A stretch of 64,000 nucleotides of DNA from Nitrospirota bacterium (GTDB lineage: Bacteria; Nitrospirota; JACRHL01): assembly GCA_029881725.1 (NCBI GenBank), contig JAOUMB010000004.1:26729-90728 (forward strand). The letters are read 5' to 3'. The notes under the pieces are model-generated. The model saw only the letters and a list, made by a program, of their open reading frames with translations, ran no database searches and was not told the DNA's origin. Positions within the stretch are counted from its first letter, which is position 1, and each line of letters starts with the position of its first letter. Of the stretch, positions 1 through 64,000 are shown piece after piece. The translations under genes were made by a program, and so were the position numbers.

Positions 1-259
1 GGATCTGGTGGAGCGGAATCCAAACGGACTCGTCTGTGTGCTGCTGGACATGACCATGCCGCGCATGAACGGCACCCAGGCCCTGGAACGGATCCACGTC
101 CTGCGACCCACCCTGCCGGTGCTGATGGTATCGGGATTCAGTGCCGCCGATGCGGGTGAGTTCACCCGCGTCGACCATGTGGCATTTCTGCAAAAACCGT
201 TCAGCGCCGCCGACCTGGAAAAGGCGCTGCGCACCCTGCTGGACACGCCACCCCAATAG
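1..259 (+). CDS. response-regulator receiver (REC) domain, C-terminal fragment; the 5' end lies outside the window, possibly the C-terminal REC of a hybrid sensor kinase
   Basis: ORF 8..259 translation carries REC hallmarks (DMTMPRMNG, conserved Lys in FLQKPF). No start codon in the window. Confidence 0.6.
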   Translation, partial: DLVERNPNGLVCVLLDMTMPRMNGTQALERIHVLRPTLPVLMVSGFSAADAGEFTRVDHVAFLQKPFSAADLEKALRTLLDTPPQ

Positions 260-299
260 GGGGGCTACGCGCCCAGCGATGTTGTAAGGGAGGAAGGAG

Positions 300-1223
300 C
301 TACAGCTTCTTCTGCTGGCGGAACCAGTTGACGGTTTCCTTGAGGCCTTCCTCGAGGCTCACACCCACTTCCCATTCGGCATCGGTGCCAAGTTTTGCGG
401 TGCCCAGCACGCTGCGCACCTGCTCCCCGTCCATGGTGGGACCGTATTTGGGGGAGATGCCACATTCGGTAATTTGCGCCAACACGCTGTGCAGGGTGTT
501 GATCTCGGTCTCCTGGCCGGTGCCCACGTTATACGGCCCGGTAAGGCCCTTGATCATGGCGATCAGGAAGGCCTGCACCACATCCTCCACGTAAACGAAA
601 TCGCGGGTCTGCTTGCCGTGGCCGTTGATGGTGGTCTGCATGCCCTTGAGCATCTGCCGGGTGAAGATGGCCACCACCCCTGCTTCGCCATGGGGATCCT
701 GCCGGGGGCCATAAACGTTGGCCAGACGCATGCTGGCGGCCTGGATGCCCCGGCTCTTGAAGAAATCCAGATACATCTCCCCCGCCGCCTTGCTGATGCC
801 GTAGGGTGATACCGGGCGGATGGGGTGGTCTTCCGTAGCGGGGAATTGCTCCTGCTCGCCGTAGCAGGCGCCGCCGGAACTGGCGAAATAGAAGCGCGCG
901 CACCCCACCTCCACGGCGGACTGCAACACGTTGATCAGCCCCAGGATATTGGCGTCGGCATCCGCCACCGGATTTTCCACGCTCTCGCGCACGCTGATCT
1001 GGGCCGCCAGGTGAAAAATCACCTGCGGGCGCCAGTCGCGCATCTTCTTCACCAGCTTGGGAGAGCGCACGTCCAGTTTGACCAGCTTGGCCTTTTTAGG
1101 AACATTGGCGCGCTTTCCGGTGGACAGGTTGTCCACCACCAGCACTTCGTGCCCCTCCAGCAACAGCCTGTCCACCAGATGCGATCCGATAAATCCGGCA
1201 CCGCCGGTCACCAGGCATTTCAT
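300..1223 (-). CDS. NAD-dependent epimerase/dehydratase, UDP-glucose 4-epimerase (GalE)-like
   Basis: N-terminal Rossmann motif MKCLVTGGAGFIGSHL and YxxxK catalytic motif (SPYGISKAAGE). The track ORF runs to 1838, but the conserved N-terminus begins at the ATG at 1223, giving a 4-nt ATGA overlap with the upstream gene. The 5' extension is non-conserved low-complexity sequence. Confidence 0.8.
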   Translation of the reverse strand: MKCLVTGGAGFIGSHLVDRLLLEGHEVLVVDNLSTGKRANVPKKAKLVKLDVRSPKLVKKMRDWRPQVIFHLAAQISVRESVENPVADADANILGLINVLQSAVEVGCARFYFASSGGACYGEQEQFPATEDHPIRPVSPYGISKAAGEMYLDFFKSRGIQAASMRLANVYGPRQDPHGEAGVVAIFTRQMLKGMQTTINGHGKQTRDFVYVEDVVQAFLIAMIKGLTGPYNVGTGQETEINTLHSVLAQITECGISPKYGPTMDGEQVRSVLGTAKLGTDAEWEVGVSLEEGLKETVNWFRQQKKL

Positions 1224-2173
1224 AAATCGTTCTCCCGTTGATACCATTCCACGTAGCGGCGGATGCCCTCTTCCAGTGGGGTGTGTGGAGTGTACCCCAA
1301 GTCGCGTTTCGCGCAAGCCACATCGGCCCAGGTGGCCACCACATCCCCCGGCTGCATCGGCTTGCGCTCGATCACCGCCTGCCTGCCCAGCGCCTTTTCG
1401 ATCAGTTGCACCAGACCCGCAAGCGGCGTGGTCACCGAGCCGCCCAGATTGTAAATCGCATAGGGCGTGGGCCGGTCCAGCGCCGCCACGGTGCCGGCGA
1501 TGATGTCGTCGATATAGGTGTAATCCCGCCGGGTGGTGCCGTCGCCAAACAGGGGGATGGGCTCTCCTCGGTCGATCATGCGGGTGAATTTGGCGATGGC
1601 CAGATCCGGCCGCTGGCGGGGGCCGAACACGGTGAAAAAACGCAGGCAGGTGACCGGAAACCCATACAGGTGGTGCCAGGTGTGGCACATGAGCTCCCCG
1701 GCCTTCTTGGTGGCCGCGTAGGGGCTGATGGGGTGGTCCACCCGGTCGCTCTCGGCAAACGGCACCTTCTCGTTGTTGCCGTACACGCTGGAGGACGATG
1801 CGAACACCAGGTTGCCCACGTCGGCTTCCCGGCAGCACTCGAGGATGTTGGCGGTGCCGTTCACGTTCACCCGCTGATAGTCCAGCGGTCGCTCAATGGA
1901 AGGACGCACCCCGGCCAGCGCCGCCAGGTGCACCACCCGGTCCACCCGGTGGGTGGCAAAGGCGGCGGACAGCAGCGGCAGGTCGAGAATATCGCCCTCC
2001 ACGAAGGTGAAATTGGGATGCCCGGAAAAGGCCGCCAGATGGCGCTCCTTGACGGCGCGGGGGTAGAACGGGTCGAAGTTGTCCACCCCCACCACGCGCT
2101 CGCCCCGCGCCAGCAGCGCCTCGCACAGGTGGGAACCGATAAATCCGGCCGCACCCGTCACCAGAATGGTCAT
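1220..2173 (-). CDS. NAD-dependent epimerase/dehydratase (UDP-sugar 4-epimerase family, WbpP/UDP-glucuronate epimerase-like)
   Basis: MTILVTGAAGFIGSHL Rossmann motif and PYAATKKAGE (YxxxK). Translationally coupled to the downstream epimerase. Confidence 0.8.
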   Translation of the reverse strand: MTILVTGAAGFIGSHLCEALLARGERVVGVDNFDPFYPRAVKERHLAAFSGHPNFTFVEGDILDLPLLSAAFATHRVDRVVHLAALAGVRPSIERPLDYQRVNVNGTANILECCREADVGNLVFASSSSVYGNNEKVPFAESDRVDHPISPYAATKKAGELMCHTWHHLYGFPVTCLRFFTVFGPRQRPDLAIAKFTRMIDRGEPIPLFGDGTTRRDYTYIDDIIAGTVAALDRPTPYAIYNLGGSVTTPLAGLVQLIEKALGRQAVIERKPMQPGDVVATWADVACAKRDLGYTPHTPLEEGIRRYVEWYQRENDL

Positions 2174-2192
2174 GATCCCCGCTCCATACCGG

Positions 2193-2969
2193 TCATGTTT
2201 CGGCCGGTTTGATCAAATGAATGAGGAACTCCACATTCCCCTTGGTGCCCGTGATGGACGATTCGGCCTGCCCCGTGCAGACAAGCCCCGCCCGTGCCGC
2301 GGCGTCGATCACCTTTTCCACCGCCTGGGCGCGCAACCCGGGATCGCGCACAATGCCGCCCTTTCCCACCTGTCCCTTGCCCACCTCGAACTGGGGTTTT
2401 ACCAGCAGCACCATCTCTCCACCCGGCGCCAAAAGCCCCGCCAGGGCGGGCAGCACCAGGGTAAGCGAGATGAACGACAGGTCGCCCACGATCAGTTCCG
2501 GCAGGGTGGCCGGGCCGTCGGATTCCGCCAGGCCCTCCGGCGTCAGATGGCGCACGTTGGTGCGGTCCATCACCGTCACCCGGGGGTCGCTGGCGACTTT
2601 GGTGTCCAACTGCCCGTAGCCCACGTCCACGGCATACACATGCGCCGCGCTCCGTTGCAGCAGGCAGTCGGAAAAGCCGCCGGTGGAGGCTCCGGCGTCC
2701 AGGCACACGCGCCCCGCCGGGTCGATGGCAAAGGCGTCCAGCGCCCCGGCCAGTTTTTTGCCGCCGCGCCCCACGAACGGTTCCGGCTGGAGCACGGTGA
2801 TGTCCGCGTCTCCCGGCACCGCCTGTCCCGCCTTGACCCCCGCCAGCCCTTCCACGCGCACCTGTCCGGCCAGAATCAATGCCTGGGCGCGGGTGCGGGT
2901 TTCGGCCAGCCCCCGGATCACCAGGAGTTGGTCGAGACGTTCCTTTTTGGCGGGTTTATCGGCGGGCAT
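2193..2969 (-). CDS. tlyA: TlyA-family rRNA 2'-O-methyltransferase (hemolysin A-like)
   Basis: S4-like N-terminus (RLDQLLVIRGLAETRTRAQALI) followed by an FtsJ-type SAM methyltransferase core (LDAGASTGGFSD). Start placed at MPADKP by residue offset from the ORF end. Confidence 0.8.
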   Translation of the reverse strand: MPADKPAKKERLDQLLVIRGLAETRTRAQALILAGQVRVEGLAGVKAGQAVPGDADITVLQPEPFVGRGGKKLAGALDAFAIDPAGRVCLDAGASTGGFSDCLLQRSAAHVYAVDVGYGQLDTKVASDPRVTVMDRTNVRHLTPEGLAESDGPATLPELIVGDLSFISLTLVLPALAGLLAPGGEMVLLVKPQFEVGKGQVGKGGIVRDPGLRAQAVEKVIDAAARAGLVCTGQAESSITGTKGNVEFLIHLIKPAET

Positions 2970-3017
2970 GGTGGCGCAGGGCAACGTCACGAAAGGCAGT
3001 CACCAGCCGGAACCGGC

Positions 3018-4934
3018 TCAGGTGGCGCGGAATACCCGTCCGGCCGCCGGGCGGTCGGCCACCAGCAATCGGGCGGCATCGGCAATGCCTTCGGCGTCCA
3101 GCCCCAGATCGGCGCGCAATACCGGCTGCGGGCCCTGCTCGATAAAGCGGTCGGGAATGCCCAGCCGTTTTACGCGGGCGGTCACGTTGTGCCGCTCCAG
3201 GCACTCCAGCACCGCGCTGCCGAATCCTCCGGCCAAGGCATTTTCCTCCACGGTGAGGAGATACCCGGTCTCCGCCGCTTCCAGCACCGCCTCCTCGTCC
3301 AGCGGTTTGACGAAGCGGGCGTCCACCACCCGCGCGGAGATGCCCTCGGCGGCCAGCCGCTCGGCGGCGTCCAGCGCCGGATAGGCCAGGGTGCCAACCG
3401 ACAGAATGGTCATGTCGGCGCCCTTGCGCAGGGTTTCCGACTTGCCCACCGGCAGCAGGGAGAACCCGGCAAGCTCTTCCGGCTCGGCAATGGAACCGCG
3501 CGGGTAGCGCAGGGCGCTGGGCAGGTCCAACCGGGTGCCGGTGTACAGCATGTCGCGCAGATCCCGGCCGTTTCTGGGGGCCATGACCACCAGCCCTGGC
3601 ACGCTGCGCAGGAACGACAGGTCGAAGGTGCCGTGGTGGGTGGGGCCGTCGTCGCCCACCAGCCCGCCCCGGTCCATGGCGAACACCACCGGCAGCTTTT
3701 GCAGGGCCACGTCGTGAATCACCTGATCGTAGCCGCGCTGCAAAAAGGTGGAGTAGATCGCCGCCACCGGCCGTTTGCCCTCCGTGGCAAGCCCCGCGGC
3801 AAAGGTGACCGCGTGCTGCTCGGCAATGCCCACGTCAAAAAAACGCTCCGGAAAACGCTCCCCAAAGGCGGCGGTTCCGGTGCCGGTGGGCATGGCGGCG
3901 GTGATCGCCACCACGTCCGGATCGCGCTCCGCCAGTTCGATCAGGGCATCACCGAATACCTTGGTGAAGGCCGGCAGGGTGGAGCCCCCCCCCTGCACGC
4001 CCACGGTCTTGTCGAACCTGGGGGTACCGTGATAGCTGACCGGATTGTCCTCGGCCAGGGCATAGCCCTTGCCTTTTTTGGTGACCACGTGCAGCAGGGT
4101 GGGGCCTTTGAGCTTGTGGATGTTCTGCAACACCGGGATCAGGTGGTCCAGATTGTGGCCGTCGATGGGGCCCAGGTAGCGGAAACCCAATTCCTCGAAC
4201 ACCACGCCGGGGGTGATGAAACCCTTCACCGCCTCCTCCGCCTTGCGCGCCATGCGCGCCATGCGCTGCCCCACGCGGGGGATGTGGCTGAGGATCTGTT
4301 CGGTCTCCTCGCGCACCCAGGAATACAGGTCGCCGCTCAGGGTGCGGCTCAGGTAGGCGGACAGGGCACCCACGTTGGGGGAGATGGACATCTCGTTGTC
4401 GTTCAGCACCACTAGCAGGTTCTTTTTGGTGCCGCCCGCGTGGTTGAGCGCCTCGAAGGCCATGCCCGCGGTCATGGAACCGTCGCCGATGATGGCCACC
4501 GCATGGTTTTTTCCACCGTTCAGGTCGCGCCCGGCGGCCATGCCCAGGGCGGCGGAAATGGAGGTGCCCGCGTGCCCGGCGCCGAACGGATCGTGTTCGC
4601 TTTCGGAGCGCTTCTGGAAGCCCGAAATGCCCCCGTGCTGGCGCAGGGTGTGGATGCGGTCGCGGCGGCCGGTGAGCAGCTTGTGCACGTAGGCCTGGTG
4701 GGATACGTCCCACACCATCCGGTCCACCGGAGAGTTGAACACATGGTGCAGGGCCACGGTCAATTCCACCACGCCCAGGTTGGGGCCCAGATGGCCGCCG
4801 GTGGTGGATACCACGTCGATCAGGCAGTCGCGAATTTCGGCGCACAGGGCCACCAGTTGCTTACGCGACAGGGTCTTCACGTCGGCGGGGCCGCCGATGG
4901 TATCGAGCAGCGGATAGCGGGAGATGTCGGTCAC
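3018..4934 (-). CDS. dxs: 1-deoxy-D-xylulose-5-phosphate synthase
   Basis: 638 aa, full-length Dxs with a TPP-binding motif ([18 protein letters not shown]) and transketolase-like middle and C-terminal domains. Classic ispA-dxs arrangement. Confidence 0.95.
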
Positions 4935-5836
4935 CGGTCACGCTCCACAATATATTCAGCCAGGGCAGCCAGCGGTTCGGCGCGTTCGCCGAAGGGTGCC
5001 AACCGGTCTATGGCGTCGGTTTTAAGTCGCCGGGCAAAGTCCCGGGCGCCGTCCAGCCCCATCAATGCCGGATAGGTCAGTTTTCCCTGGGCGCTGTCCT
5101 TGCCGGCGGTTTTGCCCAGGGTGGCGGTGTCGGCGGTTTCGTCCAGCACGTCGTCCGCCACCTGAAACGCCAGCCCGATGGCGCGACCGAATTCGGTCAG
5201 GGCGGTCAGCGCGCCGGTGTCGGCCCCGGCGGCCAGAGCCCCCATGCGCACGCTGGCGGTAAGCAGGGCCCCGGTCTTGTGGGCGTGAATGGTGCGCAGG
5301 TGATCCAGGGTGTGCGGCCCGCCGCCCACGCCAGCAGTCGTTTGCGCCTCCATGTCCAGCATCTGCCCGCCTACCATGCCCCACGGGCCGGACGCCGCAG
5401 CCAGCTCCGCCACCAGCTTCAGGCGCACCCCCTCCGGCAGGTCCGCATCCGCGAGCCAGCTGAAGGCCAGGGTTTGCAGGCCGTCACCCACCAGAATGGC
5501 GGTGGCCTCGTCGAACTGCCGGTGGCAGGTGGGGCGGCCCCGGCGCAGGTCGTCGTCATCCATGGCGGGCAGGTCGTCGTGCACCAGGGAATAGCCGTGG
5601 ATCAACTCCAGGGCACCCGCCACCGGCAACACCTTCTCCCCTTCCCCTCCGGCGGCCTGAAACGCGGCCACGCACAGGATCGGCCGCACCCGCTTGCCGC
5701 CGCCAAGAATGGCATAGCGCATGGCGTCGGCCAGCCGTGCCGGAGTGGTGGCCAGATCGGACAGGCGCTTCTCAAGCGCGCCATCCACCCGCGCCGCCCA
5801 GTGGCCGGTGTATTCCCGGAGGGAGAAGCCGCTCAC
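4931..5836 (-). CDS. ispA: (2E,6E)-farnesyl diphosphate synthase / geranyltranstransferase
   Basis: Two Asp-rich motifs ([17 protein letters not shown] and FQVADDVLD). GTG start at 5836, checked by base indexing, overlaps the xseB stop (GTGA) and the gene overlaps dxs by 4 nt. Confidence 0.85.
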
Positions 5837-6069
5837 CGGTCCTCCCCCAGTTCGGATGCGTCCAGCGGCACAATGCCGCGCTCCTTCATCAACTGTTCCA
5901 CCCGCTGCTCCGCCTTGCCCAGCAAGTCCAGACACTCCCGCGACAATCCCACCCCCTCCTCGAACAGGGTGAGGGAGTCCTCCAGCGTCTGCTCGCCGGA
6001 TTCGAGCCTGCGCACGATCTCCTCGAGCCGCTTGACGGAGGGTTCAAACTGGGCCTTTTTCTGGGTCAC
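5833..6069 (-). CDS. xseB: exodeoxyribonuclease VII small subunit
   Basis: About 78 aa with AQFEPSVKRLEEIVRRLESGEQTLEDSLTLFEEGV, typical of XseB. GTG start at 6069. Lies upstream of ispA as in many gammaproteobacteria. Confidence 0.8.
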   Translation of the reverse strand: MTQKKAQFEPSVKRLEEIVRRLESGEQTLEDSLTLFEEGVGLSRECLDLLGKAEQRVEQLMKERGIVPLDASELGEDR

Positions 6070-6321
6070 GGCGCCTGTCGTTCGGGTAAAATTCCGATCA
6101 ATAATACGGGAAGGGGAAGTATACCCCCATTTTTCCCGGGGTTGAAGCAGAGACACCCCCGCCACCCACGCCGGGACCGCAAAAGCCACGCATCCCCTTG
6201 CCGGTTGAGGCGCTTTTCGGGTACGTTACGTGGGTTTTCGCGGCCCCGCCACCGGGTGCCGTGCGTATGGATCGGGGAATATCATCTACCTGTTCAGGCC
6301 CCTTTTGTTTTGGAGAAACCG

Positions 6322-7137
6322 TTGAGCGACCGCAATCTGCCCCACGGACCGCACGGAATGCCCGCAGACCGCTTCACAGAAGCCGGTGAAGGCTTTGTGG
6401 ACTTGCTGGAGGCCAACTGGAAACTGTTGGTCGGACTGGTGGTGGTCATCATCATGACGGTTTCCGGAGCGGTGGCCTTCAAGCGCGCCAGCGAAACCCG
6501 CCAAGCCGATCTGCAGGGGCAGGTGGCCGCAATCGCCAGCATCTATCCGGGGGATCCGGACGCCACCGTGCCTCCCGGCGCCGAGGCCGCAGCCGTAGCG
6601 GCGGAAAAGTATCAGGCCTTCCTGAATGAAGGTGCCGAAGGCCCGGCTCTGTATATGGCCCAGATCAACCTGGGCCGCACCCTGGAAGCCACCGGCGACA
6701 CCGACAAGGCGGGCGCCAGTTACCGGGAGGCGCTTTCCGCTCCCGCCCCCTTTGCGGCGGTGGCCCACATGCGGCTGGGCTATCTGGCGGCAAACGCCGG
6801 TCAGCACACCGACGCGGCGGAGCATTTTAAACAGGCCGCGTCCGCCGACCGCTCACTGGCGGCGCAGGCCAGCCTGGAAATGGCCTACATGGCGGAAATT
6901 TCCGGCGACACCGGCCTGGCCATCACCCGCTACGTGGAGGTGGCCAAAGCCCACCCGGAATCGCCCCAGGAGGCGGAAGCCCGCTCCCGCATCCGGGTGC
7001 TGGGCGGCGACCCGGCGGAACTGCTGGGCGAAAACGTGCCGGAGCCGGTCGCCATGCCCACCGGCAACACCGAAGCCCCGGCTGAACCCGCCACGGACGC
7101 TGCGGCTCCGGCGGATACTTCCGGCGAGAGCCGCTGA
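6322..7137 (+). CDS. membrane-anchored TPR-like protein (YfgM-like), Ala-rich C-terminus
   Basis: Single N-terminal TM helix (WKLLVGLVVVIIMTVSGAVAF) followed by TPR-like helical repeats. Start is uncertain: TTG at 6322 preceded by GGAGAA, or ATG at 6358. The track ORF from 5737 overlaps xseB and ispA on the opposite strand and is rejected. Confidence 0.45.
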   Translation: MSDRNLPHGPHGMPADRFTEAGEGFVDLLEANWKLLVGLVVVIIMTVSGAVAFKRASETRQADLQGQVAAIASIYPGDPDATVPPGAEAAAVAAEKYQAFLNEGAEGPALYMAQINLGRTLEATGDTDKAGASYREALSAPAPFAAVAHMRLGYLAANAGQHTDAAEHFKQAASADRSLAAQASLEMAYMAEISGDTGLAITRYVEVAKAHPESPQEAEARSRIRVLGGDPAELLGENVPEPVAMPTGNTEAPAEPATDAAAPADTSGESR

Positions 7138-7262
7138 CGGGCAACAAGTTCCGTTGCCCGGTGGCCGGCCGTCTGGTATGATTCCGGCCCCGGACGCGCA
7201 CCGCGTCCCGCTGGTGCCCACGCCGGGCGTGCCACCGGCCTATAATTTGAGTGATTTGTCTT

Positions 7263-7338
<76 letters not shown>

Positions 7339-7383
7339 ATCACTCCTCCGTTCCGGTCACCATCCGGCGGAGATCAAAAAACG

Positions 7384-7418
7384 GCCCGCTTCCCCCTTGG
7401 GGTTGTGGGCGTTTTTTT
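7384..7418 (+). terminator. rho-independent terminator after tRNA-Ala, possibly bidirectional with convergent dapF
   Basis: GC-rich hairpin GCCCGCttCCCC-ttg-GGGGttGTGGGC followed by TTTTTTT. Confidence 0.45.
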
Positions 7419-7465
7419 GGGTTGTTCCGTACACCAATTCCTCGGCGCGGACGGTGGAAACCGGT

Positions 7466-8305
7466 CTAGCGGAGGACTTCCGGGTCCAGTTCGCCACGGA
7501 ACAGCACCCGGGTGGGGCCATCGATGGTGACGGCGCGGAAGGTGTCGCCTTCACGGGTGAAGTGCACGGTAAGCTGCTCCCCCGAAATTGGAGATACCGT
7601 AACCGGCGAGGTGGCCTTGCCCAAGTGGGCGTACACCAGCGCGGCGGCGGTGACGCCGGTGCCACAGGCCATGGTCTCGTCCTCCACGCCCCGCTCGTAG
7701 GTGCGCACCCGCAGGGTGCCGTCCGGGGAGTGGGACACAAAGTTGACGTTGGTTCCCTCGGGGGCAAAACGCTCGTCAAAACGGGCCTCGGCCCCCAACA
7801 CCTGAACATCCAGGGTTCCAACCGATTCCACCGGAATGACCAGATGCGGCACCCCGGTGTTGATGAAATAACCGGTATATTCCTCACCGCCCAGGGTCAG
7901 TTCGATATCCGGGGTGACGGCTCCCGGCGGGGTGAGGGTGACCGCCACGTCGCCGCCGTGGACTTCGGAATGCACCACACCCGCGCCCGTCTCGAAATCC
8001 GCTTGATCGCCGGTGATGTCGGCCATGCGGGCGAAGCGCGCCGCGCACCGCGCGCCGTTGCCGCACATGTTGGCGGCGGACCCGTCGGCGTTGAAGAAGC
8101 GCCAGGAAAAATTGTACCGGTCCGACCCCTCGATCAGAATCAACCCGTCAGTGCCCACTCCATGCACCGGTGAACAGGCGCGGATGACAAACGCCTCGAA
8201 CGAAAGGGAGGTTCCCTCCAGCGCCGCCTCCACCACCTTGCCCCGGTTGTCGATCAACACGAAGGTGTTGCCGGAACCACTCATCTTGGAAAATGGAATG
8301 TGCAT
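7466..8305 (-). CDS. dapF: diaminopimelate epimerase
   Basis: MHIPFSKMSGSGNTFVLID N-terminus and both catalytic Cys contexts (MCGNGARC and ETMACGTG). ATG at 8305 checked by base indexing. Confidence 0.9.
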   Translation of the reverse strand: MHIPFSKMSGSGNTFVLIDNRGKVVEAALEGTSLSFEAFVIRACSPVHGVGTDGLILIEGSDRYNFSWRFFNADGSAANMCGNGARCAARFARMADITGDQADFETGAGVVHSEVHGGDVAVTLTPPGAVTPDIELTLGGEEYTGYFINTGVPHLVIPVESVGTLDVQVLGAEARFDERFAPEGTNVNFVSHSPDGTLRVRTYERGVEDETMACGTGVTAAALVYAHLGKATSPVTVSPISGEQLTVHFTREGDTFRAVTIDGPTRVLFRGELDPEVLR

Positions 8306-8356
8306 GGGCGCGAGTTTACCACGACCCAAATCGCGGGTCGCAAATCGGAGAAGCGG

Positions 8357-8728
8357 CTAGCCGTTCATCAACTGGCTGTAGCGCAGGCCGCGCAGGATTA
8401 CTGCATACAGCAGGGTGGCGCCGAAGGCGGAAATGCTCGACAGCACCAGATAGCGAAGCCCCAGCTTGACCGCCAGCGGCCCCTCCAGGTGGATGCCCTC
8501 CGGGAAGATATGCCGGTCGTGGGCGCGTCGGGTGGCGATGTAGGTGATTCCCACCCCCAGATACCATACGGTGTAGGCCACGAACACCAGCATGGCGGTG
8601 ACCAGCACGTTGCCCACATGGGTCCAGCCGTTGTGGGAGATGAGCACCGGCGCGAGCAGGCGCGCAGCCACCACCGTGGCCGCAAACCCCACACCGGTGC
8701 GGATCAGGTTCAGACGTTCCGCCTGCAT
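8357..8728 (-). CDS. small integral membrane protein, unknown function
   Basis: 123 aa with 3-4 predicted TM helices. No recognisable motif. Confidence 0.45.
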   Translation of the reverse strand: MQAERLNLIRTGVGFAATVVAARLLAPVLISHNGWTHVGNVLVTAMLVFVAYTVWYLGVGITYIATRRAHDRHIFPEGIHLEGPLAVKLGLRYLVLSSISAFGATLLYAVILRGLRYSQLMNG

Positions 8729-8731
8729 GGG

Positions 8732-9889
8732 CTACACACGCTCCTCGGGGTCGAACAGTTTTTTGTATTCGCCAATGGCGTACCGGTCGGTCATGCCGGA
8801 CACATAGTCGGCCACCACGCGCGCCACCTGCGCCTCGGATGCCTTGTCGCCGATCATTTCCTGGTACTGGGGCGGCAGCAGGTCGGGCTGGGAGGCAAAG
8901 GCGGTGAACAGTTCCCGCACCACCCGCTCCGCCTTGGACGCCATGCGCTGCACCCGCCAGTAGCGGTAAACCCGGTTGAACAAAAATCGTTTCAGTTCCG
9001 CGTTCTCACGCTTGGTGGCGGGAGAGAACGACACCAGATCCTCCGGCATCGCCCGTACGTCGTCCACCGATTGCACGCCGGAGGCTTCGATTCGCTCCAG
9101 GGTGTGCCCCACCAGGTCGGTAATCAGGTAGCTGATCAGGCGGCGGATGGTTTCGTACAGTTGCTTGCGCGGCGGCGCCTCGGGCCAGCGTTCCAGCACC
9201 CGGTCGTGCTGGCGGGCAAACACGCTCACCTGCCGCATGTCGTCCAGGGTGATGATGCCGGCGTTGATGGCGTCGTCGATGTCGTGGTTATTGTAGGCGA
9301 TCTCATCCGCCTGATTGGCCACCTGGGCCTCCAGCGAAGGGCCGTTCTCGGCACAGAAGTCATACACATCAGACGATTCCGGCGCGTCGTAGGGGGTGCG
9401 GTGCTTGGCAATTCCCTCGCGGGTTTCGAAGGTCAGGTTCAGGCCGTGAAAGGCCATGTAGCGGTCTTCCAGCCAGTCCACGATGCGCAGGCTCTGGCGG
9501 TTGTGCTCAAAGCCGCCGAAGTCTTTCATCAGCTCGGCCATGGCCGTCTGCCCGCTGTGGCCGAACGGCGTGTGCCCCAGGTCGTGGGCCAGGCTGATGG
9601 CCTCGGCCAGATCCACGTTCAGGCCCAGCATGCGGCTGATGCCGCGGGCGATCTGCGCCACTTCCAGGGTGTGGGTGAGGCGGGTGCGGTAGCGGTCGCC
9701 CTCGTGATTGACGAACACCTGGGTTTTGTATTCCAGGCGGCGGAAGGCGTTGCAGTGGATCACCCGGTCCCGGTCGCGCTGGAACTCGGTGCGCCCCGTG
9801 GGCGGGGTTTCGGCCACGCGCCGGCCCCGGCTCTGCTCCGGGTGGCAGGCATAGGGGGCGAGCTTCCCCTCGTGAAAGAGTTCCATCAT
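8732..9889 (-). CDS. dGTPase-like HD-domain triphosphohydrolase (deoxyguanosinetriphosphate triphosphohydrolase-like protein)
   Basis: HD motif (HTLEVAQIARGI ... AHDLGHTPFGH) and dGTPase-family length of 385 aa. Confidence 0.8.
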   Translation of the reverse strand: MMELFHEGKLAPYACHPEQSRGRRVAETPPTGRTEFQRDRDRVIHCNAFRRLEYKTQVFVNHEGDRYRTRLTHTLEVAQIARGISRMLGLNVDLAEAISLAHDLGHTPFGHSGQTAMAELMKDFGGFEHNRQSLRIVDWLEDRYMAFHGLNLTFETREGIAKHRTPYDAPESSDVYDFCAENGPSLEAQVANQADEIAYNNHDIDDAINAGIITLDDMRQVSVFARQHDRVLERWPEAPPRKQLYETIRRLISYLITDLVGHTLERIEASGVQSVDDVRAMPEDLVSFSPATKRENAELKRFLFNRVYRYWRVQRMASKAERVVRELFTAFASQPDLLPPQYQEMIGDKASEAQVARVVADYVSGMTDRYAIGEYKKLFDPEERV

Positions 9890-10002
9890 CTGGCGTTCCG
9901 CCCAAAGGTGCGTTGCATGGCCCGCCGATGGTACGGCCCCGCCCGCATCCGGTCAAGGTGCTACGCGCACGGCGGTATTCGCTTCGCGATTTGGATCGGG
10001 GA

Positions 10003-10200
10003 TTCTGTTTCTGCCACACGGTGGAGGCCCGCTCCCCTCCAACCGCCGTCAACTCATGCGGATATAGCCCCACCCCTACCGGTAGTCACTTTGCAAGCTG
10101 GAACAGGAATCCCCATGTCTGCCGCATGGTGGAGGCCCGTTCCCCTCCAACTGCCGCCTACCCATGCGGATATGGCCTCGCGCCTATCGGAGCGCTCCGG
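10003..10200. repeat. tandem duplication (two copies, period ~108 bp) of a ~75-80 nt hairpin-forming element in the dgt / radical-SAM intergenic region
   Basis: Copy 1 (CTGCCACACGGTGGAGGCCCGCTCCCCTCCAACCGCCGTCAACTCATGCGGATATAGCC) is ~80% identical to copy 2 starting ~10119 (CTGCCGCATGGTGGAGGCCCGTTCCCCTCCAACTGCCGCCTACCCATGCGGATATGGCC). Copy 2 has intact nested inverted repeats (CCGCATGG/CCATGCGG and TGGAGG/CCTCCA); copy 1 is degraded. Confidence 0.55.
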
Positions 10201-11149
10201 TGCAGGAAGAGCCGGGACCGGCGGTGCAGCCGTAGCAGTGGTCCATGACCTGCACGCGGCGATCAATCAGATCGGCGTCGGTGGCGTCCTTGATGGTGAG
10301 GGGGCGGGCGCCGCCGATGCGCATGCGCAGCATTTGATTGAAATCGCAGTCGTAGACGTACCCTTCCCAATCGACACTGGCCAGTCCGGTACACATGACG
10401 AGTTCCAGGGTGTCCGGATTAAAGGCCTCGGCCAGGCGGCACATGTAGGCGTCGGTTTCGCCCTCCCGCGCCAGATATTCGGCAAACCGCGCAATGGGCA
10501 TGTTGGTGAGGGTGAACAGGTGGTTGAAAACGATGCCGTGGTCCGCTTGCAGCGCCTTTTTGTAATCCTCCTCCAGTTTGCTCTGGTCGCCGGGAAGGGA
10601 CATTCCGGGCGGGTTGTACACCAGATTCAGCACCAGTTCCGGGTCGTCTCCATAGCCCTGTTCGTTGAGCTTCTTAAGCGCCTGGATGCTCCGTTCGAAC
10701 ACCCCGTCCCCGCGTTGGGCATCCACGGTCTCGGCGGTGTAGCATGGCAGGGAGGCGATCACCTCCACCTTGTTCTCGCGGAAAAATCCGGGCAGATACC
10801 CCTGCCCCTGTTCGAAGATCACGGTCAGGTTGCTGCGCACGATGACCCGCTTGCCCAGTTTGACCGCCTCCTCCACCAGATAGCGGAAATTGGGGTTCAG
10901 TTCGGGGGCCCCGCCGGTGATGTCGAGGGTGGCGGCGGTGGAATCCCCCAGAAAGTCGAGCACGTGGTCGATGGTCTCCAGACTCATCTGTTCGGAGCGT
11001 CCGGGGCCGGCGTTCACATGGCAATGGGTGCAGGTCTGGTTGCAGAGTTTGCCCAGGTTGACCTGCAAGGTGTCCAGACGGGTGCGGCGCAGCATGACGC
11101 CCTGCTGGGAAATGCGCCGGGAAAACTGGGTGAAGGAGACGGTTTCCAT
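10184..11149 (-). CDS. radical SAM / Cys-rich domain protein (ArsS-like arsenosugar-biosynthesis family, tentative)
   Basis: CxxxCxxC radical SAM motif (CNQTCTHC) and a C-terminal Cys-rich tail (DHCYGCTAGPGSSCTGAL) resembling the rSAM/Cys-rich family. Confidence 0.65.
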   Translation of the reverse strand: METVSFTQFSRRISQQGVMLRRTRLDTLQVNLGKLCNQTCTHCHVNAGPGRSEQMSLETIDHVLDFLGDSTAATLDITGGAPELNPNFRYLVEEAVKLGKRVIVRSNLTVIFEQGQGYLPGFFRENKVEVIASLPCYTAETVDAQRGDGVFERSIQALKKLNEQGYGDDPELVLNLVYNPPGMSLPGDQSKLEEDYKKALQADHGIVFNHLFTLTNMPIARFAEYLAREGETDAYMCRLAEAFNPDTLELVMCTGLASVDWEGYVYDCDFNQMLRMRIGGARPLTIKDATDADLIDRRVQVMDHCYGCTAGPGSSCTGALR

Positions 11150-11378
11150 AATGTGGGTATCCTCGGTCTACACAATCGGTGCGGCTTCAGGGAAAAATAA
11201 CCGGTGAATGGGAACAATTATTCCAGCAATCCCCGGTTCTGACAACGGTGGAACGTCCCATCCCCTTGTTTCATACAGTAAAACGTGGCGAAATAGTGGG
11301 TCCGGCGTGCCATCCGCACGGTTTTTTGCATGTCCCGGGCTGCCCATGGCACCGAAATAGCATTTAATTTCTGCGAAT

Positions 11379-13412
11379 ATGCGTCCGAATACCGTCCAAA
11401 ACGCGTCCCGCTTGTTGCTGAGGCTGCTGTTGCCGCTGGGTCTGATGGCCCTGCTGGCGTCCTGCGGCCCCGGCGGCGACAATACCATGGCCACCTCGAC
11501 GCCGATGACCGGAGTGGTGAAGGTGCCCGCCGGGGTGCAACTGGCCAAGCCGACCCTGCTTTCCCGGGCGGGGGAGTTCCTGTCGTCCACGGCCTGGGCG
11601 CTGTCCGGCATGGAGGCGGTGGGCGGCAATGTGGAAGTACGCCTGTACGCCATTGACCTGACCGGCGTTCAGGTGGGCCCGACACTGGCTTCCACCACCA
11701 CCGACGGGAACGGGCGTTACCGCATTACGGTCCCCAGCCGGGATACCTATCAACCCCACACACCCTGGGTGCTGGCGGTGGGCAGCGCGGCCAATGGCAC
11801 CCTGATGCGGCGCCTGATCGATGATGTTGTCGCGGTAAGCACGGACCGCGACGTCGACCCGGCCAGCGAGGCCACCGTGCGCCTGTTGTTACAGGACAAC
11901 GACCCACTGGACTGGACGCGAGTCTCCCGCACGGAGATGGCGGACCTGAACAACCTGGTGGCTACTGCCGCCAAGAGCGCCTCCGGGAGCAGCATCAATA
12001 ACGTGGCCGACCTGGCCCTGGAGTTCGCCCGCGATTACGAGCCGCTGCAACGGGCGCTGGCGGCGGCGACCAGTACCGAAACCAACGCCCGTCCGGTGGC
12101 TCTGGCCGGGGTGGACCGGCGCCTGGTGACGCAGACGCTGGTCAACGTGCGTGGTGTGGGTATCGACTCCGACAGCCCCAACCTGAGCTATCAGTGGACC
12201 GTGGACGCCATCCCTTCCGGGTCCAACGTAAACCGCACACCACCCAATGGACCGGAGTTCGCGTTTCAACCGGACGTGGACGGCGTGTACCGGCTAAAAC
12301 TGGTAATTGACGACGGAATCCAACTCAGCCCGCCGGATTATGCCCTGTACATCGCCACCACACCGGCGATTCCACTGACCATCAACAACAATGCCCAATC
12401 CGAGGGGCGGCTGAACGCGGGACGCAGCCGGCTGGTCTACACCAACACCGTGCGGGACGCCAAGAACAACCACAACTACACCGACGTGGAAATCCAGAGC
12501 ACCAGCGCGCTCGGACCCACCGGGCCGCCCTTGGTCATGTTTCCGCCGGGTGCGACCCTCCTCGACCATGTGTTCAAGACCTCGGAGATCAACCCGTACA
12601 TCTCGGCGGACGGCGCCATGGTAGTCTACGCCACCGACATGGACCCGGCCAATCCGGGATTCGGCGGCTCCGACTTCGAAATCGTTGCCTACGACTACAA
12701 TTTCAACAATGCCATGTGGCTGACCAACAACAGCGCCCTGGAACGGCAACCGGTGGTGGAGTGCCCCTCCCCGTCGCTGTGCGTCGTGGTGTTCCTGCGG
12801 GATGCCACCGCAGCGGGCACGCACTTGATCTCACGCATCCTGAACAACCCCGGCACCGGGTTTGTATTGGGGCCCGAACTGCAGCTGACCATTGGTGTTG
12901 GCAACCGCTTTTCACCGCGCCTTACGGCGGATGGTGCCTGGGTCTATTACCAGGACCGGGGCAGTACCTCCCCCGCGGACCCCTACGACGGCGACCTGGA
13001 GGTTTTCCGCATCCGCACCGACGGCAGCATGGCCGGCATCCCGGAGCAGATCACCATCAACGACGTACAGGATGATCAGCTGGCCATTGACCTCACCGGC
13101 GACAATCTGGTGGTTCGCAGGTTGTCGGAGGTCTGGTGGATCACCCCGGCCACCTCCACCGAAGTGCTGATATCCGGTTCCCAGTTGATCGCCTACACGC
13201 CCTCCCTGGCCGGAAATGGAACGGCCGCCGCGTTCGTGGCCGATACCACCGAGGGCAAGGACCTGTTTGTGGCGAGCCCGGACGGCTTCACACGTACCCG
13301 CCTGACCGCCGACGGGACGATCAGCTATCCTCAGATGTCTGACACCGGACTGCACGTCATGTTCCGCTCCGACGTGGACGGCGACCACGACTACTACCTG
13401 CTGTTACGCTAA
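11379..13412 (+). CDS. large lipoprotein with a PKD-like domain and C-terminal PD40/TolB-like beta-propeller repeats
   Basis: Signal peptide plus lipobox (LLASCG). A central PKD-like segment (SYQWTVDAIPSGSNV...DGVYRLKLVIDDG). C-terminal repeats of type DG.WV.Y....D....D.EVF. Confidence 0.55.
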   Translation: MRPNTVQNASRLLLRLLLPLGLMALLASCGPGGDNTMATSTPMTGVVKVPAGVQLAKPTLLSRAGEFLSSTAWALSGMEAVGGNVEVRLYAIDLTGVQVGPTLASTTTDGNGRYRITVPSRDTYQPHTPWVLAVGSAANGTLMRRLIDDVVAVSTDRDVDPASEATVRLLLQDNDPLDWTRVSRTEMADLNNLVATAAKSASGSSINNVADLALEFARDYEPLQRALAAATSTETNARPVALAGVDRRLVTQTLVNVRGVGIDSDSPNLSYQWTVDAIPSGSNVNRTPPNGPEFAFQPDVDGVYRLKLVIDDGIQLSPPDYALYIATTPAIPLTINNNAQSEGRLNAGRSRLVYTNTVRDAKNNHNYTDVEIQSTSALGPTGPPLVMFPPGATLLDHVFKTSEINPYISADGAMVVYATDMDPANPGFGGSDFEIVAYDYNFNNAMWLTNNSALERQPVVECPSPSLCVVVFLRDATAAGTHLISRILNNPGTGFVLGPELQLTIGVGNRFSPRLTADGAWVYYQDRGSTSPADPYDGDLEVFRIRTDGSMAGIPEQITINDVQDDQLAIDLTGDNLVVRRLSEVWWITPATSTEVLISGSQLIAYTPSLAGNGTAAAFVADTTEGKDLFVASPDGFTRTRLTADGTISYPQMSDTGLHVMFRSDVDGDHDYYLLLR

Positions 13413-13420
13413 GTATTCCG

Positions 13421-14173
13421 TTAGTTTTCAACTTCGTCGGGATACCCGACCGACATGAGGGTGAGTCCCCAGGCCGGAGCGGTTTCCCCTGCCACGGTCC
13501 GGTCCCGGGCGGCCAGCACCTGGGCGGCCCAGCCGGGGGGCCGTCTGCCACGCCCGATTTCGATCAGGGTACCCACCAGATTGCGCACCATCTGCTTCAG
13601 AAACGCCGGGCCTTCCACATCAAACACCACCTCATCGTCCATGCGGACCACATCCAGCCGGGTAATGGTGCGCCGTGGATGGCTGGCGCCGCAGCCGGAC
13701 GCGCGGAAACTGGTGAAGTCGTGCTCGCCAAGCAAGCATAGGGCTGCGGACTGCATGGCCGCCACATCCAGCGGCACCGGCACATACCAGCACACCCCGC
13801 GCCGGAACGGGCAGCGCACCGGGCGATTCAGCACCCGGTACCGGTAGTGCTTGTGATGGGACGCATGGCGGGCATGAAAGTCATCGGCCACCGGTGCCGC
13901 ATCCAGCACCGCGATGTCGCGCGGAAGCTGCGCATTCAGGGCGCGCACCCAAACGGCCGCATCGTGACCGGAGGCGGTATCGAAGTGGGCCACCTGCCCC
14001 AGGGCATGGACACCGGCATCGGTGCGCCCCGCCGCCGTCAGGGCCACCGGGGTCCCCTCCACCCGCGCCAGCACCGCTTCAATGGTCTGCTGGATGGAGG
14101 GTGCGTTGGGCTGGGCCTGCCAGCCGCTGTAGGCCGCGCCGTCATAGGCCAGGGTCAGACGGATGCGGGTCAC
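13421..14173 (-). CDS. truA: tRNA pseudouridine(38-40) synthase
   Basis: RIRLTLAYDGAAYSGWQAQ...AAGRTDAGVHALGQVAHFDT with the catalytic Asp. GTG start at 14173 overlaps the upstream transporter stop (GTGA). The upstream part of the 630-aa track ORF is a shadow of the transporter gene. Confidence 0.85.
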   Translation of the reverse strand: MTRIRLTLAYDGAAYSGWQAQPNAPSIQQTIEAVLARVEGTPVALTAAGRTDAGVHALGQVAHFDTASGHDAAVWVRALNAQLPRDIAVLDAAPVADDFHARHASHHKHYRYRVLNRPVRCPFRRGVCWYVPVPLDVAAMQSAALCLLGEHDFTSFRASGCGASHPRRTITRLDVVRMDDEVVFDVEGPAFLKQMVRNLVGTLIEIGRGRRPPGWAAQVLAARDRTVAGETAPAWGLTLMSVGYPDEVEN

Positions 14174-15717
14174 CTGCCCGCCGTCCAGTCCGGAATCACG
14201 CCCCCGTCGATGCCGAATACCGGCATGGCCAGCAGATAGATGACCAGGGTTATCAGCACCGCACCGATCAGATTGAGGCTCAGCCCGGCCATGGCCATCT
14301 GGCGGATGCGCACATATCCGCTGCCGAACACGATGGCGTTGGGTGGAGTGGCCACCGGCATCATGAACGCGCAGGAGGCGGACAGGGCGGCGGGCAGCAT
14401 AAACAGGATCGGGTTCTCCCCCACCGATACCGCCACAGCCGCCAGTACCGGCATGAACAGGGTGGTAATGGCGGTGTTGGAGGTGATCTCGGTCAAAAAC
14501 GTCACCAGCAGGCAGATCATCAACACGGTAAACACCAGCGGCAGGGTGGACAGGCCGGAAAAGGCCCCACCGATCCACTCGGACAGGCCGGTCTTGCCGA
14601 CCCCCGCGGCCAGCGCCAGTCCGCCCCCGAACAGCACCAGCAGTCCCCACGGGATGGTGCTGGCCGTTTCCCAGTCCAGAAGCCGCCGGTTGCCGGTATT
14701 TTCGCCCTGGGTGGGGGTGCCGGAGGGGATTACAAACAGTGCCAGCGCGGCCAGCACCGCCACGGTGGCATCGTTGACCCAGGCGCCGACGCTCAGCAGG
14801 TCGGCCCAGCCCGGAATGCTGGCGAACCCCAGATCGATGGTCTTGCGAAAGATCCACAACAGGGCGGCGGCCAGAAACACCCATGCCACGCGCAATTCCG
14901 GCCCCTTCAGGGGCGGCAGTTCCGCCAGTTTGGTGGCGATCACCGTGCGCCCTCCGGGGAGCTCCGAACGATGAATGGGAAACGCCACGCGGGTGAGATA
15001 AAAAAACGTCAGTGGGATGAACACCAGCACCAGGGGCAGCGCCACCTGCATCCAATCCAGAAAGGAAATCTCCGGCGCGTCCGGGAATATCTGCCCCAGT
15101 TGCCCCACGAACACCACGTTGGGGGCGGTGCCCACCAGGGTTCCCATGCCGCCGATGTTGGCCGCATAGGCCACCCCCAGCATCATGGCGGTGGCGGTGC
15201 GCAGCAGATCCGGGTCGTCCTCCACTCTGGTGCCACCGATCAGGGCCGCCTCGTTCAGAATGGCCAGACCGATGGGCAGCATGATCAGGGCCGTGGCGGT
15301 ATTGCTGATCCACATGGACAGGAACGCGGTAGCCACCATCATGCCCAGAATCAACCGGCGCGGCGAGGTGCCCACCTTGCTGACGATCTGCAGGGCGATT
15401 CGCTCATGCAGATTCCACCGCTCGATGGCCCGCGCCAGCATGAACCCGCCCATAAACAGATAGATCAGGTAGTGGCCATAGGCGGAGGCCATCTCTCCGG
15501 CCTTCAGAATGTGCAGCATGGGGAAGGCCACCAGCGGCACCAGTCCGGTGACGTAGATGGGCACCGCCTCGGTGATCCACCACACGGCCATCCACAGGGC
15601 CACGCCGGCGGTGCGCTGCCCCGCGGGGGAAAGCCCCTCCGCCTGGGGCAATGCCCACACCAGCAGAAACACCAGAGGCCCGGCAATCAGGCCGATATTG
15701 CTTATCCGGTCACGCAT
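14170..15717 (-). CDS. DASS (SLC13) family divalent-anion:Na+ symporter
   Basis: Two hairpin-tip SNT motifs (SNTATALIMLPI and SNTAITTLFMPV) and about 12 TM segments. ATG at 15717 (MRDRISNIGL) checked by base indexing. Confidence 0.8.
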   Translation of the reverse strand: MRDRISNIGLIAGPLVFLLVWALPQAEGLSPAGQRTAGVALWMAVWWITEAVPIYVTGLVPLVAFPMLHILKAGEMASAYGHYLIYLFMGGFMLARAIERWNLHERIALQIVSKVGTSPRRLILGMMVATAFLSMWISNTATALIMLPIGLAILNEAALIGGTRVEDDPDLLRTATAMMLGVAYAANIGGMGTLVGTAPNVVFVGQLGQIFPDAPEISFLDWMQVALPLVLVFIPLTFFYLTRVAFPIHRSELPGGRTVIATKLAELPPLKGPELRVAWVFLAAALLWIFRKTIDLGFASIPGWADLLSVGAWVNDATVAVLAALALFVIPSGTPTQGENTGNRRLLDWETASTIPWGLLVLFGGGLALAAGVGKTGLSEWIGGAFSGLSTLPLVFTVLMICLLVTFLTEITSNTAITTLFMPVLAAVAVSVGENPILFMLPAALSASCAFMMPVATPPNAIVFGSGYVRIRQMAMAGLSLNLIGAVLITLVIYLLAMPVFGIDGGVIPDWTAGR

Positions 15718-15869
15718 GCATGCTCCCTTGCTGGCCGCGATGATACCGCGCCGGGCATGGCGATAAAAGGCGATGCATTGCACAGCGGCGCGGATTTGGG
15801 TACCGTCCCTCCCATGCAACACTCCATTTTTATGTTTTCCACCGCCGCCCGGCGGAGCGGGGGGGCCTG

Positions 15870-16460
15870 ATGGCCGGGGACTTGCGCATCATCGGCGGCA
15901 GCGCCCGGGGACGCCGCCTAGCGTCGGCGCCGGGGCAGGAAGTGCGCCCCACCTCGTCCCGGGTGCGGGAGGCCATCTTCAGTATTTTGATGGACCGGGT
16001 GCCCGGCGCCCAGGTGTTGGACCTGTTTGCCGGGGTTGGAACCCTGGGCCTCGAGGCCCTGTCCCGGGGAGCCGCAGCCGTGCTGTTTCTGGAGCAGAAC
16101 CCGCGCCACGCGGCCGCCATCAACAGCAGCCTGGAAACGCTCGGGTTCGACGACCGGGGACGGGTGATGCGCATGGATGTGGTGCGTTTTCTGGCGCGGG
16201 GCCGCGCCGCCCGTCCGGCGGGCGGCTTCGACGTGGTGTTTGTGGATCCTCCTTACGCCGCCGGGCAGCTGGAAACCACATTGCCCCTGTTGGCCACCGC
16301 CGATATAATCGCGCCCGGCGGTGTGGCCGTGGTGGAACACGGTGCGGAACTGGCTGCCAAAACCACCGCCGGGTGGGAGAAGGGGCGGACCTACCGCTAC
16401 GGAAAAACCAGCGTCACCCTGCTGTTCCCGGACAGTCCGGACCAGGGTGACACCCCATGA
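15870..16460 (+). CDS. rsmD: 16S rRNA (guanine966-N2)-methyltransferase
   Basis: RIIGGSARGRRL N-terminus and DPPY motif (VFVDPPYAAG). Conserved position upstream of coaD. Confidence 0.85.
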   Translation: MAGDLRIIGGSARGRRLASAPGQEVRPTSSRVREAIFSILMDRVPGAQVLDLFAGVGTLGLEALSRGAAAVLFLEQNPRHAAAINSSLETLGFDDRGRVMRMDVVRFLARGRAARPAGGFDVVFVDPPYAAGQLETTLPLLATADIIAPGGVAVVEHGAELAAKTTAGWEKGRTYRYGKTSVTLLFPDSPDQGDTP

Positions 16461-16954
16461 GCCCCCAAATGCCACGCCACGCCATCTATCCCGGAACCTT
16501 CGACCCGGTCACCAACGGCCATCTGGACATCCTGCATCGGGGGCTGGCGGTGTTCGGTCAGGTAACCGTGGCGGTGTCGGAAAGCACCGCCAAGTCGCCC
16601 ATGTTCTCCCTGGACGAGCGACTGGAAATGCTGCGTCAGGCATTGGCGGACACCCCCCGTGTAACGGTGCTGCCGTTTTCCGGCCTGGTGGTGGAATTCG
16701 CCCGTGCGTGCGGCGCGGATGCCCTGCTGCGGGGCCTGCGGGCGGTATCGGACTTTGAATATGAATTGCAGATGGCCCTCATGAACCGGCGTCTGGCGGA
16801 CGATATCGAAACCGTCTTCCTGATGCCGAGCGAGGAGTATACTTACCTCTCTTCCAGCATCGTGAGGTCGGTTGCCACCGCCGGTGGCGAAGTGGATTCC
16901 CTGGTGCCCGCCGGTGTGGCGGAGCGGCTCAAGCAAAAAAAGGCAAGCGGATGA
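16457..16954 (+). CDS. coaD: phosphopantetheine adenylyltransferase
   Basis: AIYPGTFDPVTNGHLDI (T/HxGH nucleotidyltransferase motif) and a length of 165 aa. 4-nt overlap with rsmD. Confidence 0.9.
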   Translation: MSPQMPRHAIYPGTFDPVTNGHLDILHRGLAVFGQVTVAVSESTAKSPMFSLDERLEMLRQALADTPRVTVLPFSGLVVEFARACGADALLRGLRAVSDFEYELQMALMNRRLADDIETVFLMPSEEYTYLSSSIVRSVATAGGEVDSLVPAGVAERLKQKKASG

Positions 16955-18219
16955 GCGACGTGTCGAGTGAATCGCCCCTGGCCGGGCGGCTCAAAAAGAT
17001 CAAACCCTCCCCCACCCTGCGCATCACCGCCGAGGCGGCGCGCCTGAAAAGCGAGGGCGTGGATATCGTCAGCCTGGCTGCGGGCGAGCCCGATTTTGGC
17101 GTGCCCGAGCACGTGCAGGAGGCCGCCATCGCCTCCATTCGCGACGGCAAAAGCCGCTACACGCCATCGGCGGGCATTCCGGAACTGCGCAAGGCCATTG
17201 CCCAAAAGCTCAGGACCGACAACGGCCTGGACTACACGCCGGACGAGATCACCGTGGGCTGCGGAGCCAAGAACATTCTGTTCACCCTGGCCCAGGTGCT
17301 GTTCGACCCCAAGGACGAGATCGTCATCCCGGCCCCCTACTGGGTTACCTATCCGGATCAGGCGTTTTTGAACGATGCCCGCCCGCTGATGATCCGCACC
17401 CGCGAGGCGGACGGTTTCACCGTGCATCCGGACGTGCTCAGGAAGGCCGTGGGACGCAAGACCAAGGCCATCATCCTCAACAACCCGTGCAACCCCACCG
17501 GGGCCGGCTATACCCGCGAGCAGCTGGAGCAGATCGCGGAAATCGCCCTGGAGTGCGGGGCGTGGATCATCTCGGACGAAATTTACGAAAAGATCGTCTA
17601 CGATGATTTCGAGTTCGTCGCCACCGCCTCCCTGTCCCCGCAGGTAAAGGCACGCACCATTACCGTCAACGGCCTGTCCAAGAGCCACGCCATGACCGGC
17701 TGGCGCATGGGCTATGCCGCCGGTCCCGCCGAAATCATCAAGGCGATGACCATGGTGCAGAGCCAGAACATCTCCAACGTCACCTCCACCGTGCAATGGG
17801 CATCGGTAGCGGCCTTGACAGGCGATCAATCGTGCTTAAAAGAAATGGTGGCGGCCTTCCAGCAACGCAAGGACTACGTGGTCCAGCGGTTGAACGGTAT
17901 GGAGGGCATCTGGTGTTTCGAGCCGAAGGGGGCATTTTACGCCTTCCCGCGCATCGCCCACTACTTTGCCATGGTGGATGCGGACGGCAACGAATACAAG
18001 GACTCCACCTCCCTGTGCGAATACCTGCTCAAGCAGGCGCTGGTGTCGGTGATTCCGGGGGCCGCCTTCGGGGGCGACGAGTACCTGCGGCTATCGTTCG
18101 CCACCTCGATGGACCAGTTGAAGGAAGGCCTGGATCGGATTGAACAGGCCCTGTCCCGGCTCAAGCCGGGGCCCCATTACGACAACTACCAGGCGCACCT
18201 GGAACAGAAGCGGTTTTGA
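16951..18219 (+). CDS. class I/II pyridoxal-phosphate aminotransferase, aspartate aminotransferase-like
   Basis: N-terminus of type IKPSPTLRITAEAARLKSEGVDIVSLAAGEPDF, the PLP-Lys region (SKSHAMTGWRMGY), and a length of 422 aa. Confidence 0.8.
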   Translation: MSDVSSESPLAGRLKKIKPSPTLRITAEAARLKSEGVDIVSLAAGEPDFGVPEHVQEAAIASIRDGKSRYTPSAGIPELRKAIAQKLRTDNGLDYTPDEITVGCGAKNILFTLAQVLFDPKDEIVIPAPYWVTYPDQAFLNDARPLMIRTREADGFTVHPDVLRKAVGRKTKAIILNNPCNPTGAGYTREQLEQIAEIALECGAWIISDEIYEKIVYDDFEFVATASLSPQVKARTITVNGLSKSHAMTGWRMGYAAGPAEIIKAMTMVQSQNISNVTSTVQWASVAALTGDQSCLKEMVAAFQQRKDYVVQRLNGMEGIWCFEPKGAFYAFPRIAHYFAMVDADGNEYKDSTSLCEYLLKQALVSVIPGAAFGGDEYLRLSFATSMDQLKEGLDRIEQALSRLKPGPHYDNYQAHLEQKRF

Positions 18220-18237
18220 CCGGAAACAGACAAACCC

Positions 18238-18540
18238 ATGCCGATATACGAATATCAATGTGAAAAGTGCGGGCACCTATTCGATGCCATCCAGAAGTAC
18301 ACCGACGACGCCCTGACCGACTGTCCCGAATGTGACGGCAGCGTGTCACGCTTGGTGTCCACCCCCGCCATCCAGTTCAAGGGCAGCGGTTTCTATATCA
18401 CCGACTACCAGAAGTCCGGCGGCTCTGGTGTGGCCAGCAGTGCCAGCGGACCCGGCAGTTCCGACAGCGGGAAAAAAACCACCGGAAAAAAAGCGGCCAG
18501 CAAAAAGGCTGGCGGCGGCAAGAAGACCGGCTCCACCTGA
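18238..18540 (+). CDS. FmdB-family zinc-ribbon protein with a Lys/Gly-rich tail
   Basis: MPIYEYQCEKCGH ... CPECDG CxxC pairs typical of the FmdB family. Confidence 0.7.
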   Translation: MPIYEYQCEKCGHLFDAIQKYTDDALTDCPECDGSVSRLVSTPAIQFKGSGFYITDYQKSGGSGVASSASGPGSSDSGKKTTGKKAASKKAGGGKKTGST

Positions 18541-18659
18541 ACCCCGCCCCGCCTCCCCCGAAACTAGGGGATTCCGGGGTGGAACGACGCGCGGCGGGAC
18601 GACGCACCTTGGCACCGTTCGCCAGAGCTTGAAACCAGAAATTTTGGGGAAATCCGCGG

Positions 18660-19799
18660 CTACGGGCGGCCCGCGTCCGGCTCCGCAGCCGGGGCCTCGA
18701 CAACCGTCGCCGGCGGCTCCAGACCTGTGTCTCCGGTGAAGATGCGCACGATGTCGTTGTAGAATGCAAATGCCATCAGCGCCAGCAGCAGGAACAAACC
18801 GGCCTGCTGCGCCACGTCACGCACCCGGTCGCTCACGGGGCGCCCACGCAGAGCCTCGGCAGCCAGAAACACCAGATGCCCGCCGTCCAGAACCGGAATC
18901 GGCAGCAGGTTGAGAATCCCCAGGTTGATGGAAAGCAGGGCCACGAACAGGGTCACGTTGAGCATCCCCTGATCCACCTGCTCGCCGGTCATCTGGGCGA
19001 TCAGGATCGGTCCGCCAATGGTACTGGCGGGAATCGCCCCCTGAATCAGCTTGGCGATGCCAAGCGCCATCATGTAGGTCACGTCCCAGGTTTTTTCAAG
19101 GCCCAGCCACATGGCGGCAACCGGGTTGTGGCGGCGGGTTTCAAAATCACCCTGCGGCTGGATGCCGATCAGCCACATGCCCACGTCTTCGCCAAACAGG
19201 TTTTTGCCGACGGTGTTCTGGGGGGTGATCGACAGGTGCAGGGTGGTCCTACCTCGCTCCACGGTCACCGGTAGCGTGGCCCCATGAGATTCCTGCACCA
19301 GGGCCCGGATATCGTCCCACTCGGTAACCTTGCCGTTACCGATCGCGGTGATGCGGTCGCCCACCTGCACCCCGGCAATGGCTGCCGGAGAATCCGCCTG
19401 CACGTCCCCCACAGTGGCCATCAGCATGGGCACGCCGGCCAGGAATACACCACAGAAGATCAGCGCCGCAGTCACCAGATTGAACAGGGGACCGGCAAAC
19501 ACGATGGCCATGCGCTGCCAGACGGTCTTGCCGGAAAAGGTCTCGTTCTTCTCGGATTCGGGCAGTTCCTCCTCCGGATCCTCACCGAACATCTTTACGT
19601 AGCCACCCAGGGGAATCGCCTTGAGGGCGTATTCCGTGTGACCGCGGGTGCGGGAGAACATGGTGGGGCCGAAGCCAATGGCAAAGGTGAGTACACGCAC
19701 CTTGCACCAACGGGCCACCAGAAAGTGCCCCAGCTCGTGCACGAAAATCAGCACGGCCAGCACGACGACGAAATATAGGGCGTAGAGAACGGTTTGCAT
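18660..19799 (-). CDS. rseP: RIP zinc metalloprotease RseP (site-2 protease) with a single PDZ domain
   Basis: HELGH zinc motif in TM1, a PDZ segment, and a C-terminal LDGG motif. ATG at 19799 (MQTVLYALYF) checked by base indexing. Confidence 0.8.
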   Translation of the reverse strand: MQTVLYALYFVVVLAVLIFVHELGHFLVARWCKVRVLTFAIGFGPTMFSRTRGHTEYALKAIPLGGYVKMFGEDPEEELPESEKNETFSGKTVWQRMAIVFAGPLFNLVTAALIFCGVFLAGVPMLMATVGDVQADSPAAIAGVQVGDRITAIGNGKVTEWDDIRALVQESHGATLPVTVERGRTTLHLSITPQNTVGKNLFGEDVGMWLIGIQPQGDFETRRHNPVAAMWLGLEKTWDVTYMMALGIAKLIQGAIPASTIGGPILIAQMTGEQVDQGMLNVTLFVALLSINLGILNLLPIPVLDGGHLVFLAAEALRGRPVSDRVRDVAQQAGLFLLLALMAFAFYNDIVRIFTGDTGLEPPATVVEAPAAEPDAGRP

Positions 19800-19909
19800 G
19801 GCGATGGATATCTTTCGGCCCGTCCGGGACCGCACCTTAAGGAAAAAAGGGGGGGAGTGGCCGACGGGTCCTAGTCTACCCGCCCGCCGGAATTTGCGTC
19901 AATGGAAAG

Positions 19910-21058
19910 TCACACACGGGGCCGCTTGGGCGCTGGGGTGTAACTTCCCAGCACCACAGGCTGTCTGGCGCCGGTCACCCGGGGCAGGTTGCCCGGCTCG
20001 CCCCACAGGTGGCAACAGGCAAGCTCCGCGAAGGCCACCGCCTCCAGGCTGTCGGAGGCCACCCCGTAACGTTCCACCGCCCACACCCGGGCGCGGGGCA
20101 GGGCCGCTTCCAGCATTCCCATCAGGGTGCTGTTTTTAGCGCCTCCACCGCACAGCAGAACGTGGGCCCGCGCCGTACACCCCTCCACCGCACGGGCAAT
20201 GCTGTGGGCAGTCAGGGCGGTGGCGGTGGCCACCAGATCATCCCCCTTGACCCCGCGCTCGTCGGCGCGGGCCACCAGGGCATTGACATACTGTTTTCCG
20301 AACAATTCGCGACCGGTGGACTTGGGAGGTGGCGCCGAAAAAAACGGATGGGCGAGCAGTTCCTCCAGCAGAGGGATGCTGGTTTCCCCCCGGGCGGCGC
20401 GAGCACCATCCCGGTCAAACAACTCCTGCCCGCCGGTCAATCCAGCCACCAGGGCATCCACCACCATGTTGCCGGGGCCGGTGTCGAAGGAAACCACCGA
20501 GTCGGCATCGCGTCCGGCAGGCAGCCAGGTCAGATTGGCAATGCCGCCCACGTTGACCACCACCCGGTCGCTCTGCGCGTCGGACAGTAGCAAATGGTGG
20601 AGGCGCGGCGTGAGCGGCGCCCCCTGTCCGCCGTGGGCCAGATCCGCGGAGCGGAAGTCGGACACCACCGCAACGCCGGAGCGCGCCGCCAGATGGGACG
20701 CGGAACCCAGTTGCAGGGTGGATGGGGGGGTGGCGTCGGGCGCATGCCACACGGTCTGCCCGTGGGAGCCGATCACGTCCACCTGCTCCGCCGATACCCC
20801 GGCTCCCTTCAAAAGAGCCTCCACAGCCTCCGCAAAGGCCTCTGCGAGCGATGCATCCAGCAGACAGAGGTCGCGGCTGGTTGCCTCCCCCCCGGCGGCG
20901 TTCAGCACCCGGGCGCGCATGCGGGGCTGCATGGGAAGTTCCACGTAGTGACGCAACGTCACCGTGCGCGGTTCCCGGGTGACGGAAACCAGCGCCGCGT
21001 CGATGCCATCGGCAGAGGTGCCCGACATCAGCCCGATGGCCAGCAGAGTATCTTTCAT
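19910..21058 (-). CDS. anmK: anhydro-N-acetylmuramic acid kinase
   Basis: N-terminal GLMSGTSADGIDAALV motif and AnmK-family length of 382 aa. Confidence 0.9.
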   Translation of the reverse strand: MKDTLLAIGLMSGTSADGIDAALVSVTREPRTVTLRHYVELPMQPRMRARVLNAAGGEATSRDLCLLDASLAEAFAEAVEALLKGAGVSAEQVDVIGSHGQTVWHAPDATPPSTLQLGSASHLAARSGVAVVSDFRSADLAHGGQGAPLTPRLHHLLLSDAQSDRVVVNVGGIANLTWLPAGRDADSVVSFDTGPGNMVVDALVAGLTGGQELFDRDGARAARGETSIPLLEELLAHPFFSAPPPKSTGRELFGKQYVNALVARADERGVKGDDLVATATALTAHSIARAVEGCTARAHVLLCGGGAKNSTLMGMLEAALPRARVWAVERYGVASDSLEAVAFAELACCHLWGEPGNLPRVTGARQPVVLGSYTPAPKRPRV

Positions 21059-21678
21059 TCCAGCCGATGCCGAATGGTGAACAGCACCCGGGCCACATCC
21101 TCATCGCCCAGGTATTCGTTGGTCAGGGACAGGCCGGTTCGCCCATCCTTAAGTTCCGCCCCGAACAGTTCCATCCAGGCGTGCTGGTCCACCACGTCAT
21201 AGTAGAGATCTCGGGACAGGGCGCCGTTGCTGACGCGCAGGCGGATGGTCTCGGACAGCCGCAGCCGGACGCTGGGCGTACTCCGGCGCAAACCGTTCGC
21301 GTCCGCCTCCCCCTCGGGCGCCGCCGATCCGGTCAGCGAAAAATCGGTGGTGCGCAACCGCTCCACCGAACCCAGAACGCTGTCGCTTTCAGCCCAGGAG
21401 CGGAGCATATCGCTCAATTCCCGCTGCGCCATGCGCTTGGCCACGGAACGCCGTCTGGCGGCCCACTCCTCGGAATCCTCTCCCAGGGGAGGCACCATTT
21501 CCGATAGCTGATAGTGACTGACGGTACCGTCTCCCTGGTCACCGGTAATGCGCTGGTGCAGGAGGTCGGCGTCATTCTGGGCCTTTGCCGCCCCCGGAAC
21601 CGCCAGCAACAGGGCCAACACGGCCATACCGCAGCGTGCGGCCAGAAAGATCTGTCCTTTGATTCGTGCGTGGGGCAT
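21055..21678 (-). CDS. exported or signal-anchored hypothetical protein (about 207 aa)
   Basis: Start moved to MPHARIKG (ATG at 21678 by residue offset and base indexing) to avoid a long overlap with the upstream gene. Hydrophobic segment AVLALLLAVPGAAKA. 4-nt overlap with anmK. Confidence 0.45.
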   Translation of the reverse strand: MPHARIKGQIFLAARCGMAVLALLLAVPGAAKAQNDADLLHQRITGDQGDGTVSHYQLSEMVPPLGEDSEEWAARRRSVAKRMAQRELSDMLRSWAESDSVLGSVERLRTTDFSLTGSAAPEGEADANGLRRSTPSVRLRLSETIRLRVSNGALSRDLYYDVVDQHAWMELFGAELKDGRTGLSLTNEYLGDEDVARVLFTIRHRLE

Positions 21679-21719
21679 CTCTCGCCCAGCATACCAGACG
21701 GCATGAATCCCGCCAGGGA

Positions 21720-23603
21720 TCACTCCCCGGCCGTGCGCATCCGCGAGAAATATGCCTGCAACAGGCGATAAAGGGCGAGGCGCCGTCCCTCGCGCACCGG
21801 CAGTTGCACCTGCCATGCACCCTCGTGGGTACGCAGCATCAGCCCGCCGCCCTGGGGCGCCTTCTCGGGCAGCAGATCACATGCCTGCACGGCATCCAGC
21901 GGCATATCCAGCTTGCCGGAGGACAACAACAGCACCAACCGTCGACTGCCGACGATGATGCCGGCGGTCTTCAGCGTGCCCGCCTCGTCTCCCTTCACCT
22001 CGGCGATCTTCGCCCCCTGGCGGAACAGCCCATCCCGGTCGGCGAAGTACAGCACCCGCCCTTCCATGGTGCGGTGATGGTTGAACTTGACCCGCTCGGC
22101 ACTTTTCGGGCTGCGGTACATGCCCAATCGCTTGAGGCCGGCCAGCAGTTCCCGCTCCGCCTCCCGCGACCAGGCGTGGATGGGCGTGCCGCAGTATCCA
22201 CAGCGGTTGCGCATCACCGATTGCAACGAACGGCAGCGGCCACAGGCCACCTTGAGCAGGGTGTGGCACTTGGGACAGGCCTCGGTGGTGCTCATCACCG
22301 AAATGCCGCAATGGGGGCAATGAACCGGCTCCTTGCGCAATCCCTCCAGCGCCTCCGGCGGCACCGACGGCGGGCCGGGATCAGCGGCTCGCGTGTCCTG
22401 CCGCGGATGGGAATGGGAAGGTTCGCCGGTTCCCGCCTGCTCCGGCTGGGTATCCGGGTGGGTCATCGGTTCCGCCGAGGCGGCAGGGGCCCAGTTCGGA
22501 GGAATCGGATCGGTGGGCAGGGCACGCGGATCGTCGTATCGCTCCGTTTCGGATTCGGAGGCCAGGCTGAAGGCAATCTGCGGCGACGGCATGGTAACCG
22601 TGCGGGCCGGGTACGGCGCCGGGGCGGAGCGCCCGCGGGTTCCGCGCGTGCCGCCCGAATAGCCCGGGGCCGGATCCGCGGCGCCGAAGGTGGCCGCCGG
22701 GGCCAACCCATCGGGCCAGTCACCCTTGGACGTTTTTTCTTCCGTTTCCAGGTAATCGTAGTAGTGGTAGGAGGAACTGGAGTGCTCCATGTCGGAACAG
22801 GCCTGAGTGACCTCGGCAAAATCCACGTAGCGGGCCCGGTTGCTGTGCCCGACCACCAGCGCCAGATCGGCCACCGCACAAATCACCCGCGGACAGCCTT
22901 GGGAAAAACGGTAAATGCCCTGCATGGCCATGTCGGTGAACAGGGGCCGCTCGGCGCCCGCCACCGCCAGCCGGTGGTGGATCAGGTTGCAGGTATCCAC
23001 CTGATTCAGGTTGCGCAGCATGAAGCGCACCGGCAACCGCTGCCAGAATTCCGGGAAGGACCGCACCGCGGCATCCAGCGGAGCCTGCCCCGACAGGATA
23101 AAGCCGAGCAGAAATTCACCGGAGGAGCAGAAATTGAGCAGGATGCGGAACTCCTGAAGCAGTTCCGGCTGTTCCGCCATCATCTGGCCCTCGTCCACGA
23201 TCACCAGATTGCGCATGCCGCGGGCATGGCACTCCTTCAGGTGGTCACGCAGCAGGTTGATGTCGTGGACCTTGTCCCCACGCACCCCTTCCACGCCAAG
23301 CTGGCGCGCAATCTCGGCCACCATCTGGGCCGGGGTCATGGTCGGATAGTCCAGATAGGCGATGCGGATCTGGTTCCGGGTCTCCTCCACCAGATGCTGC
23401 ATCAGCAGTTGCAAGGTGGTGGTTTTGCCGTCTCCGGCCTCCTCGGAGATCAACAAGGCCCCGCCCTTGCCGGAATGAATGGCGTACTTGAGACGCATCA
23501 GGCACTCGCGGTGCTGATCGCTCAAATAAAACAGCCTTGGATTCGGCGCCAGGGAAAATGGCGCCTCTTTCAGGCCCCAGTACTGCAAATATGCGGGAAG
23601 CAT
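21720..23603 (-). CDS. ExeA/GspA-like AAA+ ATPase fused to a Pro-rich linker, a double zinc ribbon and an uncharacterised C-terminal domain
   Basis: N-terminus LQYWGLKEAPFSLAPNPRLFYLSDQHRE...GKGGALLISEEAGDGKTT (ExeA/MshM type with Walker A) and Walker B (LVIVDEGQ). Then CPHCG...CPKC...CGRC...CGYCG (four CxxC pairs) and a ~150-aa C-terminal domain. No TM helix. Confidence 0.6.
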   Translation of the reverse strand: MLPAYLQYWGLKEAPFSLAPNPRLFYLSDQHRECLMRLKYAIHSGKGGALLISEEAGDGKTTTLQLLMQHLVEETRNQIRIAYLDYPTMTPAQMVAEIARQLGVEGVRGDKVHDINLLRDHLKECHARGMRNLVIVDEGQMMAEQPELLQEFRILLNFCSSGEFLLGFILSGQAPLDAAVRSFPEFWQRLPVRFMLRNLNQVDTCNLIHHRLAVAGAERPLFTDMAMQGIYRFSQGCPRVICAVADLALVVGHSNRARYVDFAEVTQACSDMEHSSSSYHYYDYLETEEKTSKGDWPDGLAPAATFGAADPAPGYSGGTRGTRGRSAPAPYPARTVTMPSPQIAFSLASESETERYDDPRALPTDPIPPNWAPAASAEPMTHPDTQPEQAGTGEPSHSHPRQDTRAADPGPPSVPPEALEGLRKEPVHCPHCGISVMSTTEACPKCHTLLKVACGRCRSLQSVMRNRCGYCGTPIHAWSREAERELLAGLKRLGMYRSPKSAERVKFNHHRTMEGRVLYFADRDGLFRQGAKIAEVKGDEAGTLKTAGIIVGSRRLVLLLSSGKLDMPLDAVQACDLLPEKAPQGGGLMLRTHEGAWQVQLPVREGRRLALYRLLQAYFSRMRTAGE

Positions 23604-23719
23604 GACCCCTCTCAGTCAAGCGGCGGATACAGGTCCGCACAAAGGTGAAAGGTACCAAAGAGATGCAAATCCCGCAAATCGGGCCGGGTGCCATAACGGA
23701 CTGAACAGGACACGCCCAT

Positions 23720-25075
23720 CTACGGCCGTGCCTCGTGGGGCGCCATATCGTCCGCTTCGCCGGGCAGCGGATGGCCTTCGGGCAACGGGGCCGGTTTGCG
23801 ATAGGCGATGGACAGGGTGTGTTCGGTGCCGGAACGCGCCACCACCAGAATCCCGTTGTGACCCTCCACGGCCACGGTCATGGCCGCCTTCACGTCGGCC
23901 ATATCGGACAGGGCATTGCCGTCCAGCGATACCAGCCGGTCGCCCTCGGCAACCCCCGCATCCGCCGCCGGGGAGCCGGGCAACACACCCCGCACGAACA
24001 GGCCGTCGTCGCGCGGGTCCAGACTCACACCGAGCATCACCCGCTCTCCCTCCCGGTCCCGGTAATCCACCGCCCACACGAAGTCGGCATACGGCATGGG
24101 AAAGTCGGGCATGTCCACGTCCATCTGCAATTCTTCCCGCTCCGCGGGCATGCTCACCGTCACCGGCACCAGGGTGGTGTAGGAGACCGGCACGCGGGCA
24201 AACAGTTGGCGCGGAATGCCAAAACCGTACTGCACGTGCCCGGCCCCCGCCAGCACCAGCAGGGTGCGCCGGGGCTCCCGCTCCAGGGCGCGGGCCGCGT
24301 ATTCCGCCATGGTCGCCTCCCACAGACGCTGCACGCGGCCAAAACCGCCGCTCCCCCCATGGCCATGGCCGCCCAGAATGGCGGTCATGTAGGCCTCGTG
24401 GTACGGATCGGCGGCCAGCATTGGATCAACCACCGGCACCTCGGCCTCTCCCGAGGAGACCGCCTTCACCTCCTCGCGGGTGGCGTTCAGGGCGATCAGC
24501 GGGATGTGCCGCTCGCGGGCATAGCGCATGATCGGCGCGTAATACTCCCAGTCCTCCGACCAGTGCCGGTACCACACCTTCAGAAACGCCGCCTCATCCA
24601 TCTGCCCCGCCACCCACCGGTCCAGATCGGCCTGGGCGGTGTGCGGAAACATCTCCAGCCCCACCATCACCTGCCCCCCCTTGCGCGCTTCCAGCGCCTT
24701 GAGGACGAGAAGCTGGATGCGGTGGTCCTCCAGGCTGGTGTGCATTTCGCCCACAAAAACCACCCGGTGGTCGGCCAGCAGGTCCAGCAACTGGGTTTCG
24801 CTCACCTGACGGCCGGTGGGCAGATGCACGATGCTCCCGGCGCTCAGGGAGTCGATATCCCGGTAGGGGGAACTGGCGGCAAACGCCTCGAATCCGGGGG
24901 CGGAAGCCGTTTCGGAATCCTCCGTTGCGGCAGCGTGCCCGTGGGGGGAGGGATGCCCCTGTGGCAGGTCCATGTGGCCCTCCACGGCATGCGGGAGGGG
25001 AACCGGCCCGGAGGCGCAGGCAAAAAGCAGGAACAGGGCGGACAGCGCGGCCGGGCGAGGGAACAATCGGGACAT
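23720..25075 (-). CDS. ChaN-family (Tiki/TraB superfamily) lipoprotein with a C-terminal PDZ domain
   Basis: Lipobox (LLFACASG). ChaN-like core (VVFVGEMH ... GAGH). C-terminal PDZ-like region (GVSLDPRDDGLFVRGVLPGSPAADAGVAEGDRLVSLDG). ATG at 25075 checked by base indexing. Confidence 0.55.
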   Translation of the reverse strand: MSRLFPRPAALSALFLLFACASGPVPLPHAVEGHMDLPQGHPSPHGHAAATEDSETASAPGFEAFAASSPYRDIDSLSAGSIVHLPTGRQVSETQLLDLLADHRVVFVGEMHTSLEDHRIQLLVLKALEARKGGQVMVGLEMFPHTAQADLDRWVAGQMDEAAFLKVWYRHWSEDWEYYAPIMRYARERHIPLIALNATREEVKAVSSGEAEVPVVDPMLAADPYHEAYMTAILGGHGHGGSGGFGRVQRLWEATMAEYAARALEREPRRTLLVLAGAGHVQYGFGIPRQLFARVPVSYTTLVPVTVSMPAEREELQMDVDMPDFPMPYADFVWAVDYRDREGERVMLGVSLDPRDDGLFVRGVLPGSPAADAGVAEGDRLVSLDGNALSDMADVKAAMTVAVEGHNGILVVARSGTEHTLSIAYRKPAPLPEGHPLPGEADDMAPHEARP

Positions 25076-25107
25076 GCGGACTCCTTGGGGGATCGACAAC
25101 AGGGGGG

Positions 25108-26364
25108 TCAGTATAAGTGGTATTCGCCGGAAGGGCGCAGCAGACGGTTCAGATCCACGTCAGTGCGCAGCATTTGCAGTTCGTGTCCGCGCACCTTGAC
25201 CCCCATTTCCACCGCCCGGCGCAGGACATTGGCATGCCGCCGGTCTCCCAGCAGCACCGCGCCGATCAGGGCCCCGTCCCGGAACACCAGACGCCGGAAA
25301 CCCTCCGCGCGCGGGTTGGTGGTGACCTCCGCGTCGCCCTCGGCGTCCCATGCGCCGATCAGGGTCATGGGCAGGTCGTACAGGGTGGCCGCGTGGTAAT
25401 GGCGGCACGCCTCATAGACCGCATCCCCTCCGGCCATATTGATGCCCGCCACCCGCCCCTGGGTGGCCGCCGCCTGCCAGCCGCCACAGGTCAGCCGGTG
25501 ACCATCGTGAATCACCGCGCAGCCGTCTCCGGCCGCAAAGATGCCGGGAGCTCCGGTTTGCAGGCGTCCGTCCACCTGCAACTCTCCGCCGCTCGACCCG
25601 AAGCGCGGCCCGGCGGCCAATCCAGCGCTTCCGGCCAAGGCCAGTTGCGGCGGGCCGTCCACCCCCACCCCCACCCAACGGCAGGCAATGCCCTTGCCGC
25701 GGTCGGTACCCACCGCCGCCACCCGTCCGCCTTGGGATTCCACCGAGGTGACGCGCTCGCCCAACCGCACCTCCACACCATCGTCGGCCAGCCTGCGGAA
25801 CAGTTGGTGGCTTCCCGCCGCATCCAGCCACGGGGCGCCCAGTCCGGCCTCCGGCACCAGCAGGGTCACGTCCACCCCCATGCGCCGGGCCACCCAGGCC
25901 AGCGACAGGGCACGCACTCCGCCTCCGGTGATCACCGCGCGGCCGCCCTGCTGGCACAGTTCGCGCACCCGGACCGCATCCTCCAGGGTGCCGAAGCCGA
26001 CCACCTGCCCGGCATTTTCGCCCGGACACCCGAGCCGTGCCGGGGACAGGCCACAGGCCAGCAACAGCCGGTCCCACCGGTACTCGAGTCCTTCCGAATC
26101 GGTAACGGTTTGCCCGCCAGGGTCGATCGATATGAGGGGACGCGGGATGTGTTCCACCCGCAACGCCTCCCAGTGACCTTTCGGGACCGCCCACAGGTCA
26201 TCGCTGGAAATGCGGTCCAGGACGTACCACGGCAGGGAGGCGCGAAAATAGAACGGGTGCGGGTCGGCGCTGAACACGCGTATCCGGGCCTGAGGGTCCG
26301 CCTCACGGATGGCCGTGGCCGCGTGCGCTCCGGCGGGACCGAATCCGGCAATCAGGTAGTTCAC
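25108..26364 (-). CDS. FAD-dependent pyridine nucleotide-disulfide oxidoreductase (NAD(P)/FAD-binding)
   Basis: N-terminal GxGxxG (LIAGFGPAGAHAA), a second dinucleotide fold (VITGGGVRALSLA) and an AAGDGCAV-type FAD motif. Confidence 0.7.
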   Translation of the reverse strand: MNYLIAGFGPAGAHAATAIREADPQARIRVFSADPHPFYFRASLPWYVLDRISSDDLWAVPKGHWEALRVEHIPRPLISIDPGGQTVTDSEGLEYRWDRLLLACGLSPARLGCPGENAGQVVGFGTLEDAVRVRELCQQGGRAVITGGGVRALSLAWVARRMGVDVTLLVPEAGLGAPWLDAAGSHQLFRRLADDGVEVRLGERVTSVESQGGRVAAVGTDRGKGIACRWVGVGVDGPPQLALAGSAGLAAGPRFGSSGGELQVDGRLQTGAPGIFAAGDGCAVIHDGHRLTCGGWQAAATQGRVAGINMAGGDAVYEACRHYHAATLYDLPMTLIGAWDAEGDAEVTTNPRAEGFRRLVFRDGALIGAVLLGDRRHANVLRRAVEMGVKVRGHELQMLRTDVDLNRLLRPSGEYHLY

Positions 26365-27569
26365 GCGCCCTCGGCTGGTACCCGGGAGCCGTCGTTGGAC
26401 GGCACCGGGGCGGAAAAATGCACCGGTTGGGGCGTAGGGCCACTATCGGCAATGATGAGATCGTGGATCAGGTCCACCAGGCTGACCACCTCCACCTCCC
26501 CTTTCACGGCCACCGGGGAAAACGCCTCCTGGCAGTGGACACACTCCACCACCATGCGCTGGGCCCCGGCGTCCGCGGCCATGTCCAGCCGGTCCCGACG
26601 CAACTTCAGCAGTTGTTCGGGGTTCACGCCAAACTGGTGATGCCCGCAGCAGGGGGCGGCGGCGCCGCTTAGCGGCATCTCCACCATGGCGCCCAGTTGC
26701 CTCAGCACCCGGCGCGGTTCCTCTCCCTCCCCCAGCTTGCGGCTGGTGTGGCAGGCATCGTGAAAGGTCATGGTGCCGGCGAAGTGCCGGAGCGGAAAGC
26801 GGTGCAGGTTCCGGCGAATCCAGCTGGAAACGGTGACCGGGGTGAATGGCGTGTCGTACACGGCGGCGATGCGCGACAGGGCCGCGTAACATTCAGAGCC
26901 GCTGACCACCACCTCCCTGGGCGCCACCTTGCCGATGCGACCGGCCACATGGGCCATCATCTCCTCGGCCCGGGTCAGGTCGCCGGCCATGTAGTGCCCC
27001 CACCCGCAACAGGAGGTGAGCCCGCCCAGCACCTCGTATCCGGTTTTCAGATAATCGGCGATGTCCAGCACCTTGGCAGCCATGCCGGTTTCGGAGAAGA
27101 TGGTGCAGCCAAAGAAAAACAGGGTGTCGGCCGGTTGCAGGCTGCGCTTGTCCGCATGCTGGGCCAACTGTCCAAGACGGCCCCGGTTTTTCAGGTTGTG
27201 CACCGCCACGCCCACCTTCCGCCCCACCGACTTGCCAGGGCCAAAGGTTTCCAGGCGGAAATACTCCCGCGGGCGCGGGTCCATGCGGCTCCGCAGCCAC
27301 AGCACCATGGCGTCACGCTCCAGGCCGGTGGGACAGACTGGTACGCACAGGCCACACTGGGTGCATTCGGCGGCAAACCGGGCAATCTCTCCCTGGGGAG
27401 GGTCCCCGGCAGAGGTGGCCTGGTTCAGGTCGGCAATGCGCAGGGATGGCGGTGCCACCGGGCACACGCGCAGGCACTCACGGCAGCCGATGCAGGCGGC
27501 CAGCCCGGTGGCGACCTTTTCCCGAAGGGTTTCGCGGAGGATGCCCATGCCCTGTGTTCCCTGTACCAA
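26361..27569 (-). CDS. Fe-S oxidoreductase with 2x[4Fe-4S] ferredoxin motifs and CCG domains (HdrD/GlcF/GlpC-like)
   Basis: CIGCRECLRVCP and CTQCGLCVPVCP clusters followed by Cys-rich CCG-type motifs (SCCGW, PCCGHH). 4-nt overlap with the downstream FAD oxidoreductase. Start could be M1 or M8. Confidence 0.7.
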   Translation of the reverse strand: MVQGTQGMGILRETLREKVATGLAACIGCRECLRVCPVAPPSLRIADLNQATSAGDPPQGEIARFAAECTQCGLCVPVCPTGLERDAMVLWLRSRMDPRPREYFRLETFGPGKSVGRKVGVAVHNLKNRGRLGQLAQHADKRSLQPADTLFFFGCTIFSETGMAAKVLDIADYLKTGYEVLGGLTSCCGWGHYMAGDLTRAEEMMAHVAGRIGKVAPREVVVSGSECYAALSRIAAVYDTPFTPVTVSSWIRRNLHRFPLRHFAGTMTFHDACHTSRKLGEGEEPRRVLRQLGAMVEMPLSGAAAPCCGHHQFGVNPEQLLKLRRDRLDMAADAGAQRMVVECVHCQEAFSPVAVKGEVEVVSLVDLIHDLIIADSGPTPQPVHFSAPVPSNDGSRVPAEGA

Positions 27570-27587
27570 CCAATGACGTCCAGTCCC

Positions 27588-29033
27588 TCAGGATAGACCA
27601 GCCGACCGCTGTGCGGCCAGCGTGTTGCGGCAGGTTTGCACAAACGCCACCCAATCGGCGGCAACCCGGTGGTCCGCCAGCACATGCGCCCAGGTGGCCA
27701 GAACATTGTCCACCCGATACCCCTCCGCCCGCGCTCCCTTGCCCCCGCGGCGGGCCAGCGTGAGCGTGGTGGACACCCCGGAGGACTCCAGGGCGGCGCG
27801 GTCGATTTCCGCGTAGTGGAACTCGTGCCCGCGCAGGGTCGACCCCGCCTGGCCCAGCGGGCCGTCGGCGGTGACGGCAATTTCGCGGTAGCCCAGTGCG
27901 GCGCGTTGCTCCAGCAAGCGGCAGCGGGCAGGCAGCACGCCGCAAAATCCGAAGGTCGCCCCATCCGGGCGGGTCACCCCCTGGCTCAGGTAGACCAGCC
28001 CGCCACATTCGGCATAGATCGGCATCCCAGTCCCCGCCGCGCCGCGAACCGCTTCCAGCATGGGCACATTGGCGGACAGCGCCTCCCCGTGCAGTTCCGG
28101 ATAGCCGCCCGGCAGATAGAGGGCATCCACCTCCGGCAGCGATGGGTCGGAGAGCGGGCTGAACGGCACAATCCGCGCCCCGGCCGCCTCCAGCGCCTCC
28201 ACGGTATCGGGATAGATAAAACAGAAGGCCGCATCCCGCGCCACCCCGATGCGTACCACCGGTTCGGGAAGGGAAACCACCGCGGGAGCCGGGGGCGGCG
28301 TGATCGTGGTTAACGCCAGCAGACGGTCCACGTCCACCCCCTCGGCCACCCGCTCGGCCATCCGCGTCAACACGCCTTCGTCAGACAGATCCTCGGCGGT
28401 GACCAGCCCCAGGTGACGCTCCGGCAGGGAAATTCCCACATCCCGTGGCAGATGCCCGAGCACCGGAATGGTGGTGTGGGCGTTCAGGGCATCCACGAGG
28501 TGCTCCAAATGGTTTGGCGAAGCCACCCGGTTGAGAATCACCCCCGCCACGTTCACATCCGGATCCAGGGTCGCGAAGCCATGCACCACGGCGGCCACCG
28601 ATGCGGCCATGCCGGAAGCATCCACCACCAGAATCACGGGAATGCCCAGGCGCCGGGCCAGATCGGCGGAGGAGCCGGACAGGTCGTCCCCCGCAGCGCC
28701 GTCGAACAATCCCATCACCCCCTCCACCACCGCCACGTCATGGCCCCTCAGCCCCCGCGCGAACGAGGCCGCCACCGCCGCGGGCGGCATCATCCAGCTA
28801 TCCAGGTTACGGGATGGGCGCCCTGCGGCCAGGCGGTGCAGGCCGGGGTCGATAAAGTCCGGGCCGGCCTTGAACGGCGCCACCGCGAGGCCCCGACTGG
28901 CCAGCGCGCCCATCAGGCCCAGGGCCACGGTGGTCTTGCCAACCCCGGAGCGGGTTCCCGCAATCAGAAAGGCCGAGCGGGCAGAGCCCGCAGCCCGGTC
29001 TGCCGATGGGAGCAATGGACCGGAATCAGTCAT
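27588..29033 (-). CDS. cobyrinic acid a,c-diamide synthase family amidotransferase (CobB/CbiA-like; possibly a siroheme/sirohydrochlorin amidase paralog)
   Basis: N-terminal AAA-like ATP-binding domain (IAGTRSGVGKTTVALGL) and C-terminal glutamine amidotransferase domain with a catalytic Cys (ECGG). 481 aa. Confidence 0.8.
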   Translation of the reverse strand: MTDSGPLLPSADRAAGSARSAFLIAGTRSGVGKTTVALGLMGALASRGLAVAPFKAGPDFIDPGLHRLAAGRPSRNLDSWMMPPAAVAASFARGLRGHDVAVVEGVMGLFDGAAGDDLSGSSADLARRLGIPVILVVDASGMAASVAAVVHGFATLDPDVNVAGVILNRVASPNHLEHLVDALNAHTTIPVLGHLPRDVGISLPERHLGLVTAEDLSDEGVLTRMAERVAEGVDVDRLLALTTITPPPAPAVVSLPEPVVRIGVARDAAFCFIYPDTVEALEAAGARIVPFSPLSDPSLPEVDALYLPGGYPELHGEALSANVPMLEAVRGAAGTGMPIYAECGGLVYLSQGVTRPDGATFGFCGVLPARCRLLEQRAALGYREIAVTADGPLGQAGSTLRGHEFHYAEIDRAALESSGVSTTLTLARRGGKGARAEGYRVDNVLATWAHVLADHRVAADWVAFVQTCRNTLAAQRSAGLS

Positions 29034-29184
29034 TCAGCGGTGTTCCGTGGGAGTTGGGCAGCACTGGGCGCACGGCCTGGCAATCAGTGGAGATGCAGGC
29101 CACGCGGGTTGGGCGCACCCGGGGAAATCCGTCGTCGGGGCAGCACGCACCACCACCCATCCGGGGCGGCTGCCGCCCCATCGC

Positions 29185-30426
29185 CTACCCGGTGAATTTC
29201 CTGAGGACCAGGGATGCGTTGGTTCCGCCAAAACCGAAGGAGTTGGAAACCGCAGCGGTAATGGCCACTTCGCGGGCAGTGTCCGGGCAACAGTCCAGAT
29301 CGCACTCCGGGTCCGGGTTCCTGACGTTGATGGTGGGCGGGATGACCCCATGGTACAGCGCCAGACCGGTAAAGATGGCCTCAATTCCGCCCGCCGCGCC
29401 CAGCAGGTGGCCGGTCATGGACTTGGTGCCACCCATGACCAGATTCTTGGCGTGGGAACCAAAAGCGGTTTTGACTGCGCGGGTTTCCAGGGCATCGGCC
29501 ATGGTGGAGGTGGCATGGGCGTTGATGTAGCCGACTTCCTCCGGGTTCATTCCGGCATCGTTCAGCGCCGCCTGAATGCAGCGCACCGCGCCGTTGGCAT
29601 CCTCCGGCGGAGCGGTGATGTGATAGGCGTCACCGGTGCTGCCGTAGCCGACGATTTCCGCGTAGATGCGGGCGCCACGGGCGCGGGCGGATTCCAGTTC
29701 CTCCAGCACCATGACGCCGGAGCCTTCACCCATCACAAAACCGTCCCGGTCGCGGTCGAACGGGCGGCTGGCGGTTTGCGGATCGTCGTTGCGCGATGAG
29801 AGGGCACGGGAGGCGCAAAAACCCGCCACCCCCAGCATGCAGATCACCGCCTCGGCGCCGCCGGCGATCATGCCGTCGGCGTCCCCGCGCTGGATAATTT
29901 TAAACGCATCGCCAATGGCGTGGGATCCGGCCGCACAGGCGGTGGCGGAAGCCTGATTCGGTCCCCGCGCGCCGGTCTGGATCGCCGCGTGGCCCGAGGC
30001 CAGATTGACGATGGTCATGGGAATAAAGAACGGCGACACCCGGCGCGGACCCTGGGCCGCCACCTTGTGGGCGGTTTCCTCGATGGCCGGCAGGCCGCCG
30101 ATTCCGGAGCCGATATAGACCCCCACCCGGTCGCGATTGGCATCATTGATCTCCAGCCCGGAATCCTCCACCGCCATGTGGGTGGCTGCCAGGGCATAGT
30201 GGATGAACAACGCCATCTTTTTGATTTCTTTGGGTTCGATGTACTTGGTTGGATCGAACCCTTTCACCTCCGCCGCGATCTGCGTGGGCAGTTCGGAGGC
30301 GTCGAAACGGGTAATGGGCCCCACACCCGAGGTACCTGCCAAAAGCGCGTCCCAGGTGGTGGCCAGATCGTTACCGATGGGCGTTACCGCCCCCATTCCT
30401 GTAATGACTACCCGTCTCAGAGCCAA
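29185..30426 (-). CDS. fabF: beta-ketoacyl-ACP synthase II
   Basis: Active-site Cys context (ASATACAAGSHAIG), His-His (NAHATST ... GHLLGAAG), 413 aa, and its position after acpP. Confidence 0.95.
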   Translation of the reverse strand: MALRRVVITGMGAVTPIGNDLATTWDALLAGTSGVGPITRFDASELPTQIAAEVKGFDPTKYIEPKEIKKMALFIHYALAATHMAVEDSGLEINDANRDRVGVYIGSGIGGLPAIEETAHKVAAQGPRRVSPFFIPMTIVNLASGHAAIQTGARGPNQASATACAAGSHAIGDAFKIIQRGDADGMIAGGAEAVICMLGVAGFCASRALSSRNDDPQTASRPFDRDRDGFVMGEGSGVMVLEELESARARGARIYAEIVGYGSTGDAYHITAPPEDANGAVRCIQAALNDAGMNPEEVGYINAHATSTMADALETRAVKTAFGSHAKNLVMGGTKSMTGHLLGAAGGIEAIFTGLALYHGVIPPTINVRNPDPECDLDCCPDTAREVAITAAVSNSFGFGGTNASLVLRKFTG

Positions 30427-30509
30427 CTCTCCGTTCGTAAGTCGTCCACCCCGGGGAAAGAAACGGATCTCTCCCCGGGGCGGTCGGAATTAAATCCAGT
30501 GGGACTGGA

Positions 30510-30749
30510 TCAGGCGCTCACCTTGCTGGAAACGTAGTCCACCGCCGCCGAAACGGTGGTGATCTTCTCAGCGTCCTCGTCGGGGATCTCGATGTCGAAC
30601 TCCTCCTCAAACGCCATCACCAGTTCCACGGTGTCCAGGGAGTCGGCCCCCAGATCGTCCACGAAGTTGGCCTCGAGCTTGACCGCGTCGGCTTCCACGC
30701 CCAACTGGGTGCAAATGATTTCCTTGACCTTTTCATCCACGGCAGACAT
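30510..30749 (-). CDS. acpP: acyl carrier protein
   Basis: [12 protein letters not shown]...[14 protein letters not shown] with the phosphopantetheine Ser. ATG at 30749 preceded by AGGAG. Confidence 0.95.
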
Positions 30750-30817
30750 CGCAATCTCCTTTATGCGTTGAATCACAAAATAACGTGCGGCACCCGGGAA
30801 GGTACCGCCCAAAACCG

Positions 30818-31561
30818 TTACATCAGCATGCCACCGTTCACATGAATCACCTGACCGGTGACATATGCGGCCGCATCCGAAGCCAGAAACACCACCACTC
30901 CGGCCACGTCTTCCGGCTGACCAAACCGCTCCATGGGGATCTGCCCCGTCAGCTGGTCACGGGCCGCCGGTTCCATGGCGCGCGTCATGTCGGTATCGAT
31001 AAAGCCGGGGGCCACCGCGTTGCAGGTGATGCCACGGCTGGCATACTCCCGCGCCAGGGTGCGGGTAAGCCCCTCGGTACCGGCCTTGGCAGCCACATAG
31101 TTGGCCTGACCGATATTGCCCATGGTACCGACAATGGAAGTGACGTTGATAATCCGTCCCCCGCGCTTTTTCATCATGCCCCGGATGACCGCCTTGGCGC
31201 ACGCAAAGGAGCCCTTGAGGTTGGTGTTCAGCACCGCATCCCAGTCCTCTTCCTTCATGCGCATCACCACGTCGTCGCGGGTGATCCCGGCGTTGTTGAC
31301 CAGCACATCGAAGGCGCCCAGGTCTTTCTCAAGCCCCTTGATCACTTCCTGCACCTGGTTGAAGTCGGACACGTCCAGCGCCACGCCCCGGCACTCGCCG
31401 CCCGCCTCGGCCAGCGTCGCCGCTGCCTTTTCGGCGCCCGCGGCGTCCCGCCCGGTGACCACCACGCGGGCTCCGGCGTCCAGCAGGGCGCGGGCGATGG
31501 CGTTGCCAATGCCGCGGGTGCCGCCGGTGACCAGCGCCAGCTTTCCATTCAGTCCATTCAT
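30818..31561 (-). CDS. fabG: 3-oxoacyl-ACP reductase
   Basis: 247 aa SDR with [16 protein letters not shown] and YxxxK (YVAAKAG). The track ORF extends to 32062, but ATG at 31561 ([14 protein letters not shown]) gives canonical FabG. Confidence 0.95.
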
Positions 31562-32493
31562 GCGCGAACCTTCTCCAGGGTGGCGGCCAGGGAAGCGGTA
31601 TCTTCCACGTTCATGGCCACCGCCTTGCGGTCGATACGCCGCAGCAGCCCGGTCAGCACCTTGCCGGGGCCGACCTCGATAAAGCGGTGGACTTCCAGTT
31701 CCTCGATCAACGTCCGGATGCTGTCGCCCCACAGCACCGGCGACGAAATCTGCCGCCGCGCGGACGGGATCACATCTGCCGCCACCAGTATCTCGCGGGC
31801 CTCGCAGTTGTTGACCAGCGGGATCGACAGGTCTTCCACGGTGATGTCGCGCATGTCGCGGTCCAGTTGCTCCCCGGCCTTTTCCATCAGGGCACAGTGG
31901 GACGGAACGCTGACCGGCAGCGGAATGATCCGGCTGGCCCCGGCCGCCTTGGCGCCGTCCTCGGCCCGCTCCACCGCCTCCCGGTGCCCGGCGATCACGA
32001 TCTGCCCCGGGCAGTTCAGGTTGGCCAGAGACACGATCTGGTCCTGCTCGGCGGCCTCGCACACTTCGCCCAGGGTTTCCCGGTCCAGCCCCAGCACGGC
32101 GGTCATGCGGCCGACCCCGGCGGGAACGGCCTCCTGCATGTAGCGGCCCCGGGCCTGAACCAGACGCAGGGCGTCGGCAAACGTCAGGCTGCCGGCAATC
32201 ACCAACCCGGTAAATTCGCCCAGTGAGTGCCCGGCCACCGCATCCGGGACCACCCCTTCCTGCGCCAGCGCACGGGTGATGGCCACCGACGTGGCCAGCA
32301 ACGCCGGCTGGGTGTACTCGGTCATCCCCAGTTTATCTTCGGGGCCGTTAAAACACAGGTCGGAAAGCGCAAAGCCCAACGCGTCGTCGGCCTCCTGAAA
32401 GGCCTCCTTGGCAACGGGGTAGGCTGCAGCGATGTCGCGACCCATGCCAACGGTCTGCGACCCCTGACCGGGAAACAGGAATGCGGTTTTCAA
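31558..32493 (-). CDS. fabD: malonyl-CoA:ACP transacylase
   Basis: FLFPGQGSQ and GHSLGE motifs. Probable TTG start at 32493 (MKTAFLFPGQG) preceded by GAGGA. The in-frame ATG at 32565 would add an unconserved 24-aa extension. Confidence 0.85.
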   Translation of the reverse strand: MKTAFLFPGQGSQTVGMGRDIAAAYPVAKEAFQEADDALGFALSDLCFNGPEDKLGMTEYTQPALLATSVAITRALAQEGVVPDAVAGHSLGEFTGLVIAGSLTFADALRLVQARGRYMQEAVPAGVGRMTAVLGLDRETLGEVCEAAEQDQIVSLANLNCPGQIVIAGHREAVERAEDGAKAAGASRIIPLPVSVPSHCALMEKAGEQLDRDMRDITVEDLSIPLVNNCEAREILVAADVIPSARRQISSPVLWGDSIRTLIEELEVHRFIEVGPGKVLTGLLRRIDRKAVAMNVEDTASLAATLEKVRA

Positions 32494-32615
32494 GACGTTA
32501 TCCTCTGATCCAAACCGGAACGGCGCGGGTGCCGTGATTGTGAAAAACCCGCGCCGGAATGTCAATCGGAACGCCGGTCACCTCCGGCCATTCCGCCCTC
32601 TCTCTCATGCCCGGC

Positions 32616-33617
32616 TCAGCCCCACCTGAGCAGCGCCGCCCCCCAGGTAAGTCCCGAACCGAATGCCAGCATCAGCACCAGATCCCCCCGTTCCAGGCGC
32701 CCGGCCCGCACCGCCTCATCGAAAGCCAGCGGCACCGAGGCAGCCGAGGTGTTGCCGTACCGGTCCAGATTTACGTACACCTTGCCAGCAGGCAGTTCCA
32801 GGCGCTCGGCCACGGCATTCAGGATACGCATGTTGGCCTGGTGCGGCACCACCAGCGCCAGGTCGTGGGCCTTGATGCCGCCCGCGTCCTCCAGCACCGT
32901 GCGCGCCGCGCGCTCCATGTTGCGCACCGCCACCTTGAAGGTTTCGTTGCCCTTCATTTTCAGAAACTGCTGACGGCTGTCCACCAGCGCATCGCTCGGA
33001 GGCATGCGCGAGCCGCCCCCCGGCACGCAGATATAGTCCCAGGCGGCGCCGTCGGAATGGATGTCGGTGCGCATCAATCCGGGGGCCCCGGAACCGGTGT
33101 CGCCCTCCCCGGCCTGCAACAGCACGGCCCCGGCACCGTCGCCAAACAGCACGCAGGTGGTGCGGTCTTCCCAGTCCACCACCCGGCTCATGGTCTCGGC
33201 GCCGATCAGCAGCACGTTTTTGTAGCTGCCGGAGCGGATGTAGGCATCGGCCACGTTCAGGCCATAGATGAATCCGGAGCAGGCGGCGGAAAGGTCGAAG
33301 GCGGCGGCGTTGGTGGCTCCCAGGGCGGTCTGCACCAGACAGGCGGTGGCCGGAAAGAACATGTCCGGGGTGGCGGTGGCCACCAGCACCAGGTCCACGT
33401 CCTGGGCCGTGATCCCCGCGGCCTCGATGGCGCGACGGCCCGCTTCGATGGCCAGATCGGAGGTCGCCTGATTATCGGCGGCAATCCGCCGCTCCCGGAT
33501 GCCGGTGCGGGCGGTGATCCACTCGTCGGAAGTGTCCACCATCCGTTCCAGGTCGGCGTTGGTCAGAACCCTCTCGGGGACATAGGAACCGGTCCCCGCA
33601 ATGACCGTAGCAGTCAC
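32616..33617 (-). CDS. fabH: beta-ketoacyl-ACP synthase III
   Basis: Active-site Cys (AACSGF) and GNTSAAS motif. GTG start at 33617 preceded by GGAGG, overlapping plsX by 4 nt. Confidence 0.9.
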   Translation of the reverse strand: MTATVIAGTGSYVPERVLTNADLERMVDTSDEWITARTGIRERRIAADNQATSDLAIEAGRRAIEAAGITAQDVDLVLVATATPDMFFPATACLVQTALGATNAAAFDLSAACSGFIYGLNVADAYIRSGSYKNVLLIGAETMSRVVDWEDRTTCVLFGDGAGAVLLQAGEGDTGSGAPGLMRTDIHSDGAAWDYICVPGGGSRMPPSDALVDSRQQFLKMKGNETFKVAVRNMERAARTVLEDAGGIKAHDLALVVPHQANMRILNAVAERLELPAGKVYVNLDRYGNTSAASVPLAFDEAVRAGRLERGDLVLMLAFGSGLTWGAALLRWG

Positions 33618-34627
33618 GAAACCTCCATCGGCTCGGGCAAATCGGCCGCAACGTCCTCGGCGATGTGGGAACTGACGCGTTCTTCCACCATGCGCTTGGC
33701 AACGCCCACGGCATTCCGGATGGCCCACGCATCGGACCGTCCATGACAGATGATAGAGACCCCGTTAAGGCCCAACAAGGGGGCACCGCCATATTCCGAG
33801 TAACTGACCTTCTTTTTGAAGGCCCGGAAGGCGGGCTTCAACAACCAGTATCCCAGCCAGCCAAAGGGCGCGGAGCGAATTTCACGGCGCAGCATTTCCA
33901 TCACGGTCTCCACCAGCCCCTCACCGGTTTTCAGGGCCACATTGCCGATGAAGCCGTCGCACACGATCACGTCGCAGTTGCCGTTGAACAGGTCGCGCCC
34001 TTCGATATTGCCAATGAAATTGACCGGCGAACTCTTCAGACGGGTGTGCACTTCCTTGGTGAGGGAGGAGCCCTTACCCTCCTCCTCGCCGATGGACAAC
34101 ACCCCCACGCGCGGCGATGGCATGCGCAGCACCCGCTTGGCGTATTCGTAGCCCATGTAGGCGAACTGCACCAGATGCGCGGCCTTGCAATCCACGTTGG
34201 CGCCCACGTCGAGCATGATGGAATGGCCGTTGAGGGTCGGCAGCACGGCGGCGATGGCCGGCCGTTCCACACCGGGCAGGGTTTTCAGCACGAACAGGGA
34301 GGTGGCCATGCAGGCGCCGGTGTTGCCGGCGCTGATCACTGCCTGGCATTCGCCTTCAGCCACCCGCTGATTGGCGATCCAGATGGACGATTCACGCTTC
34401 TTGCGCACCACCACCGACGGGGACTCATCCATGGCCACCGTTTGCGGCGCGTGGATTACGCGAACGTCGAGCCCGTCCAGGGAAAACCCCACCAGGGCTT
34501 CGCGCACCCGGACCTCGTCTCCCACCAGATCGATTCCGATGCCATAGTCACGGGCGGCCTGAACGGCCCCTTCAACGATCACGCCGGGGGCGTGGTCGCC
34601 GCCCATGGCATCCACTGCAATGCGCAC
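33614..34627 (-). CDS. plsX: phosphate acyltransferase
   Basis: MRIAVDAMGGDHAP N-terminus and a length of 337 aa. Canonical rpmF-plsX-fabH context. Confidence 0.9.
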   Translation of the reverse strand: MRIAVDAMGGDHAPGVIVEGAVQAARDYGIGIDLVGDEVRVREALVGFSLDGLDVRVIHAPQTVAMDESPSVVVRKKRESSIWIANQRVAEGECQAVISAGNTGACMATSLFVLKTLPGVERPAIAAVLPTLNGHSIMLDVGANVDCKAAHLVQFAYMGYEYAKRVLRMPSPRVGVLSIGEEEGKGSSLTKEVHTRLKSSPVNFIGNIEGRDLFNGNCDVIVCDGFIGNVALKTGEGLVETVMEMLRREIRSAPFGWLGYWLLKPAFRAFKKKVSYSEYGGAPLLGLNGVSIICHGRSDAWAIRNAVGVAKRMVEERVSSHIAEDVAADLPEPMEVS

Positions 34628-34709
34628 GAAATTCGGCTCCGTTATGATCGGCGAACCGGGCTAACGCCCGGAGCTCTCGCTACGCACCGCCCGGGCGGTA
34701 CGCCGGAAA

Positions 34710-34892
34710 TCAGATTGCCGAGGCCTCGACAACTTCACGCCCCTTGTACTGCCCGCAGGAAGGGCACGCGTTGTGGGGGCGGGTTGGCTCGCTGCAGTTG
34801 GGGCAGTTCACCAGCCCCGGAACCGTCAGCTTCTTGTGGGTGCGACGCTTGCGCGCCACGCTCTTGCTTGTTTTGCGTTTCGGATGTGCCAT
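34710..34892 (-). CDS. rpmF: 50S ribosomal protein L32
   Basis: [22 protein letters not shown]... with a CxxC...CxxC zinc ribbon, 60 aa. Confidence 0.95.
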
Positions 34893-34947
34893 CGGTCGAT
34901 CAACCTTGCTTCACGGCCACGCCGTCGCGCGGCGGGCGGTACGGGCG

Positions 34948-35460
34948 TCAGCCCTCCAACAACTTCTTCAGCACCGCAAGGCGCGGGTCGGTAACCTGGG
35001 AGGCGCATCCGCACGCGCCCCGATTCAGGTCCTCCCCGCATTGCGGGCAAATCCCCTTGCAGCCCTCGTCACACACCGGCGACATGGGCAACTCCAGCAA
35101 CACCTGTTCGCGCGCCACCTCGGCCAGATCCACCCGGTCCCCCTCCAGATGGCATACGACCATGTCGCCCGCGCCCAGTTCAATCTCTTCTCCGTCCGGC
35201 ATAATGCGGTCGAAGAGCACATCGAGCGGCGCCGAAACCGGCATCGAAAAAGCGTTCAGGCAGCGGCCGCAGACCACTTCCAGAACGCCTTCCACCACCC
35301 CGCGAACCCGCAGCCCATCCCCCTCGGACCCGGCTGTTCCGGTGATACGAACACCGTCTCCGGCAACCACGCCTTCCCCCAGATCACCCAACACGTCCGG
35401 GCCGATGGTCTCGGCCAGCACAAGGCCTTCCGGCGGTACCTGGGAAAGTAGAATGATCAT
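34948..35460 (-). CDS. yceD: YceD-family (DUF177) large-subunit rRNA accumulation protein
   Basis: Conserved position upstream of rpmF, a C-terminal Cys cluster (CDEGCKGICPQCGEDLNRGACGC) and a length of 170 aa. Confidence 0.8.
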   Translation of the reverse strand: MIILLSQVPPEGLVLAETIGPDVLGDLGEGVVAGDGVRITGTAGSEGDGLRVRGVVEGVLEVVCGRCLNAFSMPVSAPLDVLFDRIMPDGEEIELGAGDMVVCHLEGDRVDLAEVAREQVLLELPMSPVCDEGCKGICPQCGEDLNRGACGCASQVTDPRLAVLKKLLEG

Positions 35461-35595
35461 GGTGGCCGCGAAAACACGGAATAATAATCTGCGGGATGCC
35501 GCAGTGTCAAGGAAAGAAGGCGCAAAACGGGGGGCGCGGCGACTGCGGCCACGCCCCCCGTTTGGAATACCGGACGACCGGTTGAAGCCGGGTCG

Positions 35596-36000
35596 TTACA
35601 GGGAAATCTTCAGTGACTTGAGAAACGCGCGGTCGAAGAAATTGCCGCGCTTGCCGCCTTCCGCCTGCGGGTCGTCGGCCTCCTGTTCCTCGATATCGGT
35701 CTGCACCTTGCCGGAGGTTCCCGCCACGGCGTTGCCCTGTTCGTCGTGCATCATCCAACCCTGCACCACCTTCGGACGGTACGGCTCGGCGGCGGGTTCA
35801 CCGGACAGGGCAGCCTCGTGCTCCTGCTCCACCATGCGCAGCACGGAACTCATGTTGAGCAGCACCTGGCGGTTGTCCTGCTCCTGCATGCGGATCATCT
35901 CCTGCAAGCGGGGGTTGTCGGCAACCACATGCTTGAGGGCCGAAAACAGTTCACTGAGGTGCCGTTGCCTCACCTGGGCCTCCTCATGCTCGCTCATCAT
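35596..36000 (-). CDS. hypothetical acidic, Gln/Glu-rich protein (about 134 aa)
   Basis: Start placed at MMSEHEEAQVRQRHL (ATG ATG at 36000). Predicted helical and acidic. No recognisable motifs. The upstream track ORF extension is not supported. Confidence 0.4.
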   Translation of the reverse strand: MMSEHEEAQVRQRHLSELFSALKHVVADNPRLQEMIRMQEQDNRQVLLNMSSVLRMVEQEHEAALSGEPAAEPYRPKVVQGWMMHDEQGNAVAGTSGKVQTDIEEQEADDPQAEGGKRGNFFDRAFLKSLKISL

Positions 36001-36329
36001 ACCGTTCCTTATCTTATTCCGACCCTGCACCTGCCCTCGGGGCGGGCTCCAGGCGATTACACACACTCGCGGCCCGCGATACACACACGGCGCGGCCTTC
36101 AGCCGAGTTAGTATCCAAAAAGGGTGCCACACCGGGCCAACGGAGGGACTCGCACCGGAATCACCCCATATATGGGCATTTTGAGGGCTTTTTCAGGGTG
36201 CGCGGATTACCGGACGCCCGCCGGGAGGTGACCCAAAAAGGGGAAAAAAAATTCCGGTTTTACCCCGCCGCCGTTCGGGCGCGGGCAATCCGCTTCCTCC
36301 CGCCGAAAGGGCGCACGCGCCGCCACACG

Positions 36330-36359
36330 TTGACGCGCCCCCCCAAGGACAGGGATAAT
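36330..36359 (+). promoter_or_regulatory. candidate sigma70 promoter upstream of trpA
   Basis: TTGACG-(18 nt)-GATAAT about 35 nt upstream of trpA. Pattern match by eye only. Confidence 0.3.
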
Positions 36360-36391
36360 CGCGGCCTTTGCCCCTCCCAGCGAACAGGCCC

Positions 36392-37198
36392 ATGACCCAC
36401 CGTATCGACACCGCCTTCCGCACCGCCCGCAAAGCCGGGCGCAAGGTGCTGATTCCCTATGTAATGGCCGGAGACCCGGACCTGGACACCACCCTGCGCC
36501 TGATTCCCGAACTGGAAAAGGCCGGGGCCGATGTCATTGAACTGGGCATCCCGTTTTCCGATCCCATCGCCGACGGCCCGGTGATCCTGCGGGCCGCCAT
36601 GCGCGCCCTGGTACACGACACCTCGCTCACCGACGTGCTGGGGGCGGTAAAAAAAATCCGCGCCGTCAGTCAGGTGCCGCTGGTGTTCATGAGCTACTAC
36701 AACCCCATCTACCATTACGGCGTGGAAGCCTTCGCCCGCGACGCGGTGACCGCCGGGGTGGACGGGGTGATCATTCCCGACCTGCCGCCGGAGGAAGGGC
36801 ACGACCTGATCGTGGCCGCCCGCAAGGAAAAGCTGGCCACCATCTTCCTGCTGGCCCCCACCTCGGACGACGCCCGCATCCGCAAGGTGACCCAGACGGC
36901 CACCGGCTTCATCTATTACGTGTCCATCACCGGCATCACCGGCGCCGCACTGACCGACATGGGCGACGTGGGCGCGCGCATTGGCGACATCCGCAAAAAA
37001 ACCGGCAAACCCATCGCCGTGGGCTTCGGCATCTCCACCCCGGAACAGGCCCGCGCCATCGGCCGGATGGCCGACGGGGTAATCGTCGGCAGCGCCCTGG
37101 TGAAGCACATCGAGGCCAATCTGGAGGCCGACCGCGACACCCTGGTAAACGCCGCCACCGCATTCGTGGCCGGACTGCGCCAGGGGCTGGACGGCTAG
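36392..37198 (+). CDS. trpA: tryptophan synthase alpha chain
   Basis: MTHRIDTAFR...VLIPYVMAGDP...ELGIPFSDPIADGPVI and GFGIS motifs. No trpB adjacent. Confidence 0.9.
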   Translation: MTHRIDTAFRTARKAGRKVLIPYVMAGDPDLDTTLRLIPELEKAGADVIELGIPFSDPIADGPVILRAAMRALVHDTSLTDVLGAVKKIRAVSQVPLVFMSYYNPIYHYGVEAFARDAVTAGVDGVIIPDLPPEEGHDLIVAARKEKLATIFLLAPTSDDARIRKVTQTATGFIYYVSITGITGAALTDMGDVGARIGDIRKKTGKPIAVGFGISTPEQARAIGRMADGVIVGSALVKHIEANLEADRDTLVNAATAFVAGLRQGLDG

Positions 37199-37205
37199 CG
37201 CCGTC

Positions 37206-38555
37206 ATGGCCGCCCCCCGCACCCGGTACGTCTGCCAGTCCTGCGGGGCCGCGACACCCAAATGGGCCGGCCGCTGCACCCAGTGCGCCGAGTGGAACAC
37301 CCTGGAGGAGGAGGCCGCGCCCCAGTCCGCCCCCAAGGGAGCGGTGGCCATATCCGCCGGCGCCGCACCGCAAGCCATCACCTCCATTACCGGGCACGAC
37401 ACCCGGCGCATCTCCACCGGCATCGGTGAACTGGACCGGGTGCTGGGCGACGGCGTGGTGCCCGGCGCGGTGATCCTGGTGGGGGGCGACCCCGGCATCG
37501 GCAAATCCACCCTCATGTTGCAGGCCTCGCACAATCTGGCCGCCCGCGGACCGGTGCTGTATGTCTCCGGGGAGGAAGCGCCGCATCAGGTGCGCATGCG
37601 CGCCGAACGGCTGGACGCCGCCACCGACCATCTGCTGGTGCTGGCGGAAACCCAGCTGGAGGCCATCGAGCGGCACATTGAAAACACCGCCCCCACCGCG
37701 CTGGTGGTGGATTCCATTCAAACCACCTGGACCGAACGGCTGGACAGCGTGCCGGGCAGCGTGGGGCAGATCCGCGAGGTCAGCGCCCGCCTGATCGGCA
37801 TCGCCAAGAAGCGCGGCATCCCCGCCTTTCTGGTGGGGCACGTGACCAAAGACGGGGCCATTGCCGGCCCCCGCGTGCTGGAACACATGGTGGATACGGT
37901 GCTCTACTTCGAGGGGGACCGGGGGCACGCCTACCGGGTGTTGCGGGCGGTAAAGAACCGCTTCGGCAACACCAACGAGATCGGCGTATTCGAAATGGGC
38001 GGCGAGGGACTGGCCGGGGTCGCCAACCCGTCCGCGTTCTTTCTGTCGGAACGGCCGCAGGGAGCCACGGGCAGCGTGGTCACCGCAGCGGTTACCGGCA
38101 CCCGGCCGATCCTGCTCGAAGTCCAGGCGCTGGTCAGCCCGGCCCCCTACGGCAGCGCCCGGCGCACCGCGCTGGGGGTGGACGCCGCCCGCCTGGGGCT
38201 GCTGCTGGCGGTCATGGAAAAGCGGGCCGGACTCCAGGTGGCGGCGGAGGATGTGTACGTAAACGTCGTCGGCGGCTTCAAGCTGGACGAACCGGGGGCC
38301 GATCTGGCCATCCTGCTGGCGGTGGCAGGCAGTTTCCGCGATGCGCCCCTACCCGAGGACACCCTGGTGCTGGGAGAGGTGGGGCTGGCCGGGGAAGTGC
38401 GCGCCGTGCAGCAGATCGAGGCGCGCATCAAGGAGGCCGAGGGCCTCGGCTTCACCCGTTTTTTAATCCCCGCGCGCAACGCGGAGCGGCTGTCCCGCCC
38501 CGGCGTGGTGCCCATCTCCTCGGTGCGCGAGGCCATTGAACAGGCCTTCCAGTGA
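37206..38555 (+). CDS. radA: DNA repair protein RadA (Sms)
   Basis: N-terminal zinc finger (CQSCGA...CTQC), Walker A (GDPGIGKST), KNRFG motif and a Lon-like C-terminal domain. Confidence 0.95.
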   Translation: MAAPRTRYVCQSCGAATPKWAGRCTQCAEWNTLEEEAAPQSAPKGAVAISAGAAPQAITSITGHDTRRISTGIGELDRVLGDGVVPGAVILVGGDPGIGKSTLMLQASHNLAARGPVLYVSGEEAPHQVRMRAERLDAATDHLLVLAETQLEAIERHIENTAPTALVVDSIQTTWTERLDSVPGSVGQIREVSARLIGIAKKRGIPAFLVGHVTKDGAIAGPRVLEHMVDTVLYFEGDRGHAYRVLRAVKNRFGNTNEIGVFEMGGEGLAGVANPSAFFLSERPQGATGSVVTAAVTGTRPILLEVQALVSPAPYGSARRTALGVDAARLGLLLAVMEKRAGLQVAAEDVYVNVVGGFKLDEPGADLAILLAVAGSFRDAPLPEDTLVLGEVGLAGEVRAVQQIEARIKEAEGLGFTRFLIPARNAERLSRPGVVPISSVREAIEQAFQ

Positions 38556-39283
38556 GGGGCCGGGTCGCGCACGGCGCACGGCTGGCACTGACCGCCCTGT
38601 TGCTGACGACCGCCAGCGGCTGTGCATCCCTCGCAAAACCGTCCCCCGTGTCCTTGGGGATGGCGCAGGTGATGAACGACCGGCGCGCCACGGTAACCTC
38701 CGCGGCGGCCCTCACGGAGATTCGCATCGACGGGCTGGAAAAGCTGCAGGCGCCGTTCCCGGCCACCTTCACCGCCACCCTGCGTCATACCGCACCGGAC
38801 CAGTTCGAGGTGGACGCCTACGGCCCCATGGGGCTGCTGCTGTTCAGCTACAGCACGACCGCCGACAGCTGGCTGCTGCGGTCGCCGGGACAACCCCCGG
38901 CGGGTGGCCCGCTGGCCGCCAACGGGCGCGCCCCCGCCACCCTGCTGCTGGACACCCTGGCGCACCTGCTGGACGGCGTGCTCGGTGTGCCCCTGCACGG
39001 AGCGCCACCCCGCCGCACCAAAGACGGCGGTTGGCGCACGGCCCGTGACGGGGTGCGGTTCCACATGGTGGACGGCAATCTGGCCCGGATCGCTTTCAAG
39101 CGGCACGGGGTCGGCAAGGTGGCGATCGCCTATTCCGACTATCGACCGGTGGCCGGGACCACGTTCCCCCGGGAGGCGCCGCACGCCATCGTGCTCACCG
39201 TGCCCCGCCACCAGGTAACCATGACCGTGCAGGTGGCCGAATGGGCAGTGCAGTCCGCCCCGGCGGGATACTTCGCGCCTTGA
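38552..39283 (+). CDS. hypothetical lipoprotein (LolB-like size and position, tentative)
   Basis: GTG start overlapping the radA stop. Signal peptide plus lipobox (LLTTASGC). Confidence 0.5.
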   Translation: MRGRVAHGARLALTALLLTTASGCASLAKPSPVSLGMAQVMNDRRATVTSAAALTEIRIDGLEKLQAPFPATFTATLRHTAPDQFEVDAYGPMGLLLFSYSTTADSWLLRSPGQPPAGGPLAANGRAPATLLLDTLAHLLDGVLGVPLHGAPPRRTKDGGWRTARDGVRFHMVDGNLARIAFKRHGVGKVAIAYSDYRPVAGTTFPREAPHAIVLTVPRHQVTMTVQVAEWAVQSAPAGYFAP

Positions 39284-39306
39284 CTCCCCGCCCGGTTCCT
39301 GCTTGA

Positions 39307-40419
<1,113 letters not shown>

Positions 40420-40434
40420 CGCGCAAGGGGAACC

Positions 40435-41622
40435 GTGAAACGCACCCTCGACAAACTGGCCCTGAAGGGCAAACGGGTCTTCATCCGCGCGGACTTCAAC
40501 GTACCGCTGGACGACGACCTGAACATCACCGACGACGCTCGCATCCGTGGCGCGCTGTCCACCATCAATTACGCCATCGACGCGGGAGCGAAGGTGATTC
40601 TGGGCTCCCATCTGGGCCGCCCCAAGGGCACACCCGACCCACGCCTGTCCCTCAAGCCGGTGGCGCGCCGCCTGGGGCGCCTGCTGGGCAAGGAGGTGGC
40701 CTTCGCGCCGGACAGCGTGGGCGGCCAGGTGGAAAGCATGATCGGCCGCATGCAGGAAGGCGACGTGCTGTTGCTGGAAAACCTGCGCTTCCACAAGGGC
40801 GAAACCGACAACGATCCGGGCTTTGCCAGGCAGTTGGCGCAACTGGCCGAGGTGTACGTGAACGACGCCTTTGGCGCCGCGCACCGGGCCCACGCCTCCA
40901 TCACCGGCATCACCGAACATCTGGACGAGGTCGCCTGCGGCTACCTGATGCAGCGCGAGATCAGCTATCTGCACGGCGCCCTGCACGACCCGGTACGGCC
41001 ACTGGTGGTGATCATCGGCGGTGCCAAGGTGTCATCCAAGATCGCGGTGTTGCAAAACCTCACCGAGCGGGCCGACAAGGTGATCGTGGGCGGCGGCATG
41101 GCCTTCACCTTCCTGCGCGCCATGGGCTATGGCGTGGGGGCCAGTCTGGTGGAGGAGGACATGCTGGAACTGGCCAACAAGATCCGCCTGGACGCCCGTT
41201 CCCGCGGCAAAAAATTCTACCTGCCGGTGGACTGCGTGGTGTCAACGGAGTTCTCCGCCAAGGCCGAAACCAAGATCGTCACCACCCAGGAGATTCCCGA
41301 CGGCTGGCTGGCGCTGGACATCGGCCCGGCCAGCGTGAAGCTGTTCCAGGAGGCCATTTCCGACGCCAAGACGGTGCTGTGGAACGGCCCCATGGGGGTG
41401 TTTGAAATGGACGCCTTCTCGCGCGGCACCTTTGCCGTGGCCCACGCGGTGGCCGACACCTACGCCCTGACCATCGTCGGCGGCGGCGACTCGGCGCTGG
41501 CGGTGCACCGGGCGGGCGAAAGCGAGAACATGAGTTTCATTTCCACCGGTGGCGGCGCGGCACTGGAGCTGCTGGAAGGCAAGGTTCTTCCCGGCCTGGC
41601 CGTTATCCCCGACGCCGACTGA
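40435..41622 (+). CDS. pgk: phosphoglycerate kinase
   Basis: RADFNVPLDD N-terminus and GGGASLELLEGK-type C-terminal motif (GGGAALELLEGK). 395 aa. Confidence 0.95.
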   Translation: MKRTLDKLALKGKRVFIRADFNVPLDDDLNITDDARIRGALSTINYAIDAGAKVILGSHLGRPKGTPDPRLSLKPVARRLGRLLGKEVAFAPDSVGGQVESMIGRMQEGDVLLLENLRFHKGETDNDPGFARQLAQLAEVYVNDAFGAAHRAHASITGITEHLDEVACGYLMQREISYLHGALHDPVRPLVVIIGGAKVSSKIAVLQNLTERADKVIVGGGMAFTFLRAMGYGVGASLVEEDMLELANKIRLDARSRGKKFYLPVDCVVSTEFSAKAETKIVTTQEIPDGWLALDIGPASVKLFQEAISDAKTVLWNGPMGVFEMDAFSRGTFAVAHAVADTYALTIVGGGDSALAVHRAGESENMSFISTGGGAALELLEGKVLPGLAVIPDAD

Positions 41623-41644
41623 TTTTTCGATCCAAAGGAGTCCC

Positions 41645-42421
41645 ATGCACCCGGACCGCACCCCCGTCATGGCGGGCAACTGGAAGCTGCACAAGGGCAT
41701 TCACGATACCGGCGGCTACGTGCGCGAACTGGTGCAGGCGCTCAAGGAGCGTGGTGACCTGGGCTGCGAGGTCATCATCGCCCCGGTATTCACCTCGCTG
41801 GCGGTGGCGTTGCAGGCGGTGTGGGGGTCCCCCATCAAGGTGGCCGCGCAGAACTGCCACTGGGAGGAGACCGGCGCCTTCACCGGTGAAATCTCCGCCG
41901 CCATGCTCAAGGAGGTGGGGGTCTCCCACGTGATCCTGGGCCACTCGGAGCGCCGCCAGTACTTTGGCGAAACCGACGCCACCGTCAACGGCCGCCTCAA
42001 GGCCACCCTGGCGCAACGCATGGCCCCGATTTTCTGCATCGGTGAAACCATCGACCAGCGCCGTGCGGGCGAAACCGAACGGGTGCTGGAGCGGCAACTG
42101 AACGACGGCCTGGCCGGCCTCGGCGCCGAGGCCCTGTCCACGCTGATTGTCGCCTATGAGCCGGTGTGGGCCATCGGCACCGGGGAGGTGGCCACCCCGG
42201 AGCAGGCCCAGGCGGCCCACGCCTATATCCGTGGCTGGTTTTCCAAGGCCCACGGAGACGGTTTCGCCAACCGGGTCCGCCTGTTGTACGGCGGCTCCGC
42301 CAAGCCGGACAACGTGAAGGAAATCCTCGCCTGCCCGGATGTGGACGGCTGCCTGATCGGCGGCGCCAGCCTGACGGCGGAGAGTTTTCTGCCGATGATC
42401 GACGCGGCCGCGTCCCGCTAA
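41645..42421 (+). CDS. tpiA: triosephosphate isomerase
   Basis: ATG at 41645 (MHPDRTPVMAGNWKLHK). Catalytic motifs ILGHSERR and AYEPVWAIGTG. The track ORF 5' extension overlaps pgk. Confidence 0.9.
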   Translation: MHPDRTPVMAGNWKLHKGIHDTGGYVRELVQALKERGDLGCEVIIAPVFTSLAVALQAVWGSPIKVAAQNCHWEETGAFTGEISAAMLKEVGVSHVILGHSERRQYFGETDATVNGRLKATLAQRMAPIFCIGETIDQRRAGETERVLERQLNDGLAGLGAEALSTLIVAYEPVWAIGTGEVATPEQAQAAHAYIRGWFSKAHGDGFANRVRLLYGGSAKPDNVKEILACPDVDGCLIGGASLTAESFLPMIDAAASR

Positions 42422-42527
42422 CCCACCTCCGGCGATGGATATGAAGGATTCAACCGGATATCCTTGCCCGGAATACGTTCATCAATCCGCCCCGCCACCC
42501 CGGGGGGCTCGCCACAAAGGGTTCGGC

Positions 42528-43886
42528 ATGGGGGATAGGAAGCAACAGGTTCGGAACACGGCGTTCCTTTCAGGCGCGCTGGCGGTTCTGGTGCTGGCCG
42601 CCTGCACCGTCAGCCCCACCGAGCCGGTCAATCCGCCGGACGAGATCGAGGCAGTCAGCCTCAACAGCAACGGGGTGATCGGCAACGGCGCCAGTTTCAC
42701 CCCGGCCCTGAACAGTGACGGGCGGTATGTGGCTTTCGCCTCCGACGCCACCGATCTGGTGGTTCCGGCGGACGGCAACGGGGTGACCGACATCTATCGC
42801 CGCGACCGGCTGGTCGGCACCACCATCCGCCTTTCGGTAACCGATGCCGGGCTGGAGGCCAACGGGGCAAGCCTCAATCCGAGCCTCAGCGCCAGCGGGC
42901 AGGTGGCCGGTTTTCAGTCCGACGCCACCAATCTGGTGATCCCCGCCGATACAGGCACCTTTACCGACGTGTTCATTCACGCCGCCACCACCACCCGCCG
43001 GGTGTCGGTGAACACGCTGGGCAACGAACCGAACGGGAACAGCACCAACCCGTCTGTCAGCGCCAACGGTAAGGTGGTGGCGTTCCAGTCCGACGCCACC
43101 GATCTGGAATCCCCGTCGATCGACACCGGGGTCTTCACCGATGTATTTGTTCATGCCACCACCACCACCGGCGCCACCACCCGGATATCGGTAAGTGCCA
43201 CGGGCACGGAGCCGAACGGCAACAGCACCCTGCCCTCCATCAGCGGCGACGGCTCCCGGGTGGTGTTTCAGTCGGACGCCACCAATCTGATCTTGCCCGC
43301 AGACGGTAACGGCTTTACCAATATCTATCTGCGCGACACGGTGGGGGCAGCCACGTATCTGGTTTCCAAAAGCCCCGTCAGCAACAAACCCGCCAACGGC
43401 GCCAGCACCAATCCGGTGATCAGTACCGACGGCAACTTCATCGCCTTCCAGTCCACCGCCACCGATCTTGGTCCGGCAGGCGCCAACGCCACGGAAGACA
43501 TCTTCCTGTGCAACTGCACCGACCCGGCCAACCCGAGCATCACCCGCATATCGGAGAGCCGCACGAACGCGGATGGCAACGGCGCCAGCATCAACCCGGC
43601 CATCAACGCCAACGGCAACTATGTGGCGTTTGAATCGACCGCCTCCAATCTGGTGCCCGGAGACAGCAACGGCAAGGTGGACCTGTTCATCTACGCCAAC
43701 ACCAGCACCAAAAGCCTGACCCGCGTGTCGGTGGACAAGTACGGGGTGCAGGTGACCGATGGTGACAGCAGCCAGGCGGCGCTCAGCGGCACCGGGCTGG
43801 TGACGGCATTCCAGACGGATTCGGCGCAAATGCTGGCCAACGATACCAACGGCCAATCGGACGTGCTGATCGCCCCCACCCCCTGA
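42528..43886 (+). CDS. lipoprotein made of eight tandem PD40-type (WD40-like beta-propeller) repeats
   Basis: ATG at 42528 (MGDRKQQVRNTAFLSGALAVLVLAACT lipobox). Eight ~45-50-aa repeats of type NG.S..PS.S.DG..VAF.S.A.NLV..D.NG..D.F. Confidence 0.6.
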   Translation: MGDRKQQVRNTAFLSGALAVLVLAACTVSPTEPVNPPDEIEAVSLNSNGVIGNGASFTPALNSDGRYVAFASDATDLVVPADGNGVTDIYRRDRLVGTTIRLSVTDAGLEANGASLNPSLSASGQVAGFQSDATNLVIPADTGTFTDVFIHAATTTRRVSVNTLGNEPNGNSTNPSVSANGKVVAFQSDATDLESPSIDTGVFTDVFVHATTTTGATTRISVSATGTEPNGNSTLPSISGDGSRVVFQSDATNLILPADGNGFTNIYLRDTVGAATYLVSKSPVSNKPANGASTNPVISTDGNFIAFQSTATDLGPAGANATEDIFLCNCTDPANPSITRISESRTNADGNGASINPAINANGNYVAFESTASNLVPGDSNGKVDLFIYANTSTKSLTRVSVDKYGVQVTDGDSSQAALSGTGLVTAFQTDSAQMLANDTNGQSDVLIAPTP

Positions 43887-43968
43887 CCCTGGCCAGCCCC
43901 TAGCCCGGGCCCCTCCGGATGCCCTATAGTATCCGCGCCCGCGCACGGTCGGGCAGCGCTGTCACCCC

Positions 43969-44502
43969 TTGTCGGAACCCATGAAAAAAATCGAACGCAC
44001 CCTGGAAAGCATTATCTTCAACAGCCGCTGGCTGCTGGCCCCCTTTTATCTGGGGCTGGTGCTGGCCATCGGCCTGCTGCTGGTCAAGTTCGCCAAGGAG
44101 TTAGCGCATCTGGTTCCGGTGGTGTTCACCGGCGGCGGCGAGCAGGTGATCATCGGGATTCTTTCGCTGGTGGACATCGCCCTGGTGGCCAACCTGCTGC
44201 TGATCATCGTGTTCGCGGGCTATGAAAACTTCGTGTCCCACATCCACACCGAAAACGCGGAAGACCGTCCCGAGTGGATGGGACACGTGGATTTTTCGGA
44301 CCTGAAAATCAAGCTGATCGGCTCCATCGTCGCCATTTCCGCCATCGAACTGCTCAAGGCGTTCGTGAACATGAAGGAAATGACCACCGACATGCTGGCC
44401 TGGAAGGTTGGCATCCATCTCACCCTGGTGGTGTCCGGCGTGCTGTTCGCCGTCATGGACCGCCTTGGCGTCGCCAAAAAGCGCCTTAAAAGCGAGTCCT
44501 AG
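43969..44502 (+). CDS. UPF0114/YqhA-family inner-membrane protein
   Basis: RWLLAPFYLGLVLAIGLLLVKF ... GYENFVSHI matches the YqhA family. Confidence 0.7.
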   Translation: MSEPMKKIERTLESIIFNSRWLLAPFYLGLVLAIGLLLVKFAKELAHLVPVVFTGGGEQVIIGILSLVDIALVANLLLIIVFAGYENFVSHIHTENAEDRPEWMGHVDFSDLKIKLIGSIVAISAIELLKAFVNMKEMTTDMLAWKVGIHLTLVVSGVLFAVMDRLGVAKKRLKSES

Positions 44503-45380
44503 CTCCCGTAGGTTTCGCGGTGGACGCGGGATTTCGGGACGCCCATCCGGTCGATCAGGGAGAGGGCGGTTTCCATGAAGCGGGGGGCGGGTTCCTCCCC
44601 TGCCTCCGCAGCGCGGGTCTTGTCGAAGCGGGTTATGCCGGGACCGCACAGGAAAAACTCGCACCCGTCCGGGCTTTTGAGCACCTCATCCAGCAGATCG
44701 GCGGAAATGCGCCCGCTGCGAACGCGGTCGTTGAAGCGGCTGGTGTCTTCCTCGCGAGTCAGGGCGTGAAACACGCGCAGGCGGTCCGGGTGCATCTGTT
44801 GCAGGTAATCCCACTCCCGCTTGTAGATCACGTCGTCCCAGGTGCGGTTGGATAGCACCAGGGTGTGACGGACCCCCGGATGGTTGCGCAGGGCATACTT
44901 GATCATGCTGAAGTTTGGCACCACGCCGCTGCCGGCGCAGACGTGCACCATGTGATCGGTGCGCTCCGCGATGTCCTCCGGCAGGGTGTAGGGGCCGGTA
45001 AAGCCGCTCACCACCATGCGCGAACCGGGCGTCACCCGGCGCACCAGCAGGGGGGAGAGCAACGGCGGATACTGGGTCACGCCGCTGGTGTATTCCTCGG
45101 CCTTGATGGTGATGGCCAGCTGCTTCTCGTCCGGCGAAGAGGCCAGCGAATAGGCGCGCGGCGGTTCCTTGCGTCCCTTCAGGTCTTCCAGATAACGGGT
45201 GAACCGGTCCAGGGACGGAAACTGGTGCGGGTCGATGGTCAAAAAGTGTCCGGGGCGGTAATCCAGCGCATCGTTGCCGGTGAACAGGATCATGGTCACT
45301 GTGTCCGGCGTCTCCGGAATCACGTTGGCCACCACCACTTCCAGGTCACGAACCTTCCTGCGCTTGTCGGAATCGGTCAT
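44499..45380 (-). CDS. FAD/NAD(P)-binding oxidoreductase of the ferredoxin-NADP reductase (FNR) family
   Basis: ATG at 45380 preceded by GGAGGG. RAYSLAS (RxYS FAD motif) and GSGVVP NAD(P) motif. The long 5' track extension is not supported. Confidence 0.7.
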   Translation of the reverse strand: MTDSDKRRKVRDLEVVVANVIPETPDTVTMILFTGNDALDYRPGHFLTIDPHQFPSLDRFTRYLEDLKGRKEPPRAYSLASSPDEKQLAITIKAEEYTSGVTQYPPLLSPLLVRRVTPGSRMVVSGFTGPYTLPEDIAERTDHMVHVCAGSGVVPNFSMIKYALRNHPGVRHTLVLSNRTWDDVIYKREWDYLQQMHPDRLRVFHALTREEDTSRFNDRVRSGRISADLLDEVLKSPDGCEFFLCGPGITRFDKTRAAEAGEEPAPRFMETALSLIDRMGVPKSRVHRETYGS

Positions 45381-45652
45381 GCCGTACCCTCCTTTTCTTC
45401 CGGAAACGAATGCCCCCGCGCCGCGAGGCAATGCCATGTGCAAGGCCCGTTCCATCCTTTTCATCAGCCTGGTTTTATACATTTGTTCAAGTGGTTGCGA
45501 TCCATTCGCCAAACCTGTGACGACCTCATCCGCGGGGGTATTCGCGAACAATCCGGTGCCGGGTGTGCAAATTTGCGCAGGTAGAAGCGGTTTTCCGGCG
45601 GAGGCGGTACGGTTTTGGCCGCCATGTGCATATCCCCCCACCGCCGTATGGG

Positions 45653-46222
45653 ATGGGCATTGGCCCGCGGTTGCGGTATACACTGGTGCGGACCCTCCAG
45701 CGGGTCCGCACAACAAGGAGAAACGCCCTGGAGATTTATGTGGATGCGGATGCCTGCCCGGTGAAGGACGAGGTGGTGCGCGTGGCCGACCGGCACCGTC
45801 TGGTGGTGCACATGGTCAGCAACTCCTACATGCGCCTGCCGGAGCGGGACACGGTGCGCCGGGTGGTGGTGGGTGGCGACGCGGATGAGGCGGACGACTG
45901 GATTGCGGAGCGTATCGGCCCCGGCGACATTGCCATCACCGCCGACATCCCGCTGGCGGACCGCTGCCTGAAGGCCGGAGCCGCCGTGCTCGGACATAAC
46001 GGAAAGCCGTTTACCGATGCGGGCATCGGCTCGGCCCTGGCCATGCGGGATCTGATGGGGCACCTGCGCGAGACGGGCGAAATCCGGGGCGGTGGGCCGT
46101 CATTCGCAAAGCGCGACCGGTCACGTTTTCTGGAGGCGCTGGAGCGGATGATTCAGGCGGAACGCAAACGGGCGCTTCTTTCCCGCCCCAAACCGCCCCG
46201 CCCCACGGCAAAAGGGGGCTGA
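45653..46222 (+). CDS. YaiI/YqgE-family protein (UPF0178, DUF188)
   Basis: Conserved core EIYVDADACPV...ITADIPLA...RDLM. The family start aligns with an in-frame CTG at ~45728 preceded by GGAGA; the first in-frame ATG is at 45653. Confidence 0.6.
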   Translation: MGIGPRLRYTLVRTLQRVRTTRRNALEIYVDADACPVKDEVVRVADRHRLVVHMVSNSYMRLPERDTVRRVVVGGDADEADDWIAERIGPGDIAITADIPLADRCLKAGAAVLGHNGKPFTDAGIGSALAMRDLMGHLRETGEIRGGGPSFAKRDRSRFLEALERMIQAERKRALLSRPKPPRPTAKGG

Positions 46223-46241
46223 TCCGCACACGGGGGGCGTT

Positions 46242-46649
46242 TCAGCGGGTGGAGGCGGTCTTCTTTTCATAGGCCATCTTGCAGGTGGGGCAGACCCAGC
46301 GGCCGGGGGTTTGCGCGGTCGGTTCATGCAACCGCGTGCGCAAGCCCACACTGTCGTAACACTGACGGCAGAACGGCCCGGTCAGTTCCCCTTCCGGATC
46401 TGGAAACCAGTAGGCCCCGTGCCGGAACACGGCGCGGCCCCTGTCGTCCATCTGGGCGCGTAAGCGGGTGTTCTCCTCGCGCAACTCCAGCGCGTATTCG
46501 CGCATGTCCACCAGGTGCTCCTGAAGGTCCAGTACCTTGCTGCGGATGTCCGCATCCCGAATCTGCGCGGCGGCCTTTTTCAGGTCGCCAAGGATGCTCC
46601 GAACCATCGGCCACGCGTTCGCGCCGGGCATGCTGTGGGTACTGCTCAT
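46242..46649 (-). CDS. hypothetical protein with a coiled-coil and a C-terminal CxxC...CxxC zinc ribbon
   Basis: Start at MSSTHSM (GGAG upstream). CRQC ... CPTC pairs. Confidence 0.4.
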   Translation of the reverse strand: MSSTHSMPGANAWPMVRSILGDLKKAAAQIRDADIRSKVLDLQEHLVDMREYALELREENTRLRAQMDDRGRAVFRHGAYWFPDPEGELTGPFCRQCYDSVGLRTRLHEPTAQTPGRWVCPTCKMAYEKKTASTR

Positions 46650-46745
46650 GGGGAACTCCAGACCGGTTACAGATGGTTTTAGAATACGCAATTAGTGCGT
46701 GAAAATCACCCGTTTTCTGAACGCTCCCGCTGCCCGCTCCGGCAT

Positions 46746-46780
46746 CAAAAAAGGCGCCCGCGGAACAACCGCCGGGCGCC
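46746..46780 (-). terminator. rho-independent terminator after the fba / secreted-protein transcription unit
   Basis: GGCGCCCG-loop-CGGGCGCC 8-bp GC stem flanked by an A-run (plus strand), which is a T-run on the minus strand. Confidence 0.5.
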
Positions 46781-46826
46781 TTTTCGATAACCGCTTGTTT
46801 TTCCGGAAATTGCCCGATTCTCGCGC

Positions 46827-47267
46827 TTATCCGGAAAAGTCCCCGCAGTCCCCGTATTCCACCTTCTCCGCGGAGGCGGGGCCGTTGCCACTATCGAAGG
46901 TCACACTCCAGGCGCGCTTGCCGCCGTGAACGGAGATGGTTTTTACCTTGTCCAGATTCCGTGGCACCCGGACCACCACGATGCGATCGGGCCCCAGGGT
47001 GACCATTTCACCCAGAAAGGTGTTTTCCTTGCCCGGGTTTTCTCCGGCGCGGATCACGCGCAGGATCACCTGACTGGCGGTGCCACCCACGGTGGCCCGC
47101 ACGCACTGGCCCTCTTTCAGGGTGATGGCCGGTTTGAGATCGCACCAGCCGCTGCCCCACTTGGAAGAACTGCCGAACTTGCAGTTGAGCGGCTCGGCGA
47201 ACGCCATGGACGGCGCCACGGTGGCCCCCAGCAGCAGCCCGCAGGCCACGATTGCACGGAACTTCAT
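46827..47267 (-). CDS. small secreted Cys-containing protein, unknown function
   Basis: Signal peptide MKFRAIVACGLLLGATVAPSMAFA. Mature region ~120 aa with 4 Cys. Lies about 25 nt downstream of fba. Confidence 0.45.
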   Translation of the reverse strand: MKFRAIVACGLLLGATVAPSMAFAEPLNCKFGSSSKWGSGWCDLKPAITLKEGQCVRATVGGTASQVILRVIRAGENPGKENTFLGEMVTLGPDRIVVVRVPRNLDKVKTISVHGGKRAWSVTFDSGNGPASAEKVEYGDCGDFSG

Positions 47268-47293
47268 ACACACACTCCGCTGTTGGGCCCGCG

Positions 47294-48685
47294 TCAGGCG
47301 CAGGCGATTTCATCCGCCAGGCTGCGCCCGGACTTAACCACCTTGACGTGCTGGTTCACCTGCACCGAGGAACCCCGCACCCCGAGCTGCTCGTACAGGA
47401 ACACGAATTTGTCCTCCAGCTCCTGGCCGATCCCGGCGCGGTTGGCCTGGGGCAGGGTCCAGAAGCGCTCGCGGAACGGTCCGAACCCCTTCTTGCGGGT
47501 CTTGTAAAGGAACTGGGCCTCGGTCTGCCCGTCCTTCATCTCGTCGGCGCAGTTCTCGCGCAGCCAGTTGAACACATCCTGCTTGAGGTCTTCCGGAATG
47601 TTGCGGCTGTCGTAGATCATGTTCTGGAAACCGGTGGCCAGATGGACCTCGGAGGCATTGTTGCTGACGAACTGGTTGAACGCCTCGTCCGGCAGGGTGC
47701 TGGCGCCGTGCTGCACGGTGCCGGAGATGTGGTATTTCTCGCGCGCGGACTTCGAAATGTCCTTGAGCACCGCAAAGTCCAGCGCCACCTCGGCCACCGA
47801 GCCGTCGGCGGTGGGCACGCCGCCATGACTGGTGCCGGTTTGCACGCTGATCTTGCTGATACCGGCCATGCCCGAAGGCAGGGTGGCGTTGTAGCCCTCC
47901 ATGAAGGCCTCAAACTCCTCCACGGTGCTGTTCTTTTCACCCACCTCGCCGATCTCGCCGCCCACGCTGACGGTGATCCCCGCAGGCTCCAGTTCGCGCA
48001 CCAGTTCGGTCAGTTCGGCGGCGCGCTCAAAGTTGTGGCGTTGCTGCTCGGGCACGGTGGGGAAGGCCAGGTCCACCAGCGTGGAACTGTCGATGTCGAT
48101 GTTGTAGAAACCGGCCGGAATGGCCTCGGAGATCAGTTCCCGCACCTCGTGCACGGCGGCCTCCGGGTCCTGGTTGTATTTTTTGGCGTTGACCTGGAAA
48201 TGGTCGCCCTGAATGAACACCGGACCCCGATACCCCTCGCGCAGACAGGCGGCCAGGATGACGGCGGCGTATTCGGACGGGCGCTGGAAGGTGTAGCCGA
48301 TTTCGCTCTTGGCGATTTCGAAAATGAACGCGCCGGAGTTCACCTTCTGGGCGGCGCGCACCATGGCGCGGGCGGTATCGTAGGTGAGCACGCGAATGTT
48401 GACGGCGGGCACCGTCATCGGCGGCACCTCGCCCCGGCCCATGGCCATGTACAGACCGTGAATGGAACCGGAGGCGCAGCCCACCGCATTGCCGATCTCG
48501 CGGATCAGCCAGCGGCAGGTGCCGCGCACCTCGGCGGTGTCGGCAAACACCGCATTGTAGACCAGCCGGTCCATGGCCTCGCCCTGCAGGGCGGCCTCGT
48601 TCTGCACGGTAACGGCGTTCCCCTGCCGGGTGATTACCCCGGCCAGCGCGGCGTCGATATCGGATACGGATGCAAACTTGCTCAA
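47294..48685 (-). CDS. class II (metal-dependent) fructose/ketose-bisphosphate aldolase, long form
   Basis: Class II aldolase motifs (VFIQGDHFQV, GEIGEVGE, SVQTGTSHGG). TTG start at 48685 preceded by GGGGAGGA. The upstream track extension is not supported. Confidence 0.7.
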   Translation of the reverse strand: MSKFASVSDIDAALAGVITRQGNAVTVQNEAALQGEAMDRLVYNAVFADTAEVRGTCRWLIREIGNAVGCASGSIHGLYMAMGRGEVPPMTVPAVNIRVLTYDTARAMVRAAQKVNSGAFIFEIAKSEIGYTFQRPSEYAAVILAACLREGYRGPVFIQGDHFQVNAKKYNQDPEAAVHEVRELISEAIPAGFYNIDIDSSTLVDLAFPTVPEQQRHNFERAAELTELVRELEPAGITVSVGGEIGEVGEKNSTVEEFEAFMEGYNATLPSGMAGISKISVQTGTSHGGVPTADGSVAEVALDFAVLKDISKSAREKYHISGTVQHGASTLPDEAFNQFVSNNASEVHLATGFQNMIYDSRNIPEDLKQDVFNWLRENCADEMKDGQTEAQFLYKTRKKGFGPFRERFWTLPQANRAGIGQELEDKFVFLYEQLGVRGSSVQVNQHVKVVKSGRSLADEIACA

Positions 48686-48864
48686 CGAAAAATCCTCCCC
48701 TGCGCGCGCGGAGTAAAAAAACGGGCGCGCCGCGTGACAGCCAACAGTCAGAAATGACGATAGCAGGAAACCCGCATGTGGCAATTATAGAGGGTTGGGG
48801 GGTCCGGTTAAAGGCGGATGCGTAAAAGCGGAGGAATTACCGCCCCACCCTCCCGTGCGACGGG

Positions 48865-49533
48865 TCATTCCGCCGACTGCAGGCGCTCCCATGCCGCCCG
48901 TTCCGCCGCAGCCTCGGCGGTGCGCCCCTGGGCATCCAGCACATCGGCCAGCCCCCGGTGCGCCACCGCATGATCCGGCGCACGCCGGAGCGCGTGGCGA
49001 TACTCCGTTTCGGCCTCCACGTACCGATCCCCCAGCAGCAATACCCCGGCCATATCCACGCGGGCCTCCACATGTTCCGGTTGCAGGCGCAACGCCTCGC
49101 GCAGGTGGTGCTCCGCCGCCGCCAGATCGCCCCGGTCGCGCAAAAAACCCGCAAACCCCCAATGCATGTCCGGCTGCTCCGGGCCCAATTCGACGGAGCG
49201 GCGGTATTCGCGCATGGCGGCGCCCTCCTTGCCCTGGGCATCGAGGATAAACGCCAGTTGCTGGTGGGCGAGCGCGTTGTCCGGGTCCAGCTTCAGCACC
49301 CGGCGCACTTCGCCCTCCGCCTCCGGGCCGCGTTGGGTGGCGATGAGAAACAGGGCGTAATCCATGTGCGCGTCCATGTTCTCGGGATCGCGCCGGATGG
49401 CGTCCTGCATCCGCGCCTCCTCCGCCGAGGCGGGGGCGGCCATTTCCAGCGGCGCGGACGGCCCCGAAGCGCAGCCGGGAGCCAGCACGGATGCCGCCAG
49501 CAACAGGCAGGCCAAGGTGGTGATACGGGCCAT
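48865..49533 (-). CDS. TPR-repeat lipoprotein
   Basis: MARITTLACLLLAASVLAPGCASG lipobox followed by 4-5 TPR units. Confidence 0.6.
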   Translation of the reverse strand: MARITTLACLLLAASVLAPGCASGPSAPLEMAAPASAEEARMQDAIRRDPENMDAHMDYALFLIATQRGPEAEGEVRRVLKLDPDNALAHQQLAFILDAQGKEGAAMREYRRSVELGPEQPDMHWGFAGFLRDRGDLAAAEHHLREALRLQPEHVEARVDMAGVLLLGDRYVEAETEYRHALRRAPDHAVAHRGLADVLDAQGRTAEAAAERAAWERLQSAE

Positions 49534-49629
49534 ATTCCCCTCCATGGAAAACGCTCCATCCCCTTTATGAATAGCGCTCCGGTCCCGGAAAGAAAAGCCC
49601 CCCTTCCATCCCCGCGCCGGTGCGGCGGA

Positions 49630-50529
49630 TCAGATTTCGTCCGCCTGCTCGTCCTCGAGCCGATCCGCCTCGGCGAGGGACGCCTGCGCCTCGTCGCTGC
49701 GGCCGACGGCCTCCAGCAACTCCCCCAGACAGCGGTGGGCGTGATACAGCCCCGGCTCGGATTCAATGGCCGCCCGGTAGTGCTGCTCGGCCTCGTCGAA
49801 TTTCTCCTCGTCTTCCAGCATCAGCCCCAGGTTGACGTGGGCGGGGGCGTGCTCCGGGCACAGGCGCAGGGCTTCGCGGTAGCTTGCGGCGGCACCGGTG
49901 GTGTCCTCCTTTTCGTCCAGCAGGAGCCCCAGATTGAAATGGGCCGACTCGTCCTCCGGGTCCAGCCGGATGGCGGTGCGGAAAAGCTCCTCCGCCGGGC
50001 CGGTCTGCCCCTGATCGGCCAGCAGGGTGCCCAGGTTGTTGTAACCCGCCGGATCGTCCGGATCCAGCCGCAGCACTTCGCGGTAGTGGGCCTCCGCTTC
50101 GTCGGCGAGGCCGGATTCGTCCAGCATCTGAGCCAGGTTCCACTGGGCGGAAACATCCTCCGGGTCGATCTCCACCGAGGCGCGGAATGCCTCCAGACCC
50201 GCGTCGAAATCCCCCTGCCGGGCCAGCAGCGCGCCCAGGTCGTTATAGGCCACCGGGTTTTCCGGCTCCAGGGCGATCACCGCGCGCAATTCCTTTTCCG
50301 CCCCGTCCGCGTCCCCCTTCAGTTCCAGCAGGCGGGCCAGATTGTGGCGGGCCAGCGCATAGTCCGGGTCCACCGCAAGGGCCTGGAGGGTTTCCTTTTC
50401 GGCCCCGTCGCTGTCGCCCTGCTCCAGCAGCAGCACCCCCAGGTCGGCACGGGCCTCCACGTCGTCCGGGTTTTCGTCCAGTGCGGCGCGCAGTGCCTCG
50501 ATTTCCTGTCTCGGATCAATATCGTTCAT
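49630..50529 (-). CDS. TPR-repeat protein (cytoplasmic)
   Basis: Start at MNDIDPRQEIEAL. Seven or eight TPR units of type A...Y..A....P....A..NLG.LL...G....A. Confidence 0.6.
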   Translation of the reverse strand: MNDIDPRQEIEALRAALDENPDDVEARADLGVLLLEQGDSDGAEKETLQALAVDPDYALARHNLARLLELKGDADGAEKELRAVIALEPENPVAYNDLGALLARQGDFDAGLEAFRASVEIDPEDVSAQWNLAQMLDESGLADEAEAHYREVLRLDPDDPAGYNNLGTLLADQGQTGPAEELFRTAIRLDPEDESAHFNLGLLLDEKEDTTGAAASYREALRLCPEHAPAHVNLGLMLEDEEKFDEAEQHYRAAIESEPGLYHAHRCLGELLEAVGRSDEAQASLAEADRLEDEQADEI

Positions 50530-50569
50530 GGGTCGGTCATCCTCAGGCGGTAAAAAAGTGAGGTACAGC

Positions 50570-53500
50570 TTACCCCACTCCGCCACCCCCCGGTGTTTCA
50601 ATCACCAGCTGGTCCCCCGCCCGCACCTCCACACTGGCCTTTCCGGGCAGCACTTCCAGACGGCCACCGGCGCGGATCAGGATGTTCGAGCCGCTGGCGC
50701 CATCCGCGCCACCGTGCAGGCCGAAGGGCCGGGTATCCCGCCGTTCACACACCAGACTCAGGTGCAGATCGGCCAGAAATTCAAAGTGACGCACCAGCCC
50801 GTCTCCCCCCGGCCACCGCCCCGGCCCGCCGGAACCGGGGCGCAGCGCGAACTGCTTTAAACGCACCGGGTAGCGCGTTTCCAGCACCTCCGCATCGGTG
50901 ATGCGGGTGTTGGTCATGTGGGTGTGAACCCCGCTGGCGCCGGGGGTGCCGTCCGTATCCCCCGCCGGGCCGTGCCACGGGGCCACCGCCCCGGCCCCCC
51001 CCGCGATGGTTTCGTAATAGCCCCATCCCGGACGGGTGCGTTCCGCGGCGCCAGGGGGCCCAAAGGTCAGGTTGTTCATGGTGCCCTGGCTGGCGGCGGC
51101 GCGGCCCACGGCGGCCAGCAGCACGTCCACCACCCGCTGGCTGACTTCCACATTGCCCGCCGCCACCGCCGCGCCGGGGGTTGGGTTCAGGCACGACCCC
51201 TCCGGTATTACGATGGTCACCGGTTCCAGACACCCGGAGTTGAGCGGGATGCGCGCGTCCACCAGGGTGCGCAGCACATAGATCACCGCCGCCTTGACCA
51301 CTGCCGGCGGGGCGTTCAGGTTGCCCTCCACCTGCATGCCGGTACCCGCAAAATCCACCGTCATCTGCTCGCCCGCCACGGTCAGGGTCACGGAAATGGG
51401 GGTGCCGTCGTCCATCCGGTCGGCAAAACGGTGCGCCCCGTCCGGCAGGCGGCGAATGGCCCCGGCCACCTGGGCCGCCGCGTTGGCCTGCACATGCCCC
51501 ATGTAGGCGGTTACCATGGGCAGCCCGTACTGCGCCACCATCTGCATGAGCAGCCGCACCCCGTGCTGGCCCGCCGCCACCTGCGCCTTCAGGTCGCCCA
51601 GGTTGCCCTCCGGATCCCGCGCCGGCCAGGGCCCGGTGGTGAGACGGGTGCGGATTTCGTCCTCCAGAAAGCGGCCCGCGCGCACCAGCGGCTCGGCGGC
51701 AAACACGATGCCCTCCTGTTCCAGCGAGGTGGAAAACGGCGGCATGGAGCCGGGGGTGATGCCCCCCACGTCCGCGTGGTGCCCCCGGCTGGCAGTGAAA
51801 AACGCCAGCTTCCCGTCGATGAATACCGGCGTCACCACCGTAATGTCCGGCAGATGGCTGCCCCCCAGCGCCGGGGCGTTGGTGACGAACACATCGCCAT
51901 CGGCCATGTGCGGATGGGCTTCCGCCACGGCCTTTACGCTTTCGCCCATGGCCCCCAGATGCACCGGAATGTGCGGGGCGTTGGCCACCAGACCGCCGTT
52001 CGCGTCGAACACCGCGCAGGAGAAATCGAGCCGCTCCTTGATGTTGGTGGAGGTGGCCGTATTTTGCAGCACCGCCCCCATCTGCTCGGCAATGGACATG
52101 TACAGGTTGTTGAAGATCTCCAGATGCACCGGGTCGGCCACCGTGTGATGGGCGTCCGCGGGGATGGCCACCCCCGCACGGTCGGTCAGTTCCAGCGTGC
52201 CGCCGGCCAGCACCGTGGCGGAAAACCCGGGGGCCAGCAGCACCGTTCCGGTGTCCTCCAGAATCAGCGCCGGGCCGTGGATTTTCTGGCCGGTGGCCAG
52301 CGCCTCGCGGGCGTACACGGGTGCCTCCACCCAGCCGCCGTCGAACCACACCGGCGCGGTGCGCTCCGGCGCCGCCGGTACGGCTCCGGCCCGTGGCGCG
52401 GGCAGATGGGGCCGGGAGCCGGGGCCGATCACCTCCACCCGCAGTTGCACGATCTCCACCGGGTGGTCCCCCCGCAGGTGGCCAAACCGTTGCGCATGCA
52501 GGGCCTCGAACGCCCCGCGCCAGTGGCCATCCGGCGGCGCGGTGACGGTAAGCGGGGTTTCCGTGCCCCGATAGCGCAGGTCCATGCGGCGGATGACGGC
52601 CACCATATCGCCCCGGTATCCCTGCGCCCGGATCGCCGCCTCCCCGTCCGCCGCCAGCCGCTCGAAGGCCGGTTCGGAGCCACGAATCCCGTCCCCGTCC
52701 AGGGTTGCAAAGCCGCCCGGCGCTTCGCCGTTCCAGGTGGTATCGGCCAGCCCCATGCCAAGGGCGGACAGCACCCCGGCCAGCGGGTGCAGCAGGATTT
52801 TCCGGATGCCCAGTTGGCGCGCAATGGCGCACGCGTGCTGTCCCCCCGCGCCGCCGAACACCACCAGCGGGTAATCGCGCACGTCCACCCCGCGCGCCAC
52901 GCTGATCTCCTTGATGGCCTGGGCCATGCTGGCGTCGGCGATATGGATGAATCCCCCGGCCACCTGCTCCGGGGTCATCGGGGGGGCATCGGCGGGCAGG
53001 TCGGCATTCACCCGGTCGGCGATTTCGCGCAACGCCTGGTCCACCCGCTCCTGCTCCAGGGGGAACGGAAAGCGGTCCGGCAGCACCCGCCCCAGCGCCA
53101 CGTTGATGTCGGTAATGGCCGGTTCCGAGGCCGCGAACCCGCCGTCATCCCCCTTCAGCCCGTAACAGAGCGGCCCCGGCCAGGAGCCGGCGCTCTCCGG
53201 CCCCACGGTAAACCGGAACCCGTCGTAACGGCACAGGGAGCCCCCCCCGGCGGCCACCGTGTGAATGGCCATCATGGGGGCCTTCACCCGCACCCCGGCG
53301 GTGACGGTTTCATACACTTTTTCAAATTCGCCATCGAAGCGCGACACGTCGGTGCTGGTGCCACCCATGTCGAACCCCACGGCCCGGGGATACCCGGCCA
53401 ACTGCGCCACATGGGCGGCGGCCACCACCCCCCCGGCGGGCCCGGACAGGATGGCGTTGTGGCCCCGGAACGCCCCCGCCCCGGCCAGCCCCCCGGAGGA

Positions 53501-54214
53501 CTGCATGATATACAGTTCGCTGCCGGGCAGTTCCGCCTGCAAGGCAGCCACGTAATCGCGGATCAGGGGGGACAGGTACGCATCCACGCAGGTGGTGTCC
53601 CCCCGGGCGGTAAAGCCGATGCCGGGGGCCACTTCGTGGGAGCACGACACCCACCCGAAGCCGCTCTCCCGGGCGAGTTCCGCAATACGCCGCTCCTGTT
53701 GCGGATGGGCGAAGGCGTGCAGCAGGCACACCGCCAGCGCGTCATAGCCATCCTCGCGAATACCCGACAGGGTGGCGCGCACGGCCCCCTCATCCAGCGG
53801 TGTCAGTTCGGTGCCATCGGCGGCCATGCGCACGGATACTTCGGCCACCCGGCCATAGAGGTTTTCCGGGCGGGCAATGCGAATGTCAAAAATTTCCGGC
53901 CGCGCCTGGGTGCCGATGAACAGGGCGTCGGCAAAGCCCTCGGTGACGATCAGCGCGGTGGGTTCGCCCTTGCGTTCCAGCAGGGCGTTGGTGGCCACGG
54001 TGGTGCCCATGCGCACCCGGCACGCCGGAATGGTTGCAGTTTCCGACAGGCCCAGCACGGAGCGGATGGCGATGAGGGGGGCGTGGTCGGAGGACAGCAC
54101 CTTGCGGATGTGGACCTGCCCGTCCGGGGCCAGCGCCACGCAATCGGTAAAGGTGCCGCCGCGGTCGATCCAGAATTCCCAACGGGACGAACGATTGTCA
54201 GGGGAGCCGCTCAT
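50570..54214 (-). CDS. 5-oxoprolinase / N-methylhydantoinase (fused HyuA-HyuB, ATP-hydrolysing)
   Basis: 1214 aa. N-terminal hydantoinase/oxoprolinase A domain ([11 protein letters not shown]) and C-terminal hydantoinase B domain. Length matches fused oxoprolinases. Confidence 0.85.
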
Positions 54215-54265
54215 GGGCGGTCATGGTACGGGATGGGTTCCCGAAGACCCAAGAGAGGCAGGATC

Positions 54266-55015
54266 CTACCCCTCCGCCTCCTTCAGCACCCCCGCCTTCT
54301 TCATCACGCGGATCAGCAGGGTAAGCACCGCCACGGCCACCGCCGCGCCGCCCACCATCAGCATCTGATCCTTCACCCCGGCGCCGCCCGCGCTCCACAC
54401 CCGCCAGGCCACCACCGCCAGCACGGTCAGCGCGGCGGTGGCGTCGGTGGTGTATTCCTTCACCACCACGCGGCCCCAGTTGAAGCGGTAGCCCTCCAGG
54501 GTCTTTCCAAGGCCCGCCAGGCGAATGCCCCAGCGCGGGGTGGAGGCCACGTATTCGTCGAACTGCGCGCCGAACTTGCCGCGCAGAAAATTCTCCTCCG
54601 CCGCCACGATGGCGATATACGCATGGACGAAGTAAACGGTGCCGATGGCGATCACCCACGGGCTGCCGTGGAAGATGAACGTGCCCAGCAGGATCATCAG
54701 GTTGCCCACGTACAGCGGGTTGCGGCAGTGGGAGAACATGCCGCCGGTCACCAGGGTGTCGGCATAGACCTTCTTCTGCAGGCCGCCGCGCTTGATGTAT
54801 TCCATGCCCACCACCGTCCAGCGCAGGGCGGCGCCGCCGAACACGATGAGCAGGCCGGCCAGCGCCACCCAGCGGTCCACGCCCGGAAAACCGGGACGGA
54901 ACGCCACAAACAGTGCCAGCATCAGAACGGGAAACAGGGTGTTGCGCCAGCGGAACAGGAAGTTGCCGTAGCGGATCAACATGGACGGGGGTGCGGACAC
55001 GGCGGCTTCGCTCAC
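54266..55015 (-). CDS. membrane methyltransferase of the isoprenylcysteine carboxyl methyltransferase (ICMT/PEMT) family
   Basis: Five or six TM helices and a C-terminal SAM-binding-like region (HCRNPLYVGNLMILLG...E..L..KFG..F..Y). Confidence 0.65.
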   Translation of the reverse strand: MSEAAVSAPPSMLIRYGNFLFRWRNTLFPVLMLALFVAFRPGFPGVDRWVALAGLLIVFGGAALRWTVVGMEYIKRGGLQKKVYADTLVTGGMFSHCRNPLYVGNLMILLGTFIFHGSPWVIAIGTVYFVHAYIAIVAAEENFLRGKFGAQFDEYVASTPRWGIRLAGLGKTLEGYRFNWGRVVVKEYTTDATAALTVLAVVAWRVWSAGGAGVKDQMLMVGGAAVAVAVLTLLIRVMKKAGVLKEAEG

Positions 55016-55806
55016 TTCACCGCCACCATGCAGCAGAAGTTGTACCAGCGGAACGACTCCTCCACGTGCTGGAAGCCTACCTTCTTGAGCAACTCCACGT
55101 TCTCCTCGTAGCGGTAGGGGATCAGCACGTTCTCCAGCGCTTCGCGCTTTCTGGCAATCTCCACTTCGCTGTAGCCCACGCGCTTCTTGTAGTTGTAGTA
55201 ATACTTGATGAAAAGCCGGTTCAGCAGGGTGTGCTCGCTGGTGATCTTTTCCGCCAGAATCAGCACCCCGTCGTCCCGCATGCCGTCGTAGATCAGCTTC
55301 ACCAGCCGCTCCCGGTACAGGGGACGCACAAATTGCAGGGTGAACAGGATGCTCACCACGCTGGCGTTGTCGATCTGCAACCCCTGGTGGATGTCGTTGT
55401 TACGAAACTCGATCTGCCGCACCTTGGCGATCTCCGCGTGCTTCTTGCGCGCCTGATCCAGCATGTCGTCCGAGTTGTCGATGCCGATCATGCGCACGTT
55501 CGGATCGACGGTGGCGTGCATCAGCTGCATGGTGGTGCCGGTGGAGCAGCCGATGTCGTACAGGTTGCTGCCCGGCACCGCGAAGTCACCGGCAATCTCC
55601 GCCGTGATGCGCTGGATTTCGGCGTAGTAGGGCACTGACCGCCCCACCATGTCGTCAAACGCCTGGGCCACGGTGGCGTTGAACTGAAAGTCGCGCATGG
55701 GTTCGTCTTCGTTGGCGAACACGCGATCCACGGCGGGCTGGGGCCGGGCGCCGGAGGCGTCCGCCTGATTGGCCTTCTGGTTATTGGCCGTCTCTTTTCC
55801 GGACAT
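55012..55806 (-). CDS. cmoA: carboxy-S-adenosyl-L-methionine synthase
   Basis: Motifs SVPYY, YDIGCSTG, ILFTLQF, GYSEVEIARKR and FRWYNF match CmoA. 4-nt overlap with the downstream ICMT-like gene. Confidence 0.85.
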   Translation of the reverse strand: MSGKETANNQKANQADASGARPQPAVDRVFANEDEPMRDFQFNATVAQAFDDMVGRSVPYYAEIQRITAEIAGDFAVPGSNLYDIGCSTGTTMQLMHATVDPNVRMIGIDNSDDMLDQARKKHAEIAKVRQIEFRNNDIHQGLQIDNASVVSILFTLQFVRPLYRERLVKLIYDGMRDDGVLILAEKITSEHTLLNRLFIKYYYNYKKRVGYSEVEIARKREALENVLIPYRYEENVELLKKVGFQHVEESFRWYNFCCMVAVK

Positions 55807-55901
55807 GGGGGATATCTGCCTTTGGCGAGAGAAAAAATCGCCTACAGATTAACGGGACAGGGGGAAGGGTGCAAGCACCACGGGGGCGGGTTGGCCGCCG
55901 T

Positions 55902-56270
55902 TCAGACGGCGTCCGTCTGCTTCAGGCAGTGGGCCACCAGCACGTCCAGCGCCTCCGGGTCGTCCATCCGCGCGCGGTCGAACTGAATGCCCATGCCGGA
56001 CGGCTCCAGATAGGCCACTCTGCCCGGCACGCGCACCTTCACCAGCCGCCGCTCGATGCGGGTCATCCACTGCACCTCCAGCAGCGTGTCGGCGGGAAAC
56101 GGCGTGGTGGTTTCCACGAACGCCCCGCCCCGCCCCAGGGTGCGCATCCACCCGGCCTGCCGCAGGTCACTGTGCACCGCGCGCACCGTCACCCGGATGC
56201 CACGGGCCCGCACACCGGCACGGGGCGTGCTGCGCAACGATTCGGGACTGGATGGGTTGGACGCAGCCAA
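55902..56270 (-). CDS. PilZ-like small protein, paralog A of a 6-gene tandem array (start uncertain)
   Basis: Conserved core ...TPRAGVRARGIRVTV...GWMRTLGRGGAFVET...GMGIQFD...LVAHCL. Candidate TTG start 2 nt after the paralog B stop. The track ORF start at 56408 overlaps B. Confidence 0.45.
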   Translation of the reverse strand: MAASNPSSPESLRSTPRAGVRARGIRVTVRAVHSDLRQAGWMRTLGRGGAFVETTTPFPADTLLEVQWMTRIERRLVKVRVPGRVAYLEPSGMGIQFDRARMDDPEALDVLVAHCLKQTDAV

Positions 56271-56272
56271 GG

Positions 56273-56653
56273 TCAGGACGCTGCCGCCCCTTGTGGAAGC
56301 GCGCGAAAGTGAGCCACCAGGGCTTCGATCCGCGCCGGGTCGGCGATGGATTCCGGGTCCAGTTGAATGCCCATGCCTCTGCTGTCGTGGTGCGCCACCC
56401 AGCCGCACAAGGTCATGCGGACCGTTTGATCCCCCATGCGGGCCAGCATTTCCACGGTCACTTCCGCCTCGTGCGGGATCGGCTGGCCGCTTTCGATATA
56501 CATGCCGCCCGGCGACAGGTTCCGCACCCAGCCGTGCATGGCCCAGCGCCCGTCCTCCGAGCGCACGTCGGCGCGAATCGCCTCATCGGGCAACGGGATG
56601 CGCGGGGCGCGGGTTTCCAACGTACTCACCGGAACGAACGGACGCTTGCGCAT
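56273..56653 (-). CDS. PilZ-like small protein, paralog B (retains NxSxxG)
   Basis: MRKRPFVPVSTLETRAPRIP...GWVRNLSPGGMYIES...GMGIQLD...LVAHF. ATG at 56653 with GGAGAGG upstream. Confidence 0.6.
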   Translation of the reverse strand: MRKRPFVPVSTLETRAPRIPLPDEAIRADVRSEDGRWAMHGWVRNLSPGGMYIESGQPIPHEAEVTVEMLARMGDQTVRMTLCGWVAHHDSRGMGIQLDPESIADPARIEALVAHFRALPQGAAAS

Positions 56654-56671
56654 GAACCTCTCCACTCTCCC

Positions 56672-56712
56672 CATGCCACACCCCCATGCCACACCCCCAT
56701 GCTGCCCCCCAT
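56672..56712. repeat. 14-nt mini tandem repeat (CATGCCACACCCCC x2 plus a degenerate third copy) in the 5' region of paralog B
   Basis: Direct repeat read in the sequence, immediately upstream of the B start codon on the gene strand. Confidence 0.5.
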
Positions 56713-56767
56713 CCCGGGACTCCGGACTGATACCGGACCTTATTCGCTCGAATATACTTTCATTTCG

Positions 56768-56794
56768 GCGGCGCCGAAATGAAACTACACCATA
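56768..56794. repeat. 27-nt perfect palindrome TTTCATTTCGGCG-G-CGCCGAAATGAAA in the B/C spacer
   Basis: Perfect 13+1+13 inverted repeat. No adjacent U-run on the gene strand, so it is not a classic terminator. Confidence 0.6.
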
Positions 56795-56832
56795 TTTCAT
56801 TGATTTTTTTGTGGTTATGAACGGAGTTCAGT

Positions 56833-57207
56833 TTACGGTGCCGGGGGTGGCTTATCTAAATAACAGGCAACAAGCTCGGCAAGCCGCTCCGGATGGGTGA
56901 CCGTTGCCGGGTCAAATTGCAGGGCCACGCCATCGGCATCGCGGTAGACCGACCAGCCGAGCAGCGAAAAGCGCTCGGCCCGCTCCCCCACACGGCCCAG
57001 GAACTCGATGCCGACCTCCGTGTCGGGCGGCATGGGGCTGTCGGATTCCACTCGCATGCCACCGGTTCCCAGGGTACGGACCCAGCCGCTGAACGTCCAC
57101 AAACCGTTCACGCTGCTCACCGTGGCGCGAATACCGCGCACCGGAACCGGTGCGCGGGGAGGGCGGGTTTCCGGGGTCGATACCGGCACCTTCGGGCGGG
57201 GACGCAT
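56833..57207 (-). CDS. PilZ-like small protein, paralog C
   Basis: MRPRPKVPVSTPETRPPRAPV...GWVRTLGTGGMRVES...LLGWSVYRD...QFD...LVACYL. Confidence 0.6.
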   Translation of the reverse strand: MRPRPKVPVSTPETRPPRAPVPVRGIRATVSSVNGLWTFSGWVRTLGTGGMRVESDSPMPPDTEVGIEFLGRVGERAERFSLLGWSVYRDADGVALQFDPATVTHPERLAELVACYLDKPPPAP

Positions 57208-57346
57208 GGGCGCGGAACTCCTGGCTTAAAACCTGTCGCCTGCTCCACCCGGTCCCCACAGGCCCCATCACCCGGCAAACTGTTTACCGGGTACATATCC
57301 CTAAACTAATCGACCGGAACCCCGCCTTTCTTGAGTGCGAAATGAA

Positions 57347-57724
57347 TCAGTTTTCCGTGGGAGCCCGGTTTTCCAGGTAGTGCACCACCAGCTTGCGCAC
57401 CCGGCCCGGATCGGAGATGGAGCCGCGGTCGAACTGCAGCCCGACGCCGCTGCTGTCCTGATACACCACCCAGCCGAGCGCCTTGACGCTGCGGGTGGCA
57501 CTCCCCTGCTTTGCCTGGAATACGATGCCCACCTCGGCGTCGCGGGGCATCGGCACATTGGTTTCCACGAACATGCCGCCGCTGCCGATGGTGCGGACCC
57601 AGCCGTGCATGGCCGACTGGCCGTCGATGGTGTTTACCAGGGCACGCATCCAGCCGGAGGGAACCGGCGCGCGCGGAGATCGGGTTTGTGGGGTCGCCGG
57701 GGGTACGTTAGGACGTTCGCGCAT
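57347..57724 (-). CDS. PilZ-like small protein, paralog D
   Basis: MRERPNVPPATPQTRSPRAPV...GWVRTIGSGGMFVET...LGWVVYQD...QFD...LVVHYL. ATG at 57724 preceded by GGAGG. Confidence 0.6.
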   Translation of the reverse strand: MRERPNVPPATPQTRSPRAPVPSGWMRALVNTIDGQSAMHGWVRTIGSGGMFVETNVPMPRDAEVGIVFQAKQGSATRSVKALGWVVYQDSSGVGLQFDRGSISDPGRVRKLVVHYLENRAPTEN

Positions 57725-57808
57725 GGGGCCTCCAACCTTAAGCCCTCTCACAAAAAACACCTTGCGCCACGGCCTGTCCCCCGACCAGCGGTGACGTGAC
57801 TAAAAAAC

Positions 57809-58186
57809 CTAGGCGGCCGCGGCCTCCGCCGTTTCCAGATAGTGAGCCACCAGGGCGTCGATCCGCTCCGGATCGGTAATGGTGGACTCGTCGAACTGAA
57901 ACGCCACTCCGCTGGTGTCCTGATAGACCACCCAGCCGAGCAGGTTGATCCGCAGCGTCTCCCCGCGATGCGAAACCACGCAGTTGATATTCACCTCCGC
58001 ATCCGGCGGAATCGGCAGGCGGCTTTCCACATACATTCCCCCCGGGGCCAGGGTGCGCACCCAACCGTGCAGCGACCAGACGCCATCCACCGTGCGCACG
58101 TCGGCGCGGATGCGATCGTCGGTCAGTGGCGCGCGCGGGGCGCGGGTTTCCGGGGTCACAATTGGAAGTATGGGTCGCTTGCGCAT
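57809..58186 (-). CDS. PilZ-like small protein, paralog E
   Basis: MRKRPILPIVTPETRAPRAPL...GWVRTLAPGGMYVES...LLGWVVYQD...QFD...LVAHYL. Confidence 0.6.
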   Translation of the reverse strand: MRKRPILPIVTPETRAPRAPLTDDRIRADVRTVDGVWSLHGWVRTLAPGGMYVESRLPIPPDAEVNINCVVSHRGETLRINLLGWVVYQDTSGVAFQFDESTITDPERIDALVAHYLETAEAAAA

Positions 58187-58308
58187 GGCACCTGCCTCAC
58201 ATGGATCCGAAGGTTCAGCCGCCCCGTACACGGGTTCGGCCAGCACTCCTTGTCTTTCGTTTCGGCAACTGCAATCGATTTGTTAAATGGTACCCGGCAA
58301 ACAAGACT

Positions 58309-58689
58309 TCAAACCGGGCTCATGTTCCGGCTTTCCGCCAGGTAATACGCCAGAATGGCCTCAAACTGGGGCCATGCCTTCAGGGACTCGGGATCAAACT
58401 GAATCCCCATGCCGTGGCCGTCCCAATACACCACCCACCCCAGCAGTCTGAGCCGGTGGGGGGAGCGGTCGACGCGGGTCAACAATTCGATGCGCACCTC
58501 GGTGTCGTTCGGCAGCGGCTGGTCGGTTTCCAGATACAGCCCCCCCTCCCCAAGGGTGCGGGCCCATCCGTGGATATGCACACTGGTTACAAGGGGACGA
58601 ACAGTCACCCGAATGCCATTCACCGGCAGTTGCGCACGCGGCGCACGGGTTTCGGGCGTTGCCTCAGGAATAACGGGACGGGCGCGCAT
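58309..58689 (-). CDS. PilZ-like small protein, paralog F
   Basis: MRARPVIPEATPETRAPRAQL...GWARTLGEGGLYLET...LLGWVVYWD...QFD...LAYYL. ATG at 58689 with GGGGGA upstream. Confidence 0.6.
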   Translation of the reverse strand: MRARPVIPEATPETRAPRAQLPVNGIRVTVRPLVTSVHIHGWARTLGEGGLYLETDQPLPNDTEVRIELLTRVDRSPHRLRLLGWVVYWDGHGMGIQFDPESLKAWPQFEAILAYYLAESRNMSPV

Positions 58690-58872
58690 GGGAATCCCCC
58701 TTACCAGAACCACCAAAACCCGCCGCCCGCAAAGGATCGCGAACGGCAGGGTCACCACGCGTTATATTCCTATCGGACAATCTGGCGAACGGGATAACGG
58801 AAACGGAGACTTTTTTAGCCTTTTTTTGGTCATTTCCCCACCTCGAAGAACCGCATACAATCAGGGGTAATC

Positions 58873-59412
58873 ATGCCGCGCCTGTTTATTGCCATCGATT
58901 TCCCCGCCCTCATCCGCCAGCAATTGGCCCTGCCGTGCCATGGTCTCAAAGGCGTGCGCTGGACCCCGGAGGAGCAGTTGCACCTGACCCTGTGCTTCGT
59001 GGGCGAGGCGGATGCCGCCGTTACGGCCGACCTGGCGGAAGCCTTGGGAGAGGTGTCCCTGCCCCCGTTCGAAATGACCCTGCGCGGCATGGGTGCGTTC
59101 CCCCCGCGCGGACGCCCGAACATCCTGTGGGCCGGGGTGGCCGCCGCACCCACCCTAATGGAATTGCAGCAACAGGTCGAAAAGGCTGCAAGAAGTGCCG
59201 GTGTGGCGCCCGATAAACGCCGCTTCACGCCCCATGTGACGGTGGGCCGAATCAAGACCACATCGGACCGGCAGGTGGCGGACTGGCTGGCGCACAACGC
59301 GCTGTTCGGCACGCCCCCATTCACGGTAGAGGCATTTTGCCTGTACTCCAGCGTGCTCAACCCCGCCGGTGCCGTACACCGCCGGGAAGCGGAGTTTCCG
59401 CTCACGCGCTGA
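58873..59412 (+). CDS. thpR: RNA 2',3'-cyclic phosphodiesterase (2H phosphoesterase, ThpR/LigT family)
   Basis: Two HxT/Sx motifs (HLTLCFVG and HVTVGR). 179 aa. Confidence 0.8.
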
Positions 59413-59426
59413 ACAAAGGAGCGGCC

Positions 59427-59846
<420 letters not shown>

Positions 59847-59925
59847 GTGCCGCCGTGCCGCGCGCCCGTGCGGTGCGCGCGGGCAGCAACGCCACGCGCG
59901 CATGTGAAAAGGTGTCGGCCGCCGG

Positions 59926-60594
59926 TCAGCGGAAGAACAGCGAGTAACTGATGCTGAAGCCGAGGTTGTTGGCCGTCCCCTTCGCGCCGGAAATCCGATC
60001 CTTGCCAGTGGTCAGGGTAAGGTCCACGCCGGTGTTGATCGAACCGGGCCCCACCATGATGCGCACGCCGCCCCCGATCATCCCCCCATCCTGGATGCTG
60101 CTGTAGTCCTGGCCGACACGGTCGCCCTTGCCTTCAATGCGCACCGCCGCGGCCTTCACATAGGGAACGATGTCCATGCGGGTGGAGGCGTTGAGTTCCA
60201 TGCCAATGCCCTGCCGCAGACGGCTTTCGGTCCACGTTTCCGGACCGTTGTCGATCTTGGTGCGATCGTATTCCACATCGAGGTACATGGCGAAGTTGTC
60301 CGCCACAAACAGCCCCACCGACGCCGTGTCGGGACCGGCGGTCACCATCCAGCTACCGGCGCGGAAACGCTTGTCGGCCCGGGGCGGGGGCTTGACGGGA
60401 TCCGCCTGGGGCAACTCGTAGGCAGATTCGTCCACGGGCGGATCGGCGGGTTTCTCGTCGAATGTGCCGGTCCCGCCCCGGAACCCGCGTTCGGTCCACG
60501 GGGTTTCCGACCACGGAAACTGGGCCCGGGCGTTTGTGGCAAGCCCGGTCATCAGCAGCACGGCACACAGCACCCTGCACAATTGGCGCATCAC
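59926..60594 (-). CDS. outer-membrane beta-barrel protein (OmpW/OmpA-like small porin family, tentative)
   Basis: Signal peptide (LCAVLLMTGLATNARA), alternating amphipathic beta-strands and a C-terminal Phe-Arg. Confidence 0.5.
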   Translation of the reverse strand: MMRQLCRVLCAVLLMTGLATNARAQFPWSETPWTERGFRGGTGTFDEKPADPPVDESAYELPQADPVKPPPRADKRFRAGSWMVTAGPDTASVGLFVADNFAMYLDVEYDRTKIDNGPETWTESRLRQGIGMELNASTRMDIVPYVKAAAVRIEGKGDRVGQDYSSIQDGGMIGGGVRIMVGPGSINTGVDLTLTTGKDRISGAKGTANNLGFSISYSLFFR

Positions 60595-60902
60595 CGCCTC
60601 CTATTTGAAACGCAGGGAACGGCCCCCATGCAAAACCGACGTTCGTGACCAAGGGTCACAGGAAACCAAAACGGAAGCGAGGGAGTCAACCCGCCCCGCA
60701 TTCCGCAGACCCACATGGCCCGCGCGCGGCACCCCCCCCCCGGCGGGATCACCCGAAAAATTGGCGATATTAAAGGCGTCATGATAATTGGCATTGTGCT
60801 CGTGGCGCTGGCACGGTATTCGATGTGTATACATGTGCGTGAACCCGGTTCGGGAAACCACTCCGGTTTCCACACCGGTTCGATTTGGGGAGCTCGGGTG
60901 GT

Positions 60903-62345
60903 ATGCAACGATTCAACAGTTCAGCCCGTACACGCGGGCCGGTGTGGGGTTCCTGCCTGATGGCGTTGACGCTGTTCGGGGCGTCGGCGGCTTATGGGGA
61001 CGACGGGTTGGGAACCCTGGTGGTGGTGGGAGACTCGCTCTCCGCCGGATATCAAAACAGTTCATTGCTTGGCAGCCAGCAGAAACACGGGTTTGCCAGC
61101 CTGGTCGCCGAGGCGGGCGATACGGACCTGACCCTGCCGCTGATCGCCTATCCCGGCGTTCCGCCGGTGCTGGAATTGAAGGGCATTGTGGATGGCAACC
61201 CGGTCATTGCGCCGGTGGATTCGGTCTATCCGCTGCCGGACGGCACCTTCCCCCCGCGCATCGAGGCGTGGACGGAACTGGACAACGGCCGCCATGAGGG
61301 GTGGAGCCGGGGCCGGCACGACGGGTGGGACCGGGGTGGCCGACACGAGGGCACCCACCATGCCAAGGCCGACACCACGGTACACAACCTGGCGGTGCCG
61401 GGGCACACGGTGCTGGCGGCGCTGGGGCTGCGCCCGAACATGCTGACGGACGCGGAGAACGCCGCCCTCTATCCAGCCGACTATGCCCTGCTCAACGTAT
61501 GGACCAACCGGGTGCTGGGCGACCCGAACCTGCTGCCCATGAGCCAGGTGGAGCGCGCCATGGCGCTGGACCCGGACACCCTGCTGCTGTGGATCGGCGG
61601 CAATGATGTGCTGTGGGTGGCGGTTACCGGCAAGCTGGATGCGCTCACCGATCCGGCGGCATTCGCCCCCCCGTACACCATGCTGCTGGGGGCGTTGGCC
61701 ACGACCGGGGCGCGCGTGGCGGTGGCCAATCTGGTGGACATCACGGTGATTCCGTTCCTGACCCCCGCCGAACAGGTGGTGGCCCGGGTGGCGGCGGCGA
61801 TCGAGGCGGCCTACGGGCTGCCCCCCGGAAGCCAGATTCCCGCCGTGTCCGCGGTGCTGGGCATCGGCGCGGGAGACTACCTGAACCCGCTTGGCCTGGG
61901 ACTGGCGGGCGCCTTCATGGGTGCCGGTCTGGCCCTGCCGGACGAGGCGGTGGTGGATGCCGCTGAACTGGCCACGGTGCAGGCCGCCACGTCGGCCATG
62001 AATGCCCATATTGCGGCCATGGCCACCGCCACCGGCTCCACCCTGGTGGACGTGAACGGCCTGATGAACGACATCGACGCCAACGGGTATGCGGTGGGCG
62101 GCCAGGTGTTGACCACCGACTTCCTGGGCGGCCTGTTCACCCTGGATGGCATTCACCCCACCAACACCGCCCACGCGGTGTTGGCGAACGCCTTCATCGA
62201 TGCGTTGAACACCCGCTACGGCACGGGCATGGATGCGGTGGATGTGCTGGATGTGGCGCTGGAGGATCCGCTGATCTTCGTGGGCCTTGCGGGCGAGCCG
62301 GAATACCTGGCCCACCCCCAAGGGTCGGCCCACGGCCACCACTGA
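60903..62345 (+). CDS. secreted SGNH/GDSL-family hydrolase (lipase/acylhydrolase-like)
   Basis: Block I GDSLS (VVVGDSLSAGYQ), block V DGIHPT (DxxH), and a signal peptide if started at MQRFNSS (ATG ~60903). The track ORF begins at TTG 60885. Confidence 0.7.
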   Translation: MQRFNSSARTRGPVWGSCLMALTLFGASAAYGDDGLGTLVVVGDSLSAGYQNSSLLGSQQKHGFASLVAEAGDTDLTLPLIAYPGVPPVLELKGIVDGNPVIAPVDSVYPLPDGTFPPRIEAWTELDNGRHEGWSRGRHDGWDRGGRHEGTHHAKADTTVHNLAVPGHTVLAALGLRPNMLTDAENAALYPADYALLNVWTNRVLGDPNLLPMSQVERAMALDPDTLLLWIGGNDVLWVAVTGKLDALTDPAAFAPPYTMLLGALATTGARVAVANLVDITVIPFLTPAEQVVARVAAAIEAAYGLPPGSQIPAVSAVLGIGAGDYLNPLGLGLAGAFMGAGLALPDEAVVDAAELATVQAATSAMNAHIAAMATATGSTLVDVNGLMNDIDANGYAVGGQVLTTDFLGGLFTLDGIHPTNTAHAVLANAFIDALNTRYGTGMDAVDVLDVALEDPLIFVGLAGEPEYLAHPQGSAHGHH

Positions 62346-62534
62346 CGGGGGCGCCGGCACGGCGCGCACGGGGGGGGGCAGGACGGCTCGCCCGTGCGCA
62401 GCGGCTCGCAGGCATCCTGAAACGTCACCCGTTATCCCAGGTCAGTTCGGGACGGAGCGATGCCCGACAACGCCGGTGGACATTGGGCCGCACGATGCGC
62501 TGGCCAACCTGCGGCAGGCCGGATTTGGCCCCCC

Positions 62535-63416
62535 TCACTCCACCGCCATCCCCACCCGATCCCACCGCACCCCATTCGGGCCGAGCGACCAGTGAATCAC
62601 CCGCGCACGACCCCGAACATCCTCGTGGGGCAAAAATCCCCAAAACCGGCTGTCCAGCGCGTGGTCCCGGTTGTCTCCCATCACAAAGTAGTGTCCTTCC
62701 GGTACCCTCACCATGGACATGAAATCCCGGGGGTTCTGGTCCGCCGATAGGGTGCGTGGGTCCAGATGCTGCTCCTGTGGAATCCGGTACGGCTCGCCGT
62801 TCAGGTACACCACCTTTTCACGGATTTCCAGCGTGTCGCCGGGCATGCCAATCACCCGTTTGATGAAGGCCTTGGTGCGGTCCTCCGGGTAGGCAAAAAT
62901 GATCACGTCCCCCCGCTGCGGATGGGTGTCGCGCTCCGTAAAGCGGACCACCAACACGTGATCGCCGATCTCCAGCGCGGGTAGCATGGAGCCGCTGGAG
63001 ACCCTGTATGGGGGGACCCCCTGAGCCTCCCCCAAACTCTGCGCCATACTGGCAGTAACCGAAAGCAGAATCACCCCCAGATATACCGCCGGGCGGTTCC
63101 ACGGCCCGATGCAGTATTCCTCCCCCTCGCGCAGCGCGATGCGCACCGCCCACACCATTTGCCCCAGCCAGACGGCTACGCTCAGCACAAAATAACCGAA
63201 CACCACCGGAATCAAGGGGCCGTCCAACGCGACCAGCGTCCACATGGCCGCCAGCAGCACGGCAGGGGGCACTAACATCAGGAACAGGCCGGTGCGGCCC
63301 CGGCCCACATAAACGTGCCCCACACCCACAAAGAAGAATGAAAGAAACCCCGCCACCCACGCGCTGCGCGGTTTCCACCGGCTGGCCGGGTTTTCGGTAT
63401 CCGGACTCGCGCTCAT
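62535..63416 (-). CDS. lepB: signal peptidase I
   Basis: S26 motifs SGSMLPALEIGDHVLV (catalytic Ser) and FIKRVIGMPGD (catalytic Lys). Multi-TM N-terminus. Start at MSASPD was placed by residue offset; the exact base is unverified because my hand indexing disagreed there. Confidence 0.75.
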   Translation of the reverse strand: MSASPDTENPASRWKPRSAWVAGFLSFFFVGVGHVYVGRGRTGLFLMLVPPAVLLAAMWTLVALDGPLIPVVFGYFVLSVAVWLGQMVWAVRIALREGEEYCIGPWNRPAVYLGVILLSVTASMAQSLGEAQGVPPYRVSSGSMLPALEIGDHVLVVRFTERDTHPQRGDVIIFAYPEDRTKAFIKRVIGMPGDTLEIREKVVYLNGEPYRIPQEQHLDPRTLSADQNPRDFMSMVRVPEGHYFVMGDNRDHALDSRFWGFLPHEDVRGRARVIHWSLGPNGVRWDRVGMAVE

Positions 63417-63439
63417 TTTGTACTCCCCATCTTCCACCG

Positions 63440-64000
63440 TTATTCGTAAACGGTAGGGTCCCCCACTCCCGCCTCCGCAAATCCCTTCCTGCGTAAAATA
63501 CACGAGTCACACTCCCCGCACGCCCGCCCCGCCTCATCCGGGTCGTAACAACTGCGGGTAATCGCATAATCCACCCCCAGCCGCACCCCTTCCCGGATGA
63601 TCTCCGCCTTGCTCATGTGAATCAGCGGGGCGTGAATCGTGAACGGCCGCCCCTCCACCCCGGCCCTGGTGGCCAGATTGGCCAGCCGCTCGAAGGCCGC
63701 GATGTATTCCGGCCGGCAATCGGGATAGCCGGAATAGTCCAGCGCGTTGGCGCCGATGAAAATATCCCGCGCCCCCAGCACCTCCGCATAGCCCAGCGCC
63801 AGGGACAAAAACACCGTATTGCGCGCGGGCACGTAAGTGACCGGAATGTCCGCCCCCATCTGGTCGGCCTCGCGCCCCTTGGGCACGTCGATGGCGGCGG
63901 TGAGAGCACTGCCGCCGAGGATGTCCAGCCCGACCGGGACCGTCACATGCCCCGCCGCGCCACCGGCCTTCGCCACCGCAACGGACGCTTCCAGTTCCAC
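63440..64000 (-). CDS. queC: 7-cyano-7-deazaguanine synthase, C-terminal ~186 aa; the 5' end lies beyond the window
   Basis: C-terminal zinc-binding Cys cluster (CGECDSC) and [14 protein letters not shown] ... the ORF runs off the window edge. Confidence 0.85.

Follow-up and report, generated by a model that had tools for sequence, protein, structure and literature searches.

The 627-residue product of a gene in a 64,000-nucleotide stretch of Nitrospirota DNA (the whole stretch analyzed, referred to here as the window) is an entirely cytoplasmic AAA+ ATPase of the ExeA/GspA/MshM branch, in which a double zinc ribbon (DZR) and a domain with a predicted PH/GRAM-like fold occupy the place of the transmembrane (TM) helix and peptidoglycan-binding domains of canonical ExeA. 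ATPases of the ExeA/MshM type help to build secretion pores and pili, and we tentatively propose, as a possibility, that the protein is a soluble MshM-like AAA+ switch whose target is the machinery of type IV filaments or of the envelope. The family, which combines the AAA module, DZR, and PH-like domain, spans nine or more phyla, most of them uncultured; literature and PDB searches found no characterized protein of this architecture, in agreement with an earlier reading of the DNA made from its sequence only, and the family has no characterized member.

The ATPase and Its AAA+ Module

The gene (Table 1) is preceded by an RBS-like sequence (GAGAGGGG) 4 nt upstream of its ATG, and its product is 100% identical to database protein P0001, annotated as "AAA family ATPase [Nitrospirota bacterium]"; a search of the protein database retrieved 234 homologues. 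The motifs quoted in the sequence-only reading were located in this open reading frame, with YWGLKEAPFSL at residues 8–18, the Walker A sequence AGDGKTT at 56–62, and the Walker B sequence VIVDEGQ at 134–140. In an alignment of 32 sequences from several phyla, the invariant elements of the module are the N-terminal motif YLxYWGLxxxPFSLxPxP, K60/T61 (Walker A), D137/E138 (Walker B), N157, R189/R193, and the PR239 motif. Conservation of the module across phyla is very high (∼55%), and the AlphaFold2 model has pLDDT values of ∼85–95 in this region. Judged from its sequence, the nucleotide-binding module is of the ExeA type and intact, and every catalytic motif is conserved.

Residues 5–280 are 33% identical with ExeA of Aeromonas caviae (BLASTP E 5e-44; tblastn E 6e-38) in an alignment that includes the N-terminal signature and extends to residue 317. 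The homology covers the entire AAA+ module, with the Y..FGL.E.PFS..PNP signature, both Walker motifs, and the PR motif, and both proteins match AAA_22 and, below threshold, TIGR03015. These similarities, with the AAA_22 match (1e-17), bear out the previous assignment of the N-terminal domain to the ExeA/MshM type. The Aeromonas ExeA used for comparison consists of AAA_22, GspA_C39-like, and PG_binding_1 domains and is followed by a gene for an ExeB with a T2SSB domain. The window ATPase, in contrast, has no TM helix, GspA_C39-like or PG_binding_1 domain, ExeB/GspB partner, or nearby type II secretion genes, and in a tree of the N-terminal domains its family forms a clade that is separate from ExeA/GspA and long-branched. 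Among AAA+ proteins, the ORC/Cdc6/TnsC group has the fold nearest to that predicted for the AAA module (Foldseek E 4e-11 to 1e-8; target-normalized TM-scores of 0.65–0.71 for TnsC). These closest solved folds suggest a switch or matchmaker behavior as opposed to substrate threading, but the identity is just 13–19%, and the window protein has neither a winged-helix domain nor a transposon context.

Table 1. Positions in the window of the ATPase gene, the parts of its product, and two adjacent genes
Feature	Position	Strand	Basis
Gene for 627-aa soluble ExeA-family AAA+ ATPase with DZR and PH-like C terminus	21720..23603	(-)	ORF; stop codon 21720-22
ExeA-type AAA+ module, residues 1–275	22779..23603	(-)	Pfam AAA_22 1.2e-17; TIGR03015 1.2e-42, below its cutoff
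(S/D)xHY(Y/F)xYL motif and Pro/Ala-rich acidic linker, residues 276–425	22329..22778	(-)	Composition, pLDDT, alignment
Double zinc ribbon, CPHC-x10-CPKC-x7-CGRC-x10-CGYC, residues 426–473	22185..22328	(-)	CxxC pairs and Pfam DZR
Predicted helical hairpin and PH/GRAM-like beta-sandwich with long C-terminal helix cap, residues 474–627 (154 aa)	21723..22184	(-)	AlphaFold2 and Foldseek
Gene for 207-aa clade-specific protein with signal-peptide-like N terminus; context, not shown as partner	21055..21678	(-)	ORF
anmK, anhydro-N-acetylmuramic acid kinase; context	19910..21058	(-)	Pfam AnmK 1.7e-113; NCBIfam equivalog NF007148

The Linker and the C-terminal Tail

The region that follows the AAA+ module contains a family-specific (S/D)xHY(Y/F)xYL motif, in which H280 and Y281 are invariant, and a linker that had been described as Pro/Ala-rich and acidic, as is borne out by its composition (25 Pro and 20 Ala in 150 residues; pI 4.7). 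It is predicted to be disordered (AlphaFold2 pLDDT <50), and the alignment indicates that it is extended in Nitrospirota/Leptospirillia-type members and much shorter in most others. The four CxxC pairs of the tail lie at residues 429, 443, 454, and 468, and all eight Cys are invariant in the 32-sequence alignment. The Pfam DZR profile matches the window protein just below its cutoff (7.6e-6; 26.4 bits as compared with 27.3) and matches 23 of 23 aligned members, the top match being 9e-11. Domain annotation, the check proposed with the sequence-only reading, thus finds AAA_22 at the N terminus and, just under cutoff, the expected double zinc ribbon in the tail.

The same reading had left the final ∼150 residues as an uncharacterized domain. 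This region has no Pfam or PDB sequence match, but a fold is recognizable: it is predicted to be PH/GRAM-like in AlphaFold2 model m596f7dc27649 (mean pLDDT 90.9), whose leading Foldseek matches in the PDB are mostly PH, GRAM, or GLUE domains (probability 1.0), with FACT/Rtt106-type PH domains also among the matches. A beta-sandwich with a C-terminal helix cap is common to the model and to the Btk PH, Lam6 GRAM-like, Vps36 GLUE, and myotubularin GRAM domains, and in joining zinc fingers to a PH-like fold the protein is reminiscent of Btk PH-TH and of Vps36, whose GLUE domain is accompanied by NZF fingers. However, identities with these domains are 8–18%, the TM-scores are modest (0.44–0.60 on the target), and the zinc ribbons precede the PH-like fold, whereas in Btk/Vps36-type proteins the fingers are inserted in the fold or come after it. 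Of 1.84 billion representatives searched with a profile of the domain, only 41 matched, and all that were inspected are members or fragments of the same family; at the level of sequence, the domain appears to be confined to the family of the 627-residue ATPase. In the window protein, the pI is 10.1 for the PH region and 9.0 for the DZR. The PH region has a pI of 9–11 in most homologues but is acidic to neutral (5–7) in several Latescibacterota-type members, which makes it less likely that all members share an anionic-lipid or nucleic-acid ligand.

A Kyte-Doolittle scan of the whole ATPase detected no TM helix; the maximum 19-residue mean is 1.49, within the AAA core, and 1.15 beyond residue 280, as compared with 2–3 in TM-bearing relatives. 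The GspA_C39-like and PG_binding_1 domains, both present in true ExeA, were not found in a Pfam search of the protein. Thus, the C-terminal region, as modeled, is PH-like and not a periplasmic or peptidoglycan-binding domain behind a missed TM helix, and the lack of both elements proposed from the sequence stands. Other members of the same AAA subfamily have a TM helix with SH3_3 (an ExeA-like topology), a PH domain without DZR, or no tail, and from these swaps the tail appears to be an exchangeable localization module.

Genomic Context

PilB, PilT, and PilC (tblastn, E 1e-8) and GspC/D/E/F/G/H and ExeB (tblastn, E 1e-4) were not found in the 64-kb window, consistent with the earlier view that it contains no type II secretion or MSHA genes. 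Pilus genes do adjoin family members, but in only about 3–4 lineages and about 21–26 of 80 loci. In Acidobacteriota, the order is pilB (MshEN + T2SSE)-pilT-pilC-HK-σ54 RR-ATPase homologue-ppdK, repeated at 6 further loci; a second acidobacterial clade retains HK-RR-ATPase homologue, with the two-component system adjacent but not pilBTC. In a neighbor-joining tree without support values, the clade of the window protein has as its sister the acidobacterial clade that adjoins pil genes. A GAF-MshEN-T2SSE (PilB-type) ATPase gene is divergently adjacent at 12 genome loci of a Glassbacteria-like clade, and in two MAGs (loci L077 and L078) the gene for an MshEN-T2SSE PilB-type ATPase lies two genes downstream of the ATPase homologue. 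The neighbors are unrelated housekeeping genes in the window's own clade, Latescibacterota, and Gemmatimonadota, and these contexts, like the lack of pilus and secretion genes in the window, weigh against a type IV filament client.

In adjoining genes for MshEN + T2SSE ATPases, these relatives resemble MshM (Vibrio cholerae VC0403), an ExeA homologue encoded in the MSHA type IVa pilus operon beside an MshEN-domain extension ATPase, in the order mshM-mshN-mshE (PMC4624765); the window gene, unlike mshM, is outside any pilus operon. Although mshM is mandatory in the MacSyFinder MSH model (PMC6668835), its deletion in V. cholerae does not reduce MSHA piliation (PMC4624765), so that even the role of this analogue is unclear. 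A further ExeA-domain protein linked to type IV pili, PA5037/PA14_66580 of Pseudomonas aeruginosa, encoded beside pilMNOP (pilMNOPQ), is required for normal piliation and twitching; in the mutant, pili are fewer and twitching is reduced, whereas PilQ multimers are normal (bioRxiv 10.1101/372805), which fits a function outside secretin multimerization. It should be noted that the likeness lies in the ExeA domain and the pilus link, the organism and gene context being unlike those of the window.

Alternative Explanations

At the window locus, genes for a ChaN/PDZ protein, the ATPase, a probably secreted 207-residue protein, AnmK (NF007148, 425 bits as compared with a cutoff of 387), and RseP form a co-directional string. 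The sequence-only reading saw in the second and third of these a two-gene "repurposed ExeAB-like module", with the 207-residue protein as a membrane-anchored ExeB/GspB-like partner, which we consider improbable. The two genes are co-directional, the second starting 41 nt past the stop codon of the first, the pairing is kept in five related MAG loci, and the 207-residue protein has a single N-terminal hydrophobic segment (Kyte-Doolittle maximum 2.19 at residues 10–28). This spacing and the 4-nt overlap with anmK had been correctly noted; however, the overlap, kept in loci L003, L005, and L010, is with anmK and not with the ATPase gene, and the proposed anchor looks, on inspection of the sequence, like a cleavable signal peptide, with a basic N-region, a hydrophobic core, and the sequence ...PGAAKA↓QN. 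The protein lacks a T2SSB domain, matches nothing in Pfam, NCBIfam, or the PDB by sequence, and does not resemble ExeB or GspB (E 34 and 31). Its six homologues are all in one clade in which the whole neighborhood (∼14 kb) is syntenic, so that its adjacency to the ATPase gene carries no information, and the gene is absent beside family members in four other phyla; members in Acidobacteriota, Gemmatimonadota, and Latescibacterota lack it. Equivalence with ExeB is therefore not supported. The same gene string might instead reflect a local role, with no tie to pili, in which the cytoplasmic ATPase acts in envelope maintenance or peptidoglycan recycling with AnmK, the RseP site-2 protease, and the ChaN/PDZ protein. 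The string is kept in six related MAG loci, and canonical ExeA works on assemblies that lie embedded in peptidoglycan (PMC4098917), but we judge this role unlikely: the string is limited to the one clade, where the synteny extends to unrelated genes (FabF, CbiA, an aminotransferase, and CoaD), is not seen in other phyla, and has a spacing that suggests translational coupling of only the 207-residue protein and anmK.

A DNA-directed AAA+ switch like ORC/Cdc6, TnsC, MuB, or TniB, with zinc ribbons and a basic PH-like domain that bind nucleic acid in, for example, pilus-mediated DNA uptake, chromosome transactions, or the regulation of genes, also seems rather unlikely. It would accord with the top structural matches of the AAA module, ORC/Cdc6 and DNA-bound TnsC, with the basic tail and the FACT/Rtt106-type matches, and with the presence on plasmids of AAA_22 relatives that adjoin IS481-type transposases, but the similarity of the ATPase to ExeA far exceeds that to the transposon-associated relatives (about 1e-14). 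Moreover, there is no transposase or integrase nearby, the gene keeps a stable, syntenic place in the chromosome, viral contigs contain no relatives, Pfam detects neither a winged helix nor any other known DNA-binding domain, and the tail is not basic in every member. An association with an XrtA/PEP-CTERM (exopolysaccharide/exosortase) system is suggested by the top NCBIfam match, TIGR03015, which covers residues 5–273 and nearly the whole profile, but is very improbable. The score of 146 bits is far under the cutoff of 324.5, and true type II secretion ExeA scores higher (271 bits), indicating that the match reflects only a shared superfamily; no exosortase or exopolysaccharide genes are among the annotated neighbors in any lineage examined. 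Least probable is an anti-phage defense NTPase, a sensor of the STAND/AAA type whose zinc-ribbon tail would be an effector or sensor: against weak, sub-threshold similarity to Pfam nSTAND NTPases (E 0.007–0.04) stand the lack of a meaningful PADLOC match (best E 0.056), the housekeeping, syntenic context, the lack of viral relatives, and the conservation of the AAA module, which is untypical for defense genes.

Proposed Function

The term "repurposed" is too strong, since soluble ExeA homologues already exist in MshM, and relatives of the window ATPase still adjoin type IV pilus genes. We take MshM to have no periplasmic part and presume it to be AAA-only, a description that sets it apart, in lacking DZR and the PH tail, from the window protein. 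From what is established for the ORC/Cdc6 and TnsC families, which its AAA module resembles, the window ATPase, as a soluble MshM-like protein, would be an oligomeric, ATP-dependent switch or assembly factor and not an unfoldase. The DZR-PH tail would be a targeting module that directs the ATPase either to the cytoplasmic membrane, at its inner face, or to a partner protein. Its client may be a type IV filament machine, either a type IV pilus or a type II secretion-like system, and an extension ATPase of the PilB/MshE type would be the likely working partner, just as is suspected for MshM, which belongs to the MSHA pilus operon.

Gene and Immediate Surroundings

The 627-residue ATPase is encoded on the minus strand by a gene whose ATG is preceded by a ribosome-binding-site-like GAGAGGGG, and the protein, which has 234 detectable homologues, is a 100% match to a database entry of a Nitrospirota MAG that is labeled only "AAA family ATPase." A 660-residue open frame on the plus strand (21666-23648) was rejected as a gene; it is an antisense shadow frame of the ATPase gene, rich in Arg, Gly, His, Gln, and Pro, and is an artifact of the type expected in DNA of high G+C content (65%). 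A scan of the window for sigma54 promoters gave three one-mismatch matches versus 2.8 expected, none of them near the ATPase gene. A TGGCAC upstream of the gene was discarded for its wrong spacing, as was, on inspection, a candidate sigma54 site in the intergenic region between pilR and the homologous gene of an acidobacterial pil-adjacent locus (L092), and control by sigma54 was no longer considered. Counts of promoters and terminators in the 18.5-25.3-kb region were no higher than background. At 18238-18540 (plus strand) lies the gene for a small zinc-ribbon protein of the FmdB type whose low-complexity tail is rich in Ser, Gly, and Lys; the protein belongs to the Zn_ribbon_8 family according to the annotation of syntenic loci, and its position is kept in all related MAG loci.

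Features of the ATPase gene, its product, and the adjacent genes
Feature	Position	Strand	Remark
ATPase gene, 627 residues	21720-23603	-	ORF
AAA+ module	residues 1-275		
Linker	residues 276-425		
Double zinc ribbon (predicted)	residues 426-473		
C-terminal domain	residues 474-627		
Gene for 207-residue protein	21055-21678	-	41 nt downstream of ATPase gene
anmK	19910-21058	-	4-nt overlap with gene for 207-residue protein
rseP			further downstream of anmK
ChaN/PDZ gene			upstream of ATPase gene

The AAA+ Module

The sequence-only reading had described the protein as an ExeA-type AAA module joined through an acidic, Pro/Ala-rich linker to four CxxC pairs, with neither a transmembrane helix nor a peptidoglycan-binding domain, and this account of an ATPase with an unusual soluble architecture stands in all its parts. 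The N-terminal module matches Pfam AAA_22 at 1.2e-17 and, at 1.2e-42, nearly the whole of the NCBIfam TIGR03015 profile, which is an ExeA-like "PEP-CTERM ATPase" model. It aligns with ExeA of Aeromonas caviae with 33% identity over residues 5-280 (BLASTP E 5e-44), the alignment reaching residue 317 and taking in the GxPR motif as well as the signature at the N terminus. The A. caviae proteins, found by tblastn of PLSDB, replaced GspA of Escherichia coli K-12 as the reference; the latter is too divergent or degenerate for this purpose, giving no significant alignment and no match to TIGR03015. The A. caviae locus consists of a 571-residue ORF with AAA_22, GspA_C39-like, and PG_binding_1 domains, followed by an ORF with a T2SSB domain, and is a textbook exeAB pair. 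The record that contains it (NZ_AP026896.1, 4,236,312-4,255,106; L094) is entered in PLSDB as the 4.94-Mb "Aeromonas caviae plasmid pKAM479_3," yet carries the chromosomal exeAB, and is apparently a chromosome misfiled among plasmids, with a nearly empty gene table of 18 features.

The ExeA-type N-terminal motif FGL..PF...P.P and the Walker A and B motifs are present in the protein and invariant across the family. The module is strikingly conserved in an alignment of 32 sequences from different phyla, in which Lys60, Thr61, Asp137, Glu138, Asn157, Arg189, Arg193, and Arg239 are invariant; because these include residues of the catalytic motifs, the ATPase is presumably active. An AlphaFold2 model of the module has pLDDT values of ~85-95, and in Foldseek searches its core and lid are closest to ORC/Cdc6 and to the transposition regulator TnsC (E 4e-11 to 1e-8). 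An ExeA-type ATPase domain was found in the PDB neither by sequence nor among the 50 fold matches listed, and a PDB sequence search with a profile of the full-length protein returned zinc-ribbon and weak Cdc6 matches only.

Linker, Zinc Ribbons, and C-terminal Domain

The linker (pI 4.7, with 25 Pro and 20 Ala) opens with a family-specific motif in which His280 and Tyr281 are invariant, and the ~140 residues that follow are predicted by AlphaFold2 to be disordered; it is much shorter in most relatives, which are typically 525-550 residues long. A Kyte-Doolittle scan revealed no hydrophobic stretch able to span a membrane, the 19-residue maximum beyond residue 280 being 1.15 as compared with 1.8-3.0 in those relatives that have a transmembrane segment, and neither GspA_C39-like nor PG_binding_1 is detected by Pfam at E 0.1. 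The CxxC pairs, at residues 429, 443, 454, and 468, have the spacing C-x2-C-x10-C-x2-C-x7-C-x2-C-x10-C-x2-C, which is invariant in the family together with all eight cysteines. Pfam DZR (PF12773) is matched by all 23 of the 23 aligned members (best 9e-11), the protein from the window itself scoring 26.4 bits, just below the cutoff of 27.3, and this segment is thus a predicted double zinc ribbon.

The C-terminal domain has no match in Pfam and, in a profile search, none among PDB sequences. In an AlphaFold2 model of residues 420-627 (mean pLDDT 90.9), the ribbons are followed by a helical hairpin and a sandwich of eight strands, which a long helix (helix 186-205) closes at the C terminus. The top Foldseek matches in the PDB are mostly PH-like at a probability of 1.0 and include Btk, the GRAM-like domain of Lam6, the GLUE domain of Vps36, myotubularins (MTMR), DAPP1, and FACT. 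A HMMER profile of the domain retrieved 41 sequences from 1.84 billion representative proteins, and those inspected belong to the same family or are fragments of its members; the domain is therefore, on the evidence of the model, a predicted PH-like domain specific to this family. Its pI is 10.1 in the protein from the window; most members likewise have a basic domain, whereas several of the Latescibacterota type have an acidic to neutral one. The direct junction of zinc ribbons and a PH/GLUE-like fold (residues 426-627; window 21723-22328) recalls the PH-TH unit of Btk and the ESCRT-II subunit Vps36, in which a GLUE domain is combined with NZF fingers, but this is a resemblance only. Weak RanBP/NZF-type matches were also obtained with seven members of the family.

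Distribution and Exchange of the Tail

Scanning a single genome for each species gave 144 relatives, 80 of whose loci were retained; nearly all are in MAGs. The groups represented are Nitrospirota/Leptospirillia, Nitrospinota, Acidobacteriota, Gemmatimonadota, Latescibacterota, Glassbacteria, Zixibacteria, Planctomycetota/PVC, Thermodesulfobacteriota, and Syntrophorhabdus-type deltaproteobacteria. The AAA subfamily is marked by a PEFWQRLP motif, but the tails that follow it differ. Most members have the double zinc ribbon and PH-like domain, the Acidobacteriota form has three ribbons and a PH-like domain, that of Nitrospinota has a PH-like domain without the ribbons, and the Planctomycetota form, of ~300 residues, has no tail. 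The deltaproteobacterial branch has a strong transmembrane helix (Kyte-Doolittle 2-3) followed by SH3_3; in the deltaproteobacterial and Syntrophorhabdus loci L080-L089 (e.g. L085:2245-3798), the helix is at about residues 337-356 and the bacterial SH3_3 domain is C-terminal. These forms recreate the topology of ExeA but with a different presumed wall-binding domain. Such swapping of tails within one AAA subfamily argues that the tail is an exchangeable localization module on a conserved ATPase engine. In a neighbor-joining tree, constructed without support values, the clade of the window is sister to the pil-adjacent acidobacterial clade. One of the tail-less forms, in a MAG of the PVC group (L075:7985-9022), is encoded two genes upstream of mreB.

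The 207-residue Protein Encoded Downstream

The sequence-only reading also proposed that the next gene encodes a signal-anchored, ExeB/GspB-like partner of the ATPase, and this part of it is not supported. The 207-residue protein has a basic N terminus, a hydrophobic core (Kyte-Doolittle 2.19), and an AKA|Q site, so that the segment taken for an anchor reads, by inspection, as a probable cleavable signal peptide. The protein has no match in Pfam (including the T2SSB domain), NCBIfam, PADLOC, or the PDB; its BLASTP comparisons with ExeB and GspB give E values of 34 and 31, respectively, and tblastn with ExeB found nothing in the window or in any fetched locus. Only six homologues were found, all within one Nitrospirota/Leptospirillia-type clade in which ~14 kb are collinear (FabF, CbiA, a CCG/Fer4 protein, a pyridine-nucleotide oxidoreductase, ChaN/PDZ, the ATPase, the 207-residue protein, AnmK, RseP, an aminotransferase, and CoaD), and the adjacency of the two genes is therefore uninformative there. 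In Acidobacteriota, Gemmatimonadota, and Latescibacterota, the genes for homologues of the ATPase lack both this gene and anmK as neighbors, and the 207-residue protein bears no similarity to the product of the conserved gene that follows the ATPase gene in a Glassbacteria-like clade. The overlap of 4 nt with anmK (21055-21058) recurs in three related loci (L003, 8590-8593; L005, 8391-8394; L010, 6642-6645), which suggests that the gene is translationally coupled with that for the peptidoglycan-recycling kinase and not with that for the ATPase.

Association of Relatives with Type IV Pilus Genes

Flanking ORFs were clustered over 80 of the 144 relative loci. No neighbor is universal among them, but type IV pilus genes are a recurrent theme. 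In an acidobacterial/Holophagae clade the order is pilB (MshEN+T2SSE)-pilT-pilC-histidine kinase-sigma54 response regulator-ATPase-ppdK, and this was found again in six further loci; a second acidobacterial clade keeps the kinase, response regulator, ATPase, and ppdK, with pilBTC not directly upstream. In a Glassbacteria-like clade (12 genome loci), a gene for a GAF-MshEN-T2SSE ATPase is divergently adjacent to the gene of interest, which is followed by those for a 214-residue protein with an N-terminal transmembrane anchor, a PHP-like protein, an FGE-sulfatase/TPR protein, and a TPR protein. This cluster (L091:7380-16814; also in L026, L035, L037-L039, L042, L043, L045, L046, L052, and L064) may be an uncharacterized PilB-centered module. 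The GAF-PilB proteins of L026, L035, L038, L042, L052, and other MAGs are ~77-82% identical and the gene order is shared, although the MAGs carry the labels Glassbacteria, Gemmatimonadales, and even "archaeon"; at least some of these labels must be wrong. In two further relatives (L077 and L078), an MshEN-T2SSE gene is located two genes downstream.

Adjacency to pilus genes in three or four independent lineages exceeds the chance expectation for a PilB-like gene in a 12-kb window, roughly estimated as ~1-2% from a handful of such genes per genome. Histidine kinase and response regulator genes beside two short forms (L062 and L075) were taken as non-specific similarity of the NtrC type and left out of this evidence. 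Several other clades have housekeeping neighbors only, and in the 64 kb of the window itself no homologue of PilB/T/C or GspC-H, and none of the type II secretion genes gspC-O, was found; the sequence-only reading had likewise noted the absence of type II secretion and MSHA genes. A pair of genes for M16-family peptidases lies just upstream of the ATPase gene in an acidobacterial locus (L019/L006), and such a gene recurs upstream in a Gemmatimonadota/Zixibacteria clade (L063-L074); this proximity may be a conserved context or coincidence.

Comparison with ExeA and MshM

Canonical ExeA is a bitopic protein with a peptidoglycan-binding periplasmic domain and, together with ExeB, is needed for the ExeD secretin to be put together (PMC4098917, PMC9239104). 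The present protein has only the ATPase module in common with it, lacking the GspA_C39-like (1.9e-14) and PG_binding_1 (9e-11) domains of A. caviae ExeA and any counterpart of the single transmembrane helix that follows its AAA module, and functionally, therefore, does not count as a GspA/ExeA. A better analogue is MshM. This homologue of ExeA has its gene next to mshN and mshE within the MSHA pilus operon; deletion of the gene does not reduce piliation (PMC4624765), although it is classed as mandatory for MSH systems (PMC6668835). Like the MshM type, the present protein is a soluble ExeA-type ATPase, and the location of MshM beside an MshEN-domain ATPase is paralleled in the Acidobacteriota, the Glassbacteria-like clade, and the L077/L078 relatives but not in the window. 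In Pseudomonas aeruginosa, normal pilus numbers and twitching depend on an ExeA-like gene beside pilMNOP (PA14_66580), the mutant of which shows no change in PilQ multimers (bioRxiv 10.1101/372805). The recurrent pairing of an ExeA-type ATPase with a MshEN extension ATPase, in Vibrio and in three lineages here, is the best clue to function. Our literature search found no publication that joins ExeA, zinc ribbon, and AAA. The family, sizeable and uncharacterized, is most aptly regarded as a variant on the ExeA/MshM theme and does not amount to a new type of system.

Possible Function

The following proposal takes as observed the domain architecture, with its predicted PH-like fold, its zinc-ribbon cysteines, and no membrane segment, as well as the conserved catalytic residues, the modularity of the tails, and the pilus adjacency of relatives. 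From its structural likeness to ORC, Cdc6, and TnsC and what is established for those families, the AAA module would act as an ATP-dependent oligomeric switch. Flexibly tethered, the mostly basic tail of ribbons and PH-like domain would bring this switch to a partner or to the membrane on its cytoplasmic side, and there it could assist or gate a type IV filament machine, with the PilB/MshE motor as a plausible point of action. We advance this proposal as a whole tentatively, with somewhat less than even confidence. That the family represents a previously unrecognized type IV filament accessory of Acidobacteriota, Nitrospirota, Gemmatimonadota, Latescibacterota, and allied uncultured phyla, an ORC/TnsC-like switch that its ribbons and PH-like domain dock onto either the membrane or the PilB/MshE motor's MshEN domain and that gates pilus assembly, is in our view rather doubtful.

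Other readings have to be set beside these, and part of the probability is assigned to none of them. A function in the envelope or in peptidoglycan recycling, linked to the local operon, would draw on the presence of anmK and rseP, genes whose position is shared within a single collinear clade, and seems unlikely; a switch directed at DNA, with the ORC/Cdc6 and TnsC matches in mind, is also improbable. The ExeAB-like pair of the sequence-only reading retains its ATPase half, but as a pair is very unlikely in view of the distribution and affinities of the 207-residue protein. The protein reaches 146 bits on TIGR03015, but the curated cutoff is 324.5 and bona fide A. caviae ExeA itself scores 271 bits, so that the match reflects a shared superfamily only; exosortase or EPS genes are absent from the Pfam-annotated neighbors in every lineage examined, and it is highly improbable that this is an XrtA/PEP-CTERM ATPase. 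Least credible is an NTPase of defense: the best PADLOC match (E 0.056) is not meaningful and IMG/VR contains no viral relatives, and the idea of a defense or phage function was consequently dropped.

The present family separates an ExeA-type ATPase from the membrane and wall parts and couples it to a different, structurally predictable, putative targeting module, and, with its sister variants (transmembrane helix and SH3, PH-like domain only, and tail-less), constitutes a natural domain-swap series for finding the target of the ATPase. It also defines a new PH-like domain without a Pfam model and provides a candidate accessory gene for the pilus loci of poorly studied phyla, and the label "general secretion pathway protein A" that some sources give to its genes overstates what is known of them. 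If true, the filament accessory reading would reveal how the enigmatic cytoplasmic ATPase domain common to ExeA, GspA, and MshM functions, in a form uncoupled from peptidoglycan binding. The protein gives a clean entry point to the function of cytoplasmic ATPases of the ExeA type.
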